DNA of 63,251 bases, the filler included, from Licmophora abbreviata (lineage: Eukaryota), in assembly GCA_900291995.1 (NCBI GenBank). It is 10 parts of 10 records of this genome, joined end to end, with 100 filler letters (N's around TTAATTAATTAA, not from the genome) between each part and the next. Parts side by side here need not be neighbours in the genome. Positions count along the whole stretch, not along the records: positions 20,718 to 38,549 come from OLMU01001405.1; 9 more parts are not named here. One strand, given 5' to 3'. The notes below the pieces were generated by a model, which searched no databases, was not told where the DNA came from, and saw only the letters and a list, made by a program, of their open reading frames with translations. Shown one piece after another: positions 1 through 63,251 of this stretch. Every line of letters begins with the position of its first letter. Position 1 is the first letter of the stretch. The position numbers and the translations under genes were made by a program.

Positions 1-41
1 ACAGAAAAGATTCGACCACCCGTCAATCTGTTCTTTCGACC

Positions 42-1659
42 ATGTGGACGTCGGTGGTGATCAGGTTCACTGCTTGTTCTGTTTTGGGCCATCTCTATCT
101 TCCCACAGTGCTTGCGAAACATCCACCAAAACCCAAGAAAGTTCGGAAAGCCTGCGAGAAGATTTTTGAGACGGCGTTTCCACCTCAGCAGTGGAGCAAC
201 GCCAAAGACTTGAAGGCGTTCACCAAGTTGATCGCGACCGACCAGCCGAACTACTTTGCTTGTCCCGAGGGGGGCAGCAACAATCTAAAAAACTACTCGG
301 GGAGTGACTTGATGAAATGGTTTCTCACCAACTTCAACCCTGACGATTTCAAGTACACCGAGTACATATGGGGAGATATCATGGTGGCGGGGTCCGTGTG
401 CTCATTCGACAAGCTGTTCTTTGCCGAGATAGGAAATGATTGTCAGATCCAAGCTCAGTCTCGCTTGATCATGGAGATCGATCCGAAACATCACACTCTG
501 GTCAAATGGGTCGACCACGTAGACGCAGATGAACTTAGCGCGAAGTTTGACAAGTGTTTGGCAACTGCTGCTCCCTCTGTTGCCCCAACTGAGTCCCCAA
601 CTCCCAGACCAACACATCACCCTACCGATATGCCGACTGTTAGCCCGTCCAAGGCTCCGACTTTGGCACCTACTTCGCCCCCCACTTCGGCCCCGACTAA
701 GGCTCCGACGTCGGCCCCTACGCCAGAGCCAACTCCTGGCCCATCGGCATCTACTATCGTTCCAACAGACATGAAGACACGAGCACCTTTGCTCGCCACG
801 AAAACAGCAGCTGCCGAGGACGACACACCCATTGCCATTAACAGAGAGACAACCGAGGATCTCATCACTGTGGATACCGTCAGACAGCGCTGCGTGGAGA
901 TCTTTGAGACGGCATTCCCGCCGCAGCAATGGGTCTCGGCCAAAGATCTAAAGGCATTTAGCAACATGTTTGCTGTCGACAAGCACAATTACTTTGCCTG
1001 CCCCGAAGGAGGCCCCTCGGCACTTTCGAACTTCACCAGTGACGAGCTTCTGGAATGGTTTGCAACGAACTTTGATCCGAAAGCTTTCAAGTACGCAGAG
1101 TACATCATAGGCGACGTGTCCGTCGCGGGGAATGTGTGTTCATTCGATAAAGTGTTCTTTGCAGAGATTGGTGACGACTGCCAGTTTTCCGCCAAGTCGC
1201 TTCTATTTATGGAACTAAAGGATGACGGCAAGCTCCTGAAATGGTTCGATCACTTTGACGAAGAAGAAGTGAATGAGAAGTTCTCGACATGCTTGAAGAA
1301 ACAGAAGAAGAAAAAGGGCTCTCGCGTTGAGATGGAGGGCTTGCGGCAATTTGCGGAACAGGCTTACGGAACCTCGCGAGGAGGGTAAGTCTCGATCTCT
1401 TGCGCGACGTGGTGGCAAAGACGAGTTTGACGTTCTCACTCCTGACGCTTTGACCCTTTCTCGCTTGTTGCACTGTAGCAGCCTATTCCAGGCTCAAGTT
1501 CCGACGGGGCTCACTGCCTTCGTCGCCGCCGCTGCCATAGTTTACTTGACGGTGGTCTGGTATCGTAGGAAGCATCCACCGATTCTGATGGTCCCCAGTC
1601 CTCGTTCGCCTCTATCTGACATCACCACGCCAACTATCAACTACGGCTCTGGTTTGTGA
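42..1659 (+). CDS. Type I membrane/secreted protein: signal peptide, two ~140-aa NTF2/SnoaL-like repeats separated by a Pro/Thr-rich (TxAP) linker, C-terminal TM helix; exons 42-1384, 1479-1659
   Basis: GTAAGT donor at 1385 and TGTAG acceptor at 1478 join ORF 42..1388 in phase to the frame of ORF 1327..1659, which carries a TM segment (GLTAFVAAAAIVYLTVVWY) followed by RRK. The internal duplication is obvious (CEKIFETAFPPQQW / CVEIFETAFPPQQW). Confidence 0.8.
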
Positions 1660-2022
1660 TCGCGTGGCGCGTTGCATTTCGGTAACACGGCAGCAATCTT
1701 CTGTCGTTACATAAGACGCAAGTGAAAACCACCCGGTGCAATGGTCTTACATGCACGAACAAGCGGTAGCTAAGAAGTACTAGTAGGAACGTTGGCAGGC
1801 GGTACTTCGTGGTACGATACCCTGAAAAAGATTTTCCCGCTTTAGTTCCACGTGTAGGCTCGTTGAGCGCTTTCAGCTTTTCCCTGTTCTGCCAGCGCTC
1901 GGCGGCGCATCCCAAAATTCCAACGCCTTTTCAACTCGACTGAGGCAGTGTGTGTTTTGTGCAACCTCCTGTCTTGCATTGCTGCTGCCGCCGTCGGTGT
2001 CGCTGTTGTTCTTGTTTCTAGC

Positions 2023-5000
2023 ATGTCTTCTGAGCCCAGGCCACTGTTTGATCTGTTCCTGGACCTTCCGCATCCTGCGGCGTCGCCTTCTTGCCCAGCT
2101 CCGTTTCTGATTGGTGCTCCCCCGTCCAACAGCGAAGACGCTTCCAAAATTCAGCAGGAACTCGGCGAAGCTGCCAGCGTTGCTCGTATCGCGCGCTTTG
2201 CCTTTCCCGAACACGACGACCAGGCGCCTCCTCCACCGACTCCTAGCAGTGCGGGGGCGGGAATCAATCGATACGATGTGTACATGACGGCGCGGCAGGG
2301 ATTTCAGGAACACGCCTTTTCGCTGCAGCTCAGCACGGGACAGCGAGTGCACGGGCATGTCCGACGCTATTTGCCGACGCATTTGCAGGCACCGTCGCGG
2401 TATGATGTGGGAAGACGCGGTGCGCGAGCCATGGTTTTGCTGACTCGGGCTAGTGGAGGTGATGCGGTGTATTCGGCTCTGCTGAAGTAAGTACAGTGTA
2501 ATCTCGTGTCTATATTTGTCCTTGCAGTGTGGCTCGAAAAGTATCCGCAGGGTATTGATTCGTCAGATCATCACTTCCCCTCGTAATTCATCGAATCGAT
2601 TTCCTTATATCTCTTTGGCCACTTGTCACACACTCCACAGAACGGTCGAAGGAATCTCCGCCATGCAAGCGGCCACATCTCCAGATCTGCACTCTCACAA
2701 CAAACCCCAGGAGCACTTTCTATGCACGAGCTTCAAACATCATCAGCACCTGTGTCGCATATATGCCCAAAAGCCACACGATCAACGCAAACCCATGCTC
2801 ATGAGCATTGAAGGGCTTGAAGCGGGAGGACCGCCCAACGGCTTGTTTGCAAGAGTCGACGCGACCCGCTTTCTCATTCCCACAACGCTCCTTCAGCCAC
2901 CCAGCAAACTGTCGCCCACAAGTTCCCTTACGGAATCGCCGATTCTTCCGTTGCTTCGCTGCCTGGGAGTACCCAATGCCTTGCGCTTGTTGAGCGCCTT
3001 GTTGTCGGAACGTCGCGTCTTGCTCATTTCCAACAGCCCCTCGCGACTCTCGACCTGTGCACGCTCGGTACTCTGCGTCCTCGCCCAAGGCATCTTGCAC
3101 TGGCAGCACTTGTTCATTCCCGTCTTGCCACCCCATCTATTTCAATACCTCGCCGCACCTGTCCCGTATCTAATGGGAATCCTAACGACACCCAAGCTTC
3201 AACAGCTCCTTCAGCAACAAGAGCTTGGCGAAGTCTTGTTGATTTATTTGGATACGAACACGTTGGAGACGAGAGGCATCCCGACGCAAGAGATTTCCAT
3301 GCGCATTCCAGATTTGTTTCAAAGTAGTCTGAGATTGGATCCCACGAATCCAGGGGTGCAGCGTGAGTAGCAGTTGAACGGCGGGTGTACTGTGTAGTGT
3401 GAGAAATTGTTCTTCTGACTCTCTCAATTGCTCTTTCTGTCGTCACGACGATAACAGCTGTAACGACTCCTGCCGAACACTTGGCGAACGACCTCATGGA
3501 AATATTGAAATCAGACAAGAAAATCATGACCGGCGAGTCGGCTTTGCAGAGCGTTGGCGAGACGGCTGCCAAGGCCGGCAAGTTGGTCAAATCGGCGTTT
3601 GGCAAACTGAAAAGCAAAGGAAAACAGTATCTCCAGCAACGATCGTCGAGCGACTACGATACCAGTAGCACCACACCGCCTCGTAGTCCGCCACCGGAAC
3701 GTGCATCTACAGCGGATGAAATTTATGCCGAAGGATGTCAGAATCCAGTAGGAGAAGAGGAGGCTTGTATCGCCTTTACGGCCTTCTTTTTGAGTCTCTA
3801 TGGAGATTTGCGGTGGTACTTGGGTGCGCCAGGAGCCGACGGTGTGCCACAGATGGATCGCAAGCGATTCTTGGAACAAAAACGCGCCTTGGGTGAAGGA
3901 GAAGGAACTTCTATATTCCCTCTATTGCAGAACATGTGTCATTCGCAAATGTTTGAGCAGTTTGTTAAGGAACGTGTCGAAGAAATCCGTACACGCGCTC
4001 CCGTCACCAAAGACTCTCCATTGTTTTTGACGTGCACCAACTATTTGCGCAGTCAACAGGCAACCTTTTCGACGATGAACGTGCGGAATGTGTCCCGACA
4101 AATGGGGCAGGCGAATCCCAGTCGCGTGGTAACGGAAGCGAACGCGAACGCTCGACGGCTGGCCATGACGCTCACGTCCAACAAGACGTTTGAAGGAAAT
4201 CAGGGACAAGCGATTGCTCAGCTGGTGGAAGTCGCACACGAGTCTTCGTCGGTTCTGTTCGATGTCATGTCTGTGTTGTGGATGCGCATCAACGATAGCA
4301 AGGGGATGCAGTGGAAGCATGCATTTCACTCGTTGGTCATCATGAAGAATCTTTTGTATCACGGACCTCTTGCAGCTGTATCAGAAGCGACAGATGGTCT
4401 GCACAAGATTCGAGCGATGAAAGCATACAATGATGCTATTCGGCAGCAAGCTGCCAAGCAGATTCAGACCGCTGCCCACGACATTTACGTTTTGCTTGTC
4501 GATCGCGTCAAGTTGTTCTCAATCCGTCGTGTTTGTGCGGATCGTCGTCGAGAGCTCAAAACCCCAACGCAGGCGCGGGTAAGTCAAATCAGCTACAACA
4601 ATATTTTGTGCGCAGACGCGCTTTGAATATTCTAACCCATTCTTTTACTCGCTGCTCTCCCAAAAGCTCATTAAGGATACTCGAATGCGAGTGACCACTC
4701 CTTTCAAGAGTCTTCACGCCGTTTTGCATCCCAACGCACGCCGGCAGGTTGCCCCAGCACCCGGGGTGGCACGGAAGGGGCTTCAGCGGTACCAGCTCAT
4801 GCGGCACCCGAGCAAGACCTTCTCGGTTTCTCAGGTGTGCCTGCGCGAAACGGCCCTCCGGCGGGCCCTCCTCCTCCTTCTACTGCTGCACCTCTCGCAA
4901 CAAATGCGGACACGGCGCTGCTTGGGCTGTTTGACGCCCAGGCAAAAATCGCGGTAGCCCCCGCGGCCCAGGATCCATTTGCCGTTTCTCCCGGGCAACA

Positions 5001-5189
5001 ACACACAGTCGCTGCTCCGACTTCTTCGGGGCGTGGTGCCCCTCAACAGTCGACTGCGCTTTCCCAGACTCCTCCGAGGCTGGTTGCTCCTCCTGCATTT
5101 GCCTCGCCACCACCACAAGCGCCCTTCGGCCAGCAACCGGCTGCACCGACGCAGCCATCCCAGTCGGCGACATCTCCGTTCGGATCTCC
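2023..5189 (+). CDS. DENN-domain (Rab GEF-like) protein with C-terminal ENTH-like domain and Pro-rich tail; exons 2023-2486, 2641-3362, 3458-4578, 4667-(gap); 3' partial
   Basis: uDENN-like (ARFAFPE, HAFSLQLSTGQRVHGHVRR), cDENN (LLSALLSERRVLLIS, WQHLFIPVLPPHLFQYLAAPVPYLMGI), dDENN (HSQMFEQFVKER) and ENTH-like (LWMRINDSKGMQWKHAFHSLVIMKNLLYHG) motifs. All three GT-AG introns keep phase. Confidence 0.85.
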
Positions 5190-5289
5190 NNNNNNNNNNN
5201 NNNNNNNNNNNNNNNNNNNNNNNNNNNNNNNNNTTAATTAATTAANNNNNNNNNNNNNNNNNNNNNNNNNNNNNNNNNNNNNNNNNNNN
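5190..5289. other. Assembly gap spacer (N44-TTAATTAATTAA-N44)
   Basis: N runs flank a six-frame stop linker; the same 100-bp structure recurs nine times. Confidence 0.99.
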
Positions 5290-5550
5290 CTTTGCAAAAA
5301 GAGGAAGAAGAATGCCAGTAGCTCTCTGTCCAAGCACAAAGTCGGCGACCGCCACGAGGATGAGACCTTCGAAGTGGGAGTCGAGGTGCCCTATGAGGCA
5401 CCTGAAGCAGAGGCCACGCCCATGCCGACGGAGGATCCGATCGAGGCCCTCAGTCCTGGAAACAAGAAGATCATCAAGACGGTCCATCCAGATGGACGCG
5501 TGACTACGACGATCACAGAGTTTTTCCCCGCTCCCGGCGCTGATGATTAA
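5290..5550 (+). CDS. 3' fragment of a hypothetical protein, probably the cytoplasmic tail of a membrane protein (LCKKRKKN...KTVHPDGRVTTTITEFFPAPGADD*)
   Basis: 87 open codons run from the gap edge to TAA at 5548-5550, with a basic stop-transfer-like cluster at the start. Absent from the ORF track because it has no early start codon. Confidence 0.55.
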   Translation, partial: LCKKRKKNASSSLSKHKVGDRHEDETFEVGVEVPYEAPEAEATPMPTEDPIEALSPGNKKIIKTVHPDGRVTTTITEFFPAPGADD

Positions 5551-6235
5551 TAAGCCTCAATTCAGTAATTGTTTGAGCGCAACAACGTCAAGAGCAGGCC
5601 GGTGGGACACTCCGACACTTCCTCCTTATTGGCTCAAAGTTTGGGCCGAGAAGCGTCTTCTTCTCACTCCCCCCCCCCCCCCCCACTGCGACGATATTGT
5701 GGCGAGGAGGCATTTATGTTCCATGTTATATTCCGACATCCGGATAACACAACGAAGTAAGAGCTATTCGATGTTACAGTTCTTATCTTCACTTTCTTCT
5801 TGTATTGGTCGATGCGTCCGCCCCGAAATGACACGATCTTTGGGGCCAAATGCTACAATACGCCTGATGCCAGGCGAAGATCAAAATCGCGATGTTCGTC
5901 AATCTCTCGCCCTCAAACACAAGATCAAAATTGTATCTGCGATCAGCCTGATCTTAGAGCGAACCTTTCGAGCGACGCATTCAATGCACCACAAAAATGA
6001 CCACGGACGATATCTGAATACAAAAACTGTGGAAAAACATTGGAGAGCGCTGGAGCGTATCATATTCAATACTGGAGTATGTAGGACGAAAGAGACTGCC
6101 TGCGCGCGCAAGTTGAAGTCTCAGGATACGCGGCGCTGAAGATGATGTCGCCATGAGATATGCTTGCTCATTTCCTTCGCTCCTTCTTTCGTCGTACCTG
6201 TGCTCTGCTTCATCTATATATACATTCCCGCAACC

Positions 6236-6799
6236 ATGCAGCTGCACTCAATACTGCGTTTGCTTCTGTGCTGTTCGGTATGTGATCTTTCGACAGCATT
6301 CGTCGTCGGGCCTCACAGACAGCATCATCATCAGCGTCATGCATTCGGATCGCTCGCTCGTACATCGACGTCGCGTCTCCTTGTCGCAGTCGACGACTTG
6401 ACAAGGCCAGAAAAGACGGTTTGTAAACTAATGGATCAACTGCACGATTCCAAGTACGACTTTCGAATTGTCGTGATCGGAAACGGGGCTATTCTGGAAA
6501 CAACAAGTGTCTTGGGGCCTACAATGAACCTCTCTCGGTCTCCCGCCACTCAAGAAACAATTCTCACTCTCGCATCGACGGATCAGTCCTTTGAATTCCA
6601 TCTCAAGCCAGCTACTGTGTATAAAATTGTAATTACCGAAAAAGAATCGCCAGCGACCAACAGAGTCATGAGAATCCTCCGCTTTCTGAATGTCAACGGA
6701 GATGCCATGTGCTCGTTGATACTGCAAGACTCGTCCGATGGAGCCATCGCCTGGTTTGAGGCGCTGCGGGAAGAATATGGAGAGGATGTACAATTGTAA
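6236..6799 (+). CDS. Plastid-targeted ChuX/HutX-like heme utilization/carrier protein
   Basis: Signal peptide with STA-F cleavage motif and transit peptide. Core FRIVVIGNGAILET...FEFHLK...RILRFLNVNGDAMCSLILQ resembles the cyanobacterial ChuX/HutX pattern (RLIV..AVLE...FEFHL...IRFL). Confidence 0.65.
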   Translation: MQLHSILRLLLCCSVCDLSTAFVVGPHRQHHHQRHAFGSLARTSTSRLLVAVDDLTRPEKTVCKLMDQLHDSKYDFRIVVIGNGAILETTSVLGPTMNLSRSPATQETILTLASTDQSFEFHLKPATVYKIVITEKESPATNRVMRILRFLNVNGDAMCSLILQDSSDGAIAWFEALREEYGEDVQL

Positions 6800-6843
6800 A
6801 TAAAAGCAATAAATCCTGCACACTAGTATCATAGCGGGTTGAC

Positions 6844-8086
6844 TTATTTTTGCAGCAACTGTGCTCCAAGATTCACGCGCTCTGCCAAAGTCGGTCCACC
6901 CACACCTCCATCGGCCCTCAATCCATGATCTGCCTCAACAACTTCCGGAGTCACGGTCATTGACGGTGAGCTGCCAAGACTAAGTACGATCGTCTTGGCC
7001 TTGTCGTTTTCCATACTTCCCCATCGTGACTTGCCCGCCTCTGCGGCGGCTGCAATTCTGGCATTGCGCAATTGATAGAGCTGATTACTGCGACCCGCTA
7101 GCGACGGAGGCGCAGCACTCGCACCCGCTCCCACCACACTCGCCCCCAGCGCCACACGCTCCGCCAAACTCGGTCCGCCGACGCCGCCATCGTTGCGCAA
7201 TCCGTGATCCGCCTCGACGACTTCCGGAGGAGGAGACGACAGCGATGCTGCCCGTGGTGCTGAAGCACCATTTACTGTAGCGCCATTTGCAGTCGCTGCA
7301 CCATTGATGACTGTAGCACTAACACTGGTAGCCATCGCGGTCGGCACCGGAGGGGGGCCGCCGACAGCCGTCGCGGCACGTTGCGTCTCCATATCGCCCC
7401 ATCGCGACTTGCCGGCGTTACCAGCAGCGCTGACTTTGGCATTTCGGACCATGAAGAGCTTGTTTGTCGACGAGGACGATGATGCAGTAGTAATACTGCT
7501 GCTCGTCGCAGCAGGAGACGTGCTACCACCCAGCAGCAAGAGTTTGTCTTCGTACTTTTTGGCGGTACTCGCCTCCGCTGCCTCGACCGCTTTCAATTTC
7601 TCTTGCTGTGCCTTGACAATGTACTCGGCCATGAATTGTTGGTACGAAAGCAGCTTTTCGGCCAGTTCTTGCGGAGATCCAGTTGAGGCGGTTGATGCAG
7701 TGATAGCAGATGGACCCTTCTGCTTCAGTTCCTCGACTTCCTTCCGGAGTGCCTGTGTGACATTTACAACAGACGACTCGTTGTGTTAGAGACACTTCGT
7801 AAGCCAATTCGATGGAGTCGACATTATGAACTTTTCGTTCTTACGCTGTACCCACCATGATTTCTCCTTCCTTCTTCACTTCTGCTTGTCGTATAGCCTT
7901 GAGCTTTTCTTCGTGCGCTTTGGCCATGTAGTCGCTCAACTGCTTGGCGCTCTCCTCTGGGGTGGGGAGCGCCTGAAGCAGTGACGATGATGACGACGAA
8001 GAGACACCAGTCCTTGGAGCTGAAACAAATGCATCTGTGAAACTGCTACTCAACAGACACCCGATTACGAGGGCAATGTACATCAT
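6844..8086 (-). CDS. Plastid-targeted protein with paired internal repeats; exons 8086-7856, 7752-6844
   Basis: Signal with TDA-F motif. A phase-0 GT..CAG intron at 7753-7855 joins EIM|ALRKEVEELK. Repeats: YMxKAxxEKLKA x2, RNAxxxAAxxAGKSRWG x2, EVVEADHGLRxDGGVGGPxLAERV x2. Confidence 0.8.
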
Positions 8087-9319
8087 GGTGGCTGATTTGG
8101 TTGACAACGACGATTGCAACATGGTCATCATGAAGTGCGTCTGCCTATCTAGTCCAAGCTTTCACTCCTTGTCGGGTGTCGCAAAGTTTGGATTGGGTTT
8201 CTATAGAACTTGTGGTCGTGGTTCACGCTTGGAAGTGGCTCTCCCTGTCCAATCATTTCGCGCGTTCCTCGACGCGCGAAGGATACCTTTTCGTCTGTCC
8301 CTCTATCCCCACACCTGTGACGCATTCTGTGCCCCGCGCCAGTCCGGTCCCACAAAAGCGGTCACGCTTCTCGAAGCACGTTTCCAAGATTGGCGCACGA
8401 CCAAACCTTGCTGTGTCTCCGTAGCGCTTACATTGCCCACAATCTGAAATCCGTCCGCCGACGATTTACTCTCACCATAGTCAATCCATCAACCACACGC
8501 CACAGCAGCTCGTTTCCAACGACGACTTTTGCAAAATATACCATGGAAATCTTTGTCGTAGGTCTTGTACTCCTGTTGGCTTCTTCCTTGCCCCTGACTA
8601 GCGTTGGAGACCATCTACTTCGAAGCAGCTGCGCATCACCACAACAACTTGCGAAGACCTTGTGAAGAACTGCAGTGGCTCGACGAATCTCGTGACTCGT
8701 GAGCGACGCAATGAGAAACGAAAAAGCCCTCCATGGTGGGATAAACTCCGTGGCCTATCTTCCGAGCAAGTCTCAGCGGTCTCATCGCCCTTGCAGAGGC
8801 CCAGTCCCGGTTGCTCGTCGGCCTCTTGCTTGGGCGGCGACCGAAGCTATGCCACCGATACCTTGAAAAATCGACAACCGCTCGTGCTTTAGGAACTTGG
8901 AGCCGATAGGAGCAGGACTTAGGTCTATCGATAGAAGAGGGCTTCATGGAAACATCGGGACGGAGGAGCGTCCCACATCTGGCCATCGGTCATTGTCCGA
9001 CTTGAAACTGGTCGCGCGAAATTCTTTGAAATATTGATGCGTTGAATACTTCCGTCATAAAGCTTCTGTCATGCCAAACATGAATATACAATACATACTG
9101 AGCGCTATAATTGTTCATTAAAATTATATATCCAACACGCATATTTATGTAATTTTGTATAATTCAGTATTCATTCCGTCTGTCCACCCGTCAGACTCAG
9201 CTCGTCCCGCCATCATGTTCAATGTGCCATGTTGACTGTGGGTTGTGGGTGATTAGACTACATGTCGGGGACCCTCCTGTATCACACTCTTTCTCTTCAG
9301 TAGCGTCAATCATTAAACT

Positions 9320-12300
9320 ATGAGTGATCCTCACGATACTAACGAAGACACGCCGCAGTCTGTGGAAGAAGCAGGCGCATTGCTGGGCGCTGCCATTACG
9401 CGATTGCACCTCTCCTCGTCGACCAGCCAAAACACCCAAATTACGCAACCCCCAAAGGGCATGCACTCGTCGTTCGCCACAATTTCGCCCGTGCCTTCGT
9501 CTGAATTGTTCATGCGGCTACATAGCCTGCGTGCTCTCTTACGAAGCGTTCCGAAAGATCAGCTTCCTCTCGTCGCGGCGCCGTCGCTACTGGCAGTGTT
9601 ATTGAAATTGTTGCGAATTTCCAGTTCAGTCGCTACGACGATACTTACGTCCTCGGTAAGCTCGTCATCCTCTCACCATGACAAGCGATCTCCGGGTACA
9701 CCACCCATGCTGTCGACGCCCTTACGAAATTTGTGGGTGGACTGTGTGGTGCTCTGTCATGAATTGGGCGAAGATCTGACTGGCACGGCGCGGATGGACG
9801 CACTCGCCTTTCTGCGAACGCTCTTGAATTTGGCCGGTATCAATCCAAAAAGTAGCAAGGCTGCTGGTGGTACCAGGATTGCTGCGCTCCAGGTAATTGG
9901 TGGTCTCTTCGAAAGTCAAACGAAGCTGTCAATGAAACTGGCTCCATGGGCGCTCGATGTCCTCCAGTTATGTCACAAGGGACTCAAGTCCAGTGGACAG
10001 CACGAACCGTCGCATCGCCTGGAAGCCGTGCGAACCGCGTGCCGCGTTTTGATTGCATGCCGCACCGTGGCTCTGTCGAAGCAGCAACATGAGGGATCCA
10101 GTTTTGTTATCGCCAACGCCATGGAAGAAAAGGCGCTGGTCGAACTGGGAAAGCTGTTGCGTCAGGCCACAACCGACAAGTTTCCAGAAGTACGAGCAGC
10201 GGCAGCTAATTTGACATCCCTGGCGGCTCCCATGCTTTTTCTTTTTCAGTCTTCTAGTAGAAATATGTCTGATGGCCCTGCTGCAACCTCGGCTCCGACG
10301 ATGATTTTGGACGACATTACCGTGATTGCACTAAAGAATATCGACGATGAAATGACCGGCGTGGCGACGCAGTGGGCAGAGGCATTGGCACGATGTATCG
10401 CCGCTCTGATTCAGTACGGTGAACAGCTTCGAGCGGCAGAAAGTGTTCGTGGTGCACCGGAGGACGAAGGAAATGACACGGAAACAGCACCGACTGCATC
10501 TCGGTTTGGAGGAGGCAGGTCCAAGTCCATTACTGTTGCTCAGCAGTGCGCCAGTCTGAACAGGGCAATTCAGTTCTTAGTAGATCGATTCGTCAAAGCC
10601 GGGGGAGAATTGGCGGCGTCGCGTTGCGGTGGTACCTTTTCGACCGGTGGGCGTGCGGTCCGTGTCGGACTTTCACTTGCGCTGATGAAGCTCTTGCAAC
10701 TTCAAGTCAAGTCTGGGAACATTGGACAAGGAAGCGATTTATCAACCGAAGAGGTCATTGCGGCTGTATTAAATATGGTGGGGCCAGCGTTGGAGAAGCA
10801 GACCAGGGCACCCCCCGGATCATTAGGGCTGGATGCCAGTGCCCCTCCTTCGCCATCGGAAGGGCGAGGTGCTTTGTTCGGATCGGGGCGAAACAAGTCT
10901 CATGCTGACGCAGGTCTTGCTCGTCTAGCAACGAATCGAGTGTTGCGCCAGGGGTTGTCAGAAGTTTCAACCGAAGCGGTGCAGCTTGCTATTCTTCGAG
11001 AGCTAATTGCGAATTTACAGTCTGACGACGACGGAGCTACTGCAGAGGGCGAGATTGAACCAGAATCGTCGTCGCGGCTGAACGGGCACCAGTCGCAAGT
11101 CGTCTTGATTGAGATATCGCATCTTCTCACGACTCTTGGCGAAGCTGCGACATCATGCCTCGACGAGTTAGTTCCCGTCCTGAAAACTGGTTTAACACAC
11201 CCGATCCATGGGGTGCGCCACGAGGCTGCCATTGCGTGTGCTGCTATGGCGGGGCCCTTCCCGAGTGCTGCTCGCAGACTACTTCGATCGTCTGTTGACG
11301 AGATTCAGCTTCACCATGCTGAAATCGTGAAGCTTGCCAATTTGGGTGATGAATTCGATGAAAGGGCCAGTCCTAGACGACGGTTCCGAAAAAAGTTAAA
11401 CAAGACAGCTCTACATCCTTCATTTTCCCACCAGTGCGCGATTCATGGTTACAGTTTGATGGTTTCGATTCTGTTACGCGAGCTGCCTTATCTTCCTGGT
11501 GGACTCCCATCGAATCTATTGACGTCGGGTCTGTCGGTCGCCGAAATCCTGGTAAACTGTCAATACAATGATGTCATGGCCAAAACAATGTCCGTCGCCA
11601 CATGTACCTGCGTTCGAGCTGGCTACGGTATCATCGGCGGCTCATTGACCGTGGGGGCTGACTCGATCACACCCCATGTACATCTCGTCTTTGGTCTTTG
11701 GGAGAAGATTGGAAAAGTTGCAAAGACACAGAGCGAGCACTTCTCGGCGGAGAACGAGATAACTTGTTTTGATGCTTCGGTCTCTTCCGCCGTCGGGTTT
11801 CTCAAACACTGCCCGGAGCTTTTACTTGCGGTACCAGAAGCGTTGAGCAAGACGACGTTGCTTTTGGAGCAACTTCTTCCTTTAGTTCTTCCTGACGGTA
11901 GACTTGCGGTCGCAGGGTCGATCCCCGCTGCGACGTCGAGCCTAGATGCACTTAGGGCGTCTCTCTTGGAGGCCTTCGCGTGGCTTCCTCCAGGATCTTT
12001 CCCGATGGAAGCCGGTCATGTTTTCACCATGGCTGCGCAAGTCATCAGGGCAAGCACGGAAGCGGAAGTGACTTGTTCCCTCCTACCATCTCTTGTCAAT
12101 AACGAAGATGAAATCCTTGACGCCAAATCGCTCGAGCGAGCGGAACGATACGGTCAGGTTGGTGGAGCCCGTGATATTGAGGAAAGCAGCATTGCGCTTC
12201 TCGCCGAGATAGCTCATCATGTGGAGAGGGAATCAGTACTACATTTCCAGACGAGCAAGACAAATAAAATGACATTGAACAAGCGTCGAGACTTTCGAGG

Positions 12301-15300
12301 AAGTGCGATTCTGGGCATGGTGGCCTACGACGACGATCAACCTCCCGCCCCGACTCCGCTTCACGAAGTTGGAACATGGCGAGAACCAGCAGTGCCTTCG
12401 CCCTGCTCGAAGGTTAGACTCCTCGACGCCGCAGTTCAGTCGTTCTCGGCGACTTTTGGACTGAAGGATGGCAAGGAGCAGCAGTCCGCAATGCTAATGC
12501 TCGAGTCGCTGGTACCACCGCTCCTAGCGCAGCTAGCAAGGGCGATCGGTGTGAACACGGCTTTAACGGAAACCGAACGACGTCAGAAGGTATGTACGAG
12601 CTAGACGCTGCTTTCTCTCGTATCTCAATGATTATGAGTCGTGCCGAACTAACGTTCTTCGAACACTTCATGAGTACAGGCGAAAGACGATCACGCAGCA
12701 GTCGCGAATATCACTGCCGTGCTTCTGGCTTGTCTACAGGCGTTGCCACTTCACGAAGCAACCCACGATATTCCAATCGGTTTGGGGCCGCCATGGATGA
12801 ACAAGGCAAAAGACTTATTGCTGACATTGCTTCCATCAGCGTCCAACATCGTCCGCCGAGCCGCTGCAGAAGGTCTTGCCCTTCTGGCGACACTTGGTGT
12901 CACCGAGGATGCCCATACTCTTCAAAGCGCCGTCCTTCACTCTCTGGACGAAGTCATGCAGGGCAATCAGCCGGATGGCAAACCCCGAGCTCTGCCGCTG
13001 GCACCGGTCTCTGCTGCTCGAGCAGGCTCCTTACTGACATTGGCTTGCATCCAGAGAACCGCCCATCGAATCAAGGAAGAACACAAATCTCGCTCCCGTG
13101 GACGAGCCAAGAACAATAGTGCAGATGTGGACGACAGCGACGGCCTTCCAACTGTGCAGATGATGACACGTCTCCTCCCTTCGTTGACATGTCATGGCCT
13201 CGCACAAGAAGCTTTCGTCGTGAGGACCTACGCACTGCACTCTTTCGGGCTCCTTATTGCATACTCGCAGCCTGACGATGTTCCACTTCGTCCGGAAGAC
13301 GAGCATTTGTTGAAAAAGGTCATGGAGGTGGTGGAGGAAAACTTCCTTTCCGCATGGACTGCCATTTCCGCTGATTTTGACAAGGGACAAGAGGTAACAT
13401 GCACCCAGCTCGCTGACGAAACACTGCAGCCGCATTTTCTTTTTTCCGCTAACGCTGCATGACATTTCTGCTACAGGCTGAGAAGCTAGCTACCCGGGCC
13501 TCCTTTCTATCTGTACTGCTTCGGCTCATGACGTTTCTGGTGCCGTCGCTAGAATCTCTTGACTCGGACCCGAACATTTCCCATCGTTTTTCGTGCATGG
13601 CGACGCTCATTCTCGAATCGTTTGGATCCCATCCGGTTGTATTTGCAGAAGCCATGGCCTTCTTCGAGCGTCTGTCACTGCTCCAGCATATTTTACCACC
13701 GTCGTTGGACTATTTATCGCCGACTGAGAATTCTCTTACAAGCTGCATTCCGTTTGTCGTTCAAGGTCTCCGACCCAACTACCCTCCCGTCCTTGCTTAC
13801 GCGACGTGGAGCAGTTGCACTGGATGTCTAGGATCGATGACAGGGATGGGGATCGCAGCTCTGTGCGCACGATTTCTCTCTCTAAGTTCGATCGTAGCAT
13901 CGGTAGGCGAAAAAGTCGACGTCCCGTCGGCGCTCTTCGCCCTTCTCGAGCATGCCGCTGGCTGTCATATTTTCGCGGGTGAGACCCTTTATCGGCCTCT
14001 TGCGGCTCCTCGCGGGGCTGACGTCAGAAACAATTGCCAAGCCTCTGTTGAATCTATTGCTATTGAAGCGCTTGACACGCTTTTGTCGGTAGAAAGCAGA
14101 GCACAAGGAGGCACTAACGAAGCGATGCTGTTGTGGATCCTTCGTTCGAGATCACTTTTGAGCGGGGTATTCGCTGCTGCAGTCGTCACGGAGATGCATG
14201 AATCGAACATGTCTTCAGCGGAGGCTACTCGGAAGGCTATCCATCGTGCCAATACCAGTGCTTTAGGTGTCGTTGACGGTGCAGGGCAGTGCCGGTGGCA
14301 GGTGAAATGCCAAGCAAGCCGGAGTGCCATCGTCGCTCTACAGTCAATCGAAAGTCATGCTCGTCAGGAAGGGGCTATGGAAGAGTCTCCTCAGTTCAAC
14401 CCGAAGGCGGCAGAAAAAGCGCTGGAAGGCTCAGCGATGTCCTCGTTCCTTGCCCTCCATCTTACAGAAGTTCTGGCATCAGCGTGCAGCGCCGCTGTCG
14501 CCACGCTTGATCAATCTGAGCTCCGTCTCGTGCAGGAGGGCGGGGCGCGCTACCTGGCGAGGCTGATTTCTTGCTTTGGAGGCGTCCCCGATCCCGAGGA
14601 AGCCGATCTAAGCATCCTGGATCAGTATTCATCTCAGATTCTCTCGTCGGCGAAGCACGCTCTCTCGATGTACGATCAAGAGGAAGACGACGAAGTCTCG
14701 GGACAGCTTTTTGTCGTTGGATGCAAGGCTTTGCAGGCTATTTTTCGAACTCGCATCATTTCGGATCCTATGTCGCTCAAGCGGCTTGTCCGCCCAGTTC
14801 TTCCGTCTGGAAACGAGCTCCCGTATTGCGCATATAATGGCGACGACAGCCTTTTGGCCCTTCGCAATGTTCAAGATGACATGACATTTCGCAACCAACG
14901 AGAGCTGCTTCTACCGCGCATCGGAAAGCTTTGGACGATTGGAAAACTCCGCGTGCTCTCGGACAATGGTTACCTGCCAGATGAGGTTGTTGCCATGGTA
15001 TCAGAGTCGGTTGGCTCAAATAAGCACGGGGTTGCGGCGCACTCAGCAGCAGTCGCCGTTGACGCTTGTCGTCTCCTTCTAGGCGCCGGTCTGAACCTGT
15101 GCGGGTCAAGTACAGAAACACGTAGTGAGCCTATTTCGTGTCAGACGGGGCTTCTATATGCTAATTTGCGGGACATTGACGACAAGGTTAAAGAAGCTCT
15201 TGTGGAAGCGTGGCCGAGCTGCGCTTGCAACGCTGTGGTGAATTTTGTCGAAGCGATTGCTGCGACAGAGGATGAGACTTGCCGTCATGAGTATATGGTT

Positions 15301-16623
15301 TGGTTGGAAGCGCTCCTTCCCATTATCTTCTCGGGCTTCCACGACGGCGTGGCAGCCATGGGTGCGACAACCACAAAACGACAGCCGGTGGCGGCATGGG
15401 CCAATGTTATTGAGTCGGAGGAAGTAGTCGTCATGTGTATGCACAGTTTGCGTGAACTGTTCCGCCATGCACCTCAGGAAATGACTGGCCCACGATCCGG
15501 GGATCTCGGCGTTGCAGTTTCGTCGGTGTCGGAGTCAATCATCCTCGCCATTATGGACGAAGGGAACGCAGAGTCTTCAAAGAGACGTATCGGTAGCGAG
15601 CTCGTGACGGAAACCTGCAATTTCTTGGAAACGATCACAGTATCTCTTCTTGACTCGAACAAACTCAAGTCTGCAGTTGTTGCTGCCGTCTTGACTCCAT
15701 TGCGCCCATTGCAAACGGGGGAGCTTGACCTTTCGAGCTCACGCGTTACAAGCATCGCCGCGTCGTCTCTCGTGGCTGCCTACAACCTGATCCAACGCCC
15801 GGGCGCCGATGAAGCCCTTGTCCAGACCATGCTGCAGCTCTCTTTGGACGTGCTGTCCAGTAGTGACTTCCAAAATGCTCCAGATGACAGGATTCTCAAG
15901 GAGGCTCAAGCGCTCTTGGGCGAATGTCTGAACCACGACGAGATCCCTACTTTGCACCGCGAAGGACTCGCCCGCGAAATGGCACACGAAAACAAGTGGG
16001 ATGCATGGGCAATCGTGTGTTCGCATTCACAAGCAGCTCTCGCACAAAGCATCCCGGCAGCAAAGGACGCGCTACGAGACCCCGAGCGCCAGACCGTGGT
16101 TCTAGCGGCGATCCGTCGCGTCGCGCAGGAGGCGACGGCTGCAACGATTCCGGTAGTCATGCGTGATCTGGGCGCACCCGTCTTGGCTCTGCTCCACTCG
16201 TACGGCACACTCACACCGCCACCACCCGACTTGACGCTCCGCACCAACTGTTGCGCCGATGCGATGAAGATACTCATGTTGGCCTACCCGACCATGTCCG
16301 ACAAGGACGAACACCTCACCAAATTCCTCTCCGTCGTCTTGGAAGTCTGGGCCCTACTGATTGGCTACAACGGCCTACCCAATCAATCTTCCCCACAACC
16401 CCACGCCGATGCCAACTTGGGTCGCATGGCCGCACAGGCCATCGTGGTGGTGGCCCGCACGACGCCCACGGCCTTCAAGGACAGCATGCCGCACTTGTCG
16501 GAACGGGGACGGGCCTTGTTGGAGTTTTCGGTGCGTGCGGAAATGACGGGCTACGCCGCGACGGCGAGTGGTGCGCCTGCTGCCAAGAAAAAGTTGAATC
16601 TACAGGGTTTTACAAAGCAATAA
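9320..16623 (+). CDS. HEATR5: HEAT repeat-containing protein 5 (HEATR5/Laa1/SWEETIE-like AP-1 accessory factor); exons 9320-12589, 12680-13393, 13477-16623
   Basis: Helical-repeat protein of ~2,400 aa. Motifs VRRAAAEGLALLA, ARAGSLLTLACIQR, VRTYALHSFGLL and a C-terminal KKKLNLQGF resemble the HEATR5 family. Two in-phase GT-AG introns. Confidence 0.75.
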
Positions 16624-16692
16624 TAAGAATGAGTGAAAAAGGATTATGACTAGTAGTGAAACATGTACTCGAGCGTATGGAAGGAGTACAAC

Positions 16693-18123
16693 TTAGTGTT
16701 GTACGGGAACCACTGTAGCGTGGACAATCGTGGAGTTCTTTGCCGCTTGCTCCTCGTCATTTTTGGAACTTCGCTTGACGGAAGCGGTATGCGTCAGGGA
16801 TGACTTGGAGCGCCTCGGACGATGCAACCGTGGTGTCGTAGTCTTTACAAGAGAGTCCCGCACAAGAGTCATAATGGCGTCATCCACCGACGCATCATAA
16901 CGACAAGAAGCATGATTGTTGGTATTCTGTTTGTCTACACATGTCGTCAAATGCCATTTGGCAATACCAACTTGTTGACAAAGGCGTTGTAGGTGTGCTC
17001 CAAGTTGCACCCACATGACAGCTTGTTGTTGTTGTTGCTGTTGTTGTTGTGGTTCGTTCGACGATGGGAGGAGATCGGTCTTGTGTACCAACAATACTAC
17101 TTCTGGCAGTGACGAGGAGAGAGTTTGATCTTGACGTAGTTGATAATCCAACCAGTGTTTCCATTGAAGAATATCGTGCAACAACTGTTGTGTTCCATGT
17201 TCCAAGGAGAGTACCAAGAAGATTCCATTGGCCCGATCGAGGAGACGTTGCCATTCATCCTGCTTTTGTTGTTGTTGTTGTTGTTGTTGTTGTCGAGTGG
17301 TAGTGTGTCGTAGTAGAGTACGCGTATTTTCTTGCACGTTGTGGGTCAATCCAGTCACGTCCCAAAACTGAACTCGTGTGGTAGTAGGAGAAGAAGCAGT
17401 GTTCCAAAAGGTCACATCCTTCTTGTGATAGGCAACCGACCACGTGAGTGCCGCTTCCTGTTGTTGTGGAGGATTCGACTCTAGTTTTGTAGTAGTAGTT
17501 GTAGTAGTAGTTGTTGTTGTTCGATGAAGGAACCGTTGGAGTAGAGTCGTCTTTCCCACATGTGCCGGTCCCAGCAGCAAGACTCGTACCATGCGGGTGG
17601 CGGTATTGGGCACGGGCGGTGGTTCCGCGGGTTCGTTCGGATAGAGCCAAGGAGGTTCCGTGCAATCCAAGTCAGAGTTTGAATGAGCAGTAGTAGATGT
17701 GTTTGTTGAAGTAGTAGTGGTGTAGAGTGGAGAGGAAAAGAGCCAGTGACCTGGTACAAGTTCGACCCGAGGCAGTGGAGCGACAGACCATGTAGTACTT
17801 GTCGTACTTGTAGTACTAGTATTTGGCTGTGATAAGTCTGTAGTCGCGTTCTTGGTCTGATTCTGTAGGGTGTATGAGGAAGCATCGTGATTCTTCACTG
17901 TTGCATTCCGTATTTCCGTGGGAACGGCGCTGTTGTTGTTGTTGTTGTTGTTGTTGCTGCTGCGGTAGGTCCGTCGTCTCCGTGCTCTTCGGACAGTGCT
18001 GTGCTTGCTAGTTTGAGAACGCGAAGGTGAATATGGCAATGAGGACGACGACGGACATGAGAGACTCGTACGCTTTGATGGAGGTCTTGTGTTGTGTGGT
18101 GATGTGTGTGTGTCATATGTCAC
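16693..18123 (-). CDS. Divergent Rab-family small GTPase (Rab32/38/29-like) with homopolymeric N/T/Q insertions; start uncertain
   Basis: G1 GPAHVGKT, G3 WDVTG, G4 HKTD; WKHWLD...VVLLVHKTD and GIAKWHLTTC resemble Rab32/38. The first in-frame ATG is at 17592. Confidence 0.65.
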   Translation of the reverse strand: MTYDTHTSPHNTRPPSKRTSLSCPSSSSLPYSPSRSQTSKHSTVRRARRRRTYRSSNNNNNNNNSAVPTEIRNATVKNHDASSYTLQNQTKNATTDLSQPNTSTTSTTSTTWSVAPLPRVELVPGHWLFSSPLYTTTTSTNTSTTAHSNSDLDCTEPPWLYPNEPAEPPPVPNTATRMVRVLLLGPAHVGKTTLLQRFLHRTTTTTTTTTTTKLESNPPQQQEAALTWSVAYHKKDVTFWNTASSPTTTRVQFWDVTGLTHNVQENTRTLLRHTTTRQQQQQQQQQKQDEWQRLLDRANGIFLVLSLEHGTQQLLHDILQWKHWLDYQLRQDQTLSSSLPEVVLLVHKTDLLPSSNEPQQQQQQQQQAVMWVQLGAHLQRLCQQVGIAKWHLTTCVDKQNTNNHASCRYDASVDDAIMTLVRDSLVKTTTPRLHRPRRSKSSLTHTASVKRSSKNDEEQAAKNSTIVHATVVPVQH

Positions 18124-19520
18124 ATTGACGATCGCGTCATGGTCGATGATATCATTTCGTACATCATCCCCTCTGAACTACTCTTAATCTGCTAATCTGG
18201 CGCGCACGAGCTTTCCATTGATTGATACAATCAACTCTAGAGCTCGTACCTATCATATTCATTATATTCATATCCTAAACAGTCATCAATCATACTCAGT
18301 ACTCTCCAGCGCTAAAACTAGCCGCCACGACACAGCAGCTGACGATGATGGCATGTGTACGAGTTGTCAATCACTGTCACCAATCGTCGCACACAACACA
18401 CGGTAGAGTCACGCATGCAGTGTTGAACTGTACTGAGTAGTGCATCTCTTACACACCACCACCACCATCATCAAACTAAACTGTGAAAGCCAATGTGGAA
18501 AAGTCCTGTTTGGAAGCGAGCGGCAGTGTGTCAGCAGATCACTGCCGGTACGACAGTCGGCGCAGCGAGGGTGATGCAATCTTTCTTGTCGCACAAGCCA
18601 CCGTCGTCCTTGTCACTCTCGAACCACTCCTTTTCCACGAATGCATCCTCTGCTTCTTCCATCAAGGCTGCTGCCCACGACGACACCCCACAATCACCAC
18701 CACCACCACCACCGTCCTCCTCCTCCCCCAACAGCAGCGGCCCCTCCGGCACTCTCTTCCACGCCCCCCTCGACTCCACCCTCCTCCACAAACACGCCGA
18801 AATCCGCCGCACCTTTGACGCCCAAAGCAACGCCCAAGGCCTCCTCGTCTGCGGCGGCACCCACCTCGCCAAACACGCCTCCTTCGATCCGCTCTACCGC
18901 CGCGCCCAAACTTGGATTCGACACCATGCGGTCGGACCGGCCGTCCTCTCGCCGCTCCTCACCACGGGACTCATCCAAGCACTGGTCGAAGCCACCCTGC
19001 CGCAAGCGATCGTACTCTCCACCTCCATCCAACAACTCCGGCCCTTGATTGTAGGCGTGCAAGTCTGTGCGCGTATTCAAGTGTCCAGTGTACTGCAGGA
19101 TGATGACGCGGAGGATACTACCACCACTACCACTACCGACCACAACAAACGATCCAATGGATATCAAGTCGTCTTGCAAACTTCCGTGGCACGAGTGCGC
19201 GATGGTGCCATGATTGCGACCGGGACGCATGATATTTGGATTCCAGACTATCTGCGCATGTAAGGACTTTGCTACCAGCGTGTGTTAGAGAATACTCCGA
19301 GTACTACTCGTACAGTAAGAATGAAGAGTCAAAGTGGTGATTGTCAACATGATGTTTGGAGAGTGTCGTAGAAGTAGTCAGTCGTATGACAGGAATGGGA
19401 CATAATAGCATGCCACTACAAGGAATCAACAAAAGCACTGCGAGACAAGAATCGTTCTATAGAAAATGGTCTAGCCTCTAGTAGAATTAGAAGGAAGTAG
19501 AAGAAATAGGAGTAGTAGTA
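16960..19520. repeat. Cluster of trinucleotide microsatellites (TGT/ACA, AGT/ACT, ACC)
   Basis: Runs near 17025-17050, 17267-17293, 17488-17521, 17931-17957, 18695-18711, 19118-19136 and 19511-19524. Confidence 0.8.
18493..19263 (+). CDS. HotDog-fold (MaoC/HTD2-like) protein with mitochondrial-type presequence
   Basis: LSPLLTTGLIQALVEATLP...LRPLIVGVQVCARIQV matches the MaoC central helix plus beta strands. The N-terminus is Arg/Ser-rich. Confidence 0.6.
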   Translation: MWKSPVWKRAAVCQQITAGTTVGAARVMQSFLSHKPPSSLSLSNHSFSTNASSASSIKAAAHDDTPQSPPPPPPSSSSPNSSGPSGTLFHAPLDSTLLHKHAEIRRTFDAQSNAQGLLVCGGTHLAKHASFDPLYRRAQTWIRHHAVGPAVLSPLLTTGLIQALVEATLPQAIVLSTSIQQLRPLIVGVQVCARIQVSSVLQDDDAEDTTTTTTTDHNKRSNGYQVVLQTSVARVRDGAMIATGTHDIWIPDYLRM

Positions 19521-19587
19521 GTAGTCAATGAAGGGTGGTATTCATTCATACATGAATAGACTCACCCTTCGCCTTTTTCTCACTCTC

Positions 19588-20531
19588 TCAATTGACTTCT
19601 TCCGAATCCTCCAATTCGGGCAAGACATCATCATCATCAACGTCGTCGTCGTCGTCATCAAAATCTTCTCCCATGGCAGCACCACCACCCATGTTGCCCA
19701 TTTGTTTCATCTGAAATGACGAGAACAAGCACAATTGTAAGAGTGTGAATGTGCGCACGTGTATGTTTGGACAAACACCGTGGGAACGTACCAAAGCCTC
19801 CATGTCCATTCCGCCCATGCCCGCTCCTCCCATACCTGGCATGCCACCCATGTCCATACCTGGCGGCATTCCTCCCATACCTGGCATGCCACCCATTCCT
19901 CCCATACCCGGCGGCATGCCACCTCCCCCCATGCCCATTCCACCCTGCAACGCCGACATGTCAAATCCACCTTCTTCCTCCTCTTCGTCTTCATCGACAT
20001 ACTTGTCCCAATCAATCTTGACTTGATTCTTCTCCAGCGTTTTGTCTTTCAGGAGTCTAGGCCAGAAGTCGTCTTTTTCTTCGTCTTGTTCCTTTTTCTG
20101 TTTGAGAATATGCATTTGAATGCTGCGAGGGAGGACCTTGTAGGTGGATCCGTCGCTGTCCACGTTGCTGAAAAAGGCGAGGTGGACCTCGTAGTCCTTG
20201 CCGTTGCTTTGGCCCGTGAAATTCAGTTCCGAATCCGTCAATTGGATCTTTTCCTTTTGGACGTCTAGTGTCGTAGCATGGTGGTGTGAGTATTATATAC
20301 AGATAAGTATTGAAAATACGTAGTGTGAGATTGACGTGTCGCAAGCAAGAGCAATGCAGTGTGGATCGTGGGTGTGTGTCTTGTCTGTACCATTTCTTCT
20401 TTTCTGCAGGTTGTAGTTTCATCAAAGTATTACTATAACTATAACTATAACTTACCAGGAAGATTGATCGTCAGGTAGAGCGAATCCGATCGCTGTGCGT
20501 ACTTGACGGGAGCTGTATTGACTGCAGTCAT
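19588..20531 (-). CDS. Hsp90 co-chaperone p23 (CS domain, GGM-rich tail); exons 20531-20456, 20264-19792, 19710-19588
   Basis: APVKYAQRSDSLYLTINLP|DVQ, WPRLLK and VKIDWDKYVDEDEE are p23/Sba1 signatures. Two GT-AG introns. Confidence 0.93.
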
Positions 20532-20617
20532 GGTGGATGTATGTTGTTGTGGTGGTTGTGGTGGTTGTTTTTGGCGGGCTTTAAGTTGCGTGGTGCTCCT
20601 TGCTCCTTGCACACTTT

Positions 20618-20717
20618 NNNNNNNNNNNNNNNNNNNNNNNNNNNNNNNNNNNNNNNNNNNNTTAATTAATTAANNNNNNNNNNNNNNNNNNNNNNNNNNN
20701 NNNNNNNNNNNNNNNNN
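20618..20717. other. Assembly gap spacer
   Basis: N44-TTAATTAATTAA-N44. Confidence 0.99.
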
Positions 20718-21110
20718 ATAGTATTCGAGGACTCAGACGATGAGCCTACACTGCCTTGCGATGCGCAGGCCTTGCGCAACAAGGCCATTGTCTACCAGCT
20801 CGCCATGGGTACGACACCACCACCTACTACTACCACTCCACCGACGACGAGCTTGCGACACTACGCGTATGATCCAGTCGATGCCAAGATTGAAAGACTC
20901 ATTCGCATGTCTCGTTTCAAAGCTACACACTCTTCCTCTCGTCTCGTCGCCAAGGCAGGCTCGTCGCAGGACTTGGACATGCATCCGCAGGATGACGATG
21001 GGCTTGGGATGGCAAGACCGAGATCGAACTCATTGCCGAATGACCATGGCCATCACTGGACGACGGCGTATGAGGAAACGGAAGATATGGACGTGGACGG
21101 TTCAGGATGA
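20718..21110 (+). CDS. 3' fragment of a hypothetical protein
   Basis: Open frame from the gap edge (IVFEDSDDEPT...) to TGA at 21110; no recognisable motif. Confidence 0.45.
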   Translation: MVFEDSDDEPTLPCDAQALRNKAIVYQLAMGTTPPPTTTTPPTTSLRHYAYDPVDAKIERLIRMSRFKATHSSSRLVAKAGSSQDLDMHPQDDDGLGMARPRSNSLPNDHGHHWTTAYEETEDMDVDGSG

Positions 21111-21340
21111 TGTGTGTGTAGCCGCTACTGTATACCTGCATTGACTATGCTACAATCTTTCTTGCAACTGTACCATCCGTGCCTACATCAATCCACGCAC
21201 GTCACAGTAGAGAAGAACGCAACAGTAGCAATGACGTGCATTCCATTTTAGACATCAACTTCGTAGTATGCCGTTCATTCTCCTTTCTACACTTCCTTTC
21301 AAGCCCGTGTCTTGGTATACAACTGAAAATCTCATCGCCT

Positions 21341-23636
21341 TCACGCCGTGACGGATCCTAGAACATATGTCTTGGAGAACGATTCGATCGCATCCGAGCC
21401 CACCCGATGGCAAAAGTCTCCAAAAGCCTCAAACTGCTGTCGCTGCTCAATAAACATCGCCAGGATGGGTTCCATTGTCTTTTCGAGATCGTCTCGGTTC
21501 ATCTTGGCCATGAAGGGGTACGCAGTTCGAGTCAGAACGGGACTTCCTCCTAGCCACAACTGGTAGCTCTTCGGGCCGTCTCCAACAAAGGCAAGTTCTG
21601 CCATGTAAGGACGGGCACAGCCATTCGGGCATCCTGTCATTCGAATCAGAATTTCTTCGTCGCTCAGATTCATCTTGTCCAACAACGAGCGCATCCTTGC
21701 GAGATAATCAGGCATGAGTCGCTCAGCCTCCGTCTGCGCGAGTCCGCAAAGGGGAAGAGCCGGACATGCCATCGCGAGACGATTCAGCGGATCAACGTCT
21801 TCCAGAGGCTTGAGACCATGCTCCACCAAAATTTTCTCAATGTCCGCCTTGTCCTTGGGATCGATATCACGGAAAATGAGCGACTGAGTGGGACTAAGAA
21901 TCATGCTGAGATTGTACTTGTCCACAAGCACACGGAGGGCAGTCTTGAGGCGAAACTCGCCCTCGTCCTTGACGCGTCCATTATCCACGTGCAATCCGTA
22001 AAACAACTTGCCGTCGCCCTGTTCCCACCATCCCATCCAATCGTTGTACTTCCATTCCTTGATGGGTCGCCAAGGTTGAACCTTCTTTCCGAAGTAGCTT
22101 TCGACGAGAGTACGAAAGTTGTCAATGCCAAGCGTGTGCACCAAATACTTCATACGTGCATTGGCACGGACGTCACGGTTGCCATGATCGCGCTGACTCG
22201 CCAGAATGCTCTTCATGAGTTCAATCATGTCTTCCTTGGGAACGTATCCCAAATGATCAGCCGCTCGGGCAAACGTATTCTCCTTGTTGTGGGTACGACC
22301 AAGACCGCCGCCCACCATAACGTTGAATCCCTCCAGCTCACCCGTCTTCTCGTCTACTACCACGACACATCCGATATCGTTCGTGTAAATATCCAACGAG
22401 TTGTCTCCCGGAACCGTAACTCCAATCTTGAACTTGCGTGGCAAGTAACGGTCTCCATACAGCGGTTCGGTTGCATCGGGCAGAATAATTCCACGTCCGC
22501 TATCATATCGCATCTGTTCATCGATATTATACTGCGCAACTTCCTTACCCCACGTTTCGACGGTCGCTGCCTTTTCTCCATCCAGCCAGAGTTCCGAAAA
22601 GGCCGGTGTCATGGGACGAAACAAGTGCGCAAAGACCTTGCTCCACTCTCGGACATGCTCGTAGTCTCTACTCGCAAAGGGCGCCGGGGTGCTCATGACG
22701 TTCCGACTGACATCACCACATGCACCGACGGTACTACTGCCAATGTTCATAATGCTGCTAATGACAGTCTTGAGATTGCCCTTCAAGATTCCGTGCATTT
22801 GAAAGCACTGACGCGTCGTGGCGCGCAAGTCGCCCTGTCCATGCTTTGCGGATAGATCATCCAGCAATCGGAAGAGTTCAGGAGGGAGTTCACCGGCAGG
22901 CTGCTTGAGACGCAGCATAAACTGATAGTCCTTGGGGCCCTTGGTCTCGCGATTGTTTTGCTGGTAGGAACCGTGGTACTTGAGAATCTGATAGGCATCC
23001 TTGGAGACGTTAATCTCTTCCGTTTGCAGTTGCTGTGGAGTAAGTCGGTGCAGAAGAGGAACGCCTTGTTAGAGACTCTCAAGAAGCTTCCGTAGCGAGC
23101 TATGCGGCCAGCGAACAGAGAGCTAACAATCACAGTCTGACATCCATCCGTTCACAAAATGCTTCCTATTGTTGTTCCATCGATCAGAGTTCACCCCAAA
23201 ATGTATTGTCCACTGGCTTATGGGACGGGGCCTTTCATATCGTCTGCATATATCGATCAGACGGGGAAAGAATAACTTCATCACATCGACGGAAAACTTC
23301 GATTGAATCTTTACGGGTTCGTAGGTGCGTCATGCTGTGTCATTTTGGTAGAAGCAGCGTGCAATACGACGAAAAATGGCGACAGTCGTCCTGCTTCCTC
23401 TGGAGCACAGTTTCACACTACAAGACGCCCTACCTTCTCTCGACAAGACTCACCTCCTTTAAGGGATGCACGAGATGATCGGAATCAACCTTGAGCTGTT
23501 CAATTTTGGCTAGTTTCTTTTGCTTGGGCATCTCGAGGACCATGTGGAGCGATGTGGACGAACGCCTCGCCGATGGAGCCACAAAGGCACTCGCCGATGC
23601 CATCAGACAGAGCAAAGCAAGAGTTGAGAACTTCAT
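21341..23636 (-). CDS. sir: Plastid ferredoxin-dependent sulfite reductase; exons 23636-23454, 23032-21341
   Basis: ASA-FVAP presequence; LKYHGSYQQ, YLPRKFKI, siroheme/4Fe-4S ligands MACPALPLC and RMTGCPNGCARPY. Confidence 0.95.
23179..23290 (-). ncRNA. Intronic box C/D snoRNA (SNORD12/snR190-like LSU rRNA guide)
   Basis: Box C GTGATGA (23284-23278), D' CTGA (23260-23257), D CTGA (23187-23184), terminal stem GTCGA/TCGAT. The 11-nt guide TTCTTTCCCCG is complementary to the conserved LSU rRNA sequence CGGGGAAAGAA. Confidence 0.75.
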
Positions 23637-24039
23637 GGTTGCGGACAGAACACAGTTTAGCAATGGAATTGTTGGCTCTGTTCACAACGAAACGAAGAAG
23701 GTGCAATGAGTGTGCGTTCGCGCAGGGATTTCGATTGGGAGGTGTGAAGAAGTTCAAAGTTGAATGAATCGACGGCCAGAGATGGTTGGGTTATGAGTAC
23801 GATATTACAACCTCCGGGTGCATGATTTCAGCCGCGAATCTTTGGGTTCTACATACGACAAGATTGTGTAGATTTGTACTGTCGTTGAATGTGGTACAGA
23901 GTCTACAGGTGTCATCAAATAGAAATCTGGCAACTCACAAAGTGAGAAACAGAAGCGAAGCGTTGTGTTGTTGTGATCGTATGTCTTGACTTTGCGTCGG
24001 TTTCTCTCTTGCTTCCACTCTTTTTATCCTGTCATCATC

Positions 24040-26233
24040 ATGAAGACTGCCATCGCCGCTTTCCTGACCACGCTCGTGGTCCCTTCCGCAGCTTTTGCGC
24101 CTCCGACGCGTCTCGTGACAAACAGGAGGATCGAGGCTATTTCTTCTGTAGAACTGAGCATGGCTCTCGACATGCCTCCGCCGCCTGCTACTTCAAATGT
24201 TCCCGAAGTTCAGCAGGCCTCCCCTGGTGGCCCTCCGTCGGACGTTCGCTACTCGGATTTCGTGAAACTTGTCAACGCCGATCGAGTCGAAAAAGTGACA
24301 TTCAGTTCTGACGGCACTCGTTTGCTAGGCGTCGACGTTGACGGCATTCGAATGCAGATCGAGTCACTTCCCAACGATCCGGATCTACTCACTCAGCTCA
24401 CGACCCACAAGGTCGATGTGACAGTACTTCCACAACAAGAGACCGGTGAGATTGGATCGCTGCTGCAGTCGCTCTTGCTCCCTGCGGCCCTCTTCGCCGG
24501 ATTGTTCTTTCTGAGTCGTAGGGCGGGCGGAGGCATGGGTATGGGACCGGGGAATCCCATGGGATTTGCGAAATCCAAAGCGGAGTAAGTTTGACTGAGA
24601 GTCGAGGGAGTCAGGAGGAAGTGCACGCTTTGGTGAAATGTTCTCTTATTCCTCTCATCACTATCATTGTCACCGTTTCTTCTCACCTTCCCATCACACT
24701 CGTCATAGAATCCAAATGATCCCCGATACTGGCGTCACATTCGAGGATGTTGCAGGCTGCGATGGTGCCAAGTTGGAACTTGCCGAGGTCGTTGACTTTC
24801 TTAAACAGCCAGAAGCCTACACCAAGAATGGCTGTCAGATTCCAAGAGGCGTCATATTGGATGGGCCGCCTGGGACGGGCAAAACCCTGCTGGCCAAAGC
24901 CGTGGCAGGAGAAGCCGGTGTCCCGTTCATTAGCATCAGTGGAAGCGAGTTTGTGGAAATGTTCGTTGGAGTCGGTGCTGCACGAGTCCGTGATATCTTT
25001 TCGCAAGCGAAAAAGAACGCGCCTTGTATCATCTTTATTGATGAGATTGACGCAGTCGGAAGGCAGCGTGGTGCAGGGTATGCAGGTGGCAATGATGAGC
25101 GAGAACAGACTGTGAATCAAATCTTGGTGGAACTGGATGGATTTGACGGCAATCCTGGAATTATTACCATTGCTGCTACCAACCGTGTCGACATTTTGGA
25201 TCAAGCCCTACTTCGTCCTGGGCGGTTTGACCGCAAGGTTACGGTGGACCTTCCAGACTTTCGGGGTCGGACCCGCATCCTTGGTGTGCACTCTCGTGGC
25301 AAGCCTCTCGAGCCTGACGTGGACCTCGAGGCCATCTCGCGTCGTACTCCAGGATTTTCCGGTGCTCAGCTCGAGAACCTCATGAATGAAGCTGCAATCT
25401 CAGCCGCTCGTCTGGGCAAGGGTACGATCGGCTGGGAACAGATCGACGGGGCCGTCGACAGAGTCATGGTCGGGCTCGAAAAGAAGGGAGGAAACCAGGT
25501 TGCCAAGCAAAAGGAACTCGTTGCGTACCACGAAGCCGGACACGCCATCGTTGGAGCGCTGGTTCCAGACTACGATCAAGTGCAAAAGATTTCAATCATT
25601 CCCCGTTCCAACGGTGCCGGCGGCCTGACATTCTTTGCTCCTCAAGAGTCTCGTTTGGAGTCCGGCATGTACAGTCGGCATTACCTCGAATCTCAATTGG
25701 CAGTAGCGCTCGGAGGACGCCTTGCGGAAGAAATCATCTATGGTGAAGACATGGTAACGACGGGTGCCTCGAACGACATTCAACAGGTCGCCAACATTGC
25801 CAAACGTATGGTAAAAGAATGGGGCATGAGCGACAAAGTCGGTCGCGTGGCCGTGTCGGAACCGCAGTCGCCTTCCTTCATGGGCCGCATGATGCTTCGT
25901 CGACCCACACAATGGGGCAACAAACTGCTAGGTGACGTGGAAGACGAAGTGGAACGCCTCGTGAACAATAGCTACATTCTCGCCAAGAAAATTCTCAACG
26001 CGAACCGAGACTTGCTAGAGCACTTGAAGACTGTGTTAATGGATCAGGAAATTGTGTCCGCCGAGGAATTTCAGATGATGTTGGTGCAGTTCCAGTCCAA
26101 GACGTCTGGATATGCGGTTCACGGTGACGAGCGAAACCGCGAGGCGTTGCCGTTTCAGTCCCTGCCGGACATGGGCGTCCCGCACAAGGAGTTAGAAGAA
26201 AAAGAAGAAAAGGAGGAAACCGGCGTTGCGTAA
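24040..26233 (+). CDS. ftsH: Plastid ATP-dependent zinc metalloprotease FtsH; exons 24040-24584, 24709-26233
   Basis: SAA-FAP presequence, Walker A GPPGTGKT, Walker [26 protein letters not shown] zinc motif. Confidence 0.96.
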
Positions 26234-26382
26234 AGGACGATGGAAGCTGCGTAGTACTATATTAGGCTCTATTTGCGTTACGAAGTCGTCGTAGTAAGTT
26301 GAAAGTCGTCAGCTCCTACTGATACCGGTAAGATGTTCGGTTTGAACCAGAGCCGACGGCCGCGACAGCAGACACCTCATAT

Positions 26383-26400
26383 TGACGTCATGGATGACGC
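26383..26400 (+). promoter_or_regulatory. CRE/CCRE-like bZIP sites (TGACGTCA and TGACGC) upstream of the PGAM gene
   Basis: Perfect TGACGTCA palindrome at 26383-26390 and TGACGC at 26395-26400, ~170-185 bp before ATG 26569. Confidence 0.3.
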
Positions 26401-26568
26401 AAAAGAACAGAGTGGAGTCGCCGCTGACATTTTCGACCTATTCTTTCAAGAACTCCTTCCACATTCGTCATATTCGTAGTAGATCGTTCTCGAGCTATCA
26501 ACCATGATGCTTCTGCCGTCTATTCAGCGTTTGTTTTGACGCCTAAACCCTCCAGCAGCTAAGCGAAC

Positions 26569-29248
26569 ATGAGAGGTCGTCACATTTTGATGCTGCTATG
26601 CAGTGTCATCACCTCAAGCAGAACCACACTTGGTTTTCAGCTGTCAACAACAACAACAACAACAACAAAGATTCGAAAACGGTATCTTCTTTCGAATGAT
26701 TCTCTGTCGCCCTTGTTCATGTCGAACAAGAAGAGAGGAGGATACGAAGCTACGGAAGGTTATTCTCGCTCCCTCAATCGAGACAATTTCATCCGTCGCT
26801 TGTTTGGAGTACGCCGCAACGATCCGGGACGAGCGCACTTGCAGCAGACCAACAACTTGATGGGAGGCGATAGTAGGAAGGCCGTTTCGACGCGTCGCGC
26901 CAAACATCCAGGGACACTGATTCTCGTACGCAATGGATCCAGTGATGAGTGTGATGACTTTACGGGGTGGAAGGATCCGGATATTGGCCAACGAGGACAG
27001 CGGGAAATGGAGCATGCGGCGCGACTGATTCGAGAATCAGGATATGACCTGGATGTGGTCTTTAGCAGTCGCCTCAAGAGGTGTATTCATTCGGCGTGGA
27101 GTATTCTTAGAGAAATGGATGAACTCTATTTGCCCATCTTTAAGGCATGGAGATTGAATGGACGAAACTATGGGGCGCTCGAGGGGCTGAGCAAGGCGGA
27201 GGTCGCAAAGCAAAAGGGAGAAGCGCTGGTTCAGAAATGGCGCCTCGACCTGGATGCCGTCCCTCCTCCCGTATCCAAGACTGACGCCAACTGGCACGGC
27301 AAAGACCCCAGATATGCTGACTTGGGGGACGAGTGTCCGCAATCGGAGTCGCTTTCGGGATGCATGGCAAGGACGAGCCGTCTTTGGGAGAACCGCATCA
27401 AGCGGGAGTTGGAGATTGGACACAACGTTCTGGTCGTAGGGCACGGAGCGTCACTTCGTGGGCTGATCAAACATATCCAGGGTACGTTTGTTCTGTGGTG
27501 GTATGAAGAGAAGAAAAGTGTCGATCGGTATCTGCCGCTCTGACTTGCGCATCGCATCCTATCGCAGGCCTCAGCGACCAGGACGCTGCCGCCATCAAGA
27601 TTCCCCCAGGAAGTCCCATTATTTACGAATTTGACAAAACGTTGCAGCCCGTGCAACCCACGAAGAAGGAGGAGAATAGAAATGGCGTCTTGAAAGCATC
27701 GTTTTTGGAAAAACCTGGAGCGTTGCAGGAGGCGCTGAAGAAGGAAGACGAATGGCGCAAGCAGGTGCCGGGATACGATTACACAATGGACCGCTCGAAT
27801 CGTGCCATGACTTCGTTGGAGCGCTCGCTTACAAAACTCCAAGCGGAGCGAGAATTGAGAGAGTATGCAGACGACGTCTCGCATTTGCAGCCTGCTGTAT
27901 CCATTGTGTCTCATCGGGTCGCCGAGGATTCCATCAATGGTGATCCGACACAGCGACTTGCAACGCAGGCGGACCTCAGTGTACCCTTGGTGGCACAACA
28001 CCCGTGTCTTGCGCCTCTCCCAGAAGGCGTCGAGCTACCTGCCGATTTACAGCTCCCTGGTCGCAAAGCATCGACGATTGTAATGATTCGCCACGGCAAG
28101 ACGGAACACAACAAGCTGGGACTCTTCACGGGATGGTACGCGACCAACGTCCAACATTGTTCGTTTCTTATGCTCACGTCTCACACTCTAAACTATTGTT
28201 GTCGGAACAGGGAGGATCCACCTCTTGCCGTCGAAGGCCTAGAAGAAGCGAAAGTAGCAGGCAAGCTGCTCAAGAGGAACGGATTCGACTTTGACGTAGT
28301 CTATACTAGTTGGCTATGTCGTGCCATCGAGACAGCCTTTCTTGTCTTGGACGGCCTGGATCGCACGTGGCTTCCGGTCATCAAGACGTGGCGCCTCAAC
28401 GAGCGCATGTATGGCGATCTGACCGGTCGCTCAAAAAAGATGATTGCTCGCATGTTCAGCGAGAAACAGTTCTACAGCTGGCGTCGAGGCTTTAAGGTGC
28501 GACCACCACCCGTCTCTTCTTTCTCGACATCGTATCCTGGAAACGACCGACGCTACAAAAAGTTCCTTACGGACGTACGCTACTCTTTCAGCGAGTCAAT
28601 TATCCGTAGTATTGAACGACGCCGACCTGTCCTTATTCGCAAGTTCCCCAAGACGGAATGTCTCAAAGACTGCAACGACAGAACAATCCCCTATCTGATT
28701 CACAATATCATGCCCGAAGTCGCAAAAGGAAAGCGTGTCCTGATTGCGAGTAGCGAGAATGCTATTCGTGGCCTCTTGATGCACCTCTGCGACATCCCCG
28801 AATCGAAGATTGCAGGCCTCAACATCCCAAACGGCATTCCCATTATTTACGACGTTGCCTCGAGGACAGTCAAGCTGGTCGACGAGGGCGACGGAAGGAA
28901 TCCTCTCGAAAAGTATGATTTTGGGGAGGCAGCCGAGTTTCTGTTTGCCAAGGCAGGCGAAGCCGTGCAAGTGGAAGATGAGGTAAGGCGTTCGAGTGTG
29001 TGCATATATTCGAGTGTCGAGCGCAAAATATATTCACGCTTCCTATGCATTTTGCTTTGGTATCGTTCCAGCTCTGTGACATTGACGGCCTGAGCGATAC
29101 GGCATGGGCGACACTTCATAGTGTCTATGCCATGACACCACTGTCAATTCCCATTCAAGGCGAGCTCGATCCCAGCATGCTGCCCGCGCCACCTGCTCCA
29201 AACCCAAACGCAAGAAAGAAGGAAACAGTACTATTTTCCAGGAAGTAG
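26569..29248 (+). CDS. Plastid-targeted protein with two tandem 2,3-BPG-dependent phosphoglycerate mutase domains; exons 26569-27481, 27568-28135, 28211-28982, 29072-29248
   Basis: Domain 1 has LVRNG, FTGWKDP, WRLNGRNYGAL, GHGASLRG. Domain 2 has IRHGKT, FTGWEDP, WRLNERMYGDL, SSENAIRG. Three in-phase introns; TLG-F presequence. Confidence 0.88.
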
Positions 29249-29321
29249 CCAATGGTACCGCTAGTAATCTAATTGCTTTGATAGAGCAAGTTGGCTGTGT
29301 GTTCTTCTAGAGAGTGCATTA

Positions 29322-30347
29322 TCATATATCATGCAACGAACGCTCGTACAGTCGCATCGACCGATTCCATGAAGCAGCAGAAGTAGCGTTTCTTCTCTCA
29401 TTAGCGCCCAAGGGCAACCGCAAGTCGTCCTCTACACGACGAAATCCAACAGATTTTACAATGGCATCAATTTCGGTTTCAATATCGGCCCGGAGCCTGA
29501 GTCTCTCATTGGACACATCCAATTCGGGTCGCCCCAATCGACGCAGGCGAACCGTTGCACTTCGGTAGCTGCCGTAGTTGTAGTAGTGATGAGCACACGG
29601 ATGAGTATGGGACGACGCTTTTGGGGCGTACTACTGTTCTTCATGATACACGCTCACTCATCAGTTCTCTCCTTACCATTTGGACGGTTGTGGTTCAATC
29701 AAGACAAAGCGACGTGACTGTTGACAGATGTGTTGTATTACTCGTCTAAAATCGTCATCCCCCAAATGAACATGAAGCCACATGGTTGTACTCAACAAAG
29801 AAATGAGGTCGACGGAAGGTCGCCTCGCGGAGGATGCGTTGTCATCGTCGTTCCACATGGTTGAGAACAGATCCTTGCAATCACACACATCGGCCACTTG
29901 AAATTTTCCATTTGATGCGACTAATGTTGACGTTGTCACCGAGGTATGAATCTTAGAGCAACACCACTTGGCGTTGGCACGTTGTATCAAGACGGGATCA
30001 ATATCAACGCCAACGAACTTGACCTCCTTGTGGCTGAAAGTTCGTTCCAGTTCGGTTGCAATTGCCACGGTGAGATCTCCCTCGTTGCATCCCAAGTCAC
30101 AATATCGAAAGGTGATTTTTCTGGTAGAATTCATCTCCACCGTACTACTTGAACTGTTCCTTTCAGCAGCAGCAGTCATACGAACAATATAGTCTAGCAT
30201 CGGCTTCATCGAAGCCACTCTGTCTTGGGTGCTACCGTGAAAGGTGTAGTAATTGTGAAAGTTTCCCAATCGATGACCGCGATCGTCACTGGAACTCCGC
30301 AAGGCCTCTTGTGAGGACTGACTATTCGTTCTTTGGGACGTCGTCAT
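29322..30347 (-). CDS. Bin3/BCDIN3D-like RNA 5'-phosphate methyltransferase; exons 30347-29677, 29568-29322
   Basis: GNFHNYY, DLGCNEGDLT, GVDIDPVLIQRA, STTMWLHVHLGD and EPQPSK|CYRSA are Bin3-family motifs. Confidence 0.85.
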
Positions 30348-30649
30348 CGTATACGTGTTGTTTGTGGGGGTGATGGCGTAACAGTAGACGACACGATGAC
30401 ATGACGACGACGACGAGAGGACCAATTTTTGTGTCGCGCCGCGGTGTCATCTTTTTTTGTTTTGTTATCGCGACGCGTACCTCGGAGTCGCGTATCATAC
30501 CGCGCGACAACTTTTTGTTGCCTCCGCACAAAACACAATCTCGTCTTTCCTCCTCTCTTCTCTTTACTGTCGACGCGACGCCGAAGTCGACTGCAATACT
30601 ATACTTACTGTGCCTCAACTTTTAGCTTCGTTCTGTTGCATCGGAGAAA

Positions 30650-31723
30650 ATGAAATCAGGGGCCTCACGCCAGAACGAAACACGCAATCCTCCTCCTCCT
30701 GCTCATGAGCTCATTACACATAAACTTCCCGATCATGACGACACGGTGGTGGGTGGTGCGTTGGCAATTACAATCGTCTTGGCATGTCTGGTCCTTGGTC
30801 CGATGCTTCCACTCTTTGTCATTCTTCTAGCTCTCATCGGGTATGCTAAGGTTGCAGCGACACTAGCGGCCATCATTCTCGCCTCCATGGCAGTGGCCCA
30901 CCATTCTCCTCGCATCTGCCGCTTGTACCTGCAAGCCGCCAGTTACTTTGCCAATGGTGTGTATTTACACATTGACCCACGAGTCGTTCAAGGTATATCC
31001 AAGAATCCAACCATGTGGTGTATGCACCCTCACGGAACAGCCATGGGATTCGGCTTTACTTTGAACGGAGCGGTTCGATTTAGGGCACAATTGGAAGACA
31101 AGTACGTACCCGCCGAACTCCGCGAGGTGCTCCGGGTACCCCGCATGCGGGCGGCAGACGGTGTCATGGCCCCCATCTTGTTCTGGATTCCCTTGCTCAG
31201 AACTCTGCTATTGGGATTCGGATGCTGCACGCCTGCTACCAAACAGGGCATGCACAGTCTCTTTCAACGTCAATTGGACTTTGGGATACTCCCCGGCGGT
31301 ATGGAAGAAGTGGCTTTGTATACGCATGGGCGAGAACGAGTGTATTTGAAAGAACGTGCTGGATTTATTAAGTATGCACTGCAGTATGGGTATTTATTAC
31401 TACCGGGATATACGTTTGGAGAGTGTGACTTATATTGGAGCATGACGACGGGTGCAAATTTCAGAATGTGGTTGTTGCGACAAAAGCACGGTTTTGTGGT
31501 TCCCGTCTTTTGGGGACCGCTCTGGTACGCTCCGTGGTTGCCGCGAAGGGACGTGGCATTGCATACCGTTCTGGGGGCGCCAGTGCAACTGCCGAAGATC
31601 ACTAACCCGTCGGATGAGGATGTGGCAAAGTGGCATGGGCGATATATAGAGGCGCTCATGGACGTATTTGAAACGCACAAGGAGCGTTTTGGATGTGGTG
31701 ATCGTGAACTGGAGATTGTGTAG
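30650..31723 (+). CDS. DGAT2: Type-2 diacylglycerol acyltransferase (DGAT2/MGAT family)
   Basis: N-terminal TM helices, HPHG, LPGGMEE, RAGFIKYAL, FGE, VLGAPV. Confidence 0.88.
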   Translation: MKSGASRQNETRNPPPPAHELITHKLPDHDDTVVGGALAITIVLACLVLGPMLPLFVILLALIGYAKVAATLAAIILASMAVAHHSPRICRLYLQAASYFANGVYLHIDPRVVQGISKNPTMWCMHPHGTAMGFGFTLNGAVRFRAQLEDKYVPAELREVLRVPRMRAADGVMAPILFWIPLLRTLLLGFGCCTPATKQGMHSLFQRQLDFGILPGGMEEVALYTHGRERVYLKERAGFIKYALQYGYLLLPGYTFGECDLYWSMTTGANFRMWLLRQKHGFVVPVFWGPLWYAPWLPRRDVALHTVLGAPVQLPKITNPSDEDVAKWHGRYIEALMDVFETHKERFGCGDRELEIV

Positions 31724-32047
31724 TATGGTAGCACTATTTTACAGGGCTCTCCTCTCTTCGTTCTCTCTATCGTGGTACGTCGGCGGCAGCTTAACTTCAC
31801 CTCCCACCAGCGGAGCACAACATTTTGTCAATGTGGACGTCAACTACACAAAATGTCAATGAAGACAGACGCCAACTGAAAGGACGATTTCATCAAATAA
31901 GGCTTTTGATTCCATTCCAGTGTCGCAGTGCTGCTATGATAGCAATCTCATTCGACAAAGATCTTGGAGGCCCGTCAAAAAGGAGGGCATTACTGCGCTT
32001 GTCTTCTTTACGTGCTCTCTCGTCCTTACACTGCCACGATCGCCATC

Positions 32048-33034
32048 ATGACAGCCTTACCATGGTCTGAATTCTTTATGGAATACATCTGTCCCAGTGT
32101 GGGAGTCATCATGGCCGGGGTCATGTTTTCCGGTAAGAACAAAAACTTAGGTGTACTTCTGCCTTCTTGGCACCTGTCTCATCGTGATGAGACTCTCTCT
32201 CTACACTCTACTTTTTCAGCTCCGATTCATGACTTGCGGAAAGCTCTAGTCAAGGGGTCCTTGGGAGTTTTGAATCCTTTTCCCTGGAGCATCATGACGG
32301 GCAACTGTGCCGGCTGGGTCTTTTATGCCTACTACACGTCCGATCCATTTGTTCTAGCTGGCAATCTACCAGGCCTCATTATGAGCCTATGGTTGAATTT
32401 GGGCGCAGCGAAGCTGCAGTATTACGATCAGATGAAACAAATTATGAAAGATCATAGTAACAAAGGAGCAGGAAGACATCCGCGACAGCAGCAATCGCCC
32501 CATGAATCATCGGCTTCATCCGTCAGTCGCGACCGAGGTGTTGATGAACCGCCAGTCCTTGTGGGAAACGCTAGTCTTTCTCACGATGAGCAACAGCGAC
32601 TCGTTATGGTACCACAAGAAGCCATGCTGTTACGTTTGCTGTGTGCGTGGTCTGGCGTCCTCGTATGGATCGGGTGGGTCTATCCAGTACAGAATCCGGC
32701 GACCATTGTTGGTCTGGTCGTCAATGCGAACTTGGTCTTTTTCTATGGCGCGCCGCTCGAGCGCATTTGGACGGTACTTCACTCCAAATCCTGCGATAGC
32801 ATTCATCTTTTATCAATGGTTCTGAACTGGACCAATACATCCTTTTGGCTATTGTATGGAATGGCGCGGCGAGATCCCATAATCATGGTGCCGAACGCGC
32901 TCGGATTGATGCTGGGCATCGTGCAGGGAATTCTGTGTCTGCTGTATCCCCGCACGCCACGACACGAATTCGTCACCCCGCGAGAATTCGATCAGGATGA
33001 GAACGAGGAGGCGGTTGAGAGCTTGGTGGTATAG
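32048..33034 (+). CDS. SWEET: SWEET/MtN3 sugar transporter; exons 32048-32132, 32220-33034
   Basis: LNPFPW, GNCAGWVFY, FFYGAPL, FWLLYG and IMVPNALG across two MtN3 halves; 87-bp GT-AG intron. Confidence 0.88.
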   Translation: MTALPWSEFFMEYICPSVGVIMAGVMFSGKNKNLGVLLPSWHLSHRDETLSLHSTFSAPIHDLRKALVKGSLGVLNPFPWSIMTGNCAGWVFYAYYTSDPFVLAGNLPGLIMSLWLNLGAAKLQYYDQMKQIMKDHSNKGAGRHPRQQQSPHESSASSVSRDRGVDEPPVLVGNASLSHDEQQRLVMVPQEAMLLRLLCAWSGVLVWIGWVYPVQNPATIVGLVVNANLVFFYGAPLERIWTVLHSKSCDSIHLLSMVLNWTNTSFWLLYGMARRDPIIMVPNALGLMLGIVQGILCLLYPRTPRHEFVTPREFDQDENEEAVESLVV

Positions 33035-33107
33035 TAGTTCTTGTTGCATAATAAAACTAGCAAATAAAAAAATAAACAAATAAAATGTATCGTAGTGGTG
33101 ACTATGC

Positions 33108-36100
33108 TCATTCAGGTCGATACACCGCGACAAACTTCTGCGCATCCGTGTTCTTTTCGCGGTGCAGTGAAGAGAGTGTAGAAACAATCGTCAGATCGTC
33201 ATTCATACTATCGTCGTCAGCCTCCGTATCGTCAATGATATCACCAAAGATAGAATCAACGTCCTCGTGCTCGTCGTCGGCTACAGTAGATAACCTCCCA
33301 CCAGCAACAAGCTCGACTCCCTCTTCATCCTGATAGGATCTGGCAGAAGCCAGTTCGGATTCATGCTGAACGCTCAACGTCTGTTGAGTGGAATAGTTCG
33401 TCTTGACAAGATCAGTTTCTCGGACGAGCACATCGACGTCACTTTCGCAATCGGGCACCACTTCGTAGCCCGATGCCGCCGGTTCATCCTCGAGATGCTT
33501 TCGTCGCAGGCGCAGACCGCCGCCCAGAGTTGAGACCGCCTTCAAGACAGCGATACGGGCTTCTAGCTTTGCCCGACTCTTTTCTCGTTCCTTGACCGAC
33601 AGCAATTGGTTCTCAATGGCCACCATCTCTGGACGAGGAATCATGACTCCAAAGAGCTGTTGACCCGGACGGCACAGGGTTGGCTGGAGGGGGTCCTCGT
33701 GACGTGTCAACAGCCGTGCCGTTGAGCTTGGAAGGGGTCGGTCGAAATGCCGTGCGAGATTGTATTCCGGAACACGGGTAATATACGGTCCAAACCGCAA
33801 ACATTTGATGGCCTTCAACTTGAGCGCATCCTCACGACGAATACGAGCGGCTTGGAATACCTTTTGAAAATTGGCAACCAGCTTTTTCATACTGTCGTCC
33901 TTGGAATGGGCTTGAAGAATCAAGTCGACAAAGAGCATGTGGGGACCGAAAAGACCCCAAACAATAATACGGCTCGTCCATGTGAGAATAAAGGCCCACG
34001 GCAGAAGGAGCGAGACTAAGCCGAGAGCAAGAGAGACTGCAGTAATCCAAAAAGAAACAACACTCTCTTCCCAAACCAGGATAATCTTTACAAACCGAAA
34101 TTTCTTGCAGATTCCTATCGAAGCAATGGTGGATCACAGTGAGCGGCATGCGCGTTGACTGTACACCCCAAGAACAATACACCACAGAAGTACTTACTCC
34201 CAACAATGCCTTGGTACCGCCCCAGTCGATTGAGAAGGTCCATAGGAATTATGCTCGCCTTGGGTTCCTTGGTCTGGATTACATCGTCGCCGACTTCGGT
34301 AATCTCCTGCTGCATTTCCGCCTTCTTTTGGGCAATCTTTTGCGCCTCTTCCATCTTTTTCTTCCTAATTCTCTCAATTGAAATAGTCTCCTCGTGACCT
34401 TCCTGATTAACAATTCTCTTCCTCTCGGCAGTGGATCGTCCCGTTCGAAGAATCTCCAGGTAGTGCAGAAACGACGGGCATTGTTGCCACGGCGACGGAT
34501 GGTGTCGTCGAATGTTCATGTTGGCCATCATCATCCAGGCAATGCCGAGAAAGAAGAATGCCGGAAACATGTAGGGTCGCTCAACAAGGGTCGATGCTGC
34601 AAAGAAGAATACCATAGAGTGAATCGGCAAGTAAATACCATAGATCTTGACTTGCCCACGCCAATACATCAAGGACATGAGAGTTTCGGTGATACTCTCC
34701 AAAACATCGCGCTTGTACTGAAAAATCTCGTTAATGTACGAGCGCAAGACTGTCAAATCAAAGTTTTCTTCGCTTCCGTACTCTCCAAAGCATGTGTATC
34801 GAATTACGGAAAAGCTCTTGTCCTTTTTCGCGTTCACATGCATCCTCGGTCGCGGCTTCAGGGCCGCCATGAGAGCTTTCTTTTCGTCGTGCATTTCGAC
34901 CCGAAGCCGAATCGTGATGGTCCCCTTGGCCTACAGAGAGGGCGAAGAAAGCAACGTCAGTCAAAAGCATAACATGTTATCACATTCGTATGGTCAAGAT
35001 CACGTACGATTCGATCAGTAATGTCTGACGACGGATATAGGTTGTAATTCAGCAGATACAACGTATCTTTCTGGAGATTGCTGATATTGACTGCGACGCG
35101 ACCAATGGGTTCATGTCCACCAGGTCCAATGTCCTGATCAAACACACCGAGATACAACACACTCGCTGGATGCATCATACCGAATCGATATGCTCGCTGT
35201 GTCCAAGGCAACCAGTGTGGAGACAACTCGTCATCAATCACAGGCGTCTCGATAACTGCATCTTCGTAGACGGCGCAGACAAATGAGTCTGTCAAGTTGC
35301 CCACCGCCTCTCCCACATCCACATTAGGAAGATCATGACAAGATAAAATCTCTAAGTGGACTGTTCCTAAGGTCCCGCTGCCGGCTTGTACCCAGTTCTG
35401 CGACGGGCGACGAGCCTCGACCTTGATGTCGTAGGGCGACATATACGAGGTAGCCTTCATGCGTTTTGGATCGGGATACGGTTTGATTCGAATTTTCTCC
35501 TGACCTGTCGACTCTTCCATGATAGACTTGGACGAAAACACGTTCGAAAAGGCGTTGAAGAATGTATCCTGCACGGCTGCTGTGTCGTCCTCATCGGAAA
35601 CAAGTTTCGCCATGGGGAGGTGTTTTTCGGCTCCCTCGTCATCCATGAGATGCCTCGCAATTTCATCCTTGGACAACCCCTTCTTCTGTGCTTCAATGAA
35701 GCCAATATCACGAGAAGTCGCCATGCGCATACGCAGCGCTAGTCTTCCACACAGTCCCGAGTCATCGCCGCCGTCATCGTCACCATCGTCTCGCATTTCA
35801 TCCTTCAGATTGACCTCGAATCGTTCCTCGTCGCAGTGCTCTAGCATCAAACCAGTATCCAACTCGACGACACCGAGAAACAAAGCTTCCGACTGCAATA
35901 TCTCCTTGCGCTTGCTCCATAGCTTGATGCGTAGTTTGTGTTTTACAAATTCGGAAGAGGTTGCTCGAAGGAGAAACAAGGATTTGGTCTCAATCGTCCA
36001 AATTGGGTTGGGCCCCTTCATGTCTGCCTTTTTCGAGATATGAATCGTTTCCTCGCCGAACTGCACTCGACAAAAAGGGCGAAGTTCCGCAACATCCCTC

Positions 36101-36270
36101 CCATCTGCAAGATCAGAGGCGACATCGGATAAATTGCAGGCGCCCACAAGTTCGACCAAAATCGCGACGGTGTCGTCGGCAGCTGGCATCGACTCGGCGC
36201 TATCGTCCGTCATGGAGACCAGCGACGGCTGCCGTTCCAATTGCGCCTGTTCGTCGACTAGGGAAGCCAT
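33108..36270 (-). CDS. C2-domain protein with C-terminal membrane segments (MCTP-like architecture); exons 36270-35008, 34930-34198, 34114-33108
   Basis: Two C2-like segments (VELVGACNL...PNPIW; LEILSCHDLPNVD...DELSPHW...LGVFDQD...GRVAVN) followed by hydrophobic hairpins. Introns keep phase. Confidence 0.75.
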
Positions 36271-36941
36271 TGGTGGCGTGCGCTTCGAGAGACTGATGCT
36301 GATCGTGAATCTTTGTGCTTGCACGATGATCGTCTCGCCCTCTAGGCGTGTGTTGTCACAGAATGCGTTGGAAAAATGTCGCCATCGCGTTGTTCGGCGG
36401 AAAACTCAACTTGAAAATCCTCGGATGTGGATGAAGTAAATAAAAATTTGGCGACAGATTCGAAATGCTGAGAACAGACATGTATACCTTTTGTACTACA
36501 CACATCTGCATCCCAGGTTCCCTCCCGATGGATTCCGTTTCATCTGACAACGCGACCTTACAGGTATAAATACGTCATAGTCGTAGGTGTAGCCTGCCTT
36601 GCCTCTGCTATACCTCCTTTCATTTGCTTTCTCCCCTCTAGCCAGGCCGACCAATACGATCTGTACAACAAGGGGTCTTTCGGATGGGATCGCCTTTGTG
36701 CAGCTATCTAGTTTGTTCTAAACTATAGATACACGATAAGAGCAAAATGACTGCGCTAGTAAAAAAGGCTGGGAGGCAAACATCCTAAAATTTCGATTGC
36801 TGTTCTCTTGTTCTCGGTAGTCGTGTTCATACTGTAGCGCGCCAGCTGTAGGTTTCTAATGGTATCTCATTGAACAGCTTGCTGCCTCAGATGTTCACCT
36901 GAGGCCACATCGTCGTCGTGATGTCGATCCAAGACAACGTT

Positions 36942-38549
36942 CTAGCTTTCTTCCTCGGCACCCTCCTGTGGTGTCTCCACGTCGTTGTCTTCATCGCCCG
37001 CCCCACCGTCCGAGCCAACAGTCTCCGCAGCATTCTGGCGATCCTTGCCAGCCTCGCGTTCCATTTCACGACGCCGAACGTATCGCTCTCGCGCCTGAAG
37101 GACGGCATGATTGTCCTCGCCAGAAATAAGACCAGCATGACACGGAATGTGAATGAACAGACTGGACAAAGACGACGCCATGACGATACTACCCATCATG
37201 AGAAAGGCCGTTCTATATTCCAGCTCCCGAAAGCCAAGGCCAAAGAGTACACTACCGGCATTTCCACCGGCGCCAACAATACCGGCAACCGAGCCTGTGT
37301 AGAGCTTGCTCACGTACGGAACGACACCGTATATTGCACCCTCCGCAGCTTGGGTGAAGATCGAAAAAATACACATGGTCACAATCGCGCCCGCTAGGGA
37401 ATGAGTAAAGGCAAATACAAAAATTGTCGCTCCTTCGAGCAGGAGCAGCATAGTCTGGAGCCAGAGTCGACCTCGCATGCCGTTTGACAGGTTCAGCCGG
37501 TCACTCATCCATCCGCCGAGACCACGCGCGAAAATATTCATGGAGCCGTAGATAAATCCCAGAGCCGACGCTTCTTGCGTCGAAAGTCCAAATTCGCTGG
37601 TGTAGTACAAGACAGCGGCATTGTTCATGACGAGCTCCACACCAAACGAACAGGCGTACTGAAGATACAAAATCCAGGTGTTGAGAGTCGCTCCTTGACG
37701 GAGCGACGTGGTGAAGAAAATCTGATCCATGGAGCCTCTCTTTCGCATCTCACTGTAGTTTCCCATGGGGGCGTCGTCGGAAATAAAGGGAACAATGAAT
37801 CCCCACGTACATGCCACCACGGCTGGGATAACGCAAATCGTGCGCCACGATTTTTCCGTATCGCCATCGTAAATGTCTGTAAAGAGCGGGAACATCAACG
37901 AGCCCATGAAGGCTTGCGTAAAGGCGCCTCCGAGATTACCCCATCCACCGACAATTCCATTGGCGGTGCCGACGATTTCTCGTGAAAACATGCGGGACGG
38001 CCAAAATTGCGCCATGACAAAGGACGACCCGGCAATGCCAATGAACAAGCGAAGGACCGACAGTCCAGCAGCACTACCGACCAGCCCCACCATGGCAGTA
38101 GGAATCGACGCAACGCACAGCACAATAGCCATGGGGATCCTCGCACCGTGCGCATCACAGACTGGTCCCATGATGACGCGCATGACGATAGCCGTGAGAT
38201 CGTTGGTGATGGAAGACATCCAAATTTCCTTTTTGGAAAGACCTAAACTTTCTTGAATCTCTTTCAAGAGTGGTGCGGGGGCAAACCAGATTAGAAATGC
38301 GAGAAAGAAGGAGATCCAAGCGCAGTGCATCGCTCGCATGTGCGGACGCTTGAAGGATAGGAGCTTGATTTGGGTCGCTCGGTCGCCAGCTTCGTGGTCG
38401 ACTGTGACATCGTAGCGCAAGTATTTTGAGCCAGGAGAGGCCTTGTGAGGGTCGGAGGCGCACATTTCCCACGCGTGGGGATCATTTCTCCGATCGGTGA
38501 GAGATATCTCGTGCAAAGGCCGATCGGGGATGTTCGCCGTTTCGGCGAC
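36942..38549 (-). CDS. NRT2: High-affinity nitrate transporter NRT2 (MFS); 5' partial
   Basis: RPHMRAMHCAW, GTANGIVGGWGNLGG, YACSFGVEL, FARGLGG and VGAGGNAG nitrate-signature motifs. Confidence 0.93.
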   Translation of the reverse strand, partial: VAETANIPDRPLHEISLTDRRNDPHAWEMCASDPHKASPGSKYLRYDVTVDHEAGDRATQIKLLSFKRPHMRAMHCAWISFFLAFLIWFAPAPLLKEIQESLGLSKKEIWMSSITNDLTAIVMRVIMGPVCDAHGARIPMAIVLCVASIPTAMVGLVGSAAGLSVLRLFIGIAGSSFVMAQFWPSRMFSREIVGTANGIVGGWGNLGGAFTQAFMGSLMFPLFTDIYDGDTEKSWRTICVIPAVVACTWGFIVPFISDDAPMGNYSEMRKRGSMDQIFFTTSLRQGATLNTWILYLQYACSFGVELVMNNAAVLYYTSEFGLSTQEASALGFIYGSMNIFARGLGGWMSDRLNLSNGMRGRLWLQTMLLLLEGATIFVFAFTHSLAGAIVTMCIFSIFTQAAEGAIYGVVPYVSKLYTGSVAGIVGAGGNAGSVLFGLGFRELEYRTAFLMMGSIVMASSLSSLFIHIPCHAGLISGEDNHAVLQARERYVRRREMEREAGKDRQNAAETVGSDGGAGDEDNDVETPQEGAEEES

Positions 38550-38649
38550 NNNNNNNNNNNNNNNNNNNNNNNNNNNNNNNNNNNNNNNNNNNNTTAATTA
38601 ATTAANNNNNNNNNNNNNNNNNNNNNNNNNNNNNNNNNNNNNNNNNNNN
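38550..38649. other. Assembly gap spacer
   Basis: N44-TTAATTAATTAA-N44. Confidence 0.99.
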
Positions 38650-38921
38650 ACGGCACTGTCCATTTGGTGACAGTGTCATCCGCTTCCGGAAGTTATGATA
38701 GTTGAGCCGAATGACGATTGTTGCAGAGAACGTCGCTACGACATCCATTGATGTTTTTCCATACACTTCGACCAACTCGACTGACTGATGACTCGACTCA
38801 CTCGACTCTCTCATTTGTCTCAGCAATATCCGGCCCAACCCGCTATGTTATCAGAAGTGTCTGACAGTGATGGTGCTTCAAAATGGACAACAGATTAAAA
38901 GCCATCACCTTTCTACTTTAG

Positions 38922-39845
38922 CTAGAACCCGCCAAACCAGGATCGGCCGCCACCACCACTAGACGCTCGAAGGTTCTTGGCGCAATACACTTCCACCTCT
39001 GCAAGCTGAAATTTCCCTCTCACGGGCCAACCGGACTTGGCATTGTAGGCAGTTCCCACAGCCGAGTTTGCTTCCTTCAGATTGCCAGCGTTGATACTGG
39101 TGCTCTCCATGTCAGGGCCAGCAAAACCACCCATGACAGCCGCTCGGGGCGGACCAATCAACAAATCGGCTGCGCCAAAGCAAGGACCCCCAGTGGCATA
39201 GTCAAAGACAGCCGCGTTTCCTACAATGAACAAGAGGGCAATTCAGAAGAGTAGCCTAAGCACCAGTATCGAGGCACTGTCACCTCAGGGGGCCAACTCA
39301 GTCCGACCCTACAACACGTCCAGCGACTCGACGAGTAGCTTACCTCCCGTGTAAACTGGCAGCTTGGCAATCTTGCCGCCCTTTGGAAACCATAAGAACG
39401 CTGAATTCGTACTACCATAGTCATCGGTAGACATCCATCCTAAGGGATTGAACCCTCCAAAGAGTGCTCCAGTGCGTGAGAGACCAACCACCAAGCCTGA
39501 TCCTCGTCCGTCGACACGCTTGTGAAAGCTCACGGCAGACCATCCATCACGACTTCCTTTGTAGACGCATTCCAACTCCTTGCCCTCCAAAGAAGTGGAA
39601 TCTACCAATTGTTTCTGTATGGAACCATCTAGCAGCTTGGATGGAGCAACGCCAGTGACGCCCGACACGAAATTAATAATTGAGAATCTTGCGGTTGAGG
39701 ACGAAGGAGGATTGAAACCATTTCGACTCCTGGGTCTCGATGACGATGGCACAAACGCCTCTATGAGTCCCAGCGTTACTATGAGCACGCATGCAAGAAG
39801 CGATGGTCTTATGTTCCATCGTATTGTCGCCAATGTCCTCAACAT
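38922..39845 (-). CDS. Plastid-targeted TLDc-domain protein; exons 39845-39344, 39220-38922
   Basis: IEA-F presequence; YKGSRDGWSAVSFHKRVD, FGGFNP, AFLW, GPCFG..DL and EVEVY are TLDc motifs. Confidence 0.85.
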
Positions 39846-40016
39846 TCTCAACTCTGTCTTCTTCAACAATGCTCAATGCCCGAGATCTTCTTTCCCGCCA
39901 AACTCAAGCTAGTTTCTGTCTGTCTGTCTGCTACGTTGTCTGTCTGTCACCTGCTGAGAGGCCCGCTGGAGCTTTCATTCTTTTCGCCCGCTGTTGCGCT
40001 GACGACCACCATGACT

Positions 40017-40460
40017 ATGAGTCGACGTCTTCTTTGTTCTCCTTTTGGCATCAATCGATTGTCGCGCAGTTGCCTAAATAGATACGCTCCACGAGTAAAC
40101 CTATCGACAGCTGCCGCATACGTTGACGACAAGTCGCGATACGTACAGAAGCCCGACAAGCCAGTGCCGGTGAGTCTGACTACAGAATGTGATTGAATAC
40201 AGAAATGGATGTAAATATGTGGTGCAACTCATTTCTACTTTCTCGTATTCCAACAGTTCAAGCTTGGAAAGCACCGCTCGAATGCCTTGGAACTGATTGA
40301 ACATCAAGCGGTGATCGAAGTGGACGGAGAAATGGCAATTTGCGATGGTGGTGGAGGTGCATTGGGCCACCCGATCGAGTACCTGGCTTTGGAACGACCG
40401 GGCGAGATCAAGTCTTGTCTCTACTGTGGCCTAAAGTTCAAGTCTAAGGGGCACCACTAG
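40017..40460 (+). CDS. NDUFS6: Mitochondrial complex I 13-kDa zinc-finger subunit; exons 40017-40169, 40257-40460
   Basis: Exon 2 (not in the ORF track) encodes AICDGGGGALGHPIEY...CLYCGLKF. Arg-rich presequence; GTGAGT..AACAG intron. Confidence 0.92.
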
Positions 40461-40599
40461 AGAGGTTGAAGAGTTCTGACGGCTAGGGTAAACGGAGGTT
40501 TTGATGTGAGACACGTCTTTTCTACACGGAATATACAATAGTAGCAAAACTAATGTAAACCTATCAATGTAAGGTATGATTTCGTCGGTTTGCTACGCG

Positions 40600-43498
40600 T
40601 TATGCAGCTTGTGCAACGTCTGCGGAGGCGAGGCTCTGCCATAGTGAATACACGGCGTTGAAGCGCATCTTGTCTTCTAGTCCCTGAAACAGCAGGAACG
40701 CTTCGTTCCGGTACTCGGACACTGGGTCCAAGTTCTGGTACTTTCGCAAAATCACACTTTCCTTGAGATTCTCCATGTTTTGCAAGTGGTCGCTCCATGC
40801 ATTGTCCATTGTTACCAGCGTAATGTAGTTTGCCGATCGTCCCAAGGATAGAGGCTTGCCAGACTTGGCGTCCTGTTCGGTGGCCTTCTGCGAGAAGACC
40901 TCGTCTGCTGCAATTGATAGAAACTTGGTGACACCGTCCGCATCGAGGCCATTCAATTCTCCCTCTGTCATGACTTGGGCGACCGGAGGGAAGAACTGAC
41001 TTATCTTCTCCAAAACTTTGATTACATTGACTGATCCATCTTCGTCCGTTTGCGCCTCAACAATATCGGCGATTGTCTGCTCATTGTAGTCCTTCATCAT
41101 GGCAAACGAATCTTCAGCAGAACCAAAGAGAATATCCCGCCGCCGACTATAGATGATGCGTCGCTGGCTATTGAGCACGTCATCAAAGTTGAAGATCTCG
41201 CCACGAATGTTGCGGTATTTCTCTTCTACCGCTTTCTGCACCTTATCGAGTGCCTCCGTCACTTGGGGCGCTTCGACCGGCATGTCCTCCGACACGCGGA
41301 ACATCTTGAGAATGTTCTGCAGAGAATCTCCACCGAAAATAACAAACATGTCGTCTTCGAACGACAAGAAGAATCGCGATGAGCCCGGGTCCCCTTGTCG
41401 TCCTGCACGACCGCGCAGCTGCGAATCGATACGGGAACTCTCATGACGGTTCGTACCCATGACGTACAGTCCTCCGCTTTTCTTAACTGCTTCCTTCTCC
41501 TCCTCCAAGACGGAACCGTAGGACTCTTTGATGGCTTCTGCACCATCACGGAGCTTGACGAGATAGTCAGGATCTTCCTCGCTCTCGGTCGTATCAGTAG
41601 CAACCGTCAGGATCTCATCCAACTCGATTCCCGAAAGGTCGTTTCCGTGCTCCTTTTTGAGGGCAGATGCCGCCTCCTTCAACAACAAGAGCGCCTCGTC
41701 GCTTGTATCGCACGGAAAGTAGTCCTCCGGAGGGGATGGCGGCAACGTTTCCATCTCATCCTTTGTCAATACGCCTTGATCGATCAGCACGGAGCGAGTC
41801 TTGATACGTGCCATTGTCGTGGGGCATCCTCCGAGCAGAATATCAGTACCNNNNNNNNNNNNNNNNNNNNNNNNNNNNNNNNNNNNNNNNNNNNTTAATT
41901 AATTAANNNNNNNNNNNNNNNNNNNNNNNNNNNNNNNNNNNNNNNNNNNNGAGCCTGAGCAGACAGGGTACACAATGGTGAGTCGACCAGAAAATGTTAA
42001 ACAAGATTATTCCACAAGTAGCTTCTTATGATACGACTCCATTGCTTACCTGATATGTGACCTTCGCAATGACCTTGCTCTGCTCACTAACATCGATGCC
42101 TTCTTTGGCTTCAATACTCTGGTGAAGCCCATCGGACCAACGTCGTCCATCCAAGACACGACCCGTAAACGAATCAATGATTCCGACCCCCTCCATTTCT
42201 CCAGAAGCTCCGGTCACAATGGTATATTCGATGTCTTTCGTGAATAACTCTTTGGCCTTGACCGCGTTGGACACGAACGGCGCCCACGCCTCTCCATCCG
42301 CACCAATCTCAAAGAGACTATCCACACCCAGCGCCCGTTCTGAATCACGATATCCAGCTTCATTCAAGATACAGTTCTTGTTCTTTTCATCCACAGTATA
42401 ATGCACATTCTCCTTGAGCGCCTCTGCTAATTTCACAGCAGTTGTGTACTTGTTGGCCGGAGCGGGTACTTGCTTGGAAATAATGAGTGGCGTTCGCGCC
42501 TCGTCAATCAACACACTGTCGGCCTCGTCGACAACACAAAAGCCATCAAACTCATTGGCACCCCCCGGCAGTACCGTTTGTGCAGGAGACAAAGCCAAGT
42601 GATCGCGCAAGTAGTCAAAACCCAATTCCGAGTTTGTTACATAGACCACATCACATGCATAGGCTTCGCGGCGCTGGTCTTCCGTCATGCCACTCTGAAT
42701 CAAACCGACCGTCAGACCCAAGAAGCGATGTACTTGTCCCATCTTTTCCATATCGCGTCGTGCCAGATAGTCATTGACAGTAATGATAAAGGATGTGGTC
42801 CCCGAAAGAGCATTGGCATACGCCGGCAATGTTGATACAAGAGTCTTGCCTTCGCCTGTTGCCATTTCTGCCAACCGACCCTCATGGAGGATAAGACCAC
42901 CGACGAGCTGAACATCGTAGTGACGCAATTCCAAGACGCGCCTGAGTCGAAAGTAGATTTCAAGCGTGTGTGTGAGCAGAGTTCACAAGAAACAATCGTA
43001 CGGAAAACTAAGCCTCTCTCTGTCGACCTCTTCAAAATACACATACCATGCTGCTTCTCGCACTACAGCAAAGGCTTCTTCCAAGAGTGGACCATTCAAG
43101 TCTTCTCCTTTGTTGAGACGTTCCTTGAATTCGTTAGTTTTTGCTTGCAGGTCTTCGTCTCCCATGTCTTCTACAGACGGCTCGAGTTTGTTGATCTTGT
43201 CAACACGTTTCTGTAGCTCTTCTAGATACTGTTCGTTTTCCTTTTTACGCTTCTCTTCGTCTTGGCCAGTCAAGAAGTCTTCCATGACTCCCATCTTGAG
43301 CAGTACTGACGACGACGGCGAGCTACCTCGAGGAGAAAAGGCGAGGGACACCGTCTCTGTAGCCTGGGTATGTTTTGAACGCCCTGTGAACGTCGACAGA
43401 CGCGGGGCAAACGCCTGGACTGCCGGTGGCGCCGTCATCAAAGTCGCCGTGACGAAAAGGAGGAGGAGACAGCTCGAAGAAGTCATGGCGCTGCTCAT
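40600..43498 (-). CDS. secA: Nucleus-encoded plastid preprotein translocase SecA; exons 43498-43047, 42941-42050, 41954-(gap)-40600
   Basis: VQA-FAP presequence; [57 protein letters not shown]. The middle of the gene is lost in the gap. Confidence 0.93.
41851..41950. other. Assembly gap spacer inside secA
   Basis: N44-TTAATTAATTAA-N44, with colinear SecA sequence on both sides. Confidence 0.99.
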
Positions 43499-43768
43499 TT
43501 TGAATGTGTACAAGCACTCTTCTCTCAAGTCTCTTTAGCGATTATAGAGAAGTCACTATCGAGTGAACGCTTTTCCCGTCACTGACAGTAGTCTACTGAC
43601 TCGATTTTCATTGTCATGCCCAAAGCAGTCAGAGCATTCTCACGTCCATCATGCTGACATACGTGTTTTCCGGGTTCAAATGTGTTGGGTTTCGCGCCAA
43701 CACTTTCACTTGAAAGTATGTCTGTCCCCCGCGGGAATCGGATTTGCGCGCGCGCCATCACGAGCTTT

Positions 43769-43868
43769 NNNNNNNNNNNNNNNNNNNNNNNNNNNNNNNN
43801 NNNNNNNNNNNNTTAATTAATTAANNNNNNNNNNNNNNNNNNNNNNNNNNNNNNNNNNNNNNNNNNNN
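43769..43868. other. Assembly gap spacer
   Basis: N44-TTAATTAATTAA-N44. Confidence 0.99.
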
Positions 43869-44008
43869 ATGCCCGAGCTGTGATGGCCATTGCAGCCATG
43901 TGTCGAAGACGATGATACATAATGTGAAAGAGAAATCACCACAAATAGAGAATCGTCACTCAATTCATTCATCCAAAAGCAGGACAACATACACACAGAA
44001 CGACCATC

Positions 44009-44632
44009 ATGGGCTGCTCTCAATCTTCCTCCGCTCCTGTCCAAACTGAAGTGGAGTCTGTTTCCAAGACTACAACCATCAACATTGGACCGCCTTATCC
44101 AGTGATTGGTCCGTCCACCATTATGAGAAAAAAGAAGCACGGGACAAGTATTACTCCTGTTCAAAAACACTTGCGCTGGAATTGCGATTACCGCACTGCC
44201 GACAGTATTTGTAATTTCAATCGTCACTTTGCCGAACCATCCTCTCAGTTTACCAAGAATCGACGATTCCTACAAGACTGCAAGAGAGCCCAACAAAGCG
44301 ACACGAAGAGCACGCTTACCTTTTACGATAGTAATACGGGAAAGCCATTGTTCATAGCTCCGAAGAAACGTTCGTGGGATCAGTTCTTGTCCGAGTCGCG
44401 TGCGCATGGGTGGCCATCCTTTCGGGATTCGGAAGTTCATTGGGAGAACGTGCGATGCTTGAAGAATGGCGAGTGCGTGTCGGTCGACGGTACACATCTT
44501 GGCCACAATCTTCCAGATCACAATGGAAATCGTTACTGCATCAATCTAGTGTCGATTGCTGGGCGACCGGCGGACAAAATGGACACCAATGAGAAGGATT
44601 CAATCAAGACTGGTGACGAGCCGCAACAATGA
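44009..44632 (+). CDS. MsrB/SelR-like protein with N-terminal MGC acylation motif
   Basis: HGWPSF, GTHLGH and RYCIN motifs; N-terminus MGCSQS. Confidence 0.8.
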   Translation: MGCSQSSSAPVQTEVESVSKTTTINIGPPYPVIGPSTIMRKKKHGTSITPVQKHLRWNCDYRTADSICNFNRHFAEPSSQFTKNRRFLQDCKRAQQSDTKSTLTFYDSNTGKPLFIAPKKRSWDQFLSESRAHGWPSFRDSEVHWENVRCLKNGECVSVDGTHLGHNLPDHNGNRYCINLVSIAGRPADKMDTNEKDSIKTGDEPQQ

Positions 44633-44748
44633 ATATCTTTCGACCGAGAAGCAAAAGGAACAAGATGCATGATGCATAGACCACCACATACACACATGAC
44701 TACAATAAACAAGTAACGTTGCGGTAATCCTTTCACTATCACCAGTCT

Positions 44749-45204
44749 TTACGCCACCATGGTACTAGCGGTTGCCGACTCGTACTTCCAGTTGGTTGGG
44801 AGCTTTCGCGTGGTACGGTAATAACGTGCCAATCGATGAATACGAGATTCAATGAGGATCAGACGAAATTTGCTGTCCTTGTCCTTGCGATTGCGCTCCA
44901 AATGCTTACGGACCTGGACTGCCTTTTTGATGAGCATGTACAAGTCTTCCGGAACTTCCGGTGCAAGGCCATTGGCCTTTAGAATGCGGACAATCTTTTG
45001 GCCCGTGACGGAGGACACTTGGGGAATGCCGTGGGCATCTCGAAGAAGAACTCCAATCTGAGAGGGGTACAATCCCTTTTTGGCCAATTTGCAAACGTGC
45101 TCTTCGACATCGGCAGTGGTGGCCTTGCTCCAGGATGGAGGAGTGCGCTTGTACGGCATGGCACTCTTAGAGATGCCCTTTCCGGGAGCGTGCATGCGAC
45201 CCAT
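44749..45204 (-). CDS. RPS13: 40S ribosomal protein S13 (uS15)
   Basis: [12 protein letters not shown]...[21 protein letters not shown]; probable 5'UTR intron at 45206-45480. Confidence 0.98.
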
Positions 45205-46053
45205 GCTGTAGTTGTCAAGAGAAAAGAGGGGAGGAGTGAGCAACACCAGATTCAATCAGTCCGATACAAAGTAGCTGCTGCCCTGCGCACATCATTTGGG
45301 GTACAGAGAAAAGAAGGGAGCTCGTCCTCGTCGTGGTGGACAGACGTACAGCCACTACGGGGCGATCATGGTTTCTTCGTCATGAAATCCTTCCTTCTCC
45401 CTCCTTCCTCCAAAACGTGCAGAAGGCAGCAGCTCTCTCATTGCAGCCTCGTGGAGAGGGAGAGCACCGACACAACTCACATGAAGTAGTTTCTTGTTTG
45501 ACTTTGTGGTCCAACACAACAGCGACGAAGCGACGATGCGATCGATGTGCGGTGGGAAGCGAGAGGCGACCCGGGTTTACCTTTTACCTGGTACTAATCT
45601 GTGTATATTTGTACTGAATTTTGTGTATGTATGATTGTACGAATTTTATGGTATAAATTTTGCACTTCATTTCCAACCGCACGCTTTCACCGAAGCACTT
45701 GGTTTCTCGAGTGGTTGTTGTGAACGAACGAACGAGATCAACCATGTACGTGAATTTCGAGGCAACGGGGCACGATTTGTGACATGACACTGAACGGAAT
45801 AGTGCCAGCAGGAGATGATGTAGAAAAAACAAGAGATCGATGGAGGAAACGACGTCAGGAAGCAACCATGGCGCTGCGGACTGATTTTGGAAGCGGCCCA
45901 TGACCCATTCGCAAGTGGCGAAACCACGAGACGACGCGATGCTCACGTTTATCCTTCTTTCCTTCCCACTCCAGGCCGCGCGGTCCGAAGAAACATTTGA
46001 AGCGCTTGAATGCGCCCAAGCAGTGGAATCTGGGCAAGATGGAGGGCGTGTGG

Positions 46054-46153
46054 NNNNNNNNNNNNNNNNNNNNNNNNNNNNNNNNNNNNNNNNNNNNTTA
46101 ATTAATTAANNNNNNNNNNNNNNNNNNNNNNNNNNNNNNNNNNNNNNNNNNNN
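46054..46153. other. Assembly gap spacer
   Basis: N44-TTAATTAATTAA-N44. Confidence 0.99.
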
Positions 46154-47180
46154 TGTCAACGCGTCTGTCTGGAACACCGACTTGTTCCATTTCTTCATCG
46201 GTTTTGTCGTCGGGCATGTCTCGAAGTGCACCGTAGCTCTCTTCGTTGTTTGACGCCAAGGCAGTTGCACACTTTCGTAGAAGCGTCGACGACACTTCTA
46301 GTGCAGCATCGTTACGGTCGTCGGCATCTTTGTTGGCAAGACCCTCCTTCCATTTCAATACAAGAAGAGACTTGAAGATCAATTCATCCGCATCGATGGC
46401 AATCTGTTTCAGAGGTGCAACCGGATCCGCACGAGGCTCAAAAGCAGCCGTAAGGACCACGTTGCCTCCCTTCAGGGATGTCTTGGACTTCGTGAGGGCC
46501 TGAACGTCAACGTCGTCAGCTCCCGAGAGGACTGTGCTGATTTGGTTGAAAATCGCGGGAAGCATGAATCGACTAATCATCCTTCGTGACGTCCGGAAAG
46601 GTGGAAGCAGGACAGCTACGATCACAAAAGCAAGTGCCCAGCACAAGGCAATGAGAAAGTTCCGCCAGACAGCCAACGCGTTGGTCGTGCCACTCTCCGT
46701 CCACATGTCAGCCACCACACTCAAGCCAGCTTGATTCACTAGCGGTAAGTAGGAAAGGCCAAATAGACCCGACATTGCAATATAAGAGTTCGCGAAACTA
46801 TTGGTGAAGCTGTAGTGCTTTCCAAAGTAAAGCGCTGTGATGAGAAGGGTGAAGACCGAATAAACTGCCATAAAGAAATTGTCTGACACGGACCCAGCCG
46901 CAAGCAGCATGGTGGTGAAACCACAGATCGAAATCATCATTACAATCACTACGGCAGGCACGATGGTTGCGGAGAAGACGAGAAAAGGAAGCACTTGAGA
47001 AAACGTCGAAAGCATCATGCCCGGAATGAGCGCCTGTGAGGGAGGGACCACGCTTGGAATGTCGGCAATGGAAAGGACAAAGCCACAGAAAGACATGACT
47101 CCGACCCGCAGCGTCACTTCAAACTTGTCCTTGTCCCACAGGGACGTGAGGAACCCTCCGTCATCATCAAATTTGGGCAT
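46154..47180 (-). CDS. Multi-pass membrane protein (possibly FUSC/ALMT-like N-terminal half); 3' partial
   Basis: About six hydrophobic segments followed by a soluble helical region; the frame runs into the gap. Confidence 0.55.
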
Positions 47181-47362
47181 TTTGATTTGCTTGTTCTGCA
47201 CAAGGTTTCGTTCCTTATGTTCGAGGAGGGTCGATGCTGATGGATTGAGGTCACTGATGCTGTGATGAAAGAGAGAAGACTTTCGTTTCTTTGGCGTGAC
47301 ATCTGAGTTAGTTTAATACAAGGTTATGAGCTACTTGGAGTATGAGTATGACCTACAATGAG

Positions 47363-47462
47363 NNNNNNNNNNNNNNNNNNNNNNNNNNNNNNNNNNNNNN
47401 NNNNNNTTAATTAATTAANNNNNNNNNNNNNNNNNNNNNNNNNNNNNNNNNNNNNNNNNNNN
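47363..47462. other. Assembly gap spacer
   Basis: N44-TTAATTAATTAA-N44. Confidence 0.99.
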
Positions 47463-47624
47463 CAATCGACTCAAAACAGACATTTGACGGCAGGGGTCCA
47501 GACTGAAAACTGATGACTCATTCGACTGCGTTCTCTCAGAAGAAAGTTGCTGGCGATTTTCATTTTCAATTTTGAGGCCTGACTGTTGATGATCATAAGA
47601 AGCTTTGAAGCAAAGCACACCAAC

Positions 47625-49286
47625 ATGCGACGACTCACAGTGCGGCAGCTGCTACTCCTCCTCCAACTCAAATATCTCCTGGTACTCTGTCGTCCGCCCA
47701 ACTTTGTCATTTTGTTTGCCGACAATCTTGGCCACAATGATATTTCCTTGTTTGGAGCTCCCACCGCGAACACTCCAAACATTGACTCGCTCGGACACGC
47801 AGGACTCAAGTTGAACAACTGGAACTCGGCCGCTCATCTGTGCTCGGCCAGTCGGGCTGCCTTGTTGACAGGAAAGTATCCTGTGCGTACTGGGGTCTAT
47901 CCGGGAGTCTTCAAACCAGGTGCCGTCTACGGGTTGCTGCCGAAGGAAACGACTCTGGCCGAGTATCTCAAGGAGGAGGGCTATGCCACATCAATAGTAG
48001 GGAAATGGCATTTGGGACATCGACCCGACTACCTTCCGACCAATCAAGGGTTCGATGAATGGATAGGGATTCCCTATCACATGTCGGGAGGGTCGATTGA
48101 CAATCATACTTGTGTCTTTGATCAGGATGAGACACTTTGGTTGCCTCTCTATCACAACGAAACCATTGTGCAGCAACCCGTGCGTGTGGAAGACCTGGCA
48201 GGCCGATACGCTTCATCTGCGGATACCTTTATTAGAGAAAAGGCGGAAAACGACATTCCCTTCTTCTTGTACATGGCATTTTCTCATGTGCATCAATTGT
48301 GTGCTCCAAAGGACGGACCGGAGCAATCCGAGTGTCAATGGGCGTCGCCGATGAGTCGAGGCGGAATCAACAAGCCGACAGTTTTTGTTGATGCCGTCGA
48401 GGAAATGGATTGGATTACCGGGCAGATACTCCAGACACTGGATGATGCCGGTGTGACCAATGACACGCTGGTCATTTTTACGAGTGATAATGGACCGTGG
48501 GTAGCGGAGCAGGAGTGCTCCGGAAGTAAGGGCCCGTTTGAAGGACGGTGGCTACAAGAGAATGTCGGCCAAGCGTGTACAGCTTGTCCACACGATTACG
48601 TCGCTCAACCGACACGCGAGAGACCGCGGCGATGCGCCCTGCCTGGGACCGACTTGGATTTGGACGGCGTCCACTGCGGTGCGGATACGGGTCTGGGGAG
48701 TGTCTGGGAGGCGAATCTTCGCATGCCAGCCCTAGCAAGATGGCCAAATCGGATTGCGGCAGGGCACGAAACTATGGAGCTCGTTTCGACATTGGATGTG
48801 GTGCCAACCATCTTGTCGATTTTGGGAAGGGACTTGCCCAAGGAGCTGGACGGCATTGATATATCGAACGTATTAATGGGAGACACCGACAACCCGCCTA
48901 AACATCGTGCTCTATTCTTTTGGAGAGATGGGTATCGAGACGGCCCGCTCCCTGCGCCCTATGGACGATTTGACGTTGCTGCAGCAAAAGTAGGGCGCTA
49001 CAAGGCTTGGTTTTCAACAAAGAGTGCGCACTATAACAACGACGAGGAAAGCTACCACGACCCACCATTGCTTTTTGACGTCCTGACGGATCCAGCAGAG
49101 GCGTACGCGCTGGACCCCAAGGAGCACATGGAATTGCTTGCGAATATCACCAAGCTCGTGGTGGAACATAAGGCGGATGTAGATTGGGCAGCACCTCTTA
49201 CTCTTGCAAAGGACCCTCGTCACATCCCGTGTGTCGACCGAGCCACTCAATGTCGTACTGACCAAGAGCAACGCTCGATAGAATGA
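47625..49286 (+). CDS. Secreted formylglycine-dependent arylsulfatase (S1 family)
   Basis: Signal peptide, PNFVILFADNLG, CSASRAALLTG, GKWHLG, FTSDNG. Confidence 0.93.
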   Translation: MRRLTVRQLLLLLQLKYLLVLCRPPNFVILFADNLGHNDISLFGAPTANTPNIDSLGHAGLKLNNWNSAAHLCSASRAALLTGKYPVRTGVYPGVFKPGAVYGLLPKETTLAEYLKEEGYATSIVGKWHLGHRPDYLPTNQGFDEWIGIPYHMSGGSIDNHTCVFDQDETLWLPLYHNETIVQQPVRVEDLAGRYASSADTFIREKAENDIPFFLYMAFSHVHQLCAPKDGPEQSECQWASPMSRGGINKPTVFVDAVEEMDWITGQILQTLDDAGVTNDTLVIFTSDNGPWVAEQECSGSKGPFEGRWLQENVGQACTACPHDYVAQPTRERPRRCALPGTDLDLDGVHCGADTGLGSVWEANLRMPALARWPNRIAAGHETMELVSTLDVVPTILSILGRDLPKELDGIDISNVLMGDTDNPPKHRALFFWRDGYRDGPLPAPYGRFDVAAAKVGRYKAWFSTKSAHYNNDEESYHDPPLLFDVLTDPAEAYALDPKEHMELLANITKLVVEHKADVDWAAPLTLAKDPRHIPCVDRATQCRTDQEQRSIE

Positions 49287-49345
49287 TTTAAGACTGTTTA
49301 GTAAATGGAAACCCGCTACTTCCTTTATATGGCAGTTGCAACCTT

Positions 49346-49843
49346 TCATGTCGCGGCGATTACAACATGCTGAACTAGTTGAACGTCTTGCGTGAAGTTG
49401 TACACGGCACTGGCGGTACCTTGTGCCTTTGCAATCGCATCCTTGGCGGCTTGCGCATCATCTGGGATGCTGGCGACACCACGATTGTACACAATGGTCT
49501 TGACGTCGCGGTAGTCGTCATAGCTCTTTCGAGCCGCCTTGTTACAGCAACCAGACGGAGGCGCTTGACTCGAGAGTCGATTGTACAGATTGACGTAGGC
49601 AGTTCGATTCAAAAGATGATAGTAGCCAGCCCCCTCTGGTCCCTTGCTGCAGTAGACATAGTCCGTTTTGAGAGGGCCTTTGGACCCTGGCACGTAGATA
49701 GGCTTTCCTTCGGGGTCGTGTTCGAAAACTTCGTACCACCGTTCGTATCGTATCGGCCACTTTGCGTACTTCGAGGCTAGTTCGGGTGCAAACTTGACCA
49801 TTTTCCTGTTGTTTTCCGCTATGCGTTCCTCGGCGCCGCTCAT
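49346..49843 (-). CDS. Hypothetical protein, paralog A of a tandem pair
   Basis: Closely similar to the 50330-50827 product (PELASKYAxWP, DPEGKPI, DYVYC..GPEG.GYYHLL). Confidence 0.75.
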   Translation of the reverse strand: MSGAEERIAENNRKMVKFAPELASKYAKWPIRYERWYEVFEHDPEGKPIYVPGSKGPLKTDYVYCSKGPEGAGYYHLLNRTAYVNLYNRLSSQAPPSGCCNKAARKSYDDYRDVKTIVYNRGVASIPDDAQAAKDAIAKAQGTASAVYNFTQDVQLVQHVVIAAT

Positions 49844-50329
49844 GGTGAACGTCAAAAACCGACAAGAGAAAAAAACGGCGGTCCCACTTCGGTCGTCGTC
49901 GTTATCATCTTCACATGCATGTGATGTGTGTGATGTGATGTCGCTGCAGTGTGTCGCCGATGGGCGCTTCCGGCAGTTGCCTTCGGAGCGTAACTCCTGA
50001 TATAGCTCGAATGGAAACCTCGTGAATACACTGTCCGCTTTGATCATCAGCTACTTCTCTGTATCTCTACCTGATCGTGAGTCTCTCGTCCTGCGTAACT
50101 GTATCAGTTACCTTGGAAGCCCCTTCGTTTCACGGCGGAAGGGACAAATATTGTGTTGATCGGCTCCGATTGAATGGTCCAGCTGTTACTGCGACTGCGT
50201 GTCGTGGGGTGGCTGCTCGACGACTTGCTCAAATGCATCGACAAGAAACAACAGACAGAGCGGGGGTATATAAGTCACACCCCTAGAGCCCTACAGCTAG
50301 AAAACTTCACCTGGATTGTAGGACTCACC

Positions 50330-50827
50330 TCAGTCGTCAGTAGCATTCTTTTGCGCTTCCAGGATCTCACGGATAACTCCGGTCGACTGGTACATGGGCA
50401 CTGGGTGACCATCAATTTCTGCCTGTGCATCATCTGGCTTACTAGCAACGCTTCGATTGTACACGATTACCCTGACTTCTTTGTATTCGTCGTAGATCTC
50501 TCGCGCAGCCTTGCCACTCCAACAGCATCCACGTGTCGGCTTTTCGCTCGACAGTCGATTGAAGAGATTGACATAGGCGATTCGACTTAGCAAATGATAG
50601 TATCCGACGCCTTCAGGGCCTCTTGCGCAATAAACATAATCTTCTTTGGAACCATCCTCTGGTCCAGCAATGAAGATGGGCTTACCCTCCGGGTCGGATT
50701 CAGAAAAGTCGGACCAACGAGGGCGCGCGAGTGGCCAAGTTGCATACTTGGAGGCCAGTTCGGGAACGAATTTTACCAGCAGACGATTGACGTTTTCTAT
50801 CCTGTCATGGAGGCTTTCTCTCATCAT
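50330..50827 (-). CDS. Hypothetical protein, paralog B of a tandem pair
   Basis: Paralog of 49346-49843; diverges only at the termini. Confidence 0.75.
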   Translation of the reverse strand: MMRESLHDRIENVNRLLVKFVPELASKYATWPLARPRWSDFSESDPEGKPIFIAGPEDGSKEDYVYCARGPEGVGYYHLLSRIAYVNLFNRLSSEKPTRGCCWSGKAAREIYDEYKEVRVIVYNRSVASKPDDAQAEIDGHPVPMYQSTGVIREILEAQKNATDD

Positions 50828-51218
50828 GGTGAACGTTGAAGGGTCCTGGGGAACAGCGAAGATTTCCGTCTCGGATCGCCATTGTCGCAACGTCGACAGA
50901 GCCGAGAGCGCAGGTCGATTTGGCGCGCGTTTTTTGGAAGACCTCGCGACCTCCAATTTCGGATCTTTCGTCCGACAGGCGTCCGTGAGATGTTTTGGTG
51001 GAGGGGATGAGCCGCAAGATTGGAGCCGTCCACACCGGCGGCGCCGTCGTCGATACCAATATGCTTGGGAACACCAAACCTTTGGGAAGTTGCTCTTCGC
51101 GTCTCTGACTGTTTGCAAAAGGATCGAACCCTCATTTACGACGTACAGTTGCGATCTTAGTGTCGTAGAACGGAGGAAAGCAGAGCAAAATTGAATTCAG
51201 CATCGTATCCTGTACATC

Positions 51219-51402
51219 ATGGCAGCTCCCGCCTCTCGTCCGGTTCATCCATGCCTCTTGTCGGTATTTGACGGAAATACCGGCGGCGAACACTCCATAT
51301 GGGCACATCTAACATCAGCGAGTCACGATCAGCTGCCCGACTTGGTCACTGCGCAGGGGTCCACACTCCAGGTCTATAGCATTGACGAAACCACAGGCAA
51401 GC
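51219..51402 (+). CDS. 5' fragment resembling the N-terminus of CPSF1/DDB1/SF3B3-family beta-propeller proteins
   Basis: EHSIWAHLT...DLVTAQGSTLQVYSID pattern; truncated by the gap. Confidence 0.45.
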
Positions 51403-51502
51403 NNNNNNNNNNNNNNNNNNNNNNNNNNNNNNNNNNNNNNNNNNNNTTAATTAATTAANNNNNNNNNNNNNNNNNNNNNNNNNNNNNNNNNNNNNNNNNN
51501 NN
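51403..51502. other. Assembly gap spacer
   Basis: N44-TTAATTAATTAA-N44. Confidence 0.99.
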
Positions 51503-54230
51503 GCCAATGAAGCGGTCGGCGGTACTACGGCGGTGTGTAATTGCACTCGAGAGACACAAGGGCTGTTCCACTGACTACGAACGACATTCTCTTGTTCTGG
51601 CTCTTTACCACAAAGAGCTCTCGTCTGTCGTTGAACAGGATCAGACGATAAGAAACCTTGACGCAACGCCATTTGAAGACGAGCTTGAGCTGATTGATAG
51701 ACGTCGTGATGTAATCGAGATTCTATCTTCATTCTTTCGAGGCGACCTCAAAGAGAAACGCCCGCAGTTCACGAGTTTCTTCGTTCCTTTGCAAGTGCCA
51801 TTTAGAATGGACAGCCTTCAAGTACCACGCCAGTGTGGTATCTTGGGTGCCGACTCAGGGGAGTTTGACCCACTCGAACCTCTTCAGTCATTTATGAGTG
51901 ACTGTTCCGATAGCACGGCGATAGCTGCATTAGCACCACTCGGAGTGCCGCTGGGGCTGTCAAGTGCCTATGTTCATGCCCGCTTCCTGCTTGAGCGATT
52001 CAGAGTAAACGGCACCGCTCCTGATTTTGAGCGGGACATCTTTCCAGTTTTGAAGCGTCTCAAATCGGCGAGAGACCAGCGGGACCTATCGGAGTGGTGT
52101 GCCGCCAGATACGACGACACAGATGCACAGAAACTGCTGTGTGTCGACTTCTCTCTGAAGAGTGCAATGAAACTTTCTGGTGAGATCGAACAACGGATCG
52201 AAATCGAGAAAAGCAAACGAAGGCACATGTCGGAGAATATTCCGCTGGAAACGGAAGAGGCAAGCGCTCTCGAAGCTGTGAAACGGCTCAGTGAAATGAA
52301 ATCGGGGCTCTCCGACAAACAGGAAGTAAACCGCATCCTTCGGTCTGGTGCGTTTGGCTCGTCGGACCAACTATTCTTGGTGAGAGAGATGATCGACGAT
52401 CTCACCCTTCGACTGCAGGCGAGTTTTTGGACCAGCAGCGACCCGTCCCCAGAGAAATTCGTGGAAGCTCTTCTAACTGAGGCGTCGATGCTTGCTGCCA
52501 TCGAATCATTTCGAAGTGACAAGACATTTTCTATCGAACACTTTCGCAACATGGCTTCAACCGTCCATCAAGCCTGTAAGGAGATCTCCGAGCAGTACTC
52601 GCATGTGCACATTGGACAGATCTGTCGCGATGTTTCCAGGCGATGGCTTGTCCACGGAGACGAAGTTTCACGTTCGACAACAACTGAGGACGCTCCAGCG
52701 ACGATTGACTCCGCCACAGCCACGTCGAATGGCATGTCACTCTCGACAATCGACCAGACGGACGACACCATGAGCTTCGTCATGGACTTGAATCAACTCG
52801 GTGAAGTGGAAGCGGTATGGTCGGATGACGTTGGCTCGTCATCTTTGGTCAGACCATCAGAGCCCGAGCGCGTGACCCTACAGGAAGAGCCCTCCGCTTT
52901 TGTCGCGAACGGCTCTGCACGTGAATTGTCCGAATTCATTGCTTCCCGGGCGGCACTTCGAGTCGCATTCGTCATGTCGTTTGCAGACGGCTACCATTCA
53001 TCCACGTCGGTAGTACAGTCGAACGAAGAGAACCGTAGCGGGAATCTAAAGGAAACATCGAAAAGTTCGTCGACGAGCAAAACACGGTTGCGCCTTTTGA
53101 CGCGGATGACTGGAGACGGCCCGAGTCGCAAGGCAAACGTGATGGAGCACGCCCGAGAACTTTTGCGGCTGGTGTTCGCCAAGGACCGAGACACGGGCTC
53201 TCCTGGAAATCCTTCCAGGTCTTATCTGTCGGAATGTGAGTCCACTACCCCCTCGCAGTTAGGAAAGACACTGACGTTCGCGATGCGGTACCGCGCTCTT
53301 CGAACAGCATCGATCCTTTGTCCGCAGGAGGCCCTCGAACTTGTCATGCACGAAGAGGGATATCTGAACAACGCAAATGGCGAGGCGATCTGTACCCTGC
53401 AGAAATGTGCCTTTGGATCTTTTCTTGCCAAGGAGATAGAGGAGATGGGTCTGCCGCTTCCCCACTCGGACCTCGTCATGCTGAGTACCATGCATTTCCC
53501 GTCATATTCAAGGGCTCTCTGGCGGCATCATCGTGACCGAGCGAACGGTCGCCTGCTCTTGTTGCTGCTTGAAATGAGCTTGAAGTCAGAGACGGAATCC
53601 GATCATAGCCTGACTGCCGCCTTGCTTGAGGAGATGACCCGATCACAGCTTCCCAGAACTCTCCTAGGTGGATGCGAATCCATTGCGCTCTCTAGAAAGA
53701 ACCACAAGTCCAATGCTGTACAGCTGTTGAAGGAAAATCCCGCATCCGTCTTATCAGCTCTTCATACGCTCGGCATGGGGATATTGAGTGAAATTCATTT
53801 GCAGTTGTCCAAGGATGGCGAGACAGCGTCTCAAGATTTGGTGATAGCGTCGCTCCCAACATTGCGGCGACTGCAAAAGCTCGTACAAACGTTCTCCGAT
53901 ATCGATGGAGGTACAAGCAATCTCTCCGAATTCATCGAAGTATTGTTTGTACTCTTGGACGCAAGTCGCTCTTCTGGCCTCCTGAAGTTTTCGAATGCTA
54001 TCGCTGAGCTTGTGTTTGCCACGTGTACGTCTTTGTCTGATCCGAATGAACGGCGCGAACGGTTGGACAAGCTCTCTTCTTATCGCAGCGCAAGTGCCGT
54101 GCTCGTTGAAACAAGTGGTCGTAACGGTGGGATCGATACTGCTCCTGCGAGCACTGTCTCGGCGAAACTTCGAATCCAAGAAGAATCGTACCATTTGCGT
54201 CCTCTTTCTGAGGCGGGTATCGGCGGATGA
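51503..54230 (+). CDS. KNTC1: Kinetochore-associated protein ROD/KNTC1 homolog, C-terminal part (5' partial)
   Basis: LTFAMRYRAL...FLAKEIEEMGLP...ALWRHH closely parallels my recollection of the Rod_C region of KNTC1 (LTFAHRTRAL...FLASFETLNIP...GLWKNH). Confidence 0.65.
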
Positions 54231-55563
54231 TGACTTTCATTGTTGGTTGCGCTAAAAATCGGGATGCTAGACATTGGTGTACGGTACAACTTGACTCAAG
54301 CCAACACTGGACTCTATTTCTGATCAGATGTAAGATAACTACGTCTAGCCCGAAGACAGAGCATTCATACAATCCATTTTTCTTGTGACGGTCAGTCATA
54401 CCCGACAATAGAAGCGCCATCATTCAGCAAGAACCAAGCCCGAACCGGAACTCGGCCCGGCTGAAGCAGCCACACCACAACCTCATCAATCGCGGTAAAA
54501 GAGAGACTAGAAAGTGCCTCGGCACTTTCTCAGCGAGGGGAACAGGGTCCCAGGGAAACAGTGTCGTTTGGAGCCGATGCACCGCCATCGCCAGCACTTG
54601 AATCAAAGTGCTGCATGAAGGCGGCAAGCAAAAGTACTGGTGCATGACACCGAATCAATTCAACCCAACTCGGCAACATAGTTCAGGCCACCGAAGCGGC
54701 GGATCGCACAATTGCAAATGGACGTAGGTCTTTCAGTCTTCGTCGGACGAAAGAGACACCCCAGCAACGTTTTCGGTACAGGCGTCGCCGGACTCCTCCA
54801 AATCGTTGTCTGAGTCTTTACGAGCGTCCAGGCCATAATATAACCCGATGCTAAGAAATATTTCCAACCTAGTGGCCAAGCATTTTGGTCGGGTGTTCCA
54901 TCGCCGTCGTTTTGCTGTCCTTTTTGCCGTCGATACTCGTCGCAGGCTTTTTACCATCCCAGTTGCCGTCGATACTCTGCGCAGGGCTTTTTGAATCGCG
55001 ATGCCAAGGAAGCTACCGGGGCATCAACATTGCTGTAGTGAGTCTAGATGATCTTGGCGGTATCGATGCTTTCAAAATATGCTTCATTCTCATTCAAGAA
55101 CTAGCGAAGGGCAAAATCAATGGTAGTGCCAATCGCGCGACCCTCTACCCGCTCAACGAGCGCTTTCACGAGACGCGTCTTATCGCCTCCGAAGCGATGA
55201 AAGACAGCAAAGTAAAGAGTCCCTATCATCGACACACTATGTTAATAAGCAGATGAATAGGTGTTCGTCAATCTTTGTTGATTGCTCTTTGTCACCACGA
55301 TGCACGGTGCGTTGATTTGGAAGCGTTGACGTATTTTGCTTTTCGTGAGAGAACCCGACAAAAAATGATGCGATGCGATCGATGCATACTATTATAGGTT
55401 ATCCATCATCGTGGCTTGAATATTCCTATACTCCTCTGCAAACTGTACCTCAAATCGGAACTCGAACGCGACACCCAACTGTTCCCTAGCGGTTCCTGCG
55501 CGCTCTCGTCTCGGATCGGGTCTCACCATGACGAACTCACGATCTCAATCACCACACACCAGC

Positions 55564-56649
55564 ATGGCAGCACCAGGACCCCGTTCGCCCGCCCCTACCC
55601 CCAGATCAGCCAAGCAGTCGCCGGCGGAGAGCAATGCATCCAAAACGCGGTTCATTGTTCTCATGTTTGTGGCGCATGGCCTTCTAAACAGCTTGTTGTT
55701 GTCTGTTTGGAATCCCATGCGGTGTGCCTTCTGGTAGGTCGCCACAGAGAATCAAAATACGCGAACGAGTGGGAATCGACATGACCCTCGAACTGTCTTA
55801 CGAGCCTGACACCTTTTGCCTCCTATAGGAACAAATCAAGATGTTCGAGCGACGAAGAATGGATGTGCAACTGGCAATCCTTTTCGCATCTTCACGTGAT
55901 GATTTTGCTGGGCGTCATGGCCACATCCCTTCCGCCGCCTCCCCTCGATCGACTCTTCCTGTCGCGACTAGCACATGTCTGTGCAGCACTTTCTGTAGTC
56001 TATCTTGTGGAAGGCATTTTTGTATTGGACCGGTTGGACAAGTCGTTCGCGGCAGTGCAGTGCATATCCTTTCTCGTTACGCTCGTTTCCGTTCTATTCG
56101 TGACTTGGCAGGCCGAACATCAAGTCTTCTTTGGAATGGCTCCTGCGGTCTTTTTGAAGCGCACAACCAGCTACGATGCACGGTCGAAACTTCCTGTGGC
56201 GAGTGTCATGCTATTTCTCCAATTGTTCTCGGCATCGATGCGCGTTTTCGACATGACGTTTGGATCGGGACGACAAGCGTACTTGGGCGACATGACAAGG
56301 TGCGTTCCAAGAAACGTAACGGGAGTCTTCATACACTGTGTCTAGCGGTGATTCGCCCAACCGACACCTGACTTTGTCTATCTTGTTGCGTCATAGTCCT
56401 GTTTACCAGGCCATGTCTAGTTTGGCGGTGTGCGATATGCTAATCTCGGCTCTCATTTTGCTGTTTGCCTTGCGATATTGCACGGTAGGCCAGCAAAAGA
56501 GTGTCTTGATCGGCCAGGCCTTGGTGCTCTTTGTTTCGCTGTCAATGCTTGTAGGCGGTCAAGGAGAGAGAATCGACCCGGATATGGCAAAAGCTGGCGC
56601 GTTTGGGACTTTTCTCTTCCTGGTCGTCGCCATGGTGGGTGCACTGTAA
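55564..56649 (+). CDS. Hypothetical multi-pass membrane protein; exons 55564-55733, 55829-56299, 56397-56649
   Basis: Three hydrophobic ORF pieces are joined in phase by GT-AG introns 55734-55828 and 56300-56396. Confidence 0.7.
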
Positions 56650-56995
56650 AATGAAGACGAGCCAGGTCAAGATGGACATAGTACGACTTTCCACGGAACG
56701 AGACGCCTGACCCCGAACCAGTCTACTTTCTAAAATGTGTGTGCGAGAGGCTACCGTTTTCATCGATACCGAACAATCATCGACACATCTGTCCCGCCTC
56801 AAAATAATTATATACACAACTTTCATGAATTCGACAATCATTATCCTACAATTCGACGTACACTGAACTACCATCGCTTCAACGTAGCAACAATCATCTG
56901 TAGACAATGGCTAATTGCGCATTGAGCTCACCCTTCGACAACTTTCTACGCAATCGCGTAGCCAGCCCCGACGAACGTCGCTCTAACGAGTATGT

Positions 56996-57643
56996 CTATC
57001 GTCGAAACGGGTTGAGACGACCCACCAGGCCGCCCTTTTTCTTCTTCTCCTTAAGTTTTCGCTTTGAATCCGCCATTCGCTTCTTCAGATCTGACTCCGG
57101 CTCATGAGCACTATTTTTTCGCGAGTTACGAATTTCGGCAGCTTCTTTGACGACGGCCTGAACTTCTTCGCAAGAAACTCCCTGCTCGCGTAGCTTGCGC
57201 TCACGCTCTGCCGTGGACATTTTCAGAAACCTACGATGTTGCTTGTGTTCATTGGCAGCTTGATGCTGATCTACACTCTCGATTGAGTGGCCGACTTCGT
57301 CCATCGATAGGGCCACCGGTGGACCGCTCGTTGGGATCACGTCCATGCCAACAGTTTCAGGAAATTCGAGCACGTCCACCTTATCAAACGCTACTCGAGA
57401 ATTCATGGACGAGCCATGTTCAGACGCAGAATGAACGGATGAGCCGTGTTCAGACTCTTTTAGCGAACTTTCTGTCCGGTACTCTTGCCTCAACGACTGC
57501 GACTGCCTCCGAACCTTCAAGGAGCCCTTCTTTGGCTTCTCCCCGTGCTGCGACGGTTCGTGGTGAATTACCGAAGCTCTTCTGATTGGCCCCGCGCCTT
57601 CGCTGTCCGATTTACTCTTCTGGCTACTACTGACGTCCATCAT
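56996..57643 (-). CDS. CSRNP-N-like / RVxF-motif protein, paralog 1
   Basis: SLKVRR...RVAFDKVDVLEFP...PTSGPPVALS; paralogous to 58786-59394 and 59895-60545. Confidence 0.75.
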   Translation of the reverse strand: MMDVSSSQKSKSDSEGAGPIRRASVIHHEPSQHGEKPKKGSLKVRRQSQSLRQEYRTESSLKESEHGSSVHSASEHGSSMNSRVAFDKVDVLEFPETVGMDVIPTSGPPVALSMDEVGHSIESVDQHQAANEHKQHRRFLKMSTAERERKLREQGVSCEEVQAVVKEAAEIRNSRKNSAHEPESDLKKRMADSKRKLKEKKKKGGLVGRLNPFRR

Positions 57644-58044
57644 AGACTGTTTTGGGACGGTGGGAACGGGAGGCTCAAATGTATACCGGCACAAATGCCG
57701 CTGTCAACGAACTGCAACGACGACGAGACTTATTCTGAGATCGCCGACGCCGTCGCGCTCTTGCATCATCTTCAACTTAGCTTTTGCAGGCTTCGCGACC
57801 TCGAGCTTTTGCGAGCCGGGCGGCGACACTGTTGAAGCCATGGAACACCCATGGAACCTGCGACATCACAAATGCCGGAGGTTCATCCATTGCTGTCGAT
57901 TGTTTCAGGGGAGCCGCCTCGTCTCTCCGTATTCCACAACGTATCTGTGATCTCTCACCACCGAACTCTTGCTATAGGTTGATTGACTGCGCCGACATCT
58001 TTCTTTTAGAAGTTAGCTTCTTTCACGTCATCACATTGCCCATC

Positions 58045-58440
58045 ATGAATTACAAGCAAGCAACAATCATACTCATGCTTGGCGCTATCGGCGCTGCTGG
58101 AGCCTTTTGTCCTGTTCACAGTAGCGGCACAAATCGTGCCTTGTCGAGCATCATTTGCAACGAGCAAAAACATGTCTTTAATGACATAGAGGAAATGTGC
58201 TTGGAAAACGTCGCTCGTTTCTGCTTGGAAGAAGAATGCCCAGTGGGCGAAACGGATGCTCTGATTGCCACCTTCCAAGAGCAGAGGGAAATGCTCATGG
58301 CGAGGGTCTCCGATTTGGACGACCTTGTAATGAAACTGAAAAACTCGGATGCCACTGAAATCAAGGACCTGGACGAGACTCAACAGCGACAAGTGCGATC
58401 CTGGTTCGGTGCCGTCGTGACCAAGGCGGCGGCGCTTTAG
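58045..58440 (+). CDS. Small plastid-targeted hypothetical protein with Cys motif and coiled coil
   Basis: Signal with AGA-F; EEMCLENVARFCLEEECPVGETDALI. Confidence 0.7.
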   Translation: MNYKQATIILMLGAIGAAGAFCPVHSSGTNRALSSIICNEQKHVFNDIEEMCLENVARFCLEEECPVGETDALIATFQEQREMLMARVSDLDDLVMKLKNSDATEIKDLDETQQRQVRSWFGAVVTKAAAL

Positions 58441-58785
58441 AAAGAATTGAGGTGAATTACATCCCACACAATCAGTTGAATGGCGGTAATTTTGCGAATC
58501 CTTCCAGCAGCAAGTCGAACTACTCAGTTGGTAAGGTTCTTTAAGACAACGCGTCGTCGCTTAAAAGTGTATTGTGGTCCTGTCGTTCGACGTTTCCCCC
58601 TTAGAGATATTGGCGCTGCGCCATGGCGCTACCATTGATCCGTGCCTGTTCCCGCGTATCGTGAAGAGAAACTAAACTGCAACAATTGTACGTTAGCCAT
58701 TAGCGCCTCTTCAGAGGATTGCTACAGATGATAAAGTCTTCTGATAGACCGTCGACGCTCGGGACGCTATCAGCTTCGATGTGAC

Positions 58786-59394
58786 TTAGCGTCGAAACGG
58801 ATTGAGACGAGAGAGCTTTCCTTTCTTCTTCTTTCTCGATATCAACCTATCCTTGGCATTCAATATTTGGAAGTCCAAACCTGATTGGGGGTCATGTGAA
58901 CTAAGTTTCCGTGCTTCGCGAACCTCGGCCGCAGCGTGTTCTACCTCCCGGAATTCCTCCGACTTGATCCCCTCTTCTCGAAGCTTGCGTTCGCGTTCCG
59001 CTTTGGACATTTTCAGAATCATGCGATGCTGTCTTTGGGCTTGCACTGCTTCAAACTCATCCACAGTCGCAACTGCATGACCGACTTCGTCCATCGAAAG
59101 AGCCACGGGCGGACCACTCGTCGGAACAACGTCGAGTCCAACAGTCTCGGGAAACTCGAGCACGTCTACCTTGTCAAACACGACATGAGCATGTTCCGAT
59201 TCAGGGCTCATTAGCGATGCACCTGGTCGATAGTCCTCTCGCAGCGACTGTGAATGCCGTCGAATCTTCAGAGCGCTGTGGTCAGGCTTCGCGTCGTGTT
59301 CTTCTGGGGGCTCATGATGCACCACCGAGGCTCGTCTTATTGGCCCATGATCCTCCGAGAGGGCCCCTTCTTCATGATCTGTTCCAGCATTCAT
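58786..59394 (-). CDS. CSRNP-N-like / RVxF-motif protein, paralog 2
   Basis: ALKIRR...HVVFDKVDVLEFPETVG...PTSGPPVALSMDEVGH; ends RLNPFRR like paralog 1. Confidence 0.75.
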   Translation of the reverse strand: MNAGTDHEEGALSEDHGPIRRASVVHHEPPEEHDAKPDHSALKIRRHSQSLREDYRPGASLMSPESEHAHVVFDKVDVLEFPETVGLDVVPTSGPPVALSMDEVGHAVATVDEFEAVQAQRQHRMILKMSKAERERKLREEGIKSEEFREVEHAAAEVREARKLSSHDPQSGLDFQILNAKDRLISRKKKKGKLSRLNPFRR

Positions 59395-59766
59395 TGAGAA
59401 AGCATCAAGTTCACAGGGTGCTCAAGACTGATGTAGCGAAGCTTATGACACCAGCCATCAGCGGCCATCGCCACGAACCATCTTGATCGCCCGCGAGAGG
59501 TGTCTAGAAGTGTCATCACTTTTTTGACGGCATCTCGTTCAGAAAGCGTTCCGTTTCAAATTCCAAATCTACGCAGTTTCTACGTTTGGCTTGTACTGCT
59601 GACTAAAGATACGAACGTGATATTGGAAAGGATTCCACACCGGTGCAACCTGGGGTAGAGCACGTCATGAACGTCTCCAAGTAGACTACGTGACGCTCGG
59701 TTTGACTGTATAATACGATAGCCATACACTTTGATACTACAGTATATTGATAAGCTAACCAGGGCG

Positions 59767-59866
59767 NNNNNNNNNNNNNNNNNNNNNNNNNNNNNNNNNN
59801 NNNNNNNNNNTTAATTAATTAANNNNNNNNNNNNNNNNNNNNNNNNNNNNNNNNNNNNNNNNNNNN
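59767..59866. other. Assembly gap spacer
   Basis: N44-TTAATTAATTAA-N44. Confidence 0.99.
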
Positions 59867-59894
59867 TAAGGCGAAGATTGCGCCTCATCACTCA

Positions 59895-60545
59895 TCAGAC
59901 ACTCACAGTGCCCGCCGCTCTTTTTAGCGACAGTAGTTTCTTCCAACCCTTCTTCTTGTGACTCTTCAGTTTCCTTTTGGACTCAGCCATTATCAGCTGC
60001 AAGTCCGATCTTGGTTCGATGGCATTGTCCTTTCGAGACTGGCGTATGCGCTCGGCTTCTGCAGCCGCGTTCTCAAACTCGTTGGACCCGATCCCTTCTT
60101 GACGTAGCATTTCCTCTCGTTCGGACTTGGGGATCTTGAGAATCATCCTACTACGGCGGGGCTTTCGTGTTTCTTCGTATTCATCGATGGAACAGAGATC
60201 TCGAGCTGATTCTTCGCGAGACAGTGCCAAAGGAGCACCTCCGATCGTTGGGACGACGTGCTCGCCGAGCATGACGGGAAATTCGACAACTTCGAGCTGG
60301 TCAAAGCCAACACGAACGTTCTTGGAAGCGACCTGATGAGAATGAAACTTACTGCGAAGTGACTGAGAATGACGTCGAATCTTCAGTGACGACTTTGTAG
60401 TCTCGATTGTATCGCTCTGCAGTGCTTGTTGGTGTTCTAAAACGGCAGCCAACGAGTTGAGCGAGGATGTGGTGGTCGACGCAGTGGATGCGGTCGAGGT
60501 GCTCTCCACCAGCTGCTCTCTTTTGACGTTGGTAGACTGTGCCAT
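59895..60545 (-). CDS. CSRNP-N-like / RVxF-motif protein, paralog 3
   Basis: SLKIRRHSQSLR...RVGFDQLEVVEFP...VPTIGGAPLALS. Confidence 0.75.
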   Translation of the reverse strand: MAQSTNVKREQLVESTSTASTASTTTSSLNSLAAVLEHQQALQSDTIETTKSSLKIRRHSQSLRSKFHSHQVASKNVRVGFDQLEVVEFPVMLGEHVVPTIGGAPLALSREESARDLCSIDEYEETRKPRRSRMILKIPKSEREEMLRQEGIGSNEFENAAAEAERIRQSRKDNAIEPRSDLQLIMAESKRKLKSHKKKGWKKLLSLKRAAGTVSV

Positions 60546-60880
60546 GATTCAGGGTCTATTTAGTAGGCTCACGTTCATGAACGGGTTTGTGCGGTGTAAC
60601 AATGTGTAAACTGGAGGGGAGTTTCTCATCCGGAATTCAAAATGCGACGGATCCTCAATTCCAAGTTGTTCTTTTTGAAGGGTGGGTTTGTCCTTGTAGA
60701 ATCCTACGCAACTTCTCAGTACAAAAACGTTATCTGTCCAATCCCGCATAGAGCAGTTGTCGCGCGTGGAAGTGGGATTCGAATCATCGAATTGAGATGC
60801 TTCATCGAACAGTTTCGAAGCCATGGCGATCGCACGCGGAGCGGCACACATACAAACGCATCAACCAGCTAATATGCCTC

Positions 60881-61810
60881 ATGGACTTAAGCACAATCAC
60901 AATGAATAATTCTGTTTTTAAATGCAGTCTTTCCTCCAGACGCACTTCCGTGTCCTCGTTCACTAGCATCGAGGACGACAGTGACCGCTATGCGGAAGGC
61001 ATGCCCCATTCCTTTCAATCTTCGAGGGGAAACGACTTTTCTCATTACACCTTCAACACTCCTCAAGTGACAGAAAACCCACATCCAGTTCTCTATTTCC
61101 ATGGTTTCTTGGGTGACGGCCTCGAGGGAGGCTTGGTCGCTCAAGCTGTAGCAGACTCTGGCGGGGAGATCTTTGCCCCTGATCGACCAGGATTCGGTCG
61201 TGCCAATCCCAATGTCGAAACTGTTCAAACCGCAGATGAGCGTGTGGAAGGCCACATCGATGACATTTGGGAATTCGTTGCAGCGAAGAAGTGGGATTCT
61301 TTCTCTATCATTGCGGTATCAGGTGGTGGCCTATTTGCATTGGCATTTCTCGAATCATATCTACAGAAGCGAGCGGACGGACTGGCAACAATACCGGAAC
61401 TTTCAACTTTGGCGATCGTCTCGACACTGATAGATACGAGTCAGGATCCTGACCGTAAAGCCCAGAAGTCAGATAGAATGACTCGACTTAGCAAACATCT
61501 ACTGTGCAAGGTGCCTCGTCTCAACAAGAGCAAGAAGGATGATTCCAGAAGGCAGCTCCCATCGATGAAAAACGACAAGTCGTGCGAAATGATTGGTATC
61601 GCAAGGGGAGCCTTACGGCACGGTCTCGGAGAGTCGCTCGATCGGTATACAGGGAGACAAGTGCCGCGGATCTTAATCTACCCGGATGGCCTCGACGTCA
61701 ACCCATCGGCATTTATTCAGAATGAGTTTCTGGGCCATCGATCACTGTATGACGAGCACGAGCATGCTACATTCGCAATTAGCGCTACGACTCCGGTTGA
61801 AATCTATTAG
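60881..61810 (+). CDS. Alpha/beta hydrolase fold protein (divergent C-terminal half)
   Basis: LYFHGFLG, APDRPGFG, nucleophile elbow AVSGGG. Confidence 0.7.
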   Translation: MDLSTITMNNSVFKCSLSSRRTSVSSFTSIEDDSDRYAEGMPHSFQSSRGNDFSHYTFNTPQVTENPHPVLYFHGFLGDGLEGGLVAQAVADSGGEIFAPDRPGFGRANPNVETVQTADERVEGHIDDIWEFVAAKKWDSFSIIAVSGGGLFALAFLESYLQKRADGLATIPELSTLAIVSTLIDTSQDPDRKAQKSDRMTRLSKHLLCKVPRLNKSKKDDSRRQLPSMKNDKSCEMIGIARGALRHGLGESLDRYTGRQVPRILIYPDGLDVNPSAFIQNEFLGHRSLYDEHEHATFAISATTPVEIY

Positions 61811-62308
61811 AACTTGAACGTTCACTTTGGACGCTTTTCGCTAGCCTGAGACGAGTGAGTGAGGTCCCCATCCTTTGACAGTATCGTATTTAAGACTAGT
61901 TTAGCCATCCATCCAAGAGCGACGACGGCAGGACTGAAGACGATCGCGAGGTCTTCGCAATGTTCAATGTTGGAAAGAATACCTCGTGGCTTGTGGAACA
62001 GATCGAGAGTCAGTCAGTCTTCCGCGCCGGGGTCTCTGATGATGATGCCGTCGTCTTTTGAGAGCACCCTTGGCGATCATCGACGCGTCTCAAATGTCGA
62101 TGGATCTATATGAAAGAGGTGATGGTAATACTGGTAACAAATTGGAGTTCAATCTTGGATCAACTGGAAAGTCACCCATGACTTCTTGCTTGACATGACG
62201 AAATTTGACCGTCAAATTTGTTGTTTTCGTATCGAACCAATTTTATGCCTGTAGGCGCTACAAAAGTCAACCTAATTTTTCCAGACCCCGAAATTGTGTA
62301 GCTACATT

Positions 62309-63251
62309 ATGGACGAGCTTTGCTACCATCGTGCTGAGGCAGCGGTAGTTTCTGTTCCCCAAGTACTCGATTACCTGAAACATAGTCCCGAGGCATCCTC
62401 TCTATGCAGTGTGACGTTCGAAGAGACTGCCGACGATGACTTGGTCGAGAAGATCTGTCGCATCCTCCTCGAACGCCCCGCCGACCTCAACGTAAGATCA
62501 CTGTACCTCCGTCGCAATCATCTCGAGCAGACCGACGCCTTATCGTCCCTCCTGGAGTCCAATGAAACTATAACGTCACTTGATTTATCCCACAACAATC
62601 TACGCGAATCCGGAATCAACAGACTGCTCACTCCGCTTCACTATAACAACACGACATTGACGACGCTGCGTCTCTCTCACAACAACTGTCAGACTGCCGA
62701 TGATGTTAGGATACTATTGCAGCGTTCTAGAACGCTGAAGCATTTGTATATGGATAACAATCCGTTGGGGCCCAAAGGAATCAAGTTGCTGGCGCAAGAA
62801 GGCTTTTCTTCCGACAATCCTTCACAATTGCAAACGCTGGTCCTGTCCCACACACAATTGGGGAACAGAGGTGTTCGGCTTTTAACTGAAGGACTCTTGC
62901 ACAAATCTCACAACCTTACCATGCTAGATGTCAGTGGCAATTCGATTGACAACAAGGGCGCGCAAAAGTTGTCATCGTTATTAATGTTTGATAATCGAAT
63001 CGAGCGACTTGATGTCTCAAGCAACGACTTTGGGCCTTTCGGCGCGAGTATGTTCTCATCTTGTTTTGGCTTCAACACAAGATTACGAGAGTTGATGCTA
63101 TGTGGAAATCTCTTGGGGCCAAAGGGAGCCGGGGCTATTGCGAAATCGTTGCGGGAGAATACGTCTTTGCCGCTCGTCAAGCTTGATCTCAGCTGGAATC
63201 AAATTCACAATGAAGGTGCGGTCGATTTGGCACAAGTGGTGTGTTCACACC
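62309..63251 (+). CDS. Ribonuclease-inhibitor-type leucine-rich repeat protein; 3' partial (runs off the window)
   Basis: Open frame from ATG 62309 with ~28-aa repeats (SLDLSHNNL, HLYMDNNPLG, MLDVSGNSID, KLDLSWNQI). Not in the ORF track because the stop lies outside the window. Confidence 0.88.
   Translation, partial: MDELCYHRAEAAVVSVPQVLDYLKHSPEASSLCSVTFEETADDDLVEKICRILLERPADLNVRSLYLRRNHLEQTDALSSLLESNETITSLDLSHNNLRESGINRLLTPLHYNNTTLTTLRLSHNNCQTADDVRILLQRSRTLKHLYMDNNPLGPKGIKLLAQEGFSSDNPSQLQTLVLSHTQLGNRGVRLLTEGLLHKSHNLTMLDVSGNSIDNKGAQKLSSLLMFDNRIERLDVSSNDFGPFGASMFSSCFGFNTRLRELMLCGNLLGPKGAGAIAKSLRENTSLPLVKLDLSWNQIHNEGAVDLAQVVCSH

Follow-up and report, generated by a model that had tools for sequence, protein, structure and literature searches.

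The locus considered here raises the question of whether an intron of a diatom gene for plastid sulfite reductase conceals a genuine box C/D small nucleolar RNA (snoRNA), which rRNA site such an RNA would guide, and whether its placement in a sulfur-assimilation gene carries any meaning. The stretch of DNA analysed (the window) comprises 63,251 nucleotides from Licmophora abbreviata; its nine joins between contigs (e.g. 20618-20717) consist of two 44-N runs around 12 letters each. Our preferred reading, to which we assign a probability of roughly 0.88, is that the element at 23179-23290 on the minus strand represents, in diatoms, the orthologue of the box C/D snoRNA known as SNORD12, snR190 or snR107, with a D′ guide that would probably direct methylation of the equivalent of yeast G2395, and with an incidental host.

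The host is a two-exon gene on the minus strand encoding a plastid-type, ferredoxin-type sulfite reductase (sir), the closest named homologues of which are diatom proteins (82-84% identity). Exon 1 (23454-23636, minus strand) spans 61 codons ending in HPLKE and encodes an N-terminal targeting-type peptide, the targeting role of which is suggested by the N-terminus itself; exon 2 (21341-23032, minus strand) encodes the ferredoxin-type sulfite reductase, with domains PF01077 and PF03460. The two are separated by a GT..AG intron of phase 0 (23033-23453, minus strand), the position of which is common to five loci on metagenome contigs (L010, L011, L014, L015 and L021). The pair 23453-23033 scored highest among the donor/acceptor pairs tried against the window's own spliced protein, and the boundaries are supported by homologues with an identical splice position. 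The intron length of 421 nt given in a preliminary description of this DNA was confirmed; the accompanying statement that this intron is far longer than the others could be set against one neighbor only, the 124-nt intron of ftsH (24585-24708, read by eye). The sir gene and this plastid-type ftsH stand head to head in the window (23636-24020), as they do in L021, and a single gene region at 26563-29093 encodes two tandem histidine-phosphatase (phosphoglycerate-mutase-like) domains. In an RNA run (share 0.14), three contigs fell on the window and none over the snoRNA; one of them, 229 nt long, lay over exon 1 and 31 nt of the intron, a result that speaks neither for nor against expression of the snoRNA.

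Read on the minus strand, the element measures 100 nt when counted from box C through box D (23283-23184), its mature ends being putative, and boxes C, D′ and D as well as the letters of the guide stand exactly where they had been placed before. Box C (GTGATGA, 23278-23284) provides the RUGAUGA motif expected near the 5′ end of this class of RNAs. The D′ guide (23261-23272), equivalent to ASE1 of snR107 and box A of snR190, reads TTCTTTCCCCG from 23272 to 23262, followed by T; it is of class length (10-21 nt) and lies directly upstream of box D′ (CTGA, 23257-23260), no such guide being conserved at box D. The D′-C′ linker (23249-23256) starts with TCGA, a k-loop motif common to the SNORD12 and snR107 consensus sequences, and leads to a box C′ (TGCAGA, 23243-23248) that the preliminary description lacked. 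An internal D′/C′ pair is thus present; the 12 distinct sequences described below all carry a C′-like hexamer (TGACGA, TGCCGA and TGTAGA among the relatives), and all carry GAAAG (23232-23236), which can pair with CTTTC within the guide. Folding of the single sequence then yields an internal stem-loop, made of a 5′ arm (GCCCC-GTCC, 23223-23231), a second antisense element CCATAAGCCAGT (23212-23223) that forms most of the hairpin loop, and a 3′ arm (GGAC, a 10-nt bulge and GGGGT, 23193-23211). Box D (CTGA, 23184-23187), near the 3′ end, is preceded by GGGGTGAAC-T. The RNA is closed by a terminal stem of 9 bp, rather than the 5 first described, in which 23286-23294 (5′ arm) pairs with 23175-23183 (3′ arm). 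The fold has a z-score of -2.29, equally stable folds being found in 6 of 200 shuffles. A search for box C, guide and D′ together gave a single match in the window and none in 100 shuffles, a weak control since the pattern was drawn from the element itself. Automatic folding of the alignment misaligned the hairpin and missed its upper stem, which was obtained by folding the sequences singly.

A comparison with Rfam, which the preliminary description had suggested as a check, came out mixed. No match in the window reached a gathering cut-off; in E-value mode, C/D snoRNA models did fall on the element, accounting, on the same strand, for the top three of the four matches in 22900-23600. These were snR107 (RF04328; 19.3 bits against a cut-off of 44, E 0.6), sn1185 (RF01157; 17.8 bits) and SNORD12 (RF00581; 17.3 bits against a cut-off of 43, E 1.7), and the element is filed under neither the snR107 nor the SNORD12 accession. 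Scores below cut-off prove nothing by themselves; what the alignments consist of is the guide, D′ and the AUCGA that follows it. Relatives from metagenomes likewise remained below cut-off on the Rfam models, with 26.6 bits at best.

These relatives were collected by scanning metagenome contigs with a pattern made of box C, the guide, D′ and GATCGA. All 17 loci returned are relatives of the window's RNA, and 16 carry the whole anatomy (C′, GAAAG, the stem-loop with the GCCAG loop, and box D); together with the window they amount to 12 distinct sequences of 94-100 nt. The invariance of box C, guide, D′ and GATCGA among the relatives follows from their being fixed by the scan pattern, and the TCGA between D′ and C′ is fixed in the same manner in the relatives, though not in the window, where it is also present. 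A second conserved element with a GCCAG core occurs between C′ and D in 12/12 distinct sequences. Across the 11 distinct relatives, identity to the window was 0.80-0.90 inside the RNA and 0.47-0.66 in the flanks, compared to 0.60 for a shuffled flank; about one quarter of the letters of the RNA are set by the scan pattern, which inflates the former figure and would hide relatives with an altered guide. The snoRNA is likewise conserved in the orthologous sir introns, at the same intron position. The seventeenth locus (L020:1-100, minus strand) is a divergent member cut by the end of its contig, scoring 22.6 bits and harboring the GCCAG loop on another stem; it lies in an apparent intron, the upstream exon of which gave no Pfam match in the three frames tried and, to our eye, presumably resembles an EXS/XPR1 protein. 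A relaxed pattern applied to viral contigs returned 18 matches, none of which combined box C with GCCAG; these were discarded as chance matches, three of the 18 scoring 14-15 bits on a purpose-built model as against 81-105 bits for whole copies. In the own genome of L. abbreviata, the relaxed signature pattern matched once, and it is on this pattern match that the single copy rests; a hairpin-only pattern was uninformative, with 6 matches versus 7 for its reversed control.

If nothing but the missing Rfam match at cut-off were considered, the motifs might be taken for a chance cluster, or for a cis-element acting on the splicing of sir. Neither would leave a whole anatomy conserved between flanks that are at shuffle level, nor place it in several unrelated hosts, and we regard this explanation as largely refuted already and its probability as negligible. 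The qualification of the snoRNA as functional, made in the preliminary description, rests on this conservation. Judging from its sequence, the element is a real and conserved box C/D snoRNA that would work like snR107 and SNORD12 and is very probably orthologous to them.

The target predicted for the D′ guide was present in the organism's own eukaryotic large-subunit (LSU) rRNA (L001, 3167.9 bits), a sequence that was also used in place of each relative's own rRNA. It contains the stretch GCGGGGAAAGAA, with which the guide pairs over 12 bp including one G-U, and which the Rfam model identifies as the 5′ strand of the helix closing domain V (helix 73). C2392 and G2395 lie within the snR190 box A site according to Jaafar et al. 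(PMC8536666, seen in part), so that the base at D′+5 faces the equivalent of G2395. The duplex with the own LSU and the box A placement therefore agree that D′+5 selects the third G of GGGG, as first proposed. When the guide segment was shuffled 150 times, 4 of the shuffles equalled its best duplex in LSU and small-subunit (SSU) rRNA. Two other large-subunit rRNA loci of the assembly (L002 and L003, ~1200 bits on the eukaryotic model) are organellar or bacterial, and are devoid of the guide target.

Provided that the snoRNA is real, fibrillarin would probably 2′-O-methylate this G, by analogy with its equivalents. G2483 of S. pombe is methylated by snR107 (bioRxiv 10.1101/2024.10.03.615557), and the equivalent G is methylated in human and plants (Gm3899 and Gm2396; PMC11542601, Table 2), that of Arabidopsis being listed, in the part of this source consulted, without a known guide. 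In S. cerevisiae, on the other hand, the G is unmethylated and snR190 does not methylate it (PMC8536666), a point absent from the preliminary description. The same RNA could thus act purely as a folding chaperone after the manner of yeast snR190, pairing with helix 73 and elsewhere in the rRNA at a second site, without methylating anything. The box C′ of the diatom RNA is off consensus, the GAAAG found in 12/12 distinct sequences can sequester part of the guide, and the stem-loop between C′ and D, albeit far shorter, is reminiscent of the stem-loop through which snR190 binds the Npa1 complex (PMC11879421, partial text). A similar guide-sequestering stem did not explain the non-methylation by snR190 (PMC8536666, same portion). 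Against a pure chaperone, D′ is a canonical CTGA in 11 of the 12 distinct sequences, C′ is uninterrupted and 8-9 nt from D′, and the equivalents in S. pombe, human and plants are methylated. We thus consider a chaperone devoid of methylation activity rather unlikely, and retain the methylating orthologue as our reading of the D′ half of the RNA.

The preliminary description had also tentatively assigned a second guide, GGGTGAAC, upstream of box D, an assignment that we abandon. This segment is one arm of the internal stem, is kept in 4/12 distinct sequences only, and forms a duplex of chance level with rRNA. At the proposed site the duplex has -14.9 kcal/mol, whereas the four remaining variants reach no more than -6.6 to -9.8 kcal/mol; the best targets vary between sequences, and 53 of 150 shuffles reach an equal duplex in LSU and SSU. 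The GGG of the segment pairs instead with the CCC that follows GAAAG, in a stem that all 12 distinct sequences can form (-8.8 to -13.6 kcal/mol) and in which pairing-preserving changes are found (GACCC/GGGTC in L014, ACCCT/AGGGT in L024).

The loop of this hairpin carries GCCAGT, the second antisense motif of the family, which is homologous to snR107 ASE2 and the core of snR190 box B and had been overlooked in the preliminary description. Published accounts, as far as the portions available go, place its target in either of two regions. The ASE2 of snR107, which contains GCCAGU, is drawn against 25S positions 333-343 (PMC11971394, supplement) and box B of snR190 is assigned to domain I by Jaafar et al. 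(PMC8536666), while van Nues et al. (PMC3116282) assigned the snR190 motif to L2376-83, beside the methylation-guide target. The LSU of L. abbreviata has TATTGGTGG at the domain I site and CTTGGAAG at the site adjacent to helix 73; both are changed. When duplexes were ranked over LSU and SSU, the second element gave -10.2 and -10.1 kcal/mol at these sites (ranks 22 and 23), the former with 7 contiguous bp, and the long (11-15 nt) domain I complement was not found in the own rRNA. The element instead found its first-ranked partner in the peptidyl-transferase-centre (PTC) strand, with 12 bp including one G-U and -21.1 kcal/mol, a value reached anywhere in LSU and SSU by 6 of 150 shuffles. This strand, AACUGGCUUGUGG, runs from the central loop into helix 89, and we take it to correspond to yeast ~A2820-G2831 and to the A2451 region of E. 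coli. In the rDNA contig of 7663 nt, ACTGGC, the exact complement, is present a single time, within the PTC strand, one occurrence being as expected; the chance of six further pairs with at most one G-U beyond this hexamer is ~0.002 by simple counting, or ~0.02 when the two C's belonging to the stem are discounted. When 8 distinct loop sequences were compared, the PTC site came first for 5 of them and second, third and eleventh for the other three; once 5.8S was added, a 5.8S site outranked it for one.

Conservation of the rRNA and of the motif bears on the same point. In the pan-eukaryote LSU consensus of Rfam, the PTC site is almost all upper-case, the other two sites being partly lower-case, i.e. 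variable. GCCAGT is found in 42 of the 43 fungal alignment rows examined (the alignment may continue beyond them), and 34 of the 43, by hand count, read T(A/G)C-TT-GCCAGT, a sequence that would pair with the PTC strand on both sides of a U-U tandem. Two Kluyveromyces rows carry TAAGCCAGT, as most diatoms do, and a switch between AA and UU opposite the UU of the rRNA is common to the diatoms and these two rows. A tentative proposal, derived from sequence complementarity, is that GCCAGU, which is nearly invariant in the SNORD12/snR190/snR107 family, pairs with the PTC strand, and that a single snoRNP may hold domain V's root helix through its guide and, through its loop, the catalytic-centre strand in the early folding of the 60S subunit. 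Diatoms would expose this pairing in that the match at the domain I site and at the one adjacent to helix 73 has been lost, whereas the motif has stayed.

No less probable, to our mind, is that the second element pairs with one of its published targets, be it the strand of domain I which pairs with 5.8S at a later stage or the stretch immediately upstream of helix 73, the match to the PTC being a coincidence; we place the two readings level, the remaining probability going to a role in protein binding. Both sites are published assignments; most fungal rows go on as GCCAGTA, the last A of which pairs in the snR107 domain I duplex and would face an A at the PTC; the stem has to open before an 11-nt loop can accommodate a 12-bp duplex; and for the loop of L009/L023 the PTC site comes only eleventh. 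Most of the changes tolerated by the PTC pairing are, furthermore, transitions, which are favored by mutation anyway, in sequences that are related. What speaks against the published targets is their weak pairing in the own LSU compared to the PTC strand, and their partial variability in the Rfam consensus while the motif is nearly invariant. The texts of PMC8536666, PMC8536713, PMC11879421 and PMC13015370, within the portions covered (main text, as opposed to figures and bioRxiv supplements), contain no statement on a PTC pairing, and the titles returned by literature searches pointed to none. The yeast CLASH supplements place snR190 at 25S-2395 with 4173 overlapping hybrids and hold, as far as they were available, no table of other rRNA sites; the human hybrid table, which covers methylation-type pairings and a short list, has 8 SNORD12 rows with 0 at the PTC (PMC6171561, PMC12645875). 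Published mutants of snR190 box B and snR107 ASE2 cannot tell the target since they remove the element. If true, the PTC pairing would change the accepted target of both elements.

The hosts of the relatives speak to the third part of our question. Six of the 17 metagenome loci lie in sir, and in the five distinct ones that include exon 1 the RNA occupies the same phase-0 intron, which is 183-1599 nt long; the SiR proteins of these five relatives are 73-83% identical to that of the window over the matched part of exon 2. A quick tree with a weak backbone, built from 32 rows (27 of 120 homologues and 5 locus proteins; the 67-residue L014 was left unplaced), spread the RNA-bearing SiRs among diatoms, outside the Thalassiosirales clade. 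Seven other loci lie in introns of three unrelated genes, namely a phosphate-binding-protein (PBP)-domain gene (285-nt intron, 3 loci), a STE24 protease gene whose closest named relatives are from Thalassiosirales (323-nt intron splitting HEL|GH, 3 loci) and a kinase gene (1 locus). The last 4 loci have no identified coding host, and two of them share additional C/D-like RNAs. RNAs that are nearly identical (92-97%, blastn) are thus found in unrelated hosts.

The preliminary description had surmised that hosting in sir ties an rRNA modification to sulfur status. In favor of such a coupling, the window and 5 other distinct sequences have the sir intron at the same position, the RNA has been amplified within one sir intron to give 7 copies, whole or partial, and methylation consumes SAM, a sulfur metabolite. 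Any intron bearing the RNA would, however, be expected to keep its position, and a sulfur tie is left unsupported by the 11 of 17 loci that show no sir host, some of them in apparently non-coding clusters, and by the near-identity of RNAs in unrelated genes. We therefore deem the coupling most improbable; on the simplest reading, sir is one old landing site, retained because the intron carries the RNA, and the identity of the host is without regulatory meaning.

Additional snoRNA-like sequences were seen at several of these loci. Upstream of the SNORD12-like RNA, L009 (2445-2526, minus strand) and L016 have in common a conserved motif of 40 nt and a further C/D-like RNA (Rfam snoR38, E 0.39); no coding host was found in this region, which is probably a non-coding snoRNA cluster, and L016 contains two copies of the SNORD12-like RNA. 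L010 (193-1352, minus strand) and L019 harbor a tandem snoRNA array in a 1.6-kb sir intron, with 7 model matches, namely 4 near-whole copies (87-100 bits) and 3 decayed ones, and box C reads TGAGGA in two copies. L014 carries, upstream of sir exon 1 (1076-1164, minus strand), a SNORD53/SNORD92-like C/D RNA (37.6 bits, E 2.8e-4), with a D′ guide complementary to the part of LSU that lies immediately 5′ of the target in helix 73; a pattern search of the own genome found no counterpart. The own genome does contain a U14-like RNA on another contig (L051; C266:1799-1891, minus strand; 39.6 bits, below the cut-off of 64), in a 210-nt intron of a gene with WD40 and Utp12 domains that we take to be PWP2/UTP1-like. 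The latter is a conventional ribosome-biogenesis host for a snoRNA, which suggests that sir may well be an unusual one for this genome; this rests on a single comparison, the U14-like RNA being the only other snoRNA located (patterns for other C/D guides gave 0 matches in the own genome, and the U14 family search alone yielded a locus).

What we observe is the anatomy of the RNA, its complementarity to the organism's rRNA, its conservation, the position of its intron and its changes of host; expression, snoRNP assembly, methylation and chaperone contact are inferred from them and may be pictured as follows. As is known for the class, the snoRNA would be transcribed within the sir pre-mRNA, released by splicing and trimmed by exonucleases up to its terminal stem, and the four C/D core proteins would bind at C/D and C′/D′. 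The D′ guide, possibly shielded by GAAAG until it meets the rRNA, would open helix 73 and pair with its 5′ strand, leading to methylation of the G2395 equivalent. Box D would be without a guide of its own, the stretch from C′ to D serving as a stem-loop that presents GCCAGT for a second, non-methylating contact with pre-60S rRNA. The host gene would supply only transcription and an intron.

In the literature searched, including the accessible part of a paper on Phaeodactylum small RNAs (PMC4247016) and with papers rather than genome annotations as its scope, no diatom member of the SNORD12/snR190/snR107 lineage is described. A lineage studied in fungi and vertebrates may now be extended to stramenopiles, where Rfam misses it, and the diatom sequences provide a seed for a better covariance model, which would be immediately useful given that Arabidopsis Gm2396 is without a known guide. 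They also depict a snoRNA that several diatoms retain in the same intron of a metabolic gene, and that in others has moved between unrelated hosts.

Among known systems, to the extent that the sources describe them in the parts consulted, S. pombe snR107 (RF04328; bioRxiv 10.1101/2024.10.03.615557 = PMC11971394) is like the diatom RNA in being intronic and ~100-107 nt long, with a D′ guide to the G2483 equivalent, TCGA after D′, a TGACGA-type C′, a GCCAGU second element and a small stem-loop after C′. It differs in that its host is a lncRNA linked to U14, whereas the diatom host is a protein-coding metabolic gene; the fungal linkage directly upstream of U14 was not found here, the best U14-like match being on C266 and the window's element on C1405. 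The domain I pairing (333-343) drawn for its ASE2 is weak in the diatom, and we found no evidence in the diatom RNA for an Mmi1/Mei2-type role such as that of snR107. S. cerevisiae snR190 (PMC8536666, PMC11879421, PMC3116282; each in part) shares a box A directed to helix 73 and G2395, a guide-sequestering internal stem, the GCCAGT motif and a stem-loop between C′ and D. Unlike the diatom RNA, it is much longer, dicistronic with U14, non-methylating and endowed with a 15-nt box B to domain I; the diatom RNA, for its part, lacks a long domain I complement and carries the motif in the loop of a stem-loop of ~40 nt. The Rfam RNA sn1185 (RF01157) has a near-identical guide and CUGA over 24 nt and the same target region, in another architecture, the guide being located beside the terminal D box (model positions 40-63 of 66). 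Vertebrate SNORD12/12B/12C (HBII-99; RF00581), in the descriptions available to us, are intronic like the diatom RNA, conserve GAUCGA after the guide and target, by means of the D′ guide, the corresponding G (G3878, numbered Gm3899 elsewhere), and differ from it in their host, the lncRNA ZFAS1, and in a model that has no matching internal stem-loop.
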